Below, piece by piece: positions 1-64,000 of a stretch of DNA of 64,000 nt. The first letter of the stretch is position 1, and every line of letters starts with the position of its first letter. A program made the position numbers and the translations under genes. The stretch comes from Rhynchobatus australiae (lineage: Eukaryota), in assembly GCA_034780895.1 (NCBI GenBank), contig JAUZTB010000001.1, positions 97,611,500 to 97,675,499 on the forward strand, read 5' to 3'. The notes under the pieces were generated by a model. That model saw nothing but the letters and a program-made list of their open reading frames with translations, was not told the DNA's origin and did not search any database.

Positions 1-1260
1 TCTACACCATCTAGATTGCTCTATCTAAAGTAAAGTTCCTGTTATAACCCATGTCTGTATTCCTCCAAAATTCCATCTTTCTCAACACTGGGATATTATC
101 CAGTAGTGTTCATGCCATTTCAAGCAATTGCAGCTCATATCCTTTCTTCAACTATAGTTTCCAAATTCACTTGATCTAGCCTTCTTTCAGTAATGCAACT
201 CATATAAAAAGTGTCTGCCACGTGAACTGATGATAATCACAGACCAATGAATGGCTGGGATTGTGTTATGCAATTCTGAATTATAAGAAATCTTGGTCTT
301 TATTCTTCTACCCACCTCCATAGTCAGATGGGTTTATCTTGGATTTTGACTCATGTTTGGGGTTTTAATAGCAATGTCTGACAAGAGGAAAATATGGTAA
401 CAGGGTCTACTGAAATTCCATATATAATCACAATTTCTTCCAATGGTTCCGCAGTACGACTCAGTTCTTGGGACTAAATTAGATACTGCGAACTGTACAA
501 TTGTTTACATTTTGTTCTCCTATATAGGTTGATTGCAAAGGAAAGTGATACTAAGGTTTTCTTTCAAAGCTTCATTTATCTAATACACTGTTACTACTTC
601 ATTCATCCAATGCATCATCACCTTGATGGGATGTAAACCTGAACCTAATTTGCACCGAGAAGCCAAAGGTTCCTCCGGAATGACTGTAGATTTATTGAAG
701 GATGACTACAGAATTAATCAGATTACCTGGTTCAGAGAGAGTTTCTATAACATATTCACTGAAGATGGCACTATATGGTTTCCCTTTGTAGCCATGTAGA
801 AAGGAATGCTCAGATTTTAGTTCTTTTCAGCCTCTGAATTATCCCATTCAGATGCTATTCCATGGTGCAATATTTTGCCTTGCCTGTTGGTCATTTTTTC
901 ACCTTCTTTGCTGAGCACAGCACAGCTTTAGAAGAGGACAGGACAAAAGGTATTCATCCCACTTCCCATTTATGTACGCCCTTTATAATGGCATCCATAA
1001 TAGCAACAAATTCTTTGAATACTGAAATAAGGGTGATGAGCCTTTCATTCCACAAGCTCAAGTGAAATATTAGCTTAACTCACTTGTTAGGAACTGATGA
1101 GACTGGGTGAAAGATTAGTTTAACACCCTGCCCAATTTTATGCTATGTTCAAGTCATTGGAGAGTAACATGTGGTGAGGTGTAAAACCAGTATTCTGACC
1201 AATTTTGAGTTCCCAACAGGCTTGTTAGGTTGATGTCCTGAAGCCCACTAGCTCCTATTG
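1..1260 (-). mobile_element. Possible highly degenerate L1/Tx1-type LINE ORF2 3' region
   Basis: Minus-strand peptide scraps (FTPHHMLLSNDLNI, KEFVAIMDAII) resemble the C-terminal region of fish L1/Tx1 ORF2. Many stops; weak call. Confidence 0.3.
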
Positions 1261-1364
1261 CCAGCCTCACAAGGATTATTCCTGTGCAAGACAAGTCAGG
1301 TCAGTAAATGCCTATGAATCCATGGGAAGATACTGTTACATTTTTGGTATTTTAAGAAATAGTT

Positions 1365-1752
1365 ATTGGTATTGGTATTGGTTTATTATTGTCACTTGTA
1401 CCAAAGTACAGTGAAAAGCTTGTCTTACAAACCAATTGTACAGGTCAATTCTTTACACAGTGCAGTTACATTGAGTCAGTACAGAGTGCATTGAGGTAGT
1501 ACAGGTAAAAACAATAGCAGTACAGAGTAAAGTGTCACAGCTACAGAGAAAGTGCAGTGCAATNNNNNNNNNNNNNNNNNNNNNNNNNNNNNNNNNNNNN
1601 NNNNNNNNNNNNNNNNNNNNNNNNNNNNNNNNNNNNNNNNNNNNNNNNNNNNNNNNNNNNNNNTGGTGATGTTCACTTCCAGGAACTTGAAGCTCTCAAC
1701 CCTCTCAACCTCAGCACTATTGATGTGGGACAGGTGCATGTACACCGCCCCT
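1365..1752 (-). mobile_element. Rex1/Babar-like LINE 3' fragment spanning a gap
   Basis: Peptide AEVERVESFKFLEVNIT on the minus strand. 3' tail reads ggtattggtattggtttattattg on +. Confidence 0.75.
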
Positions 1753-2029
1753 TAACATTCAACATTAAAAATCAACATTATTGATTTTATTTATAAACTG
1801 GACAATATTTATCTTCCAACCAACACCACAGAAGCATAATTTCTGATCATCACCACATTGGTGTTGCTGTGCACAATTGACAGCCATGTTTCTTACCATG
1901 TAATGAACTGTGAAATGTCATGCCATGAAAAAGTCAAATTACATGGAATCTACAGCAAAGAAACAAGCACTGTACCCCACTTCAGTATCCACTAACAGCA
2001 CTGGCCTGGAAGACCCTTTGTTTATGCCT

Positions 2030-2802
2030 ACTCTTGCCCCTCTGAGTTTATGTCTTCATACCTTGACTGTCTCCCCTTGTCCAGTCCCTTCTCAACTACA
2101 TCTGGGACACCTCTCATGCCCTCCACCATTTTGATAACTTCCAGTTCCCGGGCCTCTACTGCTTCATCTTCATCATGGCTGTCCATCCCCTTTCAAGAAG
2201 GCCTTAGAGCCCTCCACTTTTTTCTGGGCAAAGACCCAACCAGTTCTCCTTCACTAACACACTCATCCACCTGGCAGAACTTGTCCTACAATCAACAATT
2301 TTGATTCCTTCCACTTTCTACAAATCAAAAGTCTAGTCAAGGGCACTCACATGGGTCCCAGCTATGCCTGCCTTTTTATTGGCTATGTGGAACGCTCCTT
2401 GTTCCAAGCCTACTCTGGCAGCACTTCCCAAACCCTTCTCCACTACATCGACAACTGAACTGGTGCTGCTTCTTGCACTCGTATGGAACTCGTCAATTTT
2501 ATCACCTTTGCTACTAACTTCCATCCTGCCCTAAAATTCACCTGGATCATTTCTGACACTTCTCTCTCTATTCTGGATCTCTCTGTCTTCACCTCAGGAG
2601 ACAGACTATCTACTGATAGCTACTGGAAACCCACTGAGTCCCACAGCTCCCTCAACTACATCTCCTCTCTGTAATGTAGCCATCCTCTTCCCTCAGTTTC
2701 TCTGATTCCACTGCATCTCTCAGAATGATGCTTTTCATTCCAGGACTTCTGAAATTTCCTCCTTTTTCAGGAAACATGGCTTCTCCTCTGCTGTAGTTGA
2801 TA
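2030..2802 (+). mobile_element. Penelope-like element, degenerate reverse transcriptase
   Basis: Frameshifted peptides THMGPSYACLFIGYVE, HYID, FITFATNFHPALKFTWIISDTSLSILDLSV, STDSYWKPTESHSSLNYISS, typical of PLE RT. Confidence 0.85.
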
Positions 2803-3007
2803 GAGATAGTACTTAGTTTGCCTGTATTAATTAAAAGAATCTACTAAAATGCTGAACAAATCCAAATGGACATTAATTGCACTCTCAGATTTAATGGTTG
2901 TGTATCATGGTCTTAATCAGAGGCTTATCAGAACACAAGTAAATGCAAGAAAGAAAAGATCTGCATTTACATTTATTGGTGGGTTTGTTGTGCTTTTCCA
3001 GTATTTT

Positions 3008-3355
3008 TAGAGTCATAGGGTCATACAGCATGAAAACAGATCCTTTGACCCACTAAGTGTGCACCAACCATCAAGCATTATTTATGCTAATCCTACACTC
3101 ATCCCATTTTATTCTCTCCTCATTTCCATCAGCTCCCCTCCAGATTTTGCCACTCACACTTGGGATCATTTACAGTGGCCAATTAACTACCAACCTGCAC
3201 ATCTTTGGAATGTGGGAGGAAGCCTGAAGGAAAGCTACACTGTCACAGGGAGCATGTGCAAACTCCACACTGACAGCACCGGAGGTCAGGATTGAACCCA
3301 GGTCGCTGGATCTGTGAGGCAGCAGCTCAGCTAATTGCACTGTTGTACCACCACA
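3008..3355 (-). mobile_element. tRNA-derived SINE with CR1-like tail
   Basis: Reverse complement has a B-box-like gggttcaatcc followed by tgacctccggtgctgtc...gtggagtttgca. Same family as 17470 and 58400. Confidence 0.8.
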
Positions 3356-3502
3356 TTTAAGTTTTAAGCTGCAGTTCTTTCCAGCAGAAATTATAATACT
3401 TCTAGAGTAGTTTTCCTACCATTAATTATCACTAAATCATAGGGGATATGACATTGATTTTGTTCCCCATCCATTTCAAAATATCTGAAAACAGGAATAA
3501 CT

Positions 3503-3625
3503 TGTCTGCGTGGGTTTCCTCCGGGTGCCCTGGTTTCCTCCCACAGAAATGTACGGGTAGGTTAACATGGGTTTAAAATGGGCAGCATGGACTCGTTGGG
3601 CCAGAAGCGCCTGTTACCATGCTGG
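3503..3625 (+). mobile_element. SINE 3' fragment
   Basis: tctgcgtgggtttcctccgggtgc...gtacgggtaggttaa...cctgttaccatgctg. Same family as the minus-strand copy at 44370. Confidence 0.75.
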
Positions 3626-6600
3626 AAATTTTTTAAAAAATTAATATTATATGAGACCAGAATTTAGGCACTGGATTTCAGATTTCATCTTGTAAACAAA
3701 ATAACATTGAAGGGTGTCAGCAAAGTTGGAAGGCCAGCATGTAAAATAAAGTGCCCAATATCTCCATTCAAACATCAAAGGATTTAACAAAAAAGCATTT
3801 GAGTAGACTTGTATTTCTGCCATGAAACTTTATATCTTCCAATAATACCCTGTGACCAATTTCTGTTCTTTAATCTACTAATGTCACTATGATTATCAAT
3901 ACATGCGGCTGAGTTGATCATTTCTTGTTGGATCAGTAGAAGTATGAAACACATGGTAAATCCATTGATTACTGGAGATTTTCTTTCTTGCATTTGTAAC
4001 AAATTGATTTTAATCAATTGCCAGGATCAACCTAGTCACATTGTGGTGGGGTGTAGACTCTGATGCTTGCAGCAGGCATGATTCACACATTCTAGTGCTC
4101 ACAGTGATCGGTTGTAAGGGTTGGTGATGTTCTGGGAAGTTACCAAATTCTAGGTACATTATTCAGCAGCTGCAGGCAAAATTTGAGGAAATACACATCA
4201 GCGGCCTTTTAAACAATTTAATGTAGCCAGCTAGAATAGATTTGTTGAGAGCTTGGACATGGGCCCCTTTCAGCAGGGTGTTGAGAAGCAAGAGAAAATA
4301 CTCTTAAATGGAAAAATTGACGGGAAAATTCTCTGGGTGGGGGTGGGTGGGGAGGGAGAGGGAACGCAAACAAATGGAACCATGTTCAAATGCCATTTGC
4401 TTGCCTTCCAAGAGCTTGAAACTGCCAGTCAGCATAAAATCAATCAGTATGTTTCTCAGCCTATTACCACAGAGGGAAGGGGATATATCCTCTTTGTTGC
4501 TTAACAATGAGCTGGAGAATTTGAAGGGAAGGAGTATGTTGGACTATTGGCATACACGGCCTTGCCTTTTGTTTATGACATCAAAATGGCTGACATCTTA
4601 AACATCTTTATGCTGTTCTGGTACTTTATTGCATCTGTTTGAAAGACTAAAGTAGAAATTTGTATTTAGAAGCAGTGCAGAATGAGTACTTTAAGAATCA
4701 TAACCCATTCCATTCTTTGCTTGAGAGCCAGTTCCATGGACTGCAATAGAATTGAATATTGTTGTGTGTATAACAGATGGGTCAAGCAATAACATCAGTT
4801 TAATGTTCTCACCCAAGCTGTCTTTCCCTCTCCACCACAAAACTCTGCAACCATCTATTAGAATAGGCTTCATTTCTTCTGAATTTAGGATGTTGTGGAA
4901 TTGGATTGAATTTTGATTCTACAGATCTTCAAGTGACTTTGTACCCCCTTGAAGGTAATAGATAAAGGAACTATGGTCCTCAAAATATTTAAACATATTT
5001 GAAGATTTTAGAAAGTGCTTAATATTAGACTATGGATGAATCATTTCACCTGAACTTTATAACTATGTTCTTGTGTGTCATTTGTATTATACATGGAGAA
5101 AGGCTGTAATTTTAGTGAGGACAAATGAAGCCGTAAACTGTGACAAATTTTGAGAATATTAAACATCTTTGACATTTTTATGCTCAATTTTTGTTGTGAA
5201 GCCAACTTGAATCAATGTACAATACTGTGCTACACCACACCACTGTCTTCCTTTATGCAGCTTGCATATTCTATGTAGCTAATTTCTATAGATTTCATTT
5301 TGTAGATTAAGGTATGTAACCAAGAGAGAGGGGAATCTTTACAGATCTGCAACATTTGTTTTTCTCTGGAAAAATTCCACAACTCTTGTGCAAGATGATT
5401 AGCTATGATTTTTCAGGCAGTTTATGAAGACTAGCAAAGGGAGTCTTACATGCAGCTCTACCTCACCACTATATTTCTCTCTTGGATACTGCAGTGCTTC
5501 TGCCTTGTCAGACTGCTTGTTAAAGATCCAGTACACAAACAACGACAATTTCCTCCAATTAGATATTGGGAAGTTATCTTCAGTTCTTTCCACAATCTTT
5601 ATGTGTTCTGAACTATGTCAGGGCAGCATTAAATACCTCTTGACACTTTCTGTCAGGAGACATGGACCTATACAAGAAGAGAAAGTATGCCATTTGGTTT
5701 TATGCTGCTATCCAAGAGACTGCAAACTGAATATTCTTGAGTAGTATCCAATACATGTGTTCCATGGATCAATTTCTAGGCCACAAATTCAGTTTTAATT
5801 AATCAAAATCTCATTAAATTTGTAAGGAAAGGCAATTCAATTATACATTCATACGAGCATGCATTGCAATTCTGTGCTTCCTTGGGAGACAAATTTAAGA
5901 TTTTTCTAATATTCCTCTGCTGTTCCCATGCCATTCCCATTCTCCATTTCTTGAGAGAAAAAACTTGGAGCTGAGGACTCTTCTTTGAACATGTATTGCT
6001 GTGGGGCAACCATTAGTGGGATGACAACATGTTTGGCACAAAATTAATTCTCAGTTTGCCAAGCTTCAACTGCCTCCAACTGCCACATGGTATACCTGTC
6101 TTGTACCTTGTTCAAAAGCCAAATGGGCATCAGTGTCAGCAAGGGAGTTTGAATGCCCCACTGAGGGACACCAATACGTGGGAGCGAGCTCCCATAATAT
6201 TATTAAATTCAAAAGTCATTACAAGAATGTGGAGGTCTGGTTACCATATCGAGTGAACTTTGTGTATTTTCTGANNNNNNNNNNNNNNNNNNNNNNNNNN
6301 NNNNNNNNNNNNNNNNNNNNNNNNNNNNNNNNNNNNNNNNNNNNNNNNNNNNNNNNNNNNNNNNNNNNNNNNNNCTGGTTACCATATCGAGTGAACTTTG
6401 TGTATTTTCTGAATTATGGACAAAATCAACTTGTAGGTGTCTTTTGGACATCTTACCCATTCGTTGGGACGGCCTGTAATTAAACTGAAACTCCTTGGCC
6501 ATTTGACCAGCTTCAACTGCCGGTAGGTACTCTTTGTAAAACTCAACTTGATGAGAATAAAGGGTTAAGGGAAACAAAATAACTGACAAAAAAATACATG

Positions 6601-8089
6601 ACTGGTCTTAAGAGGAGAATGTTCCTGCTGTGCTGCTACACATCAGAGCTACTCTCTGAGGTCCTGGGGATAAGCCGTCTTTGGATGTTGAAACCTACAT
6701 ACACTCCAATTAACACATGCAGAGCTGAAATGTCACATCACCAAATGAGGCTTCTGAGGAGTGTGTACTTTGCTTTGAAATATCAAACACTTTGAGAGGG
6801 ATCAAAAATATTTGACAGAAAGGACCTACATCGCGCACACTCTGAACTTCAATAACTGAGTTGATGATGACGTACATTTTGATTATTAGTATGACTTGGC
6901 TATCTTTGTTTTAAACATGAGAAAACTAAACAATTTAATACACAATCCTTCAAGTTTTCAAGACTAAATCTGCAATCTTGTTTCTGTCTGAAGGGACATT
7001 CTGTTTTTTGCAACAAGAGCGTTATGTAGGTAAACTGCTGCTGTAGACAGGAGCTGATTTATCCAAGCACTTTTACTGGTTGCTGATTTATCCAAGCACT
7101 ATGACAATGTATGGTTCAGCTCAGTTACAAATGTGCAAGTTCAGAATCATGAAGGTATACTCATTGTTAGAAAATGTATAGAAATTTAAAGCAATGTCTT
7201 CTCAACTAAAATGCAGTCGCATAATGTAAATAATCATTTAGTAGAAGTTTTAAAATTTGTTTTGTATTCTAGTTAGGCTAAGTCTCTCCATTCGTAAACT
7301 GAAATTACTTTGTTCTTTCACCCATAGGTAGCTGTTTCTGTGCAGCCCCAATGTTATGACAATTTGTGCTAGATTAATTCTTTAGCTCCATGCAATACAC
7401 TTCACATACAGCGATGATTAAGAATCATAGTGGAGTAGAGGCAATCAGAAGATAATGTTGAGAGACAGATAACAAATAATATTGAAAATGTACAATTAGT
7501 ATTAAAAAATCTTGTTTGATTATTTGGTGAAATAATGTACTATTTCTCAAAAAAACAAATGGAAGCATTTTGAGCTTTTGGTACTATATATTTCAAAATA
7601 TTATGACCAGGGAAGAATAAGAATAGATGTTATTGGATAATCTATTTTTAGATAAATGTACCAAAATGTACCCAATTAGGCCAGAATACAAGTTAGCATT
7701 GATGTAATTAAGACCATGTACAATTTTAATGAGCTACAACAGTCCCATCCTGAAGTGCCAGAAAAATATTTTGCAAATGGATCTAAGGACAAATGAGGTC
7801 AAAATAGGACACAAGTCTTTGCTGATCTGCTGAAACCCAGAGATTCTATCAAGCCTCCTCAACAAGTGGCTACATAACTGTGTCAACAACCCAGAGTGCA
7901 AAATACACCCTCTGTAATCGTTACACAAGATTATACAAAAGACTTCATTGTTTCTCTGATCAAACAGAAAAGTTGATAAAGTGAACATTTTCCCCAAAAT
8001 AATTTCCATTATTGCAGTGTCATTTTCTGGGATAATAATTTTATAGGAACATAAAAAGTAGGACGAGACTGTATTACCCCTCACCACTT

Positions 8090-8580
8090 CACACCAGTTC
8101 ATAAGATGATGGCTGATGTGGCCTTTGGGCCACATTTACTTACCCAACCACTATCATTCTTGATTGTCCTGTAATCCATAAATCTATCTCAAACCTGAAA
8201 GTAGTAAATGCTCGTATCCATAGCTTGCTGGGGTAAAGAATTCCAAAGATTTGCAAGCCTCTGGGAGAACAAATTTTAAGGGGCTGAGCTCTTACCCTAA
8301 GATCATGCTTTCAAATTCTAGTCTTCCCTAGCAGGGGAAACATCCTTATCATTGTCACCCTATCATACCCCTCAGAACTTTATATGTTGCATTCTTCTAA
8401 ACTCCATTGTGTACAGGCCCATTCTGCTCAATCATTTCTCATAACAAGATCCTCTCATCACAAGACTCAATGAAATGAGCCTTTGTTGTACTGCCTCCAA
8501 GGCAAGTTTAACCTTCCTTAAAGAAGACCAAATCAGTACACAGTATATCAGATGTAGCTTCAACAAAGCAATGCACAGTT
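8090..8580 (-). mobile_element. CR1 LINE 3' fragment
   Basis: Degenerate peptide LELCIALLKLHLIYCVLIWS...LEAVQQRL, similar to the CR1 ORF2 C-terminus, plus 3' UTR-like sequence. Confidence 0.7.
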
Positions 8581-9057
8581 CCAATACTTCATTGCTCTCA
8601 TGTTCTTTTCCCATCAACTCCACCACCACCCCCCTGCCCCCATGGATTCTGTTCAGTCAATATCAATTGCAGGTTTCTAAAAAAAATCTCCCTGTCCAAA
8701 AACCGGTGACCTTTTCTTGCAGTTTTATAAGTCTTTTTTTTCAATTTAATAATATCCTTAAACATAGATAGATCACTTTTCCCATTAAGTCAGTCTCTCA
8801 ATGGAATTATAAAACCTTTCTTGAAGTGTCTACCTTTGCTTATCTACCATCATATAGTTTAACCTAATTTTTAAATCTATTTCATCCTCATTCCCATACA
8901 TTGTCCATATTCATGTCTAATGCTCCTATTTTAGATTTAAATTTATCCCTCTCAAGTTCTATCATATTATGATCAGCCTTCTCCAGAGGATCCTTTATTC
9001 TGAGATTACTAGTTATTAGTCATAATAGATGAACAGCTCTAAAATAGATAGATGCCT

Positions 9058-10080
9058 TCAGAATCAGATTTATTATCACTGACATATGTCATAAAATTTG
9101 TTGTTTTATGGCAGCAGTACAATGCAAGACATAAAGACGTAAAAGTTACTATAAGTTACAAAAATAAATAAATAGTGCAAAAGAGGAATAACGAGATAGT
9201 GTTCATGAACCATTCAGAAATCTGATGGCGGAGGGGAAAAAGCTGTTCCTGAAATGTTGAGTGTCGGTCTTCAAGCTCCTGTTCCACCTCCCCAATGGTA
9301 GTAATGAGAAGAGGGCATGTCCCGGGGGGGNNNNNNNNNNNNNNNNNNNNNNNNNNNNNNNNNNNNNNNNNNNNNNNNNNNNNNNNNNNNNNNNNNNNNN
9401 NNNNNNNNNNNNNNNNNNNNNNNNNNNNNNNNNNNNNNNNNNNNNNNNNNNNNNNNNNNNNNNNNNNNNNNNNNNNNNNNNNNNNNNNNNNNNNNNNNNN
9501 NNNNNNNNNNNNNNNNNNCAAGAGTCTTTGGTGACAGACCAAATCTCCTCAAACTCCTAATAAAGTAGAGTCACTGGCATGCCTTCTTTGTGATTGAATT
9601 AATGTGTTGGGCCCAAGATAGATCCTCTGAGCTGTTGACACCCAGGAACTTAATGCTAGTCACCCTTTCCACCATTGACCTCTCAATGAGGACTGGCGTA
9701 TGTTCTCCTGACCTCCCCTTCCTGAAGTCCACAATCATTTCCTTGGTCTTGCTGATGTTGAGTGCGAGGTTGTTGTTGCGACACCACTCAACCAGCTGAC
9801 CTATCTCATTCCTGTATGCCTCCTCGTCACCATCTGAGATTCTGCCAACAACAGTGGCGTCATCAGCAAATTTATAGATAGCATTTGAGCTGTGCCTAAC
9901 CATGTGGTCATGAGTGTAGAGAGAGCAGAGCAGTGGGCTAAGTATCCATCCTTGAGGTGCACCTGTGTTGATTGTCAGCAAGGAGGAGATGTTACTACCA
10001 ACCACACTGTGGTCTCTTGATAAGGAGGTCGAGGATCCAGTTGCAGAGGGAGGTACAGAGGCCCAAGTTTTGAAGTTTGT
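9058..10080 (-). mobile_element. Rex1/Babar-clade LINE, RT and 3' end
   Basis: ORF 9571..10005: TGAPQGWILSPLLCSLYTHD...YKFADDATVVG...WCRNNNLALNISKTKEMIVDFRK. Tail reads tcagaatcagatttattatcactgac on +. Confidence 0.9.
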
Positions 10081-10447
10081 TCAGCCTTGTTTAGTTTACA
10101 AAGCATTTCATGACCCTGTCCTTATTGCTACCATTGAAAATTAAAGTGCACCATGCTTATTTCAGTTGTTTTGTTACAAGCTGCCTTTATTTCTCAATTG
10201 GTTAGTCTGCCCAACACCACAGTTACTATCAGAGGGCCCTGGGCTGCCCCTTGTTATTCCTCATCTTGATTCCACTTCCTGATTTTCCTGCCCAGAGTTC
10301 TTTCCCATTTTTGTCCCAGCATCATTCTTTGCTGTCAGAGATGCCACCTACCTCCCGCTTCCATTCTGCCTGTTCTTCTGGAATGTCTGTCCTGGAATTT
10401 TCAGTCCCTACCTTTGATCCCCTTGCAAATATGGTGGCTAAATAAAG

Positions 10448-11170
10448 TCAGAGAGCAATACAGCACGGATACAGGCCCTTTGGCCCAACGAGTTCATGCT
10501 GATCACGTTGTCCACCTAACTCGTCTCAATTTCCTGCGTTCAGCCCATATCGCTCTGGACCCTCCCATCCATGTACCTATCCAAGTGCTTCTTACATGAT
10601 ACCATTGTACTTGCCTCAACCACTTCCTCTGGCAGCTCATTCCATATACTCACTGTTCTCACATGTAAAAGTTGCCCCTCTCGCCCTAAACCTATGCCCT
10701 CTAGTTTTGGACTCCCCTAGGGAAAAGACTGTTACCATCCACCTTATCTATGCCTCTCATAATTTTAAAAACTCCTTTAAGGTCGAACTTCATTCTCCTA
10801 CGTTCCAAGGAATAAAGACCTGGCCTGGCCAACCTCTTCACCTCACACTTATCTGTATTGAAATGCATCACCTCACACTTATCTGTATTGAAATTCATTT
10901 GCCACTCCATGGCCCATTTCCCCAACTGGTCAAGATCCCCCTGTAATCTACGATAACCTTCTTCACTGTCAATAACACCTCCTAATTTCATGTCATCTGC
11001 AAACTTACTGATCAAGCCTTGTGCATTCACATCCAAATCATTTATATAAATAATAAGGGTCCCAACACCAACCTCTGTGGCACACCACTAGTCACCAGTC
11101 TTCATTCTAAGAAACAATCTTCAATCACCATCCTCCACTTTCAACCTCCAAACCAGTTTTGAATTTTGAA
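10448..11170 (-). mobile_element. CR1 LINE fragment with internal deletion
   Basis: ORF 10701..11036: ISKFADDMKLGG...LQGDLDQLGKWAMEWQMNFNTDKCEVMHF fused to LYSLERRRMKFDL..VFKIMRGIDKVD. Confidence 0.88.
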
Positions 11171-14100
11171 TCCACCTAACTGATTTATCTTTATTTGTAC
11201 CAATAATTCATCTGTCTCATTACAAATGATTTGTGAATTTGAATAAAGGACCTTTAGTTCACTCCCTTACTATCGCAATTTGCTCCATTCCGATTTTAGT
11301 GAAGCTTATCCCAATGGACAGGCTCCCTTTTTTCCCCATATACTGGAGATAATCCTTGTGAATTGAAGCCCCTTTCTTTCACAATACTTTTTGAGCAACG
11401 TATACAACTCTCCGTTATGTTAGATCACATGCCAATTTGTATGTANNNNNNNNNNGTAACCTAGTCTTTAACAGATTATTACCTTTGCTTGTTTTTGTTA
11501 ATTTAGACATTAGCTTCTCCTTCTCCCTCAACAGTGCTGCTTTGTAAATTCTATCATGTTTGTTGGTTCCTACTGGGGCTATGGTGGAGACGAAGGGAGT
11601 TAACTGTATCAAACTATCCAGATGACGTTTCCCTTTTCTGATGCATTGTAATGCCTGTAACTCAGAATCAACAACTCTGAGCCAACTTTGCACAAGGCAC
11701 AGATACTGCAGTTGTGGTTGCTGATGTTTTCTCCAACAACCTCAACATGTTGCTGATACAACACATTACCTGCCCTACCATCCTTTGTTTTATATATTCA
11801 ATTAGTTGCGCTTTCCATGTGTTTGATATCTACATTGTTTCAACAAACTAATTTATCTGTTAGAAGTTAATTAGTCTAAATTACTAAAAATCCACTTTTT
11901 AATCAGTTCTAAGTTTTTAATCAAAAAACACACTAACTTGCACCAAGTATTAGACAAAATTTAAATTTCCTGCTTGAATCTGACACAAGCCACCACAACT
12001 AAAGGCACAAAATAGTACTACCGGCCCCACCACCCTGCCATCTGAATTCCCATGCTATGTTCTAACCCTTTGTACTCTGTTCAATCTGCATGCCATTTAA
12101 TTTGCAATCTGTAGAAATAATAATTTTGTGGCTCACATAAGGGAATATAATAAAATTTTGCAGATGAGTCCAGCCGCTTTGCAGGAGTGTTTCCCAATGT
12201 TAGCAACATTTAATGTGGTTTTAAATAATTTGAAATTAATTTCAGTTGGCAAATGCAAGAAAGGCTTGGAAGCAACTGCAGTGTAGTTGGTAGAAACAAT
12301 TTATTNNNNNNNNNNNNNNNNNNNNNNNNNNNNNNNNGTTCAAAATTGAGAAAACCTAGAGGGGTTTAAACTCTGGTGTTTTGAATTCATGGTTAAGTCA
12401 CTCCTATATGCACTAGTTCAATAAAGTTGTTTGTTTGAATAGGACTGACTTAATTAAAATACCATACATAAGAGCTTTGTCCAAGTGAGCTATTCAGTAC
12501 AGTCAAAATAGTATTAGGTATAAAATTATTCTTCAGAGCATGCAAAAATCATGGCATGGTTATAGAATTAATACCTGTCTAAATGGATTGTGGTCAAGCA
12601 AGATCTCTGGTAGATGTCTCATGAGGCAATGCTCTGTCCAAATTTGCATACAAAGACCAGCCATGGCACTGTTAGCACCCATAATATTAGTATCTTCAGG
12701 AGAGGAAAAAGTTAGGAAAGAAAATGGAAAAAGGGGAAGAGAAAAAGAAAATGTCAGAGGGGAAGGGAAACTACAAACTTAAATCTGTGGATTGCGAGAG
12801 ATCTACTGGAGGACTAAATTAAGTTTGGAGTGCATTTGGATTTGATTTGAAATTGATATGGGAAAGAAATGGTGACAATTATGCATTACAATTCTGAAGT
12901 TTTATCACTAGGACACAAGTTATTTGTAATGTGCTTGTATTTTTGAAAGTTATCTTACAGTCACATAGGGATTCCCATTATAAAATATGTGATTTGTGTC
13001 TTAGTATTTGTGAAGCATTCTCTGTCCGGTCATTATACTGATAGTGCTGATGTGCTCCTAAATGCTGTTCAAAAACAATTTTATCTGAGCATCAATTGTC
13101 AGTACCACTAAAGAGATAACTACCTACATATTCTATGGTCTATAAATGTAAAATACCATACCCTTTCAGATTAATTCCTGAACAAAATGCATCCTAAGTG
13201 CCAAATTGACAATAGTTCAGGTTGTCATGGCAACTTGCTTTTTGTGAGATTACAATACCCTTGGATATAAAATGCTGTACGCAATTGTTGCTCTTATGAA
13301 TTTCAGCATCAGTCTCGGTTGCATTATTACCCAGGCACAGATTTCCTAAACTGGGAAATATCTGGGAGACTTATGGCTATTAATGGACTGAAAATCCTAT
13401 ACCATTATTTAGGGCATGAGGCAGCTGGAAGTTTCATCCAAGTGATGAAAGGGAGGGAAGGAATGGCAATTGATAAAGGTTACTATGGTGACAAAAAGCA
13501 ACCATTCAAGCAACATGCTGTGGCCTACACTGCTACAGAGAATGGTATTCAAGGCAACAAAACTAAAATTAAGAATAAAAGCTATATTTGCATATTTGTT
13601 CATTGCACCAAACTCTGAGCTTTGCTAATCAATGGAATTCTACAAATGAATTAACATAGTTTTATTAAAGGTGTTTCTCAAACATTTGGAGAGCTTTTCT
13701 ACGAATAGAACATTCCAGTCTTTTCTGAATAGCAACTATTTTTTATTACATTGCCCACAGCAGCACAAGACAATAAACAACATTTTAGTTCATCTTGTTT
13801 GTTTTGTTTCCCAGCAAAAAGAAAGGTAAGACAATATTAAGTCTTATACTTTTCAGCATTTCCTTGGCATGGAAGAACACTCCATTGTGCTTATATTGTA
13901 CCCTTAACTAATGGAAAATGTACTTTACTAAAAAAAAGTTAACCTTCAAATATTGCATGCAATACAATCAACTTCTAGAAAGGATACATGCATATAAATT
14001 CCATATTAATTAGAAAGTTCAAGGATTGATTCACTTATTTATGCTGTATTAACTGACCTCAACCAGAGGAATGGTGGGAGCAGTAGGCTGTATGCATGCA

Positions 14101-14719
14101 CATGTGCACGATGCACATTGGATTAAAAAATTGCTCACATTCCTTTTCAAAATGTGTAAATTAATAATCTGCGAAAAGAATCATACTTTAAGCAGAAATT
14201 GCTTTACAAAGTTATGAAGAATTTAGAAATGGTGGTTATTCACAGCAATTTCTTATGGTGCTGTGGTTCCTTTATTGAAAAGAAGAGCTGTACTAATGAT
14301 GCTTAAAACGTATGCCAAAAATAGGAAGGGACCTGCCCTATCTTAATAGCACAAAAATTACTATGCATTCAGATACGTTACGCAGAGGGAAGACAAAAGA
14401 AATAGGACAGCTTATGTGTTCTTACTGATACTAACTCCTTTGGATGAAAAAGATCTGTTGGTTAAATCTGAGGTTGCAATCATTATGNNNAATACAGATA
14501 AATTCCAGCTAGTGCCTGGATAGCTGTAAATATTCTCATAAACAAATGCTCATTTGCAGTTGCCAACTTTCCTAAACATTTCTATTTTCACAATTATTTT
14601 TCCTGATGGTTACAGCACTTGAAATGTTTAAAGCTGTGCATTGAAGTACATTGATAAATAGGAACTGCTTCCTGTACTTTCCCAGTTATTAGCAGGAAAT
14701 CAGCCCTAGTATGCCCCAC

Positions 14720-15250
14720 ACTATTGAGCCTTAGTGCATTTACTTGTAAAGGGCTGGCCCAGCCCTATCCAACCTGAGCCTGAAATGTTCCCTTTTTTTG
14801 TCATAGCTGGCTTGAGATGGATTCTGTTGGATTCTATTGGATTTGGGTCAGGTAGCCAGTACCACCGACTGAAAAAGTTCAGAATGGATTGGGTGCTATC
14901 AGTTGGGCTGCTTTGTTCAGAATTATTTTGAGCTTCTTGAGTGTTTTTAGATCTGACTTNNNNNNNNNNTTGTCCAGGCAAGCAGGGAGCACTCCTTCAT
15001 ACTCTTGAGTCAGAATGGTGGAGGGGCTTTTGGGAGTTGGAACATGAGTTGCTTGCCACAGCATGTGTAGTCTCTTATAGCCAGACTACGTACTTGACTC
15101 CTGTTGAAATTTTTAGTCAATAATAATTCCCAGGATATTGATGTTGGTAGATTTTTTGATGGTGCTATCATTGAATATCAAAGGGAGGTGGTTTGACCTT
15201 TTTTTGTTGGAGATGGTCATTGGCTGGCATGAATGCAGAACATACTTTCA
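14720..15250 (-). mobile_element. Ancient CR1/L2-group LINE fragment
   Basis: Degenerate peptide TLKKLKIILNKAAQLI and RT-like sequence nearby. Confidence 0.5.
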
Positions 15251-17469
15251 TCAGAAGGTAGCAAGTTATTAAATAAGTCAGAAATTATATTTAGCAATGA
15301 AAAAACAATTCAGTATGTAGAATTATTCTCCATACCATATTGGATTTCACTCCTTAAAAGGTAAATGTATTAGACTTTTCAAAGCTCCTGCGGATGTTGT
15401 ATTTGTTATTATTATCAGGAGATATGTCAGTAGGGTTCATAATGATCTACTTGCCAATTATCCCTCTTCATGGTGAAAATCTAACCCTTTACTGACTTTC
15501 ATTCTTTCACCCTTTCAGCAACCTTATAAAATAAAAAATTCTAACAGAAGTCTCATGACTAGCACCTTGTAACACTGCTGCACAATCAATTGAATGAAAC
15601 ATTTGACCCCACTTAGATGCAGCACTAGCAGGTTTGTGGTCTAATAGCAAAATACTGCACCTGCTGGAAATCTGAAATAAAACAATGCTAGAAATACTCA
15701 GTAGTCAGGTAGCATCTATGGAGAGAGAAGTNNNNNNNNNNNNNNNNNNNNNNNNNNNNNNNNNNNNNNNNNNNNNNNNNNNNNNNNNNNNNNNNNNNNN
15801 NNNNNNNNNNNNNNNNNNNNNNNNNNNNNNNNNNNNNNNNNNNNNNNNNNNNNNNNNNNNNNNNNNNNNNNNNNNNNNNNNNNNNNNNNNNNNNNNNNNN
15901 NNNNNNNNNNNNNNNNNNNNNNNNNNNNNNNNNNNNNNNNNNNNNNNNNNNNNNNNNNNNNNNNNNNNNNNNNNNNNNNNNNNNNNNNNNNNNNNNNNNN
16001 NNNNNNNNNNNNNNNNNNNNNNNNNNNNNNNNNNNNNNNNNNNNNNNNNNNNNNNNNNNNNNNNNNNNNNNNNNNNNNNNNNNNNNNNNNNNNNNNNNNN
16101 NNNNNNNNNNNNNNNNNNNNNNNNNNNNNNNNNNNNNNNNNNNNNNNNNNNNNNNNNNNNNNNCTACACTGTCTAAACTATGGCCCAGTGTCCATATTTA
16201 GAAGAACCCTGGGGAAACGTATGTTCACAACACTGATTTCAATTACAGATACATTCAAAGTTTAACCATAGTAATCTGTCAGCACCAATATCTCACATTC
16301 TTCAAATGTAAATTAACTTGGAGACTTTCTGTTACAAGACTAAACGGCCAATAAAGATGAAGTTTTAGAAACTGCTAAAAGGTATGAATGAAAGGAGAAT
16401 TCTTGCATTCCTTTCAGATCTCTGCATCACTACAAATACTTCAGTTGTAGGTGCCTTAGAGAGACGGATATATTTCTAATAAAAAGTTTTGATGAAAGAT
16501 AATTGAGCGGAACCATTAACTAATTCTCCCTCCAGAGGTGCTCTCTGGCCTCCTGAGTGTCTCCATCATATGCAGTTCTTTTTTTTCAGAATTTTGGCAA
16601 ATGCAGTTTTTTGCCTTTTGATATAATTTGGACATTGCAGTACTTTGCCACTTCCTGATACCTTCTATTAAAGCCTCACTACCCTTGGATTGTGTGAGAA
16701 GCATGAAGGTTGAACGCTCCTCCTGTCAAAGCAGCCCAGAGATCCTGAGCTGTTAAGAGCAGGATACCAAGTAGAAACTGCCTCATTATACTCTTGGAAT
16801 TCAAAGAACACTTTGTATGCAATAATTCTTTTGATCTTCTCTGTTGCCTCTGAACATCAACCAATAGAGAAGTGGCTTCAACAAACAACCTAGACAGAGT
16901 GACTAAATTACAAGTCAAGTTCATGCTGCTTTATCTCAAGACAGCACAAGCCAACCTAAAAACCTGCAACAATCAGAACAAAACATGCTTGCTCAAGCTC
17001 TTTGTAAAGGGAGAAGACCTGGAAGATAAGAAAAAGTGTATTAAATTGTAAAGGCATTTAAAAGGTTAACTGTGGAGAAACTTTTTCTGCATGCTGGTGA
17101 GCCTTAAACAAAGAGGGCAATAATAGAAGTAATGGACCAAAAACAAACTTGATGTGGAATTTCCTCCCACATTAAAGCAAACTGCTGTCAGAATGAGGAA
17201 TGTACTGGCATATTGAACGATCATAGCAGATATTATTCATGCTCTTTAGAGCAAGCATGGTGGTCAGATGGGAGAAGAGGGACTAGAGATAAAAAAGGGC
17301 ATGATGGGAAGAGATAAAGTGGGAAAGGAGTCGTGGAGTTTATTGTTTAGCACATATTGGTTGGTCTAAATTATGCTGTGCTGTGGTTTCTTTATATTGG
17401 AGCTAATTAGCACTGAAACCTTCAGAATAGAAAATTCTTAAGCAATATATATAAAGATGTAGAACAGAT

Positions 17470-17950
17470 ATAGTAGAGCAGCCACCTTACAGCTCCAGCA
17501 ATTTGGGTTCAATCCTGACCTCTGGTGCTGTCTGTGTGGAGTTTGCATGTTCTCCCAGTCACCAGGTGGGTTTCCTCCCATATCCCAAAACTGTGCGGGT
17601 TGGTAGGAATGGGGTCAGTTGGCCATTATAAGTTATCTCTAGTATGTAGATGAATGGTAGAATCTAGGCTGTAGTTGAGACTTTTGGGAGAATAAAATGG
17701 GTTAGGGTAGAATTAGTGTAAACATGNNNNNNNNNNNNNNNNNNNNNNNNNNNNNNNNNNNNNNNNNNNNNNNNNNNNNNNNNNNNNNNNNNNNNNNNNN
17801 NNNNNNNNNNNNNNNNNNNNNNNNNNAGGCTGTAGTTGAGAATTTTGGGAGAATAAAATGGGTTAGGGTAGAATTAGTGTAAACATGGATGTTGGTAGTC
17901 AGAATGGACTTGGTAGGTTGAACGGCCTGTTCCCATGCTGTATCTCTGTG
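17470..17950 (+). mobile_element. tRNA-derived SINE spanning a gap
   Basis: gggttcaatcctgacctctggtgctgtctgtgtggagtttgcatgttctccc... and tail ggcctgttcccatgctgtatctct. Confidence 0.8.
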
Positions 17951-19559
17951 ACAATGTTTAACACCAAACAAGTATAACAAAAAGCAACAATTTGCATTAA
18001 AAAATTGAGGATCTTTAAAGCAGAAGCAGAAGGCTGTCATAATCAAACACTTATACTAATAAAGGTGTTTTTCTTACAGCGCTTAGATATTCTTTTAAAG
18101 AAACCTATCTGACTTTTAGTACTAATCTGTTCTTTACCACTGGGTTACAGAATGGCCAGCATATAGAACATAGAAAACCTACAGCATAATTCAGGCCCTT
18201 CGGCCCACAAAGCTGTGCCAAACATATCCCTATATTGAACAAGATATTTGCAAAAATGTTCTCTCCTTCATTCTCTGGCTACAGCAGATGTGGAAAAACA
18301 AAAACAAAGACTGTTAATATTAATGAAATCCAAAGTACTGCACTCATCAGTCTCACTGCTAAAATAGAAATGCCGTGCCCTAGTATGAGTCACGTGACAT
18401 CACTTATGCAACAGTGACAATCAATTCACTCCCACTCTATGATACTCAGCCTTTACTGACTCTCACACTCCATTAAGCCATGAAAATACCAAAGAATCGA
18501 CTGGAATATTCTGGATCCTCAGCAAGCATAAACTGGACAAAACAAAAAGACTTATTCGTAGCTTTATATAGAATGCAGCATGCATCCTCAAGTCTCCTAA
18601 ATGCTTTACAGCTTCTATTATGGTTTACATTTTTGTATGCCCTCTATAATACATTCCTGGTTATTTTATCTTGAAGATAGCTGTATGGATCGTGAAGTTA
18701 TTAGTAGATTTTACAATTTCTTTGAACTCAGAGCAAAATTGTTAATTGGTGTCTGCAAATCCAGAACATTCAAATTAATCTTTTTTTTACATCTTGCTTC
18801 ATAAAGTATACTTCTGCATTCAAAAAATATTTTGCTTGAGAGGCACTAACTTTATTAAGTAATGTTTGTAAACTTAGTATCAATAAAAATAGCAGCAATG
18901 TGGTTCAGGAAATCATTTCAAGATCTCAGAAATAAGATCTATGATTCAACTAATTCTTAATTTTTTTTCTCCCCAAGTTTAAAGCAAACTCTCAATGTTC
19001 CTCAAATGCTCATACTCTGCTGAAGTCAAGTATGTATTCTAACCGCCTAATATCATAAAACACTAACTAATTTTTATCACATATGTGGGCAGCATGGTTT
19101 GGTACCACACTGTGATGTCTATTTTGAACTGTTCTATTCGAGCAGTTTTTCTAACAGTGGTTAAAGCACATTTATGAAGGAGCAGCTGTGGAACAGGACA
19201 TTGTCATTGCTGAGGTACAAGCAAATGAGATTACAATATATTTTTTTCATACTTCCAAATATTAAAATATATGTCTATTGATGTTCTGTTCACTTCATAC
19301 TTCACATTTTAAAGTGTTTATGCAGTAATTTAAATCCACCAAGTTTTCTGAGGCTGACTTTGTCACTTGTAAATTGTTTGTTCAACCTGATTTGTGCTGG
19401 TGTATTTATTAGGTCAGACTGCAAAACATGATACATTCTTTGTTTCTGCTGCAGATAATTGCAGCCAATGTAAATCAGCAACAACCATTCACAGTGCAGT
19501 AAAGGGATATTGCTTTCAAACCAGAATTGTGAAGTAAAAGCTGTTCTATACAACAGAAA

Positions 19560-20460
19560 GTAATTGTCTTCGGGTCGAATATGCAGTTAAAAATACAGAT
19601 TATATTGTTTGAGATACCTTGCCAGGGTCTAGGCTGACCTGCATTTATGCTGTATTGTGGCTGACCACACCTTTTAGCAGTGGTTGCAATGGTGGTCTCA
19701 CAGGTAATGGATCTGGTTACGAATCAACAGTCCTTTGACCTGGATATTTTGTCGCAATGAGAACTTCTCCATCGCTGACCTGTAGGGTTGTTGAAGACAT
19801 TGTACAATTTGGCACTTTTTACCACTTCAGTCAGAAGTCTGGAGGGGTTGTCCAGTTTACTGTGCTGGATCGTCCAGTCATATTAATAATGCAGTTGAAG
19901 ACACTGCCCACAAATGGCAGGGACATCCGTAGCAGTCAAAGATATGGTTGGTGGCTGCCGCCTCATTGCAGGTATAATATGTGAAAATGCTCCACTCTGG
20001 CCCATCAGTGTGTATGCCCCACCTCTGAGGAAAGAATGGCTAACCATCTTTTGGAACCTCCCACTGCTTCTGTGGTTGTCCTGCCACATGTTGGCAGCCA
20101 CTTCATTGTCAGTGTGGCTGGCTAATCCAGCAGGGCACACAGCAAACTGCGCAGCACCTTCAGACTCCTGATTGAAATGGTAAAATATGTCAAAGTTGTG
20201 TGATGTCTTCAGCAACCCTATCACAGGAGCACTGCAGAAATACACAGTTGAGACCAAGTGGAGCAGTCTGGAGTTGACAGACTTCCAGAATGTGTCCCAA
20301 TTATTCATGGTCAGACCCACAGATGTCAAGCCAGTGTTGTTCTCCTCTGACTTCTGCCTTGGGCTGGCTGAAAGTCCCAACTGGAAGACAAGAAGGCTGA
20401 GTTGAGAAGGTGTATGGTGGCTCCAGAAAACATTAAAGCACTTGGAATGAAGAAAACCTC
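19560..20460 (+). mobile_element. Tx1/L1-clade LINE relic, APE endonuclease region, with an internal inverted duplication
   Basis: Peptides VKDMVGGCRLIAGII..APLWPISVYAPP.RKEWLTIFWNLPLLL and SKLRSTFRLLIEMVK...CDVFSNP. The inverted arm encodes FNCII, similar to the GDFNC motif. Confidence 0.7.
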
Positions 20461-20849
20461 CCATCTATCAATTCTGCTTACTTGTCAACATTTTATACAG
20501 TGGTATTAGGGAAATGGAAGCACTTGAATTAGCTAAATTAAAAGCCAATGCAAACCTTTTAAGGCTGCATTACTGCCACTTGTTTTCCATGCTGTACATC
20601 AGGGTGAACACTATGGTTCTAAAAGTCCCTGTCTTCTGTTAAATGCATTGGTTAAATTAGAAGTAGTATAAAAATGATATAATAGCTTTAGTCTGTGATA
20701 TTGACTATTAAGTCTTTCAATGACCAACATAGCTAACAGAAGATAAATAAACAAGACACCAAATTTTCTAAAATTGCCTATATTCAGGTAAAGTTCCATT
20801 AGATTGGGAAATTGTAAGTGTATCTTCTTTAAAAAGAGTGACAAAAAGC

Positions 20850-21750
20850 AATAAACTAAAGGCCAGTTAGCTTAACTTGTGTCAGAAGGGAAGTGTTGGA
20901 GACTACTATTAAAGATGTTATAACAGAGCAGAAAAAAATCAAGGCAATCAAGCAAAGTCAACTTGGTTTTGTGAAAGGGAAAACATGTTTGACCAGTTTA
21001 TTGGAGTTCTCTGAAGAAGCAACGTGGGCTGTGATAAAAGGGAACCTGTAGATGTATTCTATTAAGATTTCCCGGAAGCTTTTTGATAAGGTGCTACATC
21101 AAAGGTTATTATGGAAAATGATGCAGAATGTAACCCATTGGCATGGATAAATTAACTGGCTAACAGAAAACAGAGAATAGGTGTAAGTTGTTTTTTTCTG
21201 GTGGGTAGGATATAGTGAGTGGTGTGCCACAGGGGATGTTGCTGGGGCCTCAGTTTGTTTACAATTTGTATAAATGACTTGGATAAAAGGATCAAAGGTA
21301 TGATTGTTAAATTTGCTTGTGACACAAAAGGCAGGCAGTAAAATAAGGTGTAAAGAGAACATAAGATGGCTACAAATAGAAAGGAATAGGTAAGGCAAGT
21401 GAGCAAAGATCTGGCAAATGGACGATGATGTGGGAAAATGTGGAATTGTCCACTTTGGCAGGGAAAATAAAAAGAAGCTTATTATCTATAGTGATGAAAG
21501 ATTGCAGAACTCTGAGATACAGTGGGATCTGAGTGCATGACTCTGAGGAGGGTCAAGAGTTTTTGGAATTCTCTTTCTCAAAGAGTGATGCAAGCAGAAT
21601 CTTTGATTTTTTTTAAGCAGGTAGATAGATACTTGATAAGTGAAGGGTGAAAAGTTACTGCTAGTAGACAGGAATACAGAGTACAGGTAACATTCAGGTC
21701 TGATTAAATGGCACGGCAGGCTTGAGGGGCTTGGTGGCCTACTCCTAATT
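20850..21750 (+). mobile_element. CR1 LINE fragment (RT plus 3' end)
   Basis: Degenerate GFVKGKTCLTSLLEF, gtgccacagggatgttgctggggcc (VPQG), KFA.DTK, and a CR1 3' UTR. Confidence 0.8.
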
Positions 21751-22039
21751 TGTTCATCTACATTCATTTGGGTTTGTTTACATGTATGTTTAACCTATTC
21801 CAGTTAAATGGACTTCAAAAATCACACTTTTAATACAATGACTGTTCATGGATAGGAACCAGGCTGACTAACTGATGTGACAATACAGCCTATAGGACAT
21901 GTACAAATAAAACTTTATTCTTTTGCTATAGAATGTAATTGCCTCAGTGACTAGCACAAAATTCGAATTTGATAACATTTTCTTTCCTTATGCATGCACT
22001 AAGCAACAGCATTGAAAGTAATGGCGAACCTCCCACTCT

Positions 22040-22970
22040 ACTAAATTGATGAAGAAGAGTCAATAGATGTGGTAAACATGGACTTTAGCAAAGCTTTTGA
22101 CAAGGTCCCACATAGTAGGTTAGTCCAGAAAGTTAAAGTACATGGAATCTGAGGTGTGTTGGCAAACTGGATACAAAATTGGCTGGGTGAAAGGAGGTGG
22201 AAGATAGTGGTGGACAGTTGTTTTACTGACTGGAAGTCTGTCACCAGTGGTGTACCACAGGGGTCATTGCTGGGGCTTTTGTTGTTTATCATATATATAA
22301 ATGACTTAAATAAAAATGTAGGTGGTCTGATTTGTAAGTCTGCTGACAACATGTTAATTGGTGGAAGGTTGTGAGAGGATACAGAGGGACATAGATCAGC
22401 AGGAAATTTGGGTGGAGCGGTGGCAGATGGAATTTAACCCAAATGTGAGGCAGTTTATTTTAGAATGTCAAATACAGTCAGGACATATACAGTAAATGGC
22501 AGGGACCTTGGGAGACCTTTGGGGTGCAAGTTCATAGTTTCCTGAAAATGGCAACACGGGTGGATAGGGTAGTGAAGAAGGCATTCAGCATGCTTGCCTT
22601 CACAGGCTGAGGCATTGAGTATAAGAATTGGAACATCATGCTGCAGCTGTACAAAACATTGTTTAGGCCACATTTAGGGTATTGTGTACAGTTCTGATCA
22701 CTACACTACACTGAGGATATGGTAGCACAGAAAGAATGCAGAGGATATTGCCTGGAATGGAGGGCTTCGGTTACAAGAAGAGATTGGAAAGGCTGGATTG
22801 TTCCCACTGGAGTGTAGAAAGCTGAGGGGTGACCTTACTGAAATTTATAAGATTATGAGGGGCGTTGATAGGATAGATGGTCCTTTGCCCCCAGAGTCTA
22901 AAACTAGATGGTATAGGTTTAAGGTAATTTAAAGGAGATATGAGGGGCAAGTTTTTTTGCACATGATGGT
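22040..22970 (+). mobile_element. CR1 LINE fragment (RT to C-terminus)
   Basis: MDFSKAFDKVPH, WIQNWL, SGVPQGSLLGLLLFIIYINDL. Confidence 0.88.
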
Positions 22971-23591
22971 GGTTATAAGTGGCAGTGGACTGCCTTCTTC
23001 AACTGTTTCAGTCCCTTTTGGTGAAGGTATTATAAATCCAGGACTTACTCTCAGTAACAGTGAAGGACTAGCAATATGTTTCCAAGTCCAGATGGTGTGC
23101 AACTTGGAAGAGAACTGATTTTCCTCCTCTCGTGATAACTTTTGGTCAATCGTGAATAGTGATTTCAGTAGGCAGAGCACAAAACAACATACAGAACCAC
23201 TTTAAAAAGAAATATTGTGCAAAGTGGGAATAAAACGAGGCACTTCCTCATTTTGTGAAAGCTTGTTCATCTTTTCTAGAAGTGAGATTGGCCCATACGA
23301 TAGCACCATCAGCGTTGTCTGTTTGGAGCTACTAGTGTTGACCTACTTCAATGTTTTTGACTTTGTAGCGTAGCCAGGTACTTCTGCCTGAGCAGCATGA
23401 CATTCTCTACTGTCTCTAATCTTACATACAGAGCATCGAATTTGATGAAAGGACATATTAGCAAAATCACACTGAGATTTAAAATCAAATATTTTAATAC
23501 TGAAGGCAAATAGTCATATTTGCATAAATTTAAATGGAAGACACCAGTGAGCTTGTGTTCCAATTCATGAAACTCTTCCCTCTTCCAACAG

Positions 23592-23697
23592 ATGCAGAAG
23601 GGAACCTGTGTCGAAGCAGTCACCTGTTACAGGTAACTCTGTCAATGCACCGCTTCAATGTATCATCAACAGAGCTGCTGCAGAAGCTCATCACGTT
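23592..23697 (+). CDS. RASGRP1: RASGRP1 exon 3 (REM domain): (D)[34 protein letters not shown](L)
   Basis: Acceptor ctcttccctcttccaacag. 106 nt. Similar to human [36 protein letters not shown]. Ends at U12 donor ATATCCTTT. Confidence 0.93.
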
Positions 23698-25354
23698 ATA
23701 TCCTTTTGCTGTAATAATGCTTGATCTGCAAAGCAGGCTAGAATGTAACAGTAGCCTAGATAATAAACATGATGGGCAGGCGAGATGATGTTCACTTCAN
23801 NNNNNNNNNNNNNNNNNNNNNNNNNNNNNNNNNNNNNNNNNNNNNNNNNNNNNNNNNNNNNNNNNNNNNNNNNNNNNNNNNNNNNNNNNNNNNNNNNNNT
23901 TGTCTTGTTCTTTTTAGATATATTGCCGGGCAGCCACATTTCCAACTTGTGAACTGTTTGGGTTATGGAGAGCTGTCAGGAACAGAGCCCTGTTGTAACC
24001 TGGGGAGGACCTGTATTTGGAAGCTGAGATGGGGGGGGGGGGGGGGGTGGATAAAATTTTCCTGTTGCTTCTGTCTACTTTAACCAATATTAAAATGTTC
24101 AATCTTTACAAAGCAGTCAGGATCAGTTTAACTGCTAAAAACATCTTCCCCTCCTCCCTCTCCCAAATGCAAGACAAATGAATATGAACAATCAGTTTGT
24201 GATTCCTGCAATTCCATTTTGCAATACTTAGCCTCACAAAATCATGTGAAAACCAGTGCAGCTGTTTCCTCTAAGGAAAAAACATTCTACTTAAACCCAA
24301 GTTTTATCCATGACACAAAGTGGACTCATACAGATTTTTTTTTACGCACAGGAATACAAATTAAAGCATGGCAAGATAATGTTTGGCCCTCAAAGTTTGT
24401 GTGCAGAATAAACACCAATCATTCTAATCCTACTGGCCTGCCCTCATCACACATCCATTTAATTAACTTTCCAACTACCACTAATCTAAGCTTTTCTGAA
24501 TTGTTGATGTGACTTGTGGATCAATCTTTATCTCTGCAATGGATTCAACATTCATTAGTTTCCCCTTCTTCATGTCCTCAGTTATTTATATATTGTTTGT
24601 GACTTTATTGTATAAAAATATCAAGAAAAAACATTTAATGAACGTGATACTTAATTGCTCAAAGAATATATTTGGTTTCCAATCTGAATCTAATACAATG
24701 TATATCTTTAAAATGTTAGTTGTGATAAATTTAAGAAGTGATACACTCATGGTGTGAAAGATTATCATGCACCATCCAGACTTGGAGAGATATTACTACT
24801 CTTGCATTGTTACTGGATCAAAATCCTGGGACTCTAACAAAAAGAAGGTAGGAAAACCTTTGCCACATAGAGTGCCTCCTTTTCAAGAGCAGTTGGAGGC
24901 TGGTACAAGTTCCAAACAATACCCACATTCCAAAAGTGAATAAAGTTTTGTATTCAGCATAAAAGAAAAGCAGTTTACAATAAGAAGAGATACAAGTGGC
25001 AGGCTACATGCAAATAGCTCCAGCACTTGTCACGTATGCAGATTATTTGATTAGTTCTAGAAAATGAAAGTTTAGTTCACATCTCATCTCTATACCTTGA
25101 ATTATTTGAAGCCTTTGGCAATGACATCAGTCATTATTCTAATCTTTTTCTTCCCAATAAGGTTGCTCTTTAATTATATTGGACAAAAATCTGGTCAAAA
25201 ATTTGGATTCTATCATCTATATTCTATCATTTATACTCACCTTTGTGGATTTTATTTAATGTTCCTCATACAAATTCAGTTTCCACTCAGAGTTTGTGAA
25301 ATAAAAAGTTGAAAATATATCCTCCCCAAATTCACTCTACCCCTTGAATGTCAC

Positions 25355-25620
25355 CCCTACTCAGTTGGTGGTGCTCTTCTTTTTGAATAAGAAGATTGAG
25401 AGTTCAAGCACCACTCCAGAGGACAACAATCTGGACTGATCCTGTAGTGCAGTACAGAGGGTGTAGACTGATCAAGGTGGTGTCTTTTGGACACAATCTT
25501 AAATTGAGGGCCCGTTCGCCCACTTGGTTAGATCTAAAATGATACTAGAATACTTTTTCAAAAATCATGCGAGTTATCCCTGAGTGTAATATGGTCACAG
25601 ATTATGTGTTGTAAATCATT
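25355..25620 (+). mobile_element. Deu-domain (SacSINE1/AmnSINE1-like) SINE relic
   Basis: gttcaagcaccactccagagg...gtgcagtacagagggtg...ggtggtgtcttttgga...taaattgagg resembles the DeuSINE core as I recall it. Confidence 0.55.
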
Positions 25621-26289
25621 TTGGAATCCCATTGGTTCCAAAACAACTTGATGCTTTTGTTGCAGTTCTGTCAATACAAAATCAGATATCTCAATTTCAA
25701 TGCGAATGAAAGATTTTTTTTAAAGAAATTGCTTTGCTGTGTCTTTTATGTTCCTTTAAATCCACCAAAACTGAAAAGTTTTCTATTTTGTTCACCCTCA
25801 TGTACTTATCTAGCTTCCTGTAAATGCAACAATACTATTAGTCTCAACAATTACTTGAGGCAATAATTTCCATTTCTGACCCCTCTGTGAAAAGGTGTTT
25901 CTCCTGAATCCTTCATTGGAATTACTACTGTGAACTTTTATTAATGGCTGCACTTTTGTATTCCCTATGTCCCCCTCTCTATGCCTATCCTCCTAAAAAC
26001 CCCCAATGGGTCATCTGTCAATCTTTTCTGTTCAATCTGGTGTAATCTCTCAGTTGTATCATTCTGGTAAATTTTTATTACACTATATTTCAGCACCTTA
26101 ATATCCTTTTCGTAATATGAATTTGAGAGCTGTATGCAGATATCCAGGTTCAGTCAGAATTTCATACAAGTTTAACATAACTGCCCCATTCTGTTCACTT
26201 AAGTGATTTGTGCACCTGTATCTCCTGATCTCTGGGGTGACAACTTAGTTACTAACTATTAATGTGACTTCCTACACTGATACCTAAGT

Positions 26290-27840
26290 TGTTAATGTAT
26301 ATGACAAACAGCACTGATCCCTGCAGTACACTGTTGGTCATAGTCTTCAAATCACAAAAGCAACCCTTCAGTTTGTCAACTTGGACCCTAAGCTTTTGGA
26401 CTAGCTTTCCATGTGGGACCTTGTCAAAGGCCTAACTGAATTCCATGTGAACCATATCAACTGCATTGCCTCGTCAATATATTTCGTTACCTTTTTAAAA
26501 AGAACTCACTTTAAATTAGTCAGACAGGATCTCCCACCAATGAATTCATGCTGACTGTCCCTGATCAATCCCTGCCTTTTCACGTGTAGACTAATTCTGC
26601 TCCTCCAACTTTTTGCCAATAATTCCCTACCACTGACATTAGACTAACTGGAGTATAATTACCCAGCGTATACCTGCTGCCCTTCTTTAATAAAGATACC
26701 ACATTTGCTGTCCTTGAGGCATCTGGCATCTCACCTGTGGTCAGTGGAGCTTTAAATATCTCTGTCAGAGCCCCAGCAATCTCCTCCCTTGTCTCCCATA
26801 GCAGTCTTGGGGATACATCTCATCGATCCCTGAGGATTTATTCACCTTTAGGCCTGCTCAGACATCTATTGTCTCTTCCTTTTTAATTTTAACCAGCTCT
26901 AGAATTTCAGCTGAAATCTCCAGCCACAATATCTTTCTCTTTAGTGAATACAAATGAAAAGGATTCATATGAGACATCGCCCATATCCTCTGGCTCCACA
27001 CACAGATTGCTTCTTTGGTCCCTATTGGGCCCCATTCTTTCCCTGGCTCCCCTATTGCTCTTATTAGACATAAAATATTTTGGGATATTCCTTAATCTTA
27101 TCTCCCAGTGATACTTTGTGGCAACTCTTTGCCTCTTTTTATATACCTGATGGGCCTCCCACATTTTCAGTGCGCTATACCTGTCTTATGCTTCTTTTTT
27201 TTTTATTAAACTCTTTATCCCTTGATATTCCTGGACTTGCTGTCCATATGGGAACATTTTGACCCTGACCTCTCCCTATTTCTCTTTCATAAGATTCCCA
27301 CTTCCCGAATGTAGATTTACCTGCAAGTTGCTGCCCGCAGTCTACATTTGCCAGGTCCTCTCTAATGATATTGAAATCAGCCTTCCCCTAATTCAGTTAC
27401 CTAATTTCAGGACCATCCTTATCTCTTTCCATTATCTACTTTATAACTTACTGAATTATGGTCACTATCCCCAAAGTGGTTGCCCACTGATACTTCACCA
27501 CTTACCCAACTTCATTCTCCAGGATTAGGTCTAGCACAGTCACAACGCTTAGTATTACTATTTACATACTGGCACAAAAAGCTCTGCTGGACACACTTTA
27601 TTTAAAATTCCATCTCGTCCAGTCCTTCACACTTGGGAGATCCCAGATAATACTGGAGAAGACAAAATTCCTTTTAAACCTTTCTGTGATTTGCCTATGA
27701 ATTTGTCCTTCTATCTCCCACTGACTGTTGGAAAGCCTGTAGTCTCATCCCAAAAAAAGTAATTACCTCCTTTTTATACCTAAACCCTATCCAAATGGCC
27801 TAATTTGAAGAGCCTTCTAAGATAGCCTCCCTCATGCTTT
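26290..27840 (-). mobile_element. CR1 LINE ORF2 fragment (endonuclease-linker-RT, with deletions)
   Basis: Minus-strand peptides RERMGPNRDQRSNLCVEPEDM..SFSFVFTKEKD, and atgtgggaccttgtcaaaggc on + (AFDKVPH on minus). Confidence 0.8.
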
Positions 27841-28586
27841 ATTGAAAATGAATAATGTCCATTTTCATAGATAATACATGAAGTTGTATTTTATAGCTTA
27901 TTCTCCAGTGTTACTGTACCCGCCAATTAAAAGTTTAATTCTAACCTGTGGACCAAAGCTTTGCACCTTATTCTATACATAGCAAACTTCGTGGAGACCC
28001 AGAAATTTGCTTTGATCTGCAAACTTTTGACCTACTGATTCGGGACTCCAAATCATTTACATAAATAGAGAACGTCAGTGGTCCCAGCACTAATGCACTC
28101 CAATTCCTATATTTTGTAACTTTCTTTAACCCTTACATTCTTGTTTTTACCTCATTAGCAAGATTGCTATCTATTGTTTTATGTCCCTTGACTTCAAATG
28201 TACTGATCTTGGTTGTGACTTTATCTTAGCAAAAGCCATGCTCTGAGGTGGTATATTATTGTAGAAAATATCAGAAGGTCACACACACATAGGGAAAAAG
28301 CCTCAGTGGAGCAGAGACCAAAGGGATCTGGGGCTACAGATGTACAAATCAATAAAATTTCAGGTGTCTTTCCCTTAGACTGAACTCCATCCCTACAGCT
28401 GAGTTTCCCTGATGATTCCAGCAGCATTTGCTGTAATAAATATACCAGAAAGTATAGGTGAACCAAGCTAGAATACTACACTTTGAATCAAATTACTTGA
28501 CCAGTGACACTAAAATTAACTTTCTTTGTCGACTGTAAATGTCTCATGAATTTTTTAAGTGGTTTTCATCCAGTTTGTTATGCGCA

Positions 28587-29118
28587 TAGAACATAGAACA
28601 CTACAGCACAGTACAGGCTCTTCGGCCCACAATGTTGTGCTGACATTTTATCCTGCTCTAAGATCTAACTAACCCTTCCTTCTCACATAGCCCCATATTT
28701 TTCTATCATTCATGTGTCTATCTAAGAGTCTCTTAAATGTCCCTAATGTATCTGTCCCCACAACCTCTTCAGGCAGAGCGTTCAACTCACCCACCACTCT
28801 CTGTAAAAAAACTTATCCTGGACATCCCCCTTATACCTTCCTCCAATCACCTTAAATTATGTCCCCTCGTGTCAGCCGTTGTTTCACTGGGAAAAATGTC
28901 TCTGACTGTCCACTCGATCTATGTCTCTTATCACCTTGTACACTTCCATCAAGTCACCTCTCATCCTCCTTCTCTCCAAAGAGAAAAACCCTAGCTCACT
29001 CAGCCTATCCTCATAAGACATGCTCTCCAATCCAGGCAGCATCCTGGTAAATCCCCTCTGCACCCTCTCTAAAGCTTCCACGTCCTTCCTCTAATGAGGC
29101 GACCAGAACTGAGCACAA
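28587..29118 (-). mobile_element. Young CR1 LINE 3' fragment
   Basis: ORF 28884..29081 EALERVQRGFTRMLPGLESMSYEDRLSELGFFSLERRRMRGDLMEVYK. catagaacatagaaca tail. Confidence 0.9.
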
Positions 29119-29999
29119 TAACCAATGCTACAATTTCATTTGGGCACTTTCCCAACTTCAAACTTGCTCTTTCTCTCCGTATCAAGCCTGGCTGTTTGTG
29201 TTTGCCCTACCTTTATTTCTGCCCCTCCTTTTTATTTTTCTTTCATTTATAGATTCTGATCATTACTTACCAATAGGCCTGACTATACAACACACTCATA
29301 ACGTTAACAAGACAGAGATACAGAGGCTTAACTGCCCATTCAATGGCTCCATTATTTCAACATATTGCCTTCTGTGCCACTTGAACTAATTTGCTTTCTC
29401 TTTGACCTGAAGCATGAACTGTTTCTCCTTCTACAGACGCTGCCTGACCTGCTGAGTTTTGCCAGCATTTTCTGTCTTTTATTTCAGATTTGCAGCATCT
29501 GCAGTTTTTGTTTTACTTTTCAAGATTAGTGTTTGCAACTATTATCAGCAGAACTCGTGTCAGATGGAGAACACCGACACTCCAGCTGGTCAGGCTCATA
29601 GGAAGTGGAGGCTCGAGGGCTTGGTTCCCCGTGCAGGAGCTGGGATCTAGCAGCAATGCCATCTCACCACAGGGTGGTAGTGTGGAGTCAGCATCGGGGA
29701 ACTATAACAGGAACAGAAGATGCTGGAAAGACTCAGCAGGTCACCAGCGTCTGCTAAAGTCAGTCTCGGCAGCAGAGAGGCTGGGAGATGGCAGTGGGTG
29801 GGATTTCACTAATAGGCTGCAGGAACAGAGACGCAAGAGACTGCCGATGCCGGAATCTGGAGCAACGTGCAATCCACTGAAGGAACTCGGTGGCTTGAGC
29901 TGATTGTTTATTGGGATTCCAACATGCTGCTCGACCTGCTGAATTCTTTGCAGCCGGAATAACGGAGCAGATGCTCTGCAAAGTGATCACTCAGTCTGC

Positions 30000-30135
30000 A
30001 TTTGGACCAATCTGGCAAACGCAGATTGGGCGATCACATTGTGGGGGACCTGCACTCAGTCCACAGGAGTGAGCTGGAGTTGGGGGTTCTCTGCCACTTT
30101 AATTCACCATCCCAGTGCCACCTGGGCGTGTCCGT
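30000..30135 (+). mobile_element. Penelope GIY-YIG endonuclease fragment
   Basis: Peptide KRRLGDHIVGDLHSV...HFNSPSQ. Confidence 0.65.
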
Positions 30136-30572
30136 GGTCTCCTGCAGTGTTGCAACAAGGACCGATGAAAGCTGGAGGGACGACCTTTGGTGTTGCAGCT
30201 GGAGCATTTCCCCAACCTTCACTGACTTGCTCTTTCTGTTTGTATCAGGACTGACTGCGTTTTTGCCTCTTGTCACTTTTTCTTTCATTTGTTTAGTGTG
30301 GCCTGCTCTATATATGTCAATAGACAACATTAGCATCATGTAACAAACAAAAGAGCTCCACTTCCACATTATTTTACCCTAAAAGGAATGCACTTGTTCA
30401 GATCTCCAGTGTCCGTAGTTTCATTCATTTTCATTTTACTGGGAACTGTAATGTGACTTGAATTTCTCTAGCACCATTCACATCCCTGTCAGGATATCCC
30501 AAATTAGAGATATGGAATTAAATTCACTCTCACAGAATTTATGTGAAAAAAAATAATATAAAATCTACATAA

Positions 30573-30774
30573 GTTAGGCTGCACGGAGTACTGTGTGCAA
30601 TTCTGGTCGCCCCATGATGGGAAGGATGTGGAGACTTTGGAGAGGATGCAGAAGAGGTTCACCAGGATGTTGCCCGGATTAGAGGGTGAGAGCTACAAGG
30701 TTGGACAAACTTGGGTTGTTTTCTCTGGAGTGTCGGAGGCTGAGGGGAGACCTGATAGAGGTTTATAAAATTAT
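30573..30774 (+). mobile_element. CR1 3' fragment running into a gap
   Basis: EYCVQFWSP, RLDKLGLFSLECRRLRGDLIEVYKI. Confidence 0.88.
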
Positions 30775-32239
30775 NNNNNNNNNNNNNNNNNNNNNNNNNN
30801 NNNNNNNNNNNNNNNNNNNNNNNNNNNNNNNNNNNNNNNNNNNNNNNNNNNNNNNNNNNNNNNNNNNNNNNNNNNNNNNNNNNNNNNNNNNNNNNNNNNN
30901 NNNNNNNNNNNNNNNNNNNNNNNNNNNNNNNNNNNNNNNNNNNNNNNNNNNNNNNNNNNNNNATTATAGCTAGGTTGCTATCTCATGTTATACGCACACA
31001 TATAAATAGCTAAATTTGCCGATGCAAATAATGGAAAGGCTTCGAAACAGTATCAAATTTCAAAAATTTGGCTGTATAGTGAAAAAGTTTGTGATGTCAT
31101 GGGCGTTGATATCTTTGTATCATCCTGCCTGAAAATGATTTGGGGCAACTATGTGCAGTATGCATCCATTCCTATCTCACCACCACTTTATCATCTCCAC
31201 CCTCCAAATTGTCAGACTGTTTATCTGATGTCTGGTTCTGGATGAGCGGAAAATTTCCAACTCTTCTGGGTAGATGTCTGAGTGTGAACCAGATTGTTTG
31301 CAACATCACAATCACATATGACTCTTAAGTTTACCTGTTTCCATATCTGTTGCTGAGACCCTCATACTTGCAGATTGGGAGACAAGGTAGAAGGCACCTT
31401 TAAAAATTAAAGATTAGTATCTTTAAATACTAAATTTAAAAATTAAGTTTGTTATTTTTAATAATTCCCATATGAATTTGAGTTTTAACTAATTATATTA
31501 AGAAATTAACCTCTAATAATTTTCTTTAATGTTAAGAGTTTTTAAATTTCTGATTGTCAGAGAAAAAAATCCATGACAGCTTTATTAATTATCATAGCAC
31601 CACTCCCTGCTTTGCCTAACATCAAAGCATCTCAGGAGTGCTCTTGCAGCAGGGCCTCCACACTGTGCCACCTGAGGCCTAGTTGCAGTCCAGGCTTAGG
31701 TCAAGGGTTCAGAGAGGCATTGCATATTCACCCCAGATGTATGTGGTTTTGTGGAGACTGAGCTACAGATCCAGCAGAGTCTGGCTCAGAATCCTGCTGC
31801 TCAACTCCTGCCCAACAAGCCAGGGAAAAAAGACATCAGTGCACCTGAAAATAAAGAGATTAAAACTGGACAACTGTACAAGTAGCTCAATGCCACAATC
31901 TTTGTTTGCTATGATGAATCATACCCAGCATTAAAGCAATTTCCTTTGATCAGCTTCTGTAACTTATGTCAGACAGATCCTTGGTAAAATATTGACTTTA
32001 GTTTAATGACTTATTTTAAATATATTTTGGAGTCGCAAATAATTGCCTCAATGTTGTTCCTCTTAGGAGCTCTAAAATTACACTTTAAAGAGACATTGGT
32101 GGTGTGTAGTTTGAAACACAATGAAAGACAGATGGCCTATATCTTACTCAACACTGTCTTCCAGAAAATGTTTTTCATATTGGTCTCAATAATGTTTTAA
32201 AACTTTAAATAAGAACTGTTTTCCTTAATGATGACCTAC

Positions 32240-32302
32240 ATATCAGAATGCTTTAGAGCAAAACTGTGCTGCAGCTTGCCTGAAGATCTGTTACTTTATA
32301 AG
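32240..32302 (+). CDS. RASGRP1: RASGRP1 exon 4: (L)YQNALEQNCAAACLKICYFI(R)
   Basis: 63 nt after the AC acceptor. Donor ag|gtgagg. Similar to human [21 protein letters not shown]. Confidence 0.92.
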
Positions 32303-33529
32303 GTGAGGCTTTTCCTGGAAATGACAACCACAGCTAAGTAAAGACAAAAAGCAAAGTGTCTACCTGCAGTAACTGCATGTCTCATTTTAGGCTCAATTTG
32401 AAAGATTGTGGTTAAGTCCTGCAAACATTTCTTTAAAAATGATAAAAGCTTTTTTTTCATCTGTGCAGTCTATACATAGACAGTCCTTATATACATGAGA
32501 ACTGTGTGAAATCATATGGCTCTAAGCAAGACCAATATTTCAAATGAAAGTTCAATAAATAATGTCAGAAGTATTAAACACAGGAAATACTTATCTGACC
32601 AACTTCCAGCTCTACCAGTTAAACATACAAAGAAGGATGCAAGTGTTAAGAAACCCATATAAAATCAGAGAATCAGAGTAGAAAGAGACTATTTGGCCCA
32701 CTGGCCAGTTCTTTACAGATAGCTGCAGCTTTTAGTTAAATGTAAATTGCTTAGAGATGGTGCATTTTGTCCTAGTGCAAAATAGGGTGTCACCAGAAAA
32801 AGCACTTAATTCATACACACTTGCTTTAAGCAAATACTGTTCTGGACTTCAGCCATCTAGTAGAGTTAGAAGCTGTATCATGCATTTACAAGTCACAAGA
32901 TAGAATTTGGGGTTACATAAAATGGAAGGAGGAGAGAAATTTAGAGGGAGGTATTCAACAGTGCAGTTTAATGGCAATAACCAACACCCTCATGCAGGTG
33001 CAAGGTGCAAGTGTTGCCTGTCTGCAGATGGCAGCTCATTACACTCAAGGCTGGAGAGTCACTAAAACTAAGGATGATGTGCCAGCAAGGATCCTTTAAG
33101 TTACACGTGGTTCCCACCTTTCTGTACGATATACTTGTTTACTTATTTCACTGGGAGTCAACAATGAAGATTGCAGGTCACAAACTTTTGAACTAATCTC
33201 TGTTCCTAAATCAGAAATACACACATGACAATGATATTTACATAATGTGATTGTCATTTCCCCAATGGATTTCAATCAAGGTGAATTGGGACAAGAAATG
33301 CCTGAAGTAATTTCCTGAAGGACAGGACTTCAACAGGAAATATGTACAAAACACTTTAAAATATGCAAAGCATCTTTCCCTTTGCAACTTACGTATGAAA
33401 ATCTGGTGCAAATAATTTCCTCATCTTCTTTCTAGGCAAAGCTTGCTGGTGGGTAAAAAGGATATCAGTATGGTCTTAATAGTTTTGAACCATTGGGTAT
33501 TGATACTATAAATACTAATAACTCTGAAA

Positions 33530-34020
33530 CTATACAATGCATAGTTTTGGTCTCCTTTTTCAAGGAATATTATAATTTAGAGATAGAGCAGTGAAGGTTG
33601 ATTGGACTGAAGGATTTGGCTTATGGAGAAGGCAGCTTACCCTATCAAGGTCCCTGCAAGAATTGTATAGGAGTTCATGATTGTTGGGAAGAACTTGATA
33701 GGATAGATGCTATGAGGAGGTCTCTCCTGATTGGAGAGTCTGGATCTAGGGAGCACATACTTAGCATAACAAGTTCATAACTTAACAATGAGATGATGAT
33801 GAATTTCTTCTCTGGTTACATGTCTTTGGAATTCTCCAAGTACAAATCTATAGAAGTTGATAGATTCAAGACAGATAAATTTTTGTACTACAGAGAAATG
33901 AAGGGCTATGGAATTTGGACAGAGGAATGGAATGATCAAGGTCAGATCAACCATGATATTGAATAGCAGAGTAGGCTCACGGGGTTAGTTGGTCCACACT
34001 TGTCCCCTTTTCTAACATTC
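33530..34020 (+). mobile_element. Old CR1 3' fragment
   Basis: Degenerate CR1 C-terminus and 3' UTR (gtcagatcaaccatgat...). Confidence 0.65.
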
Positions 34021-34415
34021 TTTACTTCCAGATTGCACTGTGTATATATATAAGTTAAATTGTGTTATGTTATGAATAATGAAAATAAACTATTTGGTAT
34101 TTTTTATGTTTAGATTGCCTGAAAAATAAGATGGTGAGAGGCACTCTCAATAATAAGTGATTATTATTATGATTATGCAAATATAATAATAATCTCACAA
34201 ATAAGATTGTGATGAGTATCACAAGAAATGAAACAATCAAATTTGTCCAATAAACTGATGAACAATTTAAGACTGGGAACTAGAGTCATAATCTTAATAT
34301 GGCCTGAAATCTTTCTAAATCATCATTTTAACAGCTTTATTAAATGTATATGAGGTTAAGCAGATGTGAGTTCTTTGCAAATTTCATGTCAATCTAAGTA
34401 ACCTAAACAAACCAG

Positions 34416-34758
34416 GCTTGCAATACAAAAGCCTGAAAGCACGTACCACCAGGCTCAAGAACAGCTTCTATCCCACTGTTAATAAGACTATTGAACAGTC
34501 CCCTTGTACGATAAGATGGACTCTTGACCTCACAATCTACCTTGTCGTGGCCTTGCACCTTATTGTTTACCTGCACTGCACTTTCTCTGTAACTGTAATG
34601 CTTTATTTTGCATTCTGTTATTGCTTTCCCTTCTATGGGAATAACCCTTCTGTTATTGCTTTTCCCTTCTATCAATGCACTGATGTGATGAAATGATCTG
34701 TATGGGTGGCTTGCAAAACAGTTTTCCACTGTACCTCAGTAATAAACCAATTTACCAT
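34416..34758 (+). mobile_element. Rex1-like LINE 3' end
   Basis: YKSLKARTTRLKNSFYP, followed by a 3' UTR ending aataaaccaatttacc. Confidence 0.8.
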
Positions 34759-35029
34759 TTATCAAATTTACTTGTTCCAAAAACAACACAAGTATTAAAT
34801 CAAGTCACATATGAGAATCAACAGTCTAATTAACTGATTTATATTTGAGATAGAATCCTATCATGAGTGTAGAGATAGTGGGCTAAGCACGTATCCTTGA
34901 GGTGCTCAAGGACCTAAGTTGATTAGGTTCCTGGAAAGGAATCTAAGTTCCTGGAAAAGAAAAGCATAACTTTAGTATTGTACGTTTACCTATTGGTTTC
35001 TACTAGAGATAAATTGAAGACACAACAGG

Positions 35030-35631
35030 TCTACAGCAGATGCAATCTCATTGGCTCTCCACTCGGCTTTGGAGCACCGAGACAACAGCAAAACACATGT
35101 CAGGCTGCTGTTTATCGATTGCAGCGTGGCATTCAACACCATCATCGCCTGAGTAAATATCAACAAGCTTCAAACCTGGGGCCTCTGTACCTCCATCTGC
35201 AACTGGATCCTTGACTTCCTTATTTTGGGAGACCACAATCAGTGCACATCAGTAATAACATCTCCTCCTCGCTGACAATCAACGCAGGCGCACCTCAAAG
35301 ATACGTGCTTAGCGCACTATCTCTACACTCAAGACTGTGTTGCTAACCACAGTTCAAGCACCATCTATAAATTTGCCGATGACACCACTGTTGTTGGTAG
35401 AACCTCCAGATGGTGATGGGGAGGCGAACAGGAGTGAGATAGATCGGCTGGCTGAGTGGTGTCGGAACAACAACCTTCTTCCCCTCCACCATCAGATTCC
35501 TGAGTAGTCCACGATCACTACTTCATTTTTGCATTAGTTATTTATTTTGTAATTTAAAGTAAATTTATGTCTTTGCCACAAAACAACAAATTTCATGACA
35601 AATAAGTCAGTGATTATAAACCTAATTCTGA
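35030..35631 (+). mobile_element. Rex1/Babar LINE fragment with internal deletion
   Basis: AFNTII, CNWILDFL, YKFADDTTVVG, WCRNNNL, then a jump to the 3' UTR ending taaacctaattctga. Confidence 0.85.
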
Positions 35632-36494
35632 AGTGATGGGTCCAGAAATACGTTAGCATCTGAAAACGAGTGTTAAATTAGTCCTGTATTGGGAAACCTC
35701 ATCAATTTTTTCTTTGAGGACCCAAGCAGCTACATATCATTGTACACAAGACTTAAGGGGCCGTGCATGATATATAGATTGTGCACACACAAGCATGGCA
35801 GAGCTAGCACAGACTGGTCTAGCCACAGATTGTGATGGATAATAGTGCCAAGGCCAGGTTGAGAGCAGCTCGATTGGGTGGTGTGGAGGACAGGACCTGT
35901 TGAAAGGATTGGGATCATCGAGGGAATGGGGAGGGGAGGAGTGTTGGTGACACAGTCAGGGATCTGAATCAGCGACAAGAGCAAGGGTTGTGAAAATGAC
36001 CAACAATCAAAGTTCCTGTTGGACTTATCTGCAAGATGATCGACATCTTGGACACTCCAGCCACAGAACAAGCAATCCTGTCCCCTTTAAGCAAACACGA
36101 ACAGACTTCAGCTGTCCAGTTAAGGGCAGTTCTTTGTGTGTGGCCAAGCTGCTCCTGGACTTTGGGTGCACAATTAATTTTACACAACTGATGTCCAAAG
36201 CTGCATTGCCCAGGTATGGTCTCCATGCATGTGTATGCCACACAAGCAGAAAGAATCCAGGACAAATGATAGTAACTGCACAATCTACATTCTAAGGATT
36301 TGATCCAAATTTCAGGGTAAATTTCTTTGGGAGAGGGTGGGGAGGCAAGGGTAAATATATAGAAAACCCACTTTGCAGAAGAAATTCTAGCTTAGGGTTT
36401 GTTAAATATGTGCTTTTCTTTTAGAAATATGACCATAAATTAATTTCAAAAGCAAAATGCTAAGAATGCAGGAAATAAACGTTGGTAGTTAATT

Positions 36495-36665
36495 ATTATC
36501 ACACATACAGGGGAAAAAATTGTTTTGCATGCCATCCATACAGAATCATTAAGTACATTGAGAGAGCATAAAGGGAAAAGCAGCAAGAGAATGCAGAACA
36601 TAGTGCTACAGTTACAGAGGAAGTGCAGTGCAGGTAGACAATAAGGTGCAAGGGCCACGAACTAG
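36495..36665 (-). mobile_element. Rex1-like LINE 3' UTR fragment
   Basis: gtgcagtgcaggtagacaataaggtgcaagg shared with the 1365, 34416 and 37835 copies. Confidence 0.7.
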
Positions 36666-37834
36666 NNNNNNNNNNNNNNNNNNNNNNNNNNNNNNNNNNN
36701 NNNNNNNNNNNNNNNNNNNNNNNNNNNNNNNNNNNNNNNNNNNNNNNNNNNNNNNNNNNNNNNNNNNNNNNNNNNNNNNNNNNNNNNNNNNNNNNNNNNN
36801 NNNNNNNNNNNNNNNNNNNNNNNNNNNNNNNNNNNAAGATAAGCAAAAAAATGTTAGGATTACACAGCAGGCAGGGCAACGTCTATGGAAAGAAACATGG
36901 CTAATGTTGCAGGTGGATAACCCCCCCAGCAGTTTTGAGGTCATTAACCTGAAACATTGGCTGTTTCTCTTGCCATGATTACTGTTCTGTCTGCCTGTTT
37001 TTATTTTGTATAGGCTATCATTACCAAAGTGTGGTTTGTCAAAGAACAAATCAGCCAACTAGCTATGGTAAATGCAACTATTATAAGACTATCTTGAATG
37101 TCTCATGTAACTTGGCTTTAATTCATTTTCAGTATACCTGTAGTCCAGTGTGGGTAAGTGGAATAGATTCAGTTGCCTGATCTGGGTCTGACAATCCATT
37201 GTCACATGGACGCAGAATTTGTTGGTAAATGCCAGTAGCTCCAAATGCTGTGTCCTTCAGTATGCTTCTCAGCTGGATTCCCTGTGGAATTCAACTTTGG
37301 AAATAGCTTTCAGATCCTTCACAGGGTTGTTAGAACTGGCAATAGGTTCCTATTGATCTCAGTGGGGATTGGAGAACTGTGGTGAAGTAAAGAGGACTGG
37401 AAGTTACTTCTTTAAAAATTATGTTTTATATAATGTTTCTTATATCTTTTAAATATTTTTAACTATTTTATTTTTAAATAATCTTTAAAAATCTTTAAGT
37501 TCTTTACTTTAATAAACCAGACAGCTTTGATAGCTGGAGGCAGGGCCCAAGCACCCGTCAAAGTTTTCAAGGGAGATTTGGTGATGGGGCTTCTTGAGTC
37601 CATCATTGGGGGCATGCCACCTCTTGAGCATCATTGCCGATCTCCAGGACACTTCCAGTCAGCAGCAAAGGCCTGAGAGGTGGCTGGGAGTGTCCAGGAG
37701 TGGGAAGAAAAGGGATGAACAAGGATGGCAAATGCAGGCAAAAGTCCCATGCCATTAAGACCCAATTTGAAAATAGTACCTGTGATATAACTCAGCCCAG
37801 TTAAGGTACTGATACTAATCCATAATGTAGAGTT

Positions 37835-38325
37835 AATGGTAAATTCATTTATTTTTGTCACATGTACTGAGTTACAGTGAAAAACTTGTCTTGCATACAG
37901 TCCATTCAGATCAATTCATTACCCCAGTGCATTGAGGTAGTATAAGGTAAAAACAATAATAGAGTACAGAATAAAGTGTCACAGCTACAGAGAAAGTGCA
38001 GTGCAGGTAGACAGTAAGGTGCAAGGTCACAGTGAGGTAGATTGTGAGGTCAAGAGTCCATCTTATCTTTCTAGGGAACCATTCAATAGTCCTATAACAG
38101 CTGGATAGAAGCTGTCCTTGAGCCTGGTGGTACGTACTTTCAGGCTTTTGTATTTTCTGTCCAATGGGAGGGGGAAGAAGAGAGAATGTCTGGGGTCCGG
38201 GGGGTCTTTGATTATACTGGCTGCTTTACTGAGGCAGGAAGAAGTGTAGACCGAGTCCATGGAGGGAAGGCTGATTTCTGTGATGTGCTGAGCCACGTCC
38301 ATGACACTCTGCAGTTTCTTGCAGT
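37835..38325 (-). mobile_element. Rex1-like LINE 3' fragment
   Basis: ORF 38063..38302 SLPSMDSVYTSSCLSKAASIIKDP...YKSLKVRTTRLKDSFYPAVI. Confidence 0.88.
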
Positions 38326-38490
38326 CATGGTACTTTCTGTTCTAAGTCATGTTGTAGCTTTTAGTGAAAGGTGATAACAATGGGACAAATCTGAGTGAAG
38401 TCTCTGCCGTTGATATATTGCTATAAGTTAAAATAAAGGTATTGTTACATTACTTATGCTGATGTTAATATTTACATGGTTCTGTTGCAG

Positions 38491-38622
38491 GTACTGGATT
38501 ACCGAGTTCTGGATTATGTTTAAAATGGACAATAGTCTTTCAGAAACAATGGAACATTTTCAAGAGCTGGTGAGAAAGAAGGGTGAAGAGTCACATTCCC
38601 AGTTTATCGACACCTCACAAAT
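38491..38622 (+). CDS. RASGRP1: RASGRP1 exon 5: (R)[43 protein letters not shown](I)
   Basis: Acceptor tctgttgcag, donor at|gtaaga. 132 nt, phase 2/2. Confidence 0.95.
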
Positions 38623-39249
38623 GTAAGACATAAACTTACATTCCATTTCTAAAAGAAAAAAATGCAGAGTAAGCCACCAACATCACCTGCACAATTAGAC
38701 TTGCTTAAGAATAGGTATATGAGAAAAGAGGGAAAATTGGGGAAAAATTTTCAACACAATATTTCTTAGTCTTAAATTAAATTGTAGCCTTACAGAGTGT
38801 GACATCATACAAAATTTACTGTGAATTGTTTTTTTTAATGAACTTGATTGTGTGCTTTCTCAAACCATTTTCTAGAAAAAAAGAACTCTCAGTTAAACAA
38901 TACATTATTTCAGGTTGACTCAAAGTCTCCCTAGCCAAGGAAACATATTTCATCACGTTGCTGTAATAATAACAAGCAATTAGCAATTGTCAATGACTAT
39001 CTTTTGAAAGTCTCTCAGCAGCAACTTACAGAAAATGGTCAAATCTTCTAAAGTTTCTTAGTCATTCAAAGATATTAATACATTTTTAAAATCTGAAAAA
39101 CAAAAAACTGAAAAATTAAAATCTTTTAAGAAAATCAAAAACCAAGGCAAAGCTGAAACCTCTAAATATGTTTAAATATCTTTAAACACTTCAAAATATC
39201 TAAAGTAACAAACTTAAAAGAAACTTGGGAAATTTGGAAGATTTTTTAA

Positions 39250-39505
39250 ACGATGGATATGGAATGGACAATTCAGGACTGAGATAAGGAGAAATCTCTT
39301 CACTCAAAAAGTGGGTGAGCTGGTGGAATTTACTATCGCCTAAAGCAGTTGAGGCCAAATCATTAAATATACTACTAATGACCAAAGAGATCTAGCATCA
39401 TGGGGAGAAAGCAAGAATAGAGCACTGAATTTGGATGATTAGATATGATCATATTGAACAATGAAGCAGGCTTGAGGTTTAATAGCATACCCCTGCTCCT
39501 AATTT
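39250..39505 (+). mobile_element. CR1 3' fragment
   Basis: gagataaggagaaatctcttcactca...gtggaatttactatc...ccctgctcctaatt. Confidence 0.65.
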
Positions 39506-41439
39506 CCATTTTTTTTACAGAAATAACTATATGAATGATCTAACTTTTAACCGAGGCTCATGAAGCCATGCCCATCATTAAAATTAGTGGCATCTTGATC
39601 GTGCCAAATTCATATGATAAGAGTTGGGCTGTTCGCACAAGTTCGAACTCCTACTGCACGTCATGATGATCCATTATTACAGGGTAGCTTATTGNNNNNN
39701 NNNNNNNNNNNNNNNNNNNNNNNNNNNNNNNNNNNNNNNNNNNNCATAATTGGTCATGTAAATTTCTGGTAGGACACTCCTTATGAGATTATAACCCATT
39801 CTAATTTAGTCATTATTACTTATTATTTGTTCTTGTAACCACACATTAGAATCTTCTAAATAATTCATGCATTTGTATCTTAGCATATATCACTTTAAAA
39901 GTTCTAGTTTTCACTTGTATGTTCTGTCAATGCATAAACATGGTATCTTGAATTTTCTGGAGGCTTTTAAGTAATATCTAAATTAATAGCGACTTTGAAA
40001 AACTATAACCATAAACTATAAATGGCTGGAACTGTTGCAAACAGGAAGATTTACCTCAATCGAGGTCATCTGGAACAGTTCTGGAAGGCAGTGATGTTAG
40101 TACTGGCAAATGTAAGATTTTGCAATTTTCTACACATTATAGTTATGTTATCGTGAAGCATTCTGGTTGAAAAAAAGTGTTAATCTATATTCCCTAACAA
40201 AGTATAGAATCATCTCTCCTTATTGCAGGTTTTTCTTTTGTTTCTGCCAATAATCAAACATGCAAATTCTTTGTTACTGAATTATAAGCAGTTTGGTCTG
40301 TAAGGTCTTATCTGTTACAAACTGAGTTATGATAGTCCATGCACATACACTGCGGACGCTAGAGCTGTCAGAAAGAAGAAACTTTCTGTTTGTGCGAGTT
40401 TATTTGCAATTCAGGTTCCCAAAGTAAAATAATTTTATAGTCAATGTGTGTGAATATTGAAATAGTCCAGTTTGTAATAGGACAAAGACAAAACAGAATG
40501 CAAATGGTGGAATCTAGAACAAAAGCAGAACACTCGAAATCAGCAGATTAAACAGCAAAAGGTGCAAGTCGCCATCTCAGGTCAAGGGTTGATTTATACA
40601 AATGCTGCTTGACCTGCTGAGTTCTTCCAACATTCTGTTATTGTTCCAACTTATGTTAGTTTTAGCTGTAAATCATGGGCAAAATAGCAAAAATAAAACC
40701 TTTTTATATAAACAACTTGCTTGTGAAGAAGTTAAGTTTTGAGAACTGAAACTCCAAATGTCTCCAAATTAATCAAATCAAGTAGTCCTTCAATTAAGAC
40801 TCTGTACATACAGAAGATTCTTACCTAATAGATTATCCATTTCAAACTATCTCCATCCCCAGCCAAGCAATAATTTTTCTAGGCAAAATTATTTCAATTT
40901 TCTGAAAGCTTTCCTATTGTGCAAACATAGACTCATAAGCCTCCAAAAAAGTATTTTTGATTTTTGCAGGACTGAGATTATGCTGTTATGTCTGTTGCTG
41001 TTGCTTGTAAAGTTGTAAGATTCCACTACTCAGCAGAATACCAAAAGAATGGGAATAGCAATATTGCAGTATCATAGATTAGGTAATAGCTGTAACACAG
41101 AGGGACTTTCCTAGCATGGGAATGGGTAGAAGAGGGATTACTCAATTCTGAAAATGAGGAGTTTGAAGTTGGTATAATATCAGAAGGCAGGCAAGGATAA
41201 ACAACCAGCAGGGACACATCATTAGAGAAGACAATCGAGGTCATCGGACTAGCATGTAGGTATTTTAATGAAACAAAAAANNNNNNNNNNNNNNNNNNNN
41301 NNNNNNNNNNNNNNNNNNNNNNNNNNNNNNNNNNNNNNNNNNNNNNNNNNNNNNNNNNNNNNNNNNNNNNNNNNNNNNNNNNNNNNNNNNNNNNNNNNNN
41401 NNNNNNNNNNNNNNNNNNNNNNNNNNNNNNNNNNNNNNN

Positions 41440-41593
41440 NNNNNNNNNNNNNNNNNNNNNNNNNNNNNNNNNNNNNNNNNNNNNNNNNNNNNNNNNNNNN
41501 NNNNNNNNNNNNNNNNNNNNNNNNNNNNNNNNNNNNNNNNNNNNNNNNNNNNNNNNNNNNNNNNNNNNNNNNNNNNNNNNNNNNNNNNNNTCA
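41440..41593 (+). CDS. RASGRP1: RASGRP1 exon 6 (inferred, mostly inside N gap; only the last codon TCA and the donor are visible)
   Basis: The sequence right after the gap is tca|gtaagt (Ser codon plus consensus donor, phase 0), matching the expected ...FRRIS end. The start coordinate is extrapolated from the expected ~154 nt length, not observed. Confidence 0.6.
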
Positions 41594-42089
41594 GTAAGTC
41601 TGGTGTCAATTCTCATAAGGAAATGGGGGGGAAAAGATCTGATTTCTGTTTTAAAATTATCTCCTTTTGAACATGCAGAGGAAGACAAGTTTCATCAGGT
41701 TACTCATTTGAGCTTCACACACCTACAAATAAACTATATAGTAAACAGTTGTGATTGTTCTCAAAATGGCTGATGGTGCATGGTAAATTGTTAAATACTG
41801 ACAACAGCAGAAAAAGTGTAAAGAGAGTGATCCTTGTACTTCATTTACAGTGCAATCATAGTCCAACAATTAATTGAAAATAAATATACCCCCAACCTAG
41901 TCTCAGATTTCAAGGATTGCTTTATATTGCCCTCTCTAAAATCCCATCTGAATTGCTAACAATTTGTTATTGAAGTGACATTTTCATATTTCCATGGTGA
42001 TAATACTTATGCACAAAAGGATTTTGATAATTTTGCTGCAGTGAAAAATATCTTTCACAGTTTTTCCAGAAAATGCACACAACCTTTAA

Positions 42090-42460
42090 CATTCCTCTTC
42101 ATAGTGACGTACAAAGCAATGTCAACTGGAAAAAAAAATGTTGTGGTCTAGTCTCCATCGCATCTGGTCTCCAACAGCTAGTTAGCACACAACAATATCT
42201 CACAAACCAATATATTATCAGCTTATCCCTTTTTCATCTTGTTGAGTGATAAATGCTGGCCAGGGAATGGAGAGCTCCCTATTTCTCCTTTTGCATGGTG
42301 TCTTGTGTTATTCTCTGTCCACCCTCAGTGAACAGTTGGTGCTTTGGTTTAACATTTCATTTGAAAGATAGTTTCTCTGGCAGTGCAGTCCCTTTTATGT
42401 TGTACCAAAGAGACATAAACATTTAGTGCTCTGGAGAGGGGCTTGAACCTAATAACCCCA
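42090..42460 (-). mobile_element. Deu-domain SINE relic
   Basis: ggtttaacatttcatttgaaaga...ctctggagaggggcttgaacc is the reverse complement of the core seen at 25400. Confidence 0.55.
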
Positions 42461-42489
42461 ATAAAAATGCAAGATAATAAGAGCAAGAC

Positions 42490-43409
42490 TGGGTCACATG
42501 TCCTCTCAAACCTGCCCGACCATTTGACAAGATTATAGTTGATCTTCAACTCCCCTAACTTCTCTAGATTCCCTAAAAGTCTATCAATCTCAGATTTGGA
42601 TATGCTCAATGATTGACCACCTACAACCCTTTTGGGGTTGAGAATTACAGAGATTTACAGTGCTCTGAGTGCAGGAATACTTTCTGACCTCAGTTCCAAA
42701 CGTCTGATCCTTTACCCTGAAACCACTCTAGATTTCCCAACCAAAGGAAGCAATGTCTCAGCATCCACCCTGCTATGCCCTTCAGGTATATTGTATGTTT
42801 CAATAAGTTCACCTCTCATTCTTAACCCTAACAAATATAAACTTCTTAATCTTTCCTTATCAAACAGCACTTTTATCCCAGGAATCAGTCTCGAGAATAT
42901 TTATTGCTTTATCCCCAAAGCTAATTCATTCATCTTGAGATAATGGAACCAGATCTGCACATGGTGGTCCCAAGTGTAGTCTCATAGAAGCTTTGTATAA
43001 TTGTATTGACTTCCTTATTCTTGTATTCCAACTTGATGTTGCAAAGACCAACTCTCTGTTTACCTTTCTAATTGTTTGTGAGTACTATCTCTTCATTTTA
43101 AAATGTTCTTTATGTTATTCCTTCCATCCGAGTTTGGCTTGTTCACATTTCCCCACATTATATTCCATCTGCCACCTTCTTTTTCACTCACTTCAACTGT
43201 CAAAGAAGCAATCTCTTTGTGTCCTCCTCATGGATTACTTTCCCACTCAGCTTTGTATTGTCATCAAATGTGAATATATTAGAACCAATTCTTTCATGCA
43301 AGTCATTAATGTAGGACTTAAAAGCTGAGGCCCAAACACTTCTTTGCAGGACTTATAACCTGCCAATATGAAACTTTCACTCCAACTGTTTTAGTCTGTG
43401 AATGAATTC
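42490..43409 (-). mobile_element. Old CR1 fragment
   Basis: CR1 3' UTR plus degenerate RT (tcacatttccccacattatattccatctgcca, similar to WQMEYNVGKCE). Confidence 0.7.
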
Positions 43410-43991
43410 NNNNNNNNNNNNNNNNNNNNNNNNNNNNNNNNNNNNNNNNNNNNNNNNNNNNNNNNNNNNNNNNNNNNNNNNNNNNNNNNNNNNNNNNNNN
43501 NNNNNNNNNNNNNNNNNNNNNNNNNNNNNNNNNNNNNNNNNNNNNNNNNNNNNNNNNNNNNNNNNNNNNNNNNNNNNNNNNNNNNNNNNNNNNNNNCACC
43601 AGTTGCCATCCAGCAATATTTCAAAGTCAACTTAGGAATGCTTAAATATACAAGACATCCCTTGTATCTTCAGTCCTCTCCTAAGAGATGCTTCATGGTA
43701 CATGGCCAATGACATTTTGCCACTGGTGCCAAACGTGACCATCCTTGACTGGACATGATTTTTCCTTCTCTATTTGCAGGTTGGTGGAATGCTGAATCAG
43801 GAATGTCTGTGCATGTTTTCATATCAAGTTGTTCAGAACTTTCTGCCATTTAAAGGAAGATGTCTAAATAATTAACCGCAATTGTGACTTCACCAACCTA
43901 TCAAAATATGTTTCACCATTTAAAGGCAGGATGAAATAAAGTTGATAATGATGGATAACAATCAGAAAATGACAAATTTTGATTTACCCAG

Positions 43992-44165
43992 TTTTCAGAT
44001 TATCAGAATTATGTATTAACTGGCTGTGTAAAAGATAATCCCACGATGGAACGCTCTGTCGCTTTGTGTAATGGCATCTCACAGTGGGTCCAGCTTATGG
44101 TTCTCAGTAGACCTACACCACAACTACGAGCTGAAGTCTTCATCAAGTTTATTCGTGTGGCTCAG
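43992..44165 (+). CDS. RASGRP1: RASGRP1 exon 7 (CDC25 domain): [58 protein letters not shown]
   Basis: Acceptor tttacccag, donor cag|gtatgg. 174 nt, phase 0/0. Confidence 0.96.
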
Positions 44166-44367
44166 GTATGGATGGTGCTTGTAGTTCTTTCAAAATGTGC
44201 AAATAGTTTTGCTGGAATATTATTATTGTCAAAGTGAATGATCAGATTATTTTTAATTTACAGATCTTCTTTGTAATAAATTCATTGTTAAGAAAATATT
44301 ATCAAGATAAATAGAAAATCATAATACAATTAAATTTTAAAATTTAAATTTAAAATTTTTAAATGTA

Positions 44368-44620
44368 AGTTCTATTTACAGCATGGTAACAGGCCCTTCT
44401 GGCCCAATGAGTCCACGCCACCCATTTTAAACCCCACATTAACCTACCCGTACGTCTTTAGATTGTGGGAGGAAACCGGAGCACCCGGAAGGAACCCACA
44501 CAGTCACGGGAGAACGTACAGACTCCTTACAGACAGCGATGGGAATCAAACCTCGATCACTGGCGCTGTAATAGCATTGTGCTAACTGCTACACCACCTT
44601 GCCTCCCCCTACACTACTGT
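44368..44620 (-). mobile_element. tRNA-derived SINE, near full length
   Basis: tatttacagcatggtaacaggcccttc...ggaggaaaccggagcacccgga...cactggcgctgtaatagc. Confidence 0.85.
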
Positions 44621-44624
44621 GCCC

Positions 44625-45152
44625 TTTTGAAACAGTCAACATGATTTAATTAAGGAGAAATTAACAATTTATAGAATTCTTTGAGGATGTAATGACCAAG
44701 GTGGATAAAGGGGAACCAATAGAAATAGTGTATTTGGATTTCTAAAAGTCATTTAATGAGTTGCCGCATAAATGATGCTACACAAGGGTTCATGAATGGA
44801 TAGAGGATTGGCTTACCAACAGAAAACAGTGAGTTGGATTGAGTAGGTTAATTTTAAGCCATGACCAGTGAGGTTCCTATAATGATAAATGCTGCAACCA
44901 CAACTAGTATCTATTTTTATTAATGAAGAAGCCAAATGAATTGTCGCCAAATTTGCCATTGTTGCTTTCCCTTTTATTTCTGTAAGTTGTGAAGAGGTAT
45001 CTGTGGGCAAAAACAAAATGGCCCTTTTGAAAGAAAAGTAGAACTGCAGAACATTGTTTAAATGGAAAGGGACGAGAGACTGGTCCTATGCAGAGGGATC
45101 TGAGTATCTTCATGCAAGAAACACGGAGTGAGCATAGAGATACGGCAGTAAT
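44625..45152 (+). mobile_element. CR1 RT fragment
   Basis: VDKGEPIEIVYLDF.KSF, WIEDWLTNRKQ, AKFA. Confidence 0.7.
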
Positions 45153-45839
45153 NNNNNNNNNNNNNNNNNNNNNNNNNNNNNNNNNNNNNNNNNNNNNNNN
45201 NNNNNNNNNNNNNNNNNNNNNNNNNNNNNNNNNNNNNNNNNNNNNNNNNNNNTGCCCAAAAGAAATAAAAAATGTTTAATTAATTTCTAACTTCCAATTC
45301 ATTGAAATCATTCATTGAAAGATTTCTGTTAAGATAGGACAAAATACAAGCATAATTTCAACCTTTGCAAATGGAACCACTGAAAGGGAAATGTCACCTT
45401 CATGAAGTCAGGTGGTAATCCACATTAAAATAGAACAGGTAAAAGACAATGAATATGGTGCAGGTTTGGTCACATATCCACAAGGTTACAATAAGACCAA
45501 TTTCCAAAATTGGCTCCAGTTCAATTCTATACCTGCTTGCAAGCAGCTCACTGGCAGTTCTACAGCGGGCAATGGGATAGACAATTGTCTCCTCTGAGAC
45601 TGTGACAAATTCAGCTGATTCCGGTGAATCGACAGCTAAACTCTGTTCTTCAGTTCCTGTGATTTTATTGCACTCAGGAACCGCTTTCCTCTCATCACAG
45701 GTCATCAAGAATTCTTGTTCTTCTTCAGAATTACTGAATTAAAAAGGAACATGGCATAAACAGAGAGTGGAAAAAACTTTTTGCTTAACAGTTGATTTTC
45801 TAATCTACATCACTGGCCCAAATCATCTTCTGTAATGAA

Positions 45840-46335
45840 CTTCTAGCCCCTCTGCACCAGGGTGGGCTATGTCCCAACTTCTATCCTTGAATGGGGAGAG
45901 GGAGGGATGTTGACCAATTCCCATCCACCACAGTCCTCTGACTGGCTCAACTTGTTACCACATTGAACAACATCTGCTTTAACCCCACTCATTACCTCCA
46001 GATTAAAGGTGTAGCTATGGGAACCTGCATAGATCCAAGTTATGCCCATCTCTTTGTGGGATGTATGGAGTAATCCTTACTTCAGTCCTACTTGGTTCCA
46101 TGCACCAACTATCTCTATTGGTGTCGCTTCCTGTGCTCATACAGAACTTGATAGTTTCATCACCTTTGCTGCCAACATCCACTCCACTATCACTTTTACG
46201 TGTCTGCCTTTGACCCTCCCCCCGCCCCCCCCCCCCCCGCCTCCCACCTCAGGGAAGAGCATTAGTGGCCAACGTCATTGATTTCCACAACCATCTTGAC
46301 TCTACCTTCTCTCATCCAGTTTCCTGTATTGATTC
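45840..46335 (+). mobile_element. Penelope-like RT fragment
   Basis: KGVAMGTCIDPSYAHLFVG, ASCAHTELDSFITFAANIHSTITFT, HNHLDSTFSHP. Confidence 0.8.
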
Positions 46336-46739
46336 CATTTTTCCAGTTTCTCTGAAAGCATTTGCAGTGTTTTGCTTAAATAGTTTGTATATCAGCTCTT
46401 GCACTGTTTGCTTTGCATCTTTTTTCCCTCTTGTTTTTCCTCTTTCTATTTTCTTTTCTCTCCTATTTAAACCATCTACAGGCAAATCATTTGTGACCGA
46501 CGAGCTTTCACCACTCTCTCTCAGCTGCCACTGCCGTCACTTTTGTTATTCATCTGTTGGTCTCCTCACTATCACAAGTGTCCCTATTATTCTCTCTGCC
46601 TTTCACCCATCTCTGCATCTTCTCAGTTCTGACGAATGGTCATTGACCTGAAACGTTTAATGTTTCCAATTCCCATACATGCTGCCTAACCTGCTGAGTA
46701 TTTCCAGTATTCTCCATTCTTATTTAAGATTCTGAGTGG

Positions 46740-47086
46740 GTTTTAAAGATTAGATAATGGAGTCTTATTTCCCCTCTTGCAAGAATTGAGAACTAAAGGG
46801 TATAGTTTAAGAATAAGAGGCCACCCATTTAAGACTGTGGCAAGGAGGAATTTATGTCTGAAAGTCATCGATCTTCAAAATTCTGTGCCCCAGTGAACTG
46901 TGGAAGCTGAATCATTGAACATATTCAAGGCTGAGATAAACAAATTTTTGGAATATGGTTGAGTCGAGGGTTATGGGGAATAGGGAAGAGGAGCTGAGGC
47001 CAAGATCAGAACAGTCATGATCTTACTGGTACAAGCGTAAGGGGCATTATGGTCTACTCCTGCTCCTATTCCTTATGCTCTTATGT
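46740..47086 (+). mobile_element. CR1 3' end
   Basis: agaactaaagggtatagtttaagaataagagg...tactcctgctcctattccttatgctcttatg. Confidence 0.8.
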
Positions 47087-47804
47087 TTTTAGTTAAGTAA
47101 TTCATAGGACATTTATAATTGCAGATCCAGTTTGTTTTATTGGTTCCCTAGATATGTGCATGGATAGATATTGATAGAATGAGACAAGAAGTCCAATTAG
47201 ATTCAGAATAAAAATTTGCTCATGAAATTTGTGAAAAAAAGTAAATAAACACAAAACATTTTGTTCAACTCACACTTCCTGATGCATGCGCAGATGACAT
47301 GCCTTTGCGTTACAGAAAATTATGATGTAGACCATTTTCTAAGAATGCAACCCCCCATAATACGGGGGGGGGGGCGTCACATGTAATATGTATTAACACT
47401 TTAAGGATAAAGTGGCAGATCACAATGAATCTCATGCAACCTTGACGATCAAGTTCAAACAGAGGTAAATGATTAACTTGTCATCAGTTCATTATTATAA
47501 CTTGGCAAGGGAATTTTTCTTTAACATTGCTCACACAGGAAAATATGTGTGCTTAAGTATTTCAGATTATATATTTTACTGTTTTGAATCCAGGTGGTGA
47601 TTATAATTATGGGTTGCAGTACAGTAAATCTCAGTCATTCACGGCCCTGCCATTCCTCTCATCTGATTCAGAATGCATTGTCATCTGGCTTTCTCCTNNN
47701 NNNNNNNNNNNNNNNNNNNNNNNNNNNNNNNNNNNNNNNNNNNNNNNNNNNNNNNNNNNNNNNNNNNNNNNNNNNNNNNNNNNNNNNNNNNNNNNNNTCC
47801 TCAG

Positions 47805-47921
47805 AAACTCCAGCAGCTGCAGAACTTTAATACACTAATGGCCGTGGTTGGAGGTTTGTGTCACAGTTCAATCTCCAGACTCAAAGAAACAAGCGCCTGC
47901 GTCCCTCATGAAGTTAACAAG
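47805..47921 (+). CDS. RASGRP1: RASGRP1 exon 8: [39 protein letters not shown]
   Basis: Acceptor tcctcag, donor aag|gttggt. 117 nt. Contains the CDC25 motif NFNTLMAV. Confidence 0.95.
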
Positions 47922-49623
47922 GTTGGTGCTTTACTTGGAGCGGGTCTACACCAGAGCTTGTGATGTTGCAAGATTGATAACAACTTTCTTAAAATTTGGT
48001 GAAGGTCACGGCCTGGATTTCACTGCCGTGGGCCCATCATCCTTTCTTGCCGCCTGTGGTCACATCTTGTCCAAACGTCATGTTACCTGAGATCTTGAGC
48101 CAGAGGCCTGACTTTGGGTGGTTGTCTCCTGTTGCCAGCAAACCACATTCCACACTGATACGTGGAATAAATAGGATGATTGAGGCCCGGGTGAGAGGCT
48201 ACAGGGGAACAGCATCTGATTGCAGTAGCTTTCAATCCCCTGCCCCCAATGAAAGATGCAACGTATGCTGGGCAATAGCTGCATTCATCTAAATGTCTTG
48301 CAAATACATACTTATAGTTCTTCATGTGTGAACCTTTCTTTAATATCANNNNNNNNNNNNNNNAGACATCACAACGTCTTTAAATAGTTGAAATGAGTAG
48401 GTTAAATGCTCTTCCTCCATGCATTAGTGCAAGCACAGTGTGAAATGTATAAAATTTCCCCACATTGAACACCCTCTGTGAAAAATGATACCTTATTAAA
48501 GATTTATGTTATCTGCTTATGCCAGCATCTTCAGTTTCAAGTTATATTTTTGCACTGGGAAATGAAGATGTGAGATGAAGAACGGACACAATGGACCCAA
48601 ATTGTCTCCTTCTGGACTGTAAATTTTCTCTGACTCTAAGAACAGAAAATACTATTTTCCCATACAATACAAGCTTTCATAATAAAGGCAACTTGATTAG
48701 AATTCTATACAAGGAAACTTGTACACGTTGAGAAAAGACTGTAATTATCTGGCATTCATGTTTCTACCGCCCAGGAAACTCTTGATTGTATGGTCTCATA
48801 TGTATTTAATTCTTAAAAATATTTTTAATTACTTAGGCAGGCGTGTCATGAACTGCAGCTGGATTGATAACCAGAATTTCTCATCAGGAGCCACAACTAC
48901 CATTCAACTACTCAAGATCCTGTGTCATCATCCCTAAGCATTTCTTGTCCCTTTGGCAGAAGTAGTTNNNNNNNNNNNNNNNNNNNNNNNNNNNNNNNNN
49001 NNNNNNNNNNNNNNNNNNNNNNNNNNNNNNNNNNNNNNNNNNNNNNNNNNNNNNNNNNNNNNNNNNNGTAGTTTGGAAATTAATTCAGAAAGTTTGGCCC
49101 TAGGATGACCTCACTATTGACTCTGGACCCAATTGTATCTCCAGCCAAATCAAACATGGCCAAAGATCTGTTGTACTGATTATAAACTACAACATCCCAT
49201 TCTGAACTGACAAATCAATGCTTTCCCTGTGAACGTCACTCAGAGGAAGTTCTGACAGTAGCACTGAAAGTACTGTAGACTTTAAAATCTATTATCAACA
49301 TTAGAACGATCACTGACTTGGCTGGTAAACCTGCAATACTTGATTCCTGGCAGCTAAGCTCTGATGGTAGCCGACTCCAGGCAAGGGTTTACAATATCTC
49401 AAGAAGAAACCTCTTTTGCAAATAGATGCAGAGGTAGACGATGGCAGGTGGCTTATGTAATGCAGACTATTTTGTGTTCACATTAAGTTCTATTGCTTTC
49501 ATTCTTATACTTTTATTGGTCATGTTCTCTCACAACTATCAAATGGAAAAATATATGGTTAAGATAAATGATTCATTTAAGTAAGAACATTCAGAATCTG
49601 TAATTGTGGCATTTTCAATGTAG

Positions 49624-49899
49624 GTAATGAATGAAATGACTGAGCTGCTTTCGTCCAGTGGAAACTACAACAGCTATCGACGTGTCTATGGTGATTGCAT
49701 AGACTTCAAGATTCCTATTCTGGGTGTCCACCTAAAAGATCTTATCTCACTACACGAAGCCTTGCCAGACTATGTTGAAGATAGCAAGATTAACGTACAC
49801 AAATTGCAGATTCTATACAACCACATCAATGAGCTTGTCCAGCTTCAGAACACTGTACCACCTCTGGAAGCAAACAAGGACCTGGTGCATTTGCTCACA
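49624..49899 (+). CDS. RASGRP1: RASGRP1 exon 9: [20 protein letters not shown]...[16 protein letters not shown]...[11 protein letters not shown]
   Basis: Acceptor caatgtag, donor aca|gtaagt. 276 nt. Overlaps ORF 49627..49920. Confidence 0.96.
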
Positions 49900-52800
49900 G
49901 TAAGTCTGCCTTTACTCTGATGCTGGCTTGTTCTATCAACTGATAAACAGCCCTAAGACTGAAAATTGCACAGTGACACTCCAAATACTAAGGCATTAAG
50001 GATCTCAAAAATGACATGATAAATGCAAACAATGTGCATAATTTGCATCATTAAATCAGAACCTAGATGCCTTCACTGGGTTATTCAAGTGCAAGTGGGT
50101 TTTACTGTTGAATTAATCTGATCCAGACTAGATGACCAATTGCAACCATTGTCATTCCTCAGGTTAAATGCTGACAAGTCCCAGGACTCCAGTATAAATG
50201 CAGAGGTTCTAAACTTATTAGATGAGTTCTGATAGCATCTTCCTAGCTGGGTTCTGGCAATGGGTTTCACATAGTCCAGGGTGGAATTAAAGCTTTGCTG
50301 TGATCCTCTGGCACTTTTGCTGATTTGGTCACAGAGTTAAGATCAGAAACCCGGACTCTTTTGATTGACAGCCAGGGCTCAGTTTGAATGATTGCCCTCT
50401 CTCTGGTGATTTGCTTGAGGCAGTGCTGGTTTCAGGGCAATCCTCCGGCCCTGGGACTGGTGGAAACTGCTTTCACCCCAGGTCTGCAACTCCCTTCAGA
50501 TGCAGATCCTGTGTTGACTTACTATCACCCTGAAATTGAGTACATATCTTCTCAGTCTATCACAGCCACCAACATCCAGAATGATTGGAGAGCCTAGAGT
50601 CCGAAGCAAACCAGATCTGGATCTGCCAATCCTCGCTTCTCTCACTGGGCTCTTCAAACCTCTCCAAACCTCTCCTGCCTAGCTTGTCAGTGAATGTAAC
50701 CAAGCAGTTCGGTAATAAGTCATACTTGCTAGTGGTGGGGTGAAGGAAGTAGAGGATGTGCAGGAAATCAAAACTGGAGCATTGCAGAGACCTGAGGGTT
50801 GTATGACTAGAGGAGGTACAAATATAAGGACAGCTAATCCCATAGAGAGATCTAAACATAATGGGGGTTATCCATTTTATAATTAGAGCATTCAAAAATA
50901 TTGGTATTCTTTTGCTCCTTAACTGTGATGAAAAATGCTATTAATTCAGTTAAATATTGTAATCACTTGACAGCCAGTTTTATCTGTAAGAACAAAGTAT
51001 AGCTCAGTGTATTATTTTAAATGTCTTTTTCATAAATCAAAAGAAAAACAATGTTGAATACTGTTAAGAATTTCCATATATCACCACCATAGTTCTTTTA
51101 TAACTATCCAAATATAATGACTTATCAGTCAAGCCAAACAGTTCAGAAGCTTTTGACCTCTGCATTTTTATTAAAACTATTTGCTCTGGCCTTCTGAAGG
51201 CTTCTAAAATTTTAATTTATTTATCCTCTAAGGAAAAACAAAATTTTAACGCAAATAAAATGTGAAACTTATGTTGTAAGAGACTTTAATTATGATTCAC
51301 CTGGTTGTCACTTCCATCTCAAAATGCCAGTTTAGATCTTGTATGTGATAATGTGGCACTAAAGTGGACAAAGTAAAATTTTAAGCTGCCATCTTCTGGC
51401 TATACCTTTTAATTCACAAGTTTAAAGCTATAACAGTACTTCAAAATCATTTGCATCAAAACACATCAGGAAATCGCTTGCACAACTTGGTTGCAAGCAA
51501 AGTAATGAGCAAAACGAAAATCTGCTGCAGGTAACTTCACTTACCAAGAGCCTTGTGCTCTTAGTTCATGGATCAAGCGATAATACAGTTTAACAGCAAA
51601 CTTAACTGGTTCAAAGTAAGATCCTATTAACTGAACAGTTAAGGGGCAAATCAATCAATGAGTATTAATGCCATGCTCCTTTGCCCCAACACCCCACCCT
51701 ACTCAACCCCTCTTCACCACTGCCACTTCCGTAACACCTTCACCCATACAAGCCTTATTANNNNNNNNNNNNNNNNNNNNNNNNNNNNNNNNNNNNNNNN
51801 NNNNNNNNNNNNNNNNNNNNNNNNNNNNNNNNNNNNNNNNNNNNNNNNNNNNNNNNNNNNNNNNNNNNNNNNNNNNNNNNNNNNNNNNNNNNNNNNNNNN
51901 NNNNNNNNNNNNNNNNNNNNNNNNNNNNNNNNNNNNNNNNNNNNNNNNNNNNNNNNNNNNNNNNNNNNNNNNNNNNNNNCTGCGGTGTCAAATTTCTATT
52001 TGGTGTTATCACACTTGTATTTGGTAACGTTAATTCTGTCTCGTCCTATTAATTGCTGTGGAGCATTTCATTGTGTTACCTATTCTACATAAATGTAGGT
52101 TTTTATTTGTATTTCCTTAATATTTAATAAAATAATTGTACATAACACTTTTTCATACAGATAAGCCCTTTAAATATTGCTGTCCTTTCCTTTCTGTGGT
52201 TTAGCTAAACCACATGGCCAGCACTAAAACGTATGAAATGCAGTTACGAAAGTATAAATACATCTTGTGTTGTTGCTTCACTTAGACCTTACCACAACAC
52301 TTCCTTTGTGTTTGTACAGAGATTATTTAATTTAGCAGCGTGAAGGTCCATTCTGCAAGCAGAATTTGTGAATTTAAATTCTAATCAATGAGTATTAATC
52401 TGAATATACTATTTTCTGCTGACACTGTTTTTGGCAGATTCACTTGAAAGCCATTGAGCTGCCTTTTAGTATTTGCAGTGCTGGATGCAGGAGAGTCTAT
52501 GCTTGAAAAGCATGCAAATGATTGGTGAGAGCACAGCTCGCTATTCAGAGTGCTAAATCTGCCTGCTCCACAGCTGTTGCTAGATGTAATCAAACAAATT
52601 CACCTAGTGTTCTTCAATTACAGGGTCTTATTAGGGATTATTAACCTCTGGGCAGGCCATTAGAGAACGTGAAATAGAATCCAGTTGCTGATAATAAATC
52701 AAAATGCAAATCAGTCTCAAATAGTCAGACTGGTTTCAGGCTGGACACCATTAACTGGCTCTTCTACTAAGTGTTGAAAATTATGATTTTCCCATGATCA

Positions 52801-54001
52801 CTTACCAACAGTGATGTTGAACATTATAATTTTTCAATGTAATCTCTAATGTAATTCAATACCCAGCTTTATAGACACATGTGTAAAATTAATTTTTTGT
52901 TGAGTAACTTGCTCTTCTCCCACAAAATGCTAAGCCGAGCCTTGGAGTGCGAGTCATCACTAACACACACTTTGAACATCTCCAAACCATCTACTCAAGA
53001 GCAGCATAAATGGAGATATTACTACTCTGCCCATACTTCTGTCATAGCCGCTAAAGACAGGAAGATTTGGGGATGGGACCGGGGCTAGATGGTGAACATA
53101 TAAAGGAATAGATCCTCACCGAACTTTGCGTGCCAGGATAGAATTGTTCAAGTAATGAGACGAATGTCACTCTGCTTTGATGCAGCATTGATTTAGGGAA
53201 GAGACGTACTTACCAGTGAATTTATTTTGTGCCTATACTGTACACTAATTTGCTGCTTGCTATGCCAGTTTAAAATATGTTTTATGAGTTTCTTAAAGTG
53301 GTATTTTTATACCACTGGGTAGTATTCAGAAATGCAGATGAGCCATTTTAGTGAATGTGAACCTACTAGTCTTTGGTGATCTTGTAAAGCAGCCTCAGAA
53401 TGACTACAACAGCACGTCTGGATAAAGAAAGGGAATGTACAAATAATATATCTGTTTCTGAAATATTAAAGCATTAGTAAACATTGGGTGAGTATGGAAT
53501 GGGGCTAGACTCAGATATCCTCTGTAGTTACATGACCTATTGGTCCCCAATGTTAATGTCCTCAGTACTGCTTATTGTGGTAAGACCTTAGTTCTGGGTG
53601 AGGATACCTGTGTAATCTTATCCCAGCAAGGTAGTTGAAGAGGTGAGAGAATCAGAAGCCATGGCCACAATTGAGATCCTAGTCTAAAGTATTCTGTATC
53701 TGGCTTTCTTTAAAAGGTTTTATTGATGCAGTTAGATGAAGTGTGACTGCAATAATTACCATTTTAATGTAGGCCATCTGTAATCGGAGTTACTGGTGCC
53801 CTCTGTAGGTATTTGCAGTAGTTTGAATCATCAGTAAATCATTAATTGAACTGCAAGAGTATAACATTTCTCAATTAGTGAGTCTACCAATATACAATAA
53901 AAGGTACTGGCCAAACATGGGTCACTTATGTAGTGCGGTGAGTGAAAACTGAAACATTTGTTGAAAGCAGTTTGTGTAACTGATACTCTGCACTATTTCA
54001 G

Positions 54002-54082
54002 CTCTCACTGGACCTCTACTACTCAGAAGATGAAATTTATGAGCTTTCATATGCACGTGAGCCACGAAACAATAAAGTTCCA
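54002..54082 (+). CDS. RASGRP1: RASGRP1 exon 10: [27 protein letters not shown]
   Basis: Acceptor tatttcag, donor cca|gtaaga. 81 nt. Confidence 0.95.
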
Positions 54083-55229
54083 GTAAGAAAGTTTCCTAAT
54101 ACAATTTCTGTCACTTGATATTGCTGTTTCACATTAAGTGCCATATTGTGATATGCATTACAGTTGATTGTAGCTGCAATTATCTTGTCAGATTGCCNNN
54201 NNNNNNNATCATGAAATTGTGGGTGGTGAAATTTGAAAGACAATCAGATTTGATCATGTTCAAATCAGGAGCATTACGACTCTTTAAGCAAACGTGATTG
54301 ATTTTAGGCTGAAAGCATACTAAATATCTGGGAAGCTTTATATTGCAAAAAAGTCTATTACTTTTAATGTAACAAAGATTATTTTTTTGTATTTATAAAT
54401 TACATATAGAGGTCAGTGTTTGTTGAAACTGGGAAGCCAAGATGACTTGAACTTAAGACATTTATTTTGTAAAATATTTGAGAGCCATTTTTTAACGATA
54501 TATATGTAAATCAGGTGTCAATCCATCAGCCCTGATGCACATCTCACTGGGAGAAATGTTTAATGGGTAACTGATATACCACTTACTTTATACAATTGCC
54601 TAAAATCAAAATTAAGCTCACATATCTGAACAAAACTGTTTAATTAATGCTGCATTATCAGTCTGGATCTCTGTGGTGGTGTGTACCCTTCTTCCCATCC
54701 AGTTGGTGTAATCCAAATTAAATCAGTTTAAGATACACCACCGACTCTCTGGATACATCTGAATTCTTTCAAAATGGATGACATCATTTGCTGATAAGTT
54801 TCTGCATAATTGGCCTGGCGGTTTATCTATCATTGAAATCAACGTTGCAACATTTTTATTGCGTGTTGCTCCAACTGCTGTGGCAAAGGTGGTTTCAGTG
54901 TTTCTCTTCTACAGAAAAATAATGGAAGTCATGTGAACTAACAGTGGAAGTCTGCTATTCAGAGCTGATTCTTTGTGCCCTACTGTAGGGTGTCAGCTCT
55001 TGTTTTCTAGGGACGTAGAAATGATGCATAATCGCTGGTGGCCATTGTTGAAACTTTGAGGTAAATGTCTACAGCTGGAGGCTTGCTTCTGCAATCCCTG
55101 CTGGTCTTCAGTTGATTCAGGCAGTCTGATGGAACAAGATCTTGTAATGCTGCAGTTTCAGTTTCTCAGCACCCAACTTTTAGGTCAGCCAGATTTGTCT
55201 TAGATTCATAATCAATATATTAAATATTA

Positions 55230-55720
55230 ATGGAAAGTACTTGCAGCATAGAACTAGTCTGTTTGATCCAACAAGTTTCAAACAGTATTTATGCTCCAGA
55301 GAAGATTTCTTCCATCTTTCACTTAATCTCATCACTATATCCTATTCTTTACTCACTCAATCTTGAATTTAGTCAGCATCCCATTTCCAGTCACCTCACA
55401 TATTCCTGATGGTAATGACTTCCACATTCTAACAATTGACTGGGTAAAATAGTTTCTTGTGAACTCCCTACTGAATTTATTATTGGCTGTCTTGTATTTA
55501 TAAATTTGACCTGCCAAGAAGAGAAAAAGTTTTCTGACATTTACCCTGTAAAATTCCTATCTTCTCTTTTCCAAAGGAAAGACCTCTGGCTAGTCCAATC
55601 TTTGTTAGCAAATAAAATCTCTGTTTGGTTCTTAAGCTAGTAATTTTTTTTTGCAGTTGCAGTTTTAATGCCTTCCTGTCCATTTTATAATTGGAAGACC
55701 AAAACTGTTCCAAGTACTTG
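55230..55720 (-). mobile_element. Old CR1 3' fragment
   Basis: Minus-strand EQFWSSNYKMDRKAL, similar to CR1 VQFWSPxYxKDxxAL. Confidence 0.6.
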
Positions 55721-55724
55721 AAAT

Positions 55725-55830
55725 TTTAAAAACTACAGATGCTGGAAATCTGAAATAGAAATACAAAATGCTGGAAACACTTAACAGGTCAGGTAGCATT
55801 TGTGGAAAGAGAAACAGAGTTAACGTTTCA
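55725..55830 (+). repeat. Short dispersed repeat (gatgctggaaatctgaaata... family, probably a Penelope-derived terminus). Other copies near 15650, 16480-16620, 29400-29510, 36840-37000, 40490-40640, 46620-46730
   Basis: Recurrent motif actacagatgctggaaatctgaaata...aatgctggaaacact...caggtcaggtagcat, seen in both orientations. Confidence 0.65.
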
Positions 55831-56274
55831 GAAAGTTCTTGTCATTACCCATGAATTTATTCTGTGTATTTTTTGGTAGTCCTATCCTTACCGCGGTTTT
55901 TTTTATAATACATGTTGCTGTGGAATACTTACTTTAATATGATGGAGAATTGGGAACTGTTGCAAGATAAATTCACACATTCCTTTGTTATTTAACAATT
56001 ATAAAACATTCTTGTTATGAAAAGGAATACCAGGTTTATGACTTGTCAAAGGCCATAAACAGTTTGAAGTCCTGAGGACTCAACATGTAATGACCCTTGG
56101 ATATATATATAACTTCCACAAAGTTAACAGGTAGTTAGTATTATCTGAAATTGTTTCATGTTGTCAGAACTGCCACATGATTCAAGTATCCAACAATCGC
56201 ATCAATACATGTCCTTTTCCCACCACAGAAGACTAGCAGTTGCAATGTAACTTATAGGTCTTTGTTTCATTTAG

Positions 56275-56379
56275 CCAGCAACTCCTTGTAAGCCACCTGT
56301 TGTAGCAGACTGGGCCCCTGGAGTATCCCCAAAGCCTGATCCGAAGACTGTCAGCAAACATGTTCAGCGGATGGTTGAT
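56275..56379 (+). CDS. RASGRP1: RASGRP1 exon 11 (linker): [35 protein letters not shown]
   Basis: Acceptor tttcatttag, donor gat|gtgagt. 105 nt. Confidence 0.95.
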
Positions 56380-56689
56380 GTGAGTTTTTCCCTTACCATA
56401 TCATAAGTGTAGTTACTATTTTTCAAATTGTAGTTCCAACACGGAGGAAAGGTGGGGAGGGGTATTGGTGAAATTTGGCATTATTCACTAAAAGGTTGCA
56501 AGAGGACTGGGTGAAAGCTGTATTCCCCTCCCATGATTAGATTCCATCAATGCATTTTCTTCCAGTAGAAAAAAAAAACTGCTTTTACCAAGCAGGACAC
56601 AGGAATAGAAATCAACCGATTCCTGTAGAACACTTGTATCTGGTGAGTGGTCTTCCCAATTTAAGCTATGGGAACCCATAACAGTTGAG

Positions 56690-57085
56690 TGGGTTAGTCA
56701 GGCACTCAGTGGAGTTTAGAAGAATGAGAAGTGAACTTTTTGAAGCGCATATAATTCTGAGGAAGAAGCAGTTGGGGTGGGGGCTTGTTTACAGGATAGA
56801 TGCTAAGAAAATGTTTCCTTTCATGGGTGAAGATGTTCGAATGGAGATATGGTATCAGAATAAAGGGTCAGCCATTTAAGATAAGGAAGAATTTCTTTGA
56901 GGGTGTGGTGGTTGAATCTTTGAACATTTTCAAAGCTGTTAGACAGAATTTGGAACTAGAAGGGAATTGAGGGTTACTGGGAAAAGGCAGAAAAGTGTTG
57001 AGGCAAGACCAGGTCAGCCATGATCTTATTAAATGGCAGAGCAAGCTGAACCAGCATTTTTGCCTACCCTTGCTCCTATTTTTCA
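56690..57085 (+). mobile_element. CR1 3' fragment
   Basis: SVEFRRMRSELFEAHII...RIDAKKMFP and a CR1 3' UTR. Confidence 0.75.
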
Positions 57086-57314
57086 TGAATTCCCTCCTCA
57101 CCTATTAGACTAACACTTGGTCTGGATAAAGACAATTATGTCTGCAGGAGTTTCCACATTTTTTCCTATTTATCAGCCTGTGACTTTAATATAGCAGTTG
57201 GCAGAAATTATTCCCAAAGTTGGCCTTTCAACCTTCACATGAACATAGTTACTGGTTTTATTCAAGGCTGTCCATTATTATTAATGAATTTAACCTTTTG
57301 TATGCTCTCCGCAG

Positions 57315-57417
57315 TCTGTCTTTAAAAATTATGATCATGATCAGGATGGCTATATCTCACAGGAGGAATTTGAAAAGATTGCTGCCAGTTTTCCTTTTTC
57401 CTTTTGCGTGATGGACA
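57315..57417 (+). CDS. RASGRP1: RASGRP1 exon 12 (EF-hand 1; 3' end lost in gap): [34 protein letters not shown]
   Basis: Acceptor ctctccgcag. EF loop [12 protein letters not shown]. Runs into the N gap at 57418. Confidence 0.94.
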
Positions 57418-58399
57418 NNNNNNNNNNNNNNNNNNNNNNNNNNNNNNNNNNNNNNNNNNNNNNNNNNNNNNNNNNNNNNNNNNNNNNNNNNNNNNNNNNN
57501 NNNNNNNNNNNNNNNNNNNNNNNNNNNNNNNNNNNNNNNNNNNNNNNNNNNNNNNNNNNNNNNNNNNNNNNNNNNNNNNNNNNNNNNNNNNNNNNNNNNN
57601 NNNNNNNNNNNNNNNNNNNNNNNNNNNNNNNNNNNNNNNNNNNNNNNNNNNNNNNNNNNNNNNNNNNNNNNNNNNNNNNNNNNNNNNNNNNNNNNNNNNN
57701 NNNNNNNNNNNNNNNNNNNNNNNNNNNNNNNNNNNNNNNNNNNNNNNNNNNNNNNNNNNNNNNNNNNNNNAAATTCCAACAGTTTGTGTCATGGAAGAGT
57801 TATGGAGTGAGAAATTGCCAAGTACAAAGTGTGAAAATGCTTTGTTAGCTTAACAAGCAGAGTTCACTCTCAGTCTCCTGAGGGATTTCAAAAAGTTGAA
57901 GATTGTGCTGTAAATATAATTTTAATGACAAAGTATATCATTATATATTCACTCAATGCAACTCACTCTCCTCAATCCAGAAAAGAAAAAGTTGGAAGGT
58001 AGAAATTTGTTCATGAGGTTTTGTATTTTTTTCTCCCGTGCATTTTTAACCCAGTCTCATTTCATTCTCTCCATTTTTCTTTCTAGATCTGACTATAATT
58101 CATTGGTGTGGGAGGAGGTTAAAAGCTCATCGCTTAACTAATTAATCTTCCAGGCCTGCTACTTTCAATGCTCTTTTCAGAATTCTACCATGTGTTGTGT
58201 ATTTCCTTAAAAAGAATTTCCCCTTCATCCCTTTGGTGACTTTGCCAATTTTCTTGAATCTTTGCATTCAACCCTACTTTCATTGGAAACAGGTTTGCCC
58301 CATCTCCTCCTCAAAATCCCTCAATTTTCAATACCTCTATTGAATCAACCCTGTCTGGTTCTTCCCTTGACTCTCCATCTATGATTTGCATCTAGTATC

Positions 58400-58760
58400 T
58401 TATTCTTACAAAGAATGGACAAAAGTCATTTCCCCCCATCAGGTTCACACCAGCTCCCAGGGAAGCAAACCTATTCAGAATCAGGTTCATTATCACTGAC
58501 AGATGTCGTGAAGTTTGTTGTTTTATGGCAGTGGTACTGTGCAACATATTGGCTCACATGTTCCTAACAATCACTTCCCCTTTACCATTAAATTGCCCCT
58601 TAGAGTAAGTTACAGTAGTCAATTAACCTATCAAGGCACCTTTGAGATGCGGGATGAAACACAGGGAGAGAACATGTAAACTCTTCACAGACAGCACTCC
58701 AGGTCAGGATTGCACCTGAGACTCTGAGGCTGCAGCACTAACTGCTGCACCACCATGCCA
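58400..58760 (-). mobile_element. tRNA SINE with a short Rex1 tail insertion at ~58476-58545
   Basis: SINE core acagacagcactccaggtcaggatt. Inserted tcagaatcaggttcattatcactgac matches the 9058 tail. Confidence 0.7.
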
Positions 58761-60036
58761 CTCTTGTATGCCTATCATTACTTCTTTCATTTATGTTTAG
58801 CAACAATAACAAGTATTTATTTCTATAAATATAGGCACGACTCACTAATGTCACTAGCAGGATAGAGAAGATTCTAAGTGCACAGAAATGAACAAATTTA
58901 CATGCAAAGCAACAAAATGGCACACTAAATTAACAAAGGTCCACACGGACCAACTCATTATAAATCCTAGAGGCCAATTGTGCAATATTCAGAGGCTTGT
59001 AATGCTTGATACTAGAGAGATAGAGAAATATGTAATTGCCAGCATAATATTCTTTACTCGCACTTTGTTTATTAGTCTGAATACAAAACATTCTCATACA
59101 TTTGATGAAGGGAAAAACAGGAGTATTAAATCTTTAAAAATTTCTCTGCAAACCATTATCGCAGAGAATCAGAAATGCATTTAAAAGAATCTCAATACTG
59201 TCTTTACAATTCAGCATTACCTCTTGAAAAGGATGGAATAATGGGTTTACTGGTCTGCTTGAACTTAGAACATTTGTATTTCATTAGCAGCCATTAAAAT
59301 AGCATGATAAATTTTTGAGAACATTTGGCAGTTTTGGCGGGAGTACCATTAAGGCTTTCCATTACAAATTCTGCATCTGAAATCTAAATCCATTCGTGGT
59401 CAGGAGTCTAACATGCAGCATATTAGTATTTACCACTGTTGCCCACAGAGAATATACAGCTTAATGCCATCACATAGAATTCCAGCCACCAAAATGGTGG
59501 TAACTATAGTCAAGAGAGCCGGGAGCTGACGGCACTCACATAAACCATAAATTGACTGCAGCTGTTAAAACAGTGGATACTACCCAATGCTGGTGAAACA
59601 TATTACAGCTAAATTACATTGTTTTACGCTAATCAATAGTCTTTTACTCTCAAAAGGTGCACACAGAATGTGATAAGCTAAGCACATTATCATTGACACT
59701 TCTATAAAGTAAATCAACGTCATCATGTAGCAGTGTTTTCTTCCTGAATATGACACGAATGATTGCCCAATTACATGTTTACCCATGGCAGCATTGCTTA
59801 ATTGTATTCAGTGTTGTGCCAATACTGTTGTCACTTGTGAATCATTTAAATTGTTGCAAAAAATATAGTTGCAGTGGTCATTTGCAGAATGGGATTTGTA
59901 ATTAGTATCAAAGCCTACAATAATCTATTTTGCTTTCACTGCCATTTTTACCAGAATAGTTTACACAGAGCTCCTGTTAAATATTTGTTCCACGTGTACA
60001 CAAAAGCTTCAATAATGAACAATTCTCATTTTACAG

Positions 60037-60181
60037 TGAAGGACTAATAAGCAGAGAGGAAATTACAGCATATTTCATGAGGTCCAGTTCCATCTTCTCA
60101 AAGTCAGTCCAAGGCTTTCTCCATAATTTCCAAGAGACAACATATCTGAAACCTACCTTCTGTGACAACTGTGCTGGATTT
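60037..60181 (+). CDS. RASGRP1: RASGRP1 exon 13 (EF-hand 2 / start of C1): [48 protein letters not shown]
   Basis: Acceptor cattttacag, donor ttt|gtaagc. 145 nt. Confidence 0.95.
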
Positions 60182-60629
60182 GTAAGCAATTTTCACCTTC
60201 ATTTCCTGGCTCGTAACATGCCTCTGGATCAGATGTAAGGTAGCCAGATAGCTTTTGACAAGTAATTATTCCAGCAGCACTTAGATAATACATAAAACAT
60301 TTTTAATGGTCCATCGTGTTGGGTTTGTAAGTTAAAATCCCACTTGAATTAGTTAAAACTGGTAATTTGTGAGCAGGTACCTGGAAAATTATTAGAGTTG
60401 TAATATTTAACCAAACTAGATGTCATCACTGTTGTACTTGGGCTACAAGCAATTCTATTCTTGCACCATGTGGTTGAATGTTATTGTCCACAGGACATAC
60501 TGAGATGGGGAATAAATGCTGCCTTGTTGGCCTCTTAAAAACTGTGAATGACTGTCCAATTACTGCTTTAACTATTCTCCATTCCTTCAAATTTACAAAA
60601 CCAAAGTAATGTCTGTTTATTCTTTGCAG

Positions 60630-60666
60630 ATCTGGGGTGTCATAAAACAAGGATACAGATGCAGAG
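60630..60666 (+). CDS. RASGRP1: RASGRP1 exon 14 (C1): IWGVIKQGYRCR(D)
   Basis: Acceptor tctttgcag. 37 nt. Ends at the non-canonical donor g|gcaagt. Confidence 0.9.
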
Positions 60667-62623
60667 GCAAGTGACATTTCTTTAAAAACCATGTTAATTA
60701 TGCTGAAGAATTTGGTAATCTCTCAATACTCACAGCAAGCTTATGCAAATAGATTTGTGAAATTGTTGCATTAGTGGAATCACTTTTACAAATTATATTT
60801 GAGAAATGGTCTTTAGTCCTTAATCAACATTGCTAGCAGCTTCACAAGCCCTAAGGGAATAAATTATACTCAATCAATTCATCAACAATGTAACGTACAA
60901 CATAACTAAAGACAAACAAAAAAAAGTTCCATATTAGGAGGGATAAACTGTTGTAATGATCGTTAAAATTACCTGGCCAAATCATGCCTGGCCTGATAAA
61001 GTTAACCACTATTACAACAATTTCATAGTGAAATGCCGATAACATCCCTGTCAGAGGTCACTCTTGCTCACTGCAATGGGCAAGTGACATTAACTGGAGG
61101 TTAGAGGCCAGTGTTGCTGGATCCACTTTATATTCCAGGCCCTCTGTTATGGCAGACAGAAGTAGCATTACACCATTCATTTAAATAGGTCACCGACCTT
61201 GATTAAAAAACTGAGTGGTTTATTTATTCTCCTTTCCCTTTAAATCTTTGTTGTTAGTTTCTAGCAGTTCAAGTAAGTTTGTTTCATTTAAAAAAATAAT
61301 TTACACTAATGTGAATTACATTTAAATGTATTTNNNNNNNNNNNNNNNNNNNNNNNNNNNNNNNNNNNNNNNNNNNNNNNNNNNNNNNNNNNNNNNNNNN
61401 NNNNNNNNNNNNNNNNNNNNNNNNNNNNNNNNNNNNNNNNNNNNNNNNNNNNNNNNNNNNNNNNNNNNNNNNNNNNNNNNNNNNNNNNNNNNNNNNNNNN
61501 NNNNNNNNNNNNNNNNNNNNNNNNNNNNNNNNNNNNNNNNNNNNNNNNNNNNNNNNNNNNNNNNNNNNNNNNNNNNNNNNNNNNNNNNNNNNNNNNNNNN
61601 NNNNNNNNNNNNNNNNNNNNNNNNNNNNNNNNNNNNNNNNNNNNNNNNNNNNNNNNNNNNNNNNNNNNNNNNNNNNNNNNNNNNNNNNNNNNNNNNNNNN
61701 NNNNNNNNNNNNNNNNNNNNNNNNNNNNNNNNNNNNNNNNNNNNNNNNNNNNNNNNNNNNNNNNNNNNNNNNNNNNNNNNNNNNNNNNNNNNNNNNNNNN
61801 NNNNNNNNNNNNNNNNNNNNNNNNNNNNNNNNNNNNNNNNNNNNNNNNNNNNNNNNNNNNNNNNNNNNNNNNNNNNNNNNNNNNNNNNNNNNNNNNNNNN
61901 NNNNNNNNNNNNNNNNNNNNNNNNNNNNNNNNNNNNNNNNNNNNNNNNNNNNNNNNNNNNNNNNNNNNNNNNNNNNNNNNNNNNNNNNNNNNNNNNNNNN
62001 NNNNNNNNNNNNNNNNNNNNNNNNNNNNNNNNNNNNNNNNNNNNNNNNNNNNNNNNNNNNNNNNNNNNNNNNNNNNNNNNNNNNNNNCTAATTAGACTCG
62101 ATTAGTCTAGCCCCTACTAATGCATTCAATGTGAAGTTAATAGGCAATGCAAGCTGATAAAACAAAGGAGACAACTGCTAGCATTCAACACATAGAAAAT
62201 AAATTTTAACGATGCTATCAGAACATCTCAAGGAGACAGCTACATTTACATTTCCTCTGTTCCTGGGAACTGGAAGAATGAGGTTTTTAGAAAACAAAGG
62301 TGGTATATATGCAAAGTTTATTAGCTAATATATCCAGACACTGTGCAAAAACTTTGGTTGTTTTTAAATGTTCAAAATTTCAACACTTGGTATTTTTCTA
62401 ATCATATTTAAATGTGGTAAAATTCCACAGCACTTGATCATGGTTGTAAAAAACCTTTATTTTTATGGCTGCCCAAAGCAACTTCACACACTGCAAAACT
62501 GCTGCCTACAAATGTCTCACACTAGCTGCATGTGTTTCTGAGCACTGTCAATTTTCTGGTTGGAAATGTCTGTCCTGTTGCAAGATTTTGTTCATGTCTA
62601 ATAGTTTATTTTTCATTGTGCAG
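60667..62623 (+). other. RASGRP1: GC-AG intron (intron 14)
   Basis: GAG|GCAAGT donor. This position gives in-frame G|AC (Asp) with exon 15; the nearby GT at 60671 does not. Confidence 0.85.
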
Positions 62624-62767
62624 ACTGTGGCATGAACTGTCATAAACAGTGTCGAGACCTGGTGGTCCTGGAATGCAAAAACAGACCCAAGACTACAGAC
62701 TCCAGTCCAACAACAAGCTCTACTCCCACTGCACTCTGTCCTGCTGGAATTAAAGGCTACAACATTG
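62624..62767 (+). CDS. RASGRP1: RASGRP1 exon 15: (D)CGMNCHKQCRDLVVLECKNRPKTTDSSPTTSSTPTALCPAGIKGYNI
   Basis: Acceptor cattgtgcag, donor g|gtaata. 144 nt. Completes the C1 zinc ligands. Confidence 0.92.
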
Positions 62768-64000
62768 GTAATATTACCTTTCTTACAATAGTGTACTTGT
62801 TAGATTAAAGCAATTTAGAAATGGTTCTACTGAGATTTCTGTGTTTAACAGTGATTTTGATAAAAGATGTGTACCTCTAAGTATAATGCACCTGTACTTT
62901 GTAGAAATTGTATTTTGCTTTGTTAAATAACTAACAAAAATCAAGTAATGTAGCTATGTTAAGAGAAACATTTTGATTATATTTTATTGCAATGAATGTT
63001 ATCTTCTGAATTAGTTTAAGGATAACCTAATCATTCAGCCACCTGCCCTGACTTATTTGGCCACACATCAGCTTCAATCAAGCCATGGTGCTGAGTCCTA
63101 GATCTTTGCCAATAATTCTGAAACCACCTGCCATGTGATGTGTATTTGAAACCTAGCAAGTTAATTCCAATCCAAGATTTTCTTAGGAGGACCAGAAAGG
63201 GTTAGGATAATGACTAGCTGTAAATTTGATGAATGTTTAGCAAGCTGGAAGATCAAGTCAAGAATTTAGGCCTGCAGATAGCACCCACCTCTAGACGATT
63301 CATACGAGGATGACATTTCATAAATTATTCCAACAACCTCTGAGTCAGAGGATTTTGGGTTCAAACATTGCTCCAAAATCCTAGCCAGAATCTAGGTAGT
63401 TACTTCAGTGCAGTTCTGAGTAAGTGGTATTGAATTTTTTGACTTTAAGGCTGAAGAATTAGGAGTGGGCCATCTGGATGCTCGAGCCCACTCTGCAATT
63501 CAACACTATGGTTAAAATTGTAGCTCAGGACTGTTTTCCTGCTCTATCCCAATTTCCTCAGTGTTCTAAGTTACACTTCCGAACATAATGACAAGCCAGT
63601 CACAGTTCTCTATGGTAATTATTAATTCTAATTATTCACAATCCTCCTCCTCCCCCCAACCCCTCCAAAGAGGCTAATTATCCTTAGTCCAGTCTTAGAT
63701 GGTTGAACCTTCATCATTTTCCCCAGTTAAATACATCCATGCAAAGACGTGGTTAGACCACATCTGGAGAAGCCTATTGGGTGGTGCCCAGAATATATGT
63801 ATTGCTTTGGGGTGCATGCTGCGTAGATGTACTATTGCACTGGTCTAACCAGGGCTTTGTGTCGGTATACTTAACTACTATCCTCTTGTGCTCAAGTCCT
63901 TCATATAGAAAGGACTACATTCTATTAGCATCTCAATATTTTCTGCACCTGTCCTTTACACTTGAAATGGAGTCCTTGTCCATAAATTATTCACTTTGAA

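Follow-up and report, generated by a model that had tools for sequence, protein, structure and literature searches.

Minor introns of human and mouse RASGRP1-4 are catalogued in the supplement of one study (PMC6717393), and another reports that 100% of RASGRP genes hold a minor intron (PMC6865273). These entries bear out in print what the initial annotation of the DNA described here had stated, namely that mammalian RASGRP genes carry such introns. Mammalian RASGRP2, RASGRP3 and RASGRP4 have one minor intron per paralogue. Among human minor introns, about 26% are AT-AC (PMC10639083). The features described for U12-type AT-AC introns are the 5' splice site, the branch sequence, an optimum branch distance of 11-13 nt and a non-zero phase (PMC3584512), and all of them are shared by the ray intron reported below. 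The U12 intron of Rasgrp3 is retained in SMA mice (PMC5224493), and impaired minor splicing leads to intron retention in both Rasgrp3 and Rasgrp2 (PMC5224493, PMC12332006). In the passages searched, two broad surveys of minor introns name neither RASGRP nor sharks, and their supplements may list this intron or related ones from fish (PMC10639083, PMC7367187). Our search found no study on the RASGRP1 minor intron in cartilaginous fish, and the databases MIDB, IAOD and U12DB may contain it.

The window, by which we mean the whole stretch of 64,000 nucleotides from Rhynchobatus australiae that was analysed, contains the exons and splice signals listed in Table 1. Exon 3 ends in ATCACGTT at 23697, the intron starts with ATATCCTTTTGC from 23698 and ends with TTTTCCTTAATGATGACCTAC at 32239, and exon 4 begins with ATATCAG at 32240 (full flank after the intron, ATATCAGAATGCT). 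With a probability of about 0.96, we read this interval as intron 3 of batoid RASGRP1, a U12-type AT-AC intron that the minor spliceosome likely removes and that was likely inherited from a single RASGRP ancestor. It is orthologous to the catalogued mammalian RASGRP1 minor intron and is, to that extent, already known. The minor introns of human and mouse RASGRP1 have AT-starting 5' sites whose last bases are ATATCCTT(T/G), with CCTTAACC as branch sequence (PMC6717393, supplement), and the ray likewise has a consensus 5' site and CCTTAA. A comparison with the human orthologue had been proposed as a check, and the catalogued human flank CCT/ATATCC (a slash marks the splice junction) fits the ray Thr-Leu/Tyr position, a correspondence that we infer from the flank and not from a DNA alignment (PMC6717393). 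The ray branch sequence differs in ending in T where those of human and mouse end in C, and the repeat content differs as well.

Table 1. Features of the RASGRP1 intron 3 region, in window coordinates
Feature	Position	Strand	Basis or remark
RASGRP1 coding exon 3 (106 nt, in REM domain; its last two bases, TT, belong to a Leu codon)	23592..23697	+	tblastn P0001/P0002; PDB 4l9m match, E 7e-10
Exonic CAG/GTAACT, possible cryptic U2 donor; with AG ending at 32246, in-frame loss of 24 codons	23633..23638	+	frame remainder 0
U12-type AT-AC intron 3 (probable), phase 2; nominal length 8,542 nt, of which 288 are N	23698..32239	+	direct sequence and junction scan
U12 5' splice site ATATCCTTT	23698..23706	+	direct sequence; U11 and U6atac pairing
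Decayed LINE-type reverse-transcriptase fragment	26382..27185	-	matches genome ORF with Pfam RVT_1
Multi-copy repeat, LINE 3'-end-like	28585..29120	-	up to 11 overlapping matches in 353 kb of genome; very high contig depth
Two short multi-copy repeats (29399-29523, 29827-29900)	29399..29900		matches in 353 kb of genome
Multi-copy repeat related to 28585-29120, opposite strand, cut by N run	30583..30774	+	genome matches and contig depth
U12-type branch point TTTTCCTTAAT (candidate A: 32227 or 32228)	32219..32229	+	direct sequence; U12 pairing
AC 3' splice site	32238..32239	+	direct sequence and junction scan
RASGRP1 coding exon 4 (63 nt; then ordinary GT donor)	32240..32302	+	tblastn, 100% identical to P0001/P0002
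RASGRP1 coding exon 5 (context)	38491..38621	+	tblastn

The identity of the gene as RASGRP1, which had been named from the letters alone, was placed on a tree of exons 3, 4, 5 and 9 (13 rows, 190 columns, midpoint root), for which nine of the 120 homologues served as references, named RASGRP2 and RASGRP3 references not being among them. The gene fell in a 96/95 clade with human, coelacanth, turtle, newt and chondrichthyan RASGRP1, its neighbour being the sawfish protein (187 of 190 identities), and the gene of the C78 group paired with coelacanth RASGRP4 at 95/94. In the PDB, the exon 3 match to human RasGRP1 (4l9m) has an E-value of 7e-10, that to RasGRP4 one of 0.019. The closest proteins on exon 9 were those of skates and sawfish, at 97-98% identity, which points to a batoid. 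On exon 9 alone coelacanth RASGRP4 outranks coelacanth RASGRP1, and an assignment to RASGRP4 was considered, but exons 3-5 rule it out, as does the tree. By tblastn, the window contains coding exons 3-5 and 7-15; exons 1 and 2 lie upstream of it and another, later exon lies downstream, so the numbering as intron 3 stands. In the window, tblastn did not detect the exon that encodes residues about 186-236 of P0001, probably because it lies within an N run. The junction corresponds to residue 61 of the sawfish RASGRP1 protein P0002, which lies inside Pfam RasGEF_N (residues 10-105) and agrees with the REM domain location given at the outset.

Joining exon 3 to exon 4 completes a TT/A leucine codon, and the frame runs through ITL-YQNAL (YQNALEQNCAAACLKICYFI), as had been claimed; over the two exons, 56 of 56 residues are identical to P0002. 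The junction scan covered all 37,050 donor-acceptor pairs (donors 23600-23794, acceptors 32100-32289), 3,493 of which were open and in frame. Only six of these in-frame pairs reached 56/56 identity to P0002, and they represent one junction in six sequence-identical registers with the termini AT-AC, TA-CA, AT-AT, TC-TA, CC-AT and CT-TC. AT-AC is the only register of the six with both standard termini and ATATCCTTT at the intron start. Since ATATC starts both the intron and exon 4, the junction may slide by 5 nt in read alignments.

The same junction was followed through the database proteins. The segment (T/V)LYQNAL is uninterrupted in seven of eight chondrichthyan homologues, and the eighth, the Callorhinchus model P0007, reads TLYPF, which is the translation of the donor itself and implies, as far as a translation can, the same donor in a holocephalan. 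Anchors for both exons are present in 104 of the 120 homologues, and the exact spacing between them is kept in 91 of the 104; a further six homologues have the exon 4 anchor only and ten have neither. The residues YP, from translation of the donor, follow the end of exon 3 in eight homologues, and residues of the intron end are read into exon 4 in 12, together making 17 of 120 proteins. The distorted proteins are likely mis-models, and some of them could be real cryptic isoforms. The forecast that gene predictors would mis-model this junction is thus matched by donor read-through or intron-end read-in among existing database entries.

The scan also bears on the idea that the main junction is a nearby GT-AG or GC-AG pair (donor 23711 or 23633, with the AG at 32246) used by the major spliceosome, with the U12 signals left as relics. 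It did return 15 GT-AG and 14 GC-AG pairs that were open and in frame, but every one of them adds or deletes residues compared with both P0002 and human P0048. The best GT-AG pair, donor 23711 with acceptor 32246, scored 271 vs 289 against P0002 and inserted two residues, and the ranking of pairs was unchanged when P0048 was the reference. Donor 23633 with acceptor 32246, the test pair put forward in the initial annotation, is in frame and loses 24 codons, and its U2 context is good. The exact exon spacing kept in the 91 homologues argues against such a junction, as does the preservation of consensus U12 sites across the four RASGRP paralogues.

Contigs from four runs of related organisms, which we guessed to be RNA, were compared with positions 23400-38800 and give indirect support. 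No contig or read across 23697^32240 was present among the 15 of 992 joint-table rows listed for these relatives' runs, where repeats dominated. From the depth bins of the relatives, one contig in run X6 covers 107.1 letters of exon 3, for which 107 would be expected with the AT donor and 42 or 120 with the GT donors, and cover of exon 4 in run X1 is 61.0 letters, for which 61 would be expected vs 54 for the AG at 32246. The fit of the back-calculated cover is exact in only two of the six run-exon cells, the others being 141.5, 71.2, 109.0 and 56.1 letters. In run X10 the cover of exon 4 is about 56 letters, nearer to 54 than to 61, which lends something to a GT-AG or GC-AG junction, and so does mouse Rasgrp1, in which cryptic 5' and 3' sites are used at more than 10% in cerebrum, spleen and thymus (PMC6717393, supplement file 6). 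Against it, contigs of both X6 and X10 reach at least 39 letters beyond 23629 and so run through the GT at 23633. With the residue changes and the spacing taken together with these contigs, we consider a main junction of the GT-AG or GC-AG kind very improbable.

A combined proposal, which we regard as unlikely, is that the minor intron acts as a switch whose U12-type junction can be bypassed. Slow minor splicing would let the major spliceosome pair 23633 with the AG at 32246, giving an in-frame RasGRP1 that lacks 24 REM residues, or a repeat-derived exon would be spliced onto exon 5, so that cartilaginous fish would have an isoform devoid of the REM domain. The proposal further takes the ray AT-AC introns as the state from which mammalian RASGRP4 drifted to AT-AA, a part that by itself is quite probable.

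The splice signals themselves point to the U12-type reading. The 5' site ATATCCTTT agrees with the U12-type consensus RTATCCTT. The candidate branch adenosines at 32227 and 32228 lie at -13 and -12 from the 3' site, which is within the U12-type distance of about 11-13 nt, and the last base of the branch motif is T where the consensus has C. On both strands of the window, ATATCCTT occurs five times (4e-5 per position), and TCCTTRAY with an AC 4-14 nt later occurs twice (1.7e-5 per position), the real site being included in each count. As a rough product of these frequencies and the six registers, the probability of finding both motifs at the protein-fixed junction by chance is approximately 4e-9.

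Genes for the minor snRNAs were found in the same genome, all above the Rfam cut-offs (U12, 146 bits; U11, 115; U6atac, 136; U4atac, 103), with an additional weaker copy of U11 and 15 matches for U6atac. Positions +5 to +10 of the 5' site pair Watson-Crick with the 5' end of the genome's U11, with flanking wobbles, and positions +4 to +9 pair with its U6atac. At the other end, 32217-32229 pairs with nucleotides 16-29 of U12 through ten Watson-Crick and two G-U pairs, with one A bulged. By duplex energy with this probe, the branch site ranks first among 405 intron sites, by a margin of 0.1 kcal/mol, and with a wider U12 probe (nucleotides 11-28) it is outside the best six. Both signals, the pairing with the genome's own snRNAs and the protein junction agree with the U12-type AT-AC class that had been assigned to the intron.

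The initial annotation had also noted that no polypyrimidine tract lies between the branch motif and the AC, and this holds only weakly. The 9-nt spacer contains five pyrimidines and is too short for a tract, in keeping with the claim, but the last 20 nt of the intron are 65% pyrimidine, as rich as the eight AG acceptors of the gene (55-75%). A moderately pyrimidine-rich 3' end would suit a rare AT-AC intron of the major (U2) spliceosome, a subclass that does exist (PMC1557818). Yet ATATCCTTT does not have the U1-type purine-rich +3 to +6 of U2-dependent AT-AC introns, the branch sequence complements U12 at the U12-type distance, and the catalogue places the orthologous introns of human and mouse in the minor class (PMC6717393, supplement). 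Removal by the U2 spliceosome is therefore scarcely credible here.

The length of 8,542 nt is nominal only, and scaffolding may be what joins exon 3 to exon 4, because the intron contains 288 N in two runs: 100 N at 23800-23899, starting 102 nt past the donor, and 188 N at 30775-30962. The human RASGRP1 minor intron (chr15:38519372-38526298) measures 6,927 nt and that of mouse 3,754 nt (PMC6717393, supplement files 1 and 8), and next to the human figure the 8.5 kb of the ray, once singled out, is not a notable length. The two N runs raise the prospect of an assembly artefact, in which exons 3 and 4 were scaffolded across a gap and the length or content of the intron is wrong; the split of the paralogous RASGRP4-like gene over several contigs is in line with this. 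The exon order follows the protein, however, and both splice sites lie in unbroken sequence adjoining their exons, so that the intron class is independent of the interior and an artefact could alter the length but not the class. We hold an artefact of this kind to be exceedingly unlikely.

Within the intron, 1,596 of the 8,542 nt match elsewhere in the 353 kb of genome compared. Insertions of CR1, Penelope and SINE elements had been proposed. LINE-like reverse-transcriptase fragments are present, and the one at 26382-27185, which we take to be CR1-like from its motifs, matches a genome ORF with Pfam RVT_1. A six-frame Pfam scan of the intron gave nothing significant (one weak match in 12 frames, E 0.12), ARAGORN found no tRNA gene in 23000-33000, and there was no Rfam match in the window. 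Two further motifs in the intron, another ATATCCTTTT (26101) and a branch-like sequence (27089), are tied to no exon.

Protein searches located three other RASGRP genes in the genome, each with an AT-AC intron in phase 2 at the same codon, so that the four batoid genes have one minor intron per paralogue as mammals do. On C76 and C84 the introns are complete (3,011 nt and 3,577 nt), and both combine ATATCCTTT with a CCTTRA placed ten bases before the intron end. The best PDB match of the C84 gene is RasGRP2; the C76 gene was tentatively taken as RASGRP3-like by elimination. RASGRP3 of human and mouse has ATATCTTTT (PMC6717393, supplement), whereas its likely batoid counterpart has ATATCCTTT, which is nearer to the consensus. 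For the RASGRP4-like gene, the donor is on contig C81328 and a CCTTGA branch sequence and AC are on C17933, the ends being joined by homology alone; the 60 kb that precede exon 9 on C78 do not contain its exons 3-5, which were located on small contigs. A genome-wide search for the branch sequence followed by exon 4 gave four matches, all at the four RASGRP loci, and two in the backwards control. The four matches are trusted because the loci were found independently by protein search.

The deepest split in the tree, under the midpoint root, separates C76 and C84 from RASGRP1 and RASGRP4, and since the site is present in all of them, the intron is likely older than the duplications that made the four genes. 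Inheritance from a single ancestor of all four RASGRP genes is therefore the likely origin. The jawed-vertebrate ancestor proposed in the initial annotation understates the age, as an intron shared by all four paralogues likely predates the four-gene family. The RASGRP4-like intron of the ray ends in AC, whereas that of human and mouse RASGRP4 is AT-AA (PMC1557818, Table 3). That all four ray introns are consensus AT-AC suggests that AT-AA in mammalian RASGRP4 is derived, and the ray introns quite probably represent the ancestral state.

From what is known of U12 biochemistry, the 5' site would be recognised through base pairing with U11 and the branch sequence through pairing with U12, leaving A32227 or A32228 bulged out, and U6atac would take over from U11 at the 5' site. 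The AC 12-13 nt downstream of the branch A would then be selected by its distance, and within the REM domain ligation would create the TT/A leucine codon. If the intron were retained, translation would meet a stop at 23786, 65 codons past the start of exon 3 and ahead of the catalytic domain, so an intron-retaining transcript is likely to be degraded. Minor splicing, if slow, could in this way cap RasGRP1 output, as has been proposed for mouse Rasgrp3.

Two points follow, and neither would surprise a splicing specialist. For annotation, the exon 3-4 junction requires AT-AC-aware modelling, as 17 of the 120 homologous database proteins look distorted there. For evolution, each of the four RASGRP genes of a cartilaginous fish has kept one minor intron at the same codon.

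Differences from human and mouse were found at the minor (U12-type) introns of two RASGRP paralogues in the ray genome (G000). The RASGRP3-like donor is the consensus ATATCCTTT, whereas the supplement of PMC6717393 gives the low-scoring ATATCTTTT as the RASGRP3 5' site of human and mouse. The RASGRP4-like intron has AT-AC termini, with its ends read from two different small contigs, in contrast to the AT-AA termini reported for human and mouse RASGRP4 in Table 3 of PMC1557818. Pieces of this RASGRP4-like gene are spread across many contigs (C82, C81328, C17933, C4658, C1036, C78 and others), with exon 2 and exon 9 each on a different large scaffold. Such scattering is a sign of a fragmented assembly.

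Features of the RASGRP1 introns, the paralogues and U11 (bare positions refer to the window)
Feature	Position	Strand	Detail
RASGRP3-like donor	G000:C76:124569358 (L020)		
RASGRP4-like donor	G000:C81328:1999 (L031)	plus	
RASGRP4-like branch and AC	G000:C17933:1431 (L032)	minus	
Second U11 copy	G000:C74:29826863-29826997 (L028)		73 bits
Second ATATCCTTTT, minor intron	26101		
Branch-like motif then AG, minor intron	27089		
Reverse-transcriptase fragment, intron 2	9574-10080	minus	Pfam RVT_1, E 3e-12
Reverse-transcriptase fragment, intron 2	10704-11087	minus	Pfam RVT_1, E 3e-4

Translated donor or intron-end sequence was found at the exon 3-4 junction in 17 of the 120 RASGRP database proteins (P0007, P0016, P0020, P0026, P0051, P0054, P0061, P0067, P0068, P0073, P0076, P0078, P0081, P0091, P0108, P0110 and P0115), and gene-model errors are the likely cause. 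The RASGRP1 exon for residues about 186-236 of the query protein, P0001, was not found by tblastn (38622-43991) and is probably hidden in a run of Ns.

The second copy of U11 is likely a pseudogene, since its similarity is lost beyond the Sm site and its score is low, as listed in the table. U6atac gave 15 matches in the genome, with falling scores. No exon was found linked to the second ATATCCTTTT or to the branch-like motif within the minor intron.

In X2, a sequencing run of a relative guessed to be RNA, a 414-nt contig at a depth of 460 joins exon 5 (match at 38487-38622) to sequence that matches, over 41 letters, a LINE-like part of the minor intron (31193-31233). The join may mean that the relative has an alternative exon derived from a repeat, or it may be an artefact of repeats. 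The exon 4 bin had no cover in this run.

The same five bases open the minor intron (23698-23702) and exon 4 (32240-32244), so an aligner could place the junction in six registers; a spurious AT-AT is one of them. The junction scan also returned an in-frame pair made up of an exon-internal U2-type donor at 23633 and the AG at 32246, seven bases inside exon 4. If this candidate pair were used, 24 residues of the REM domain would be lost.
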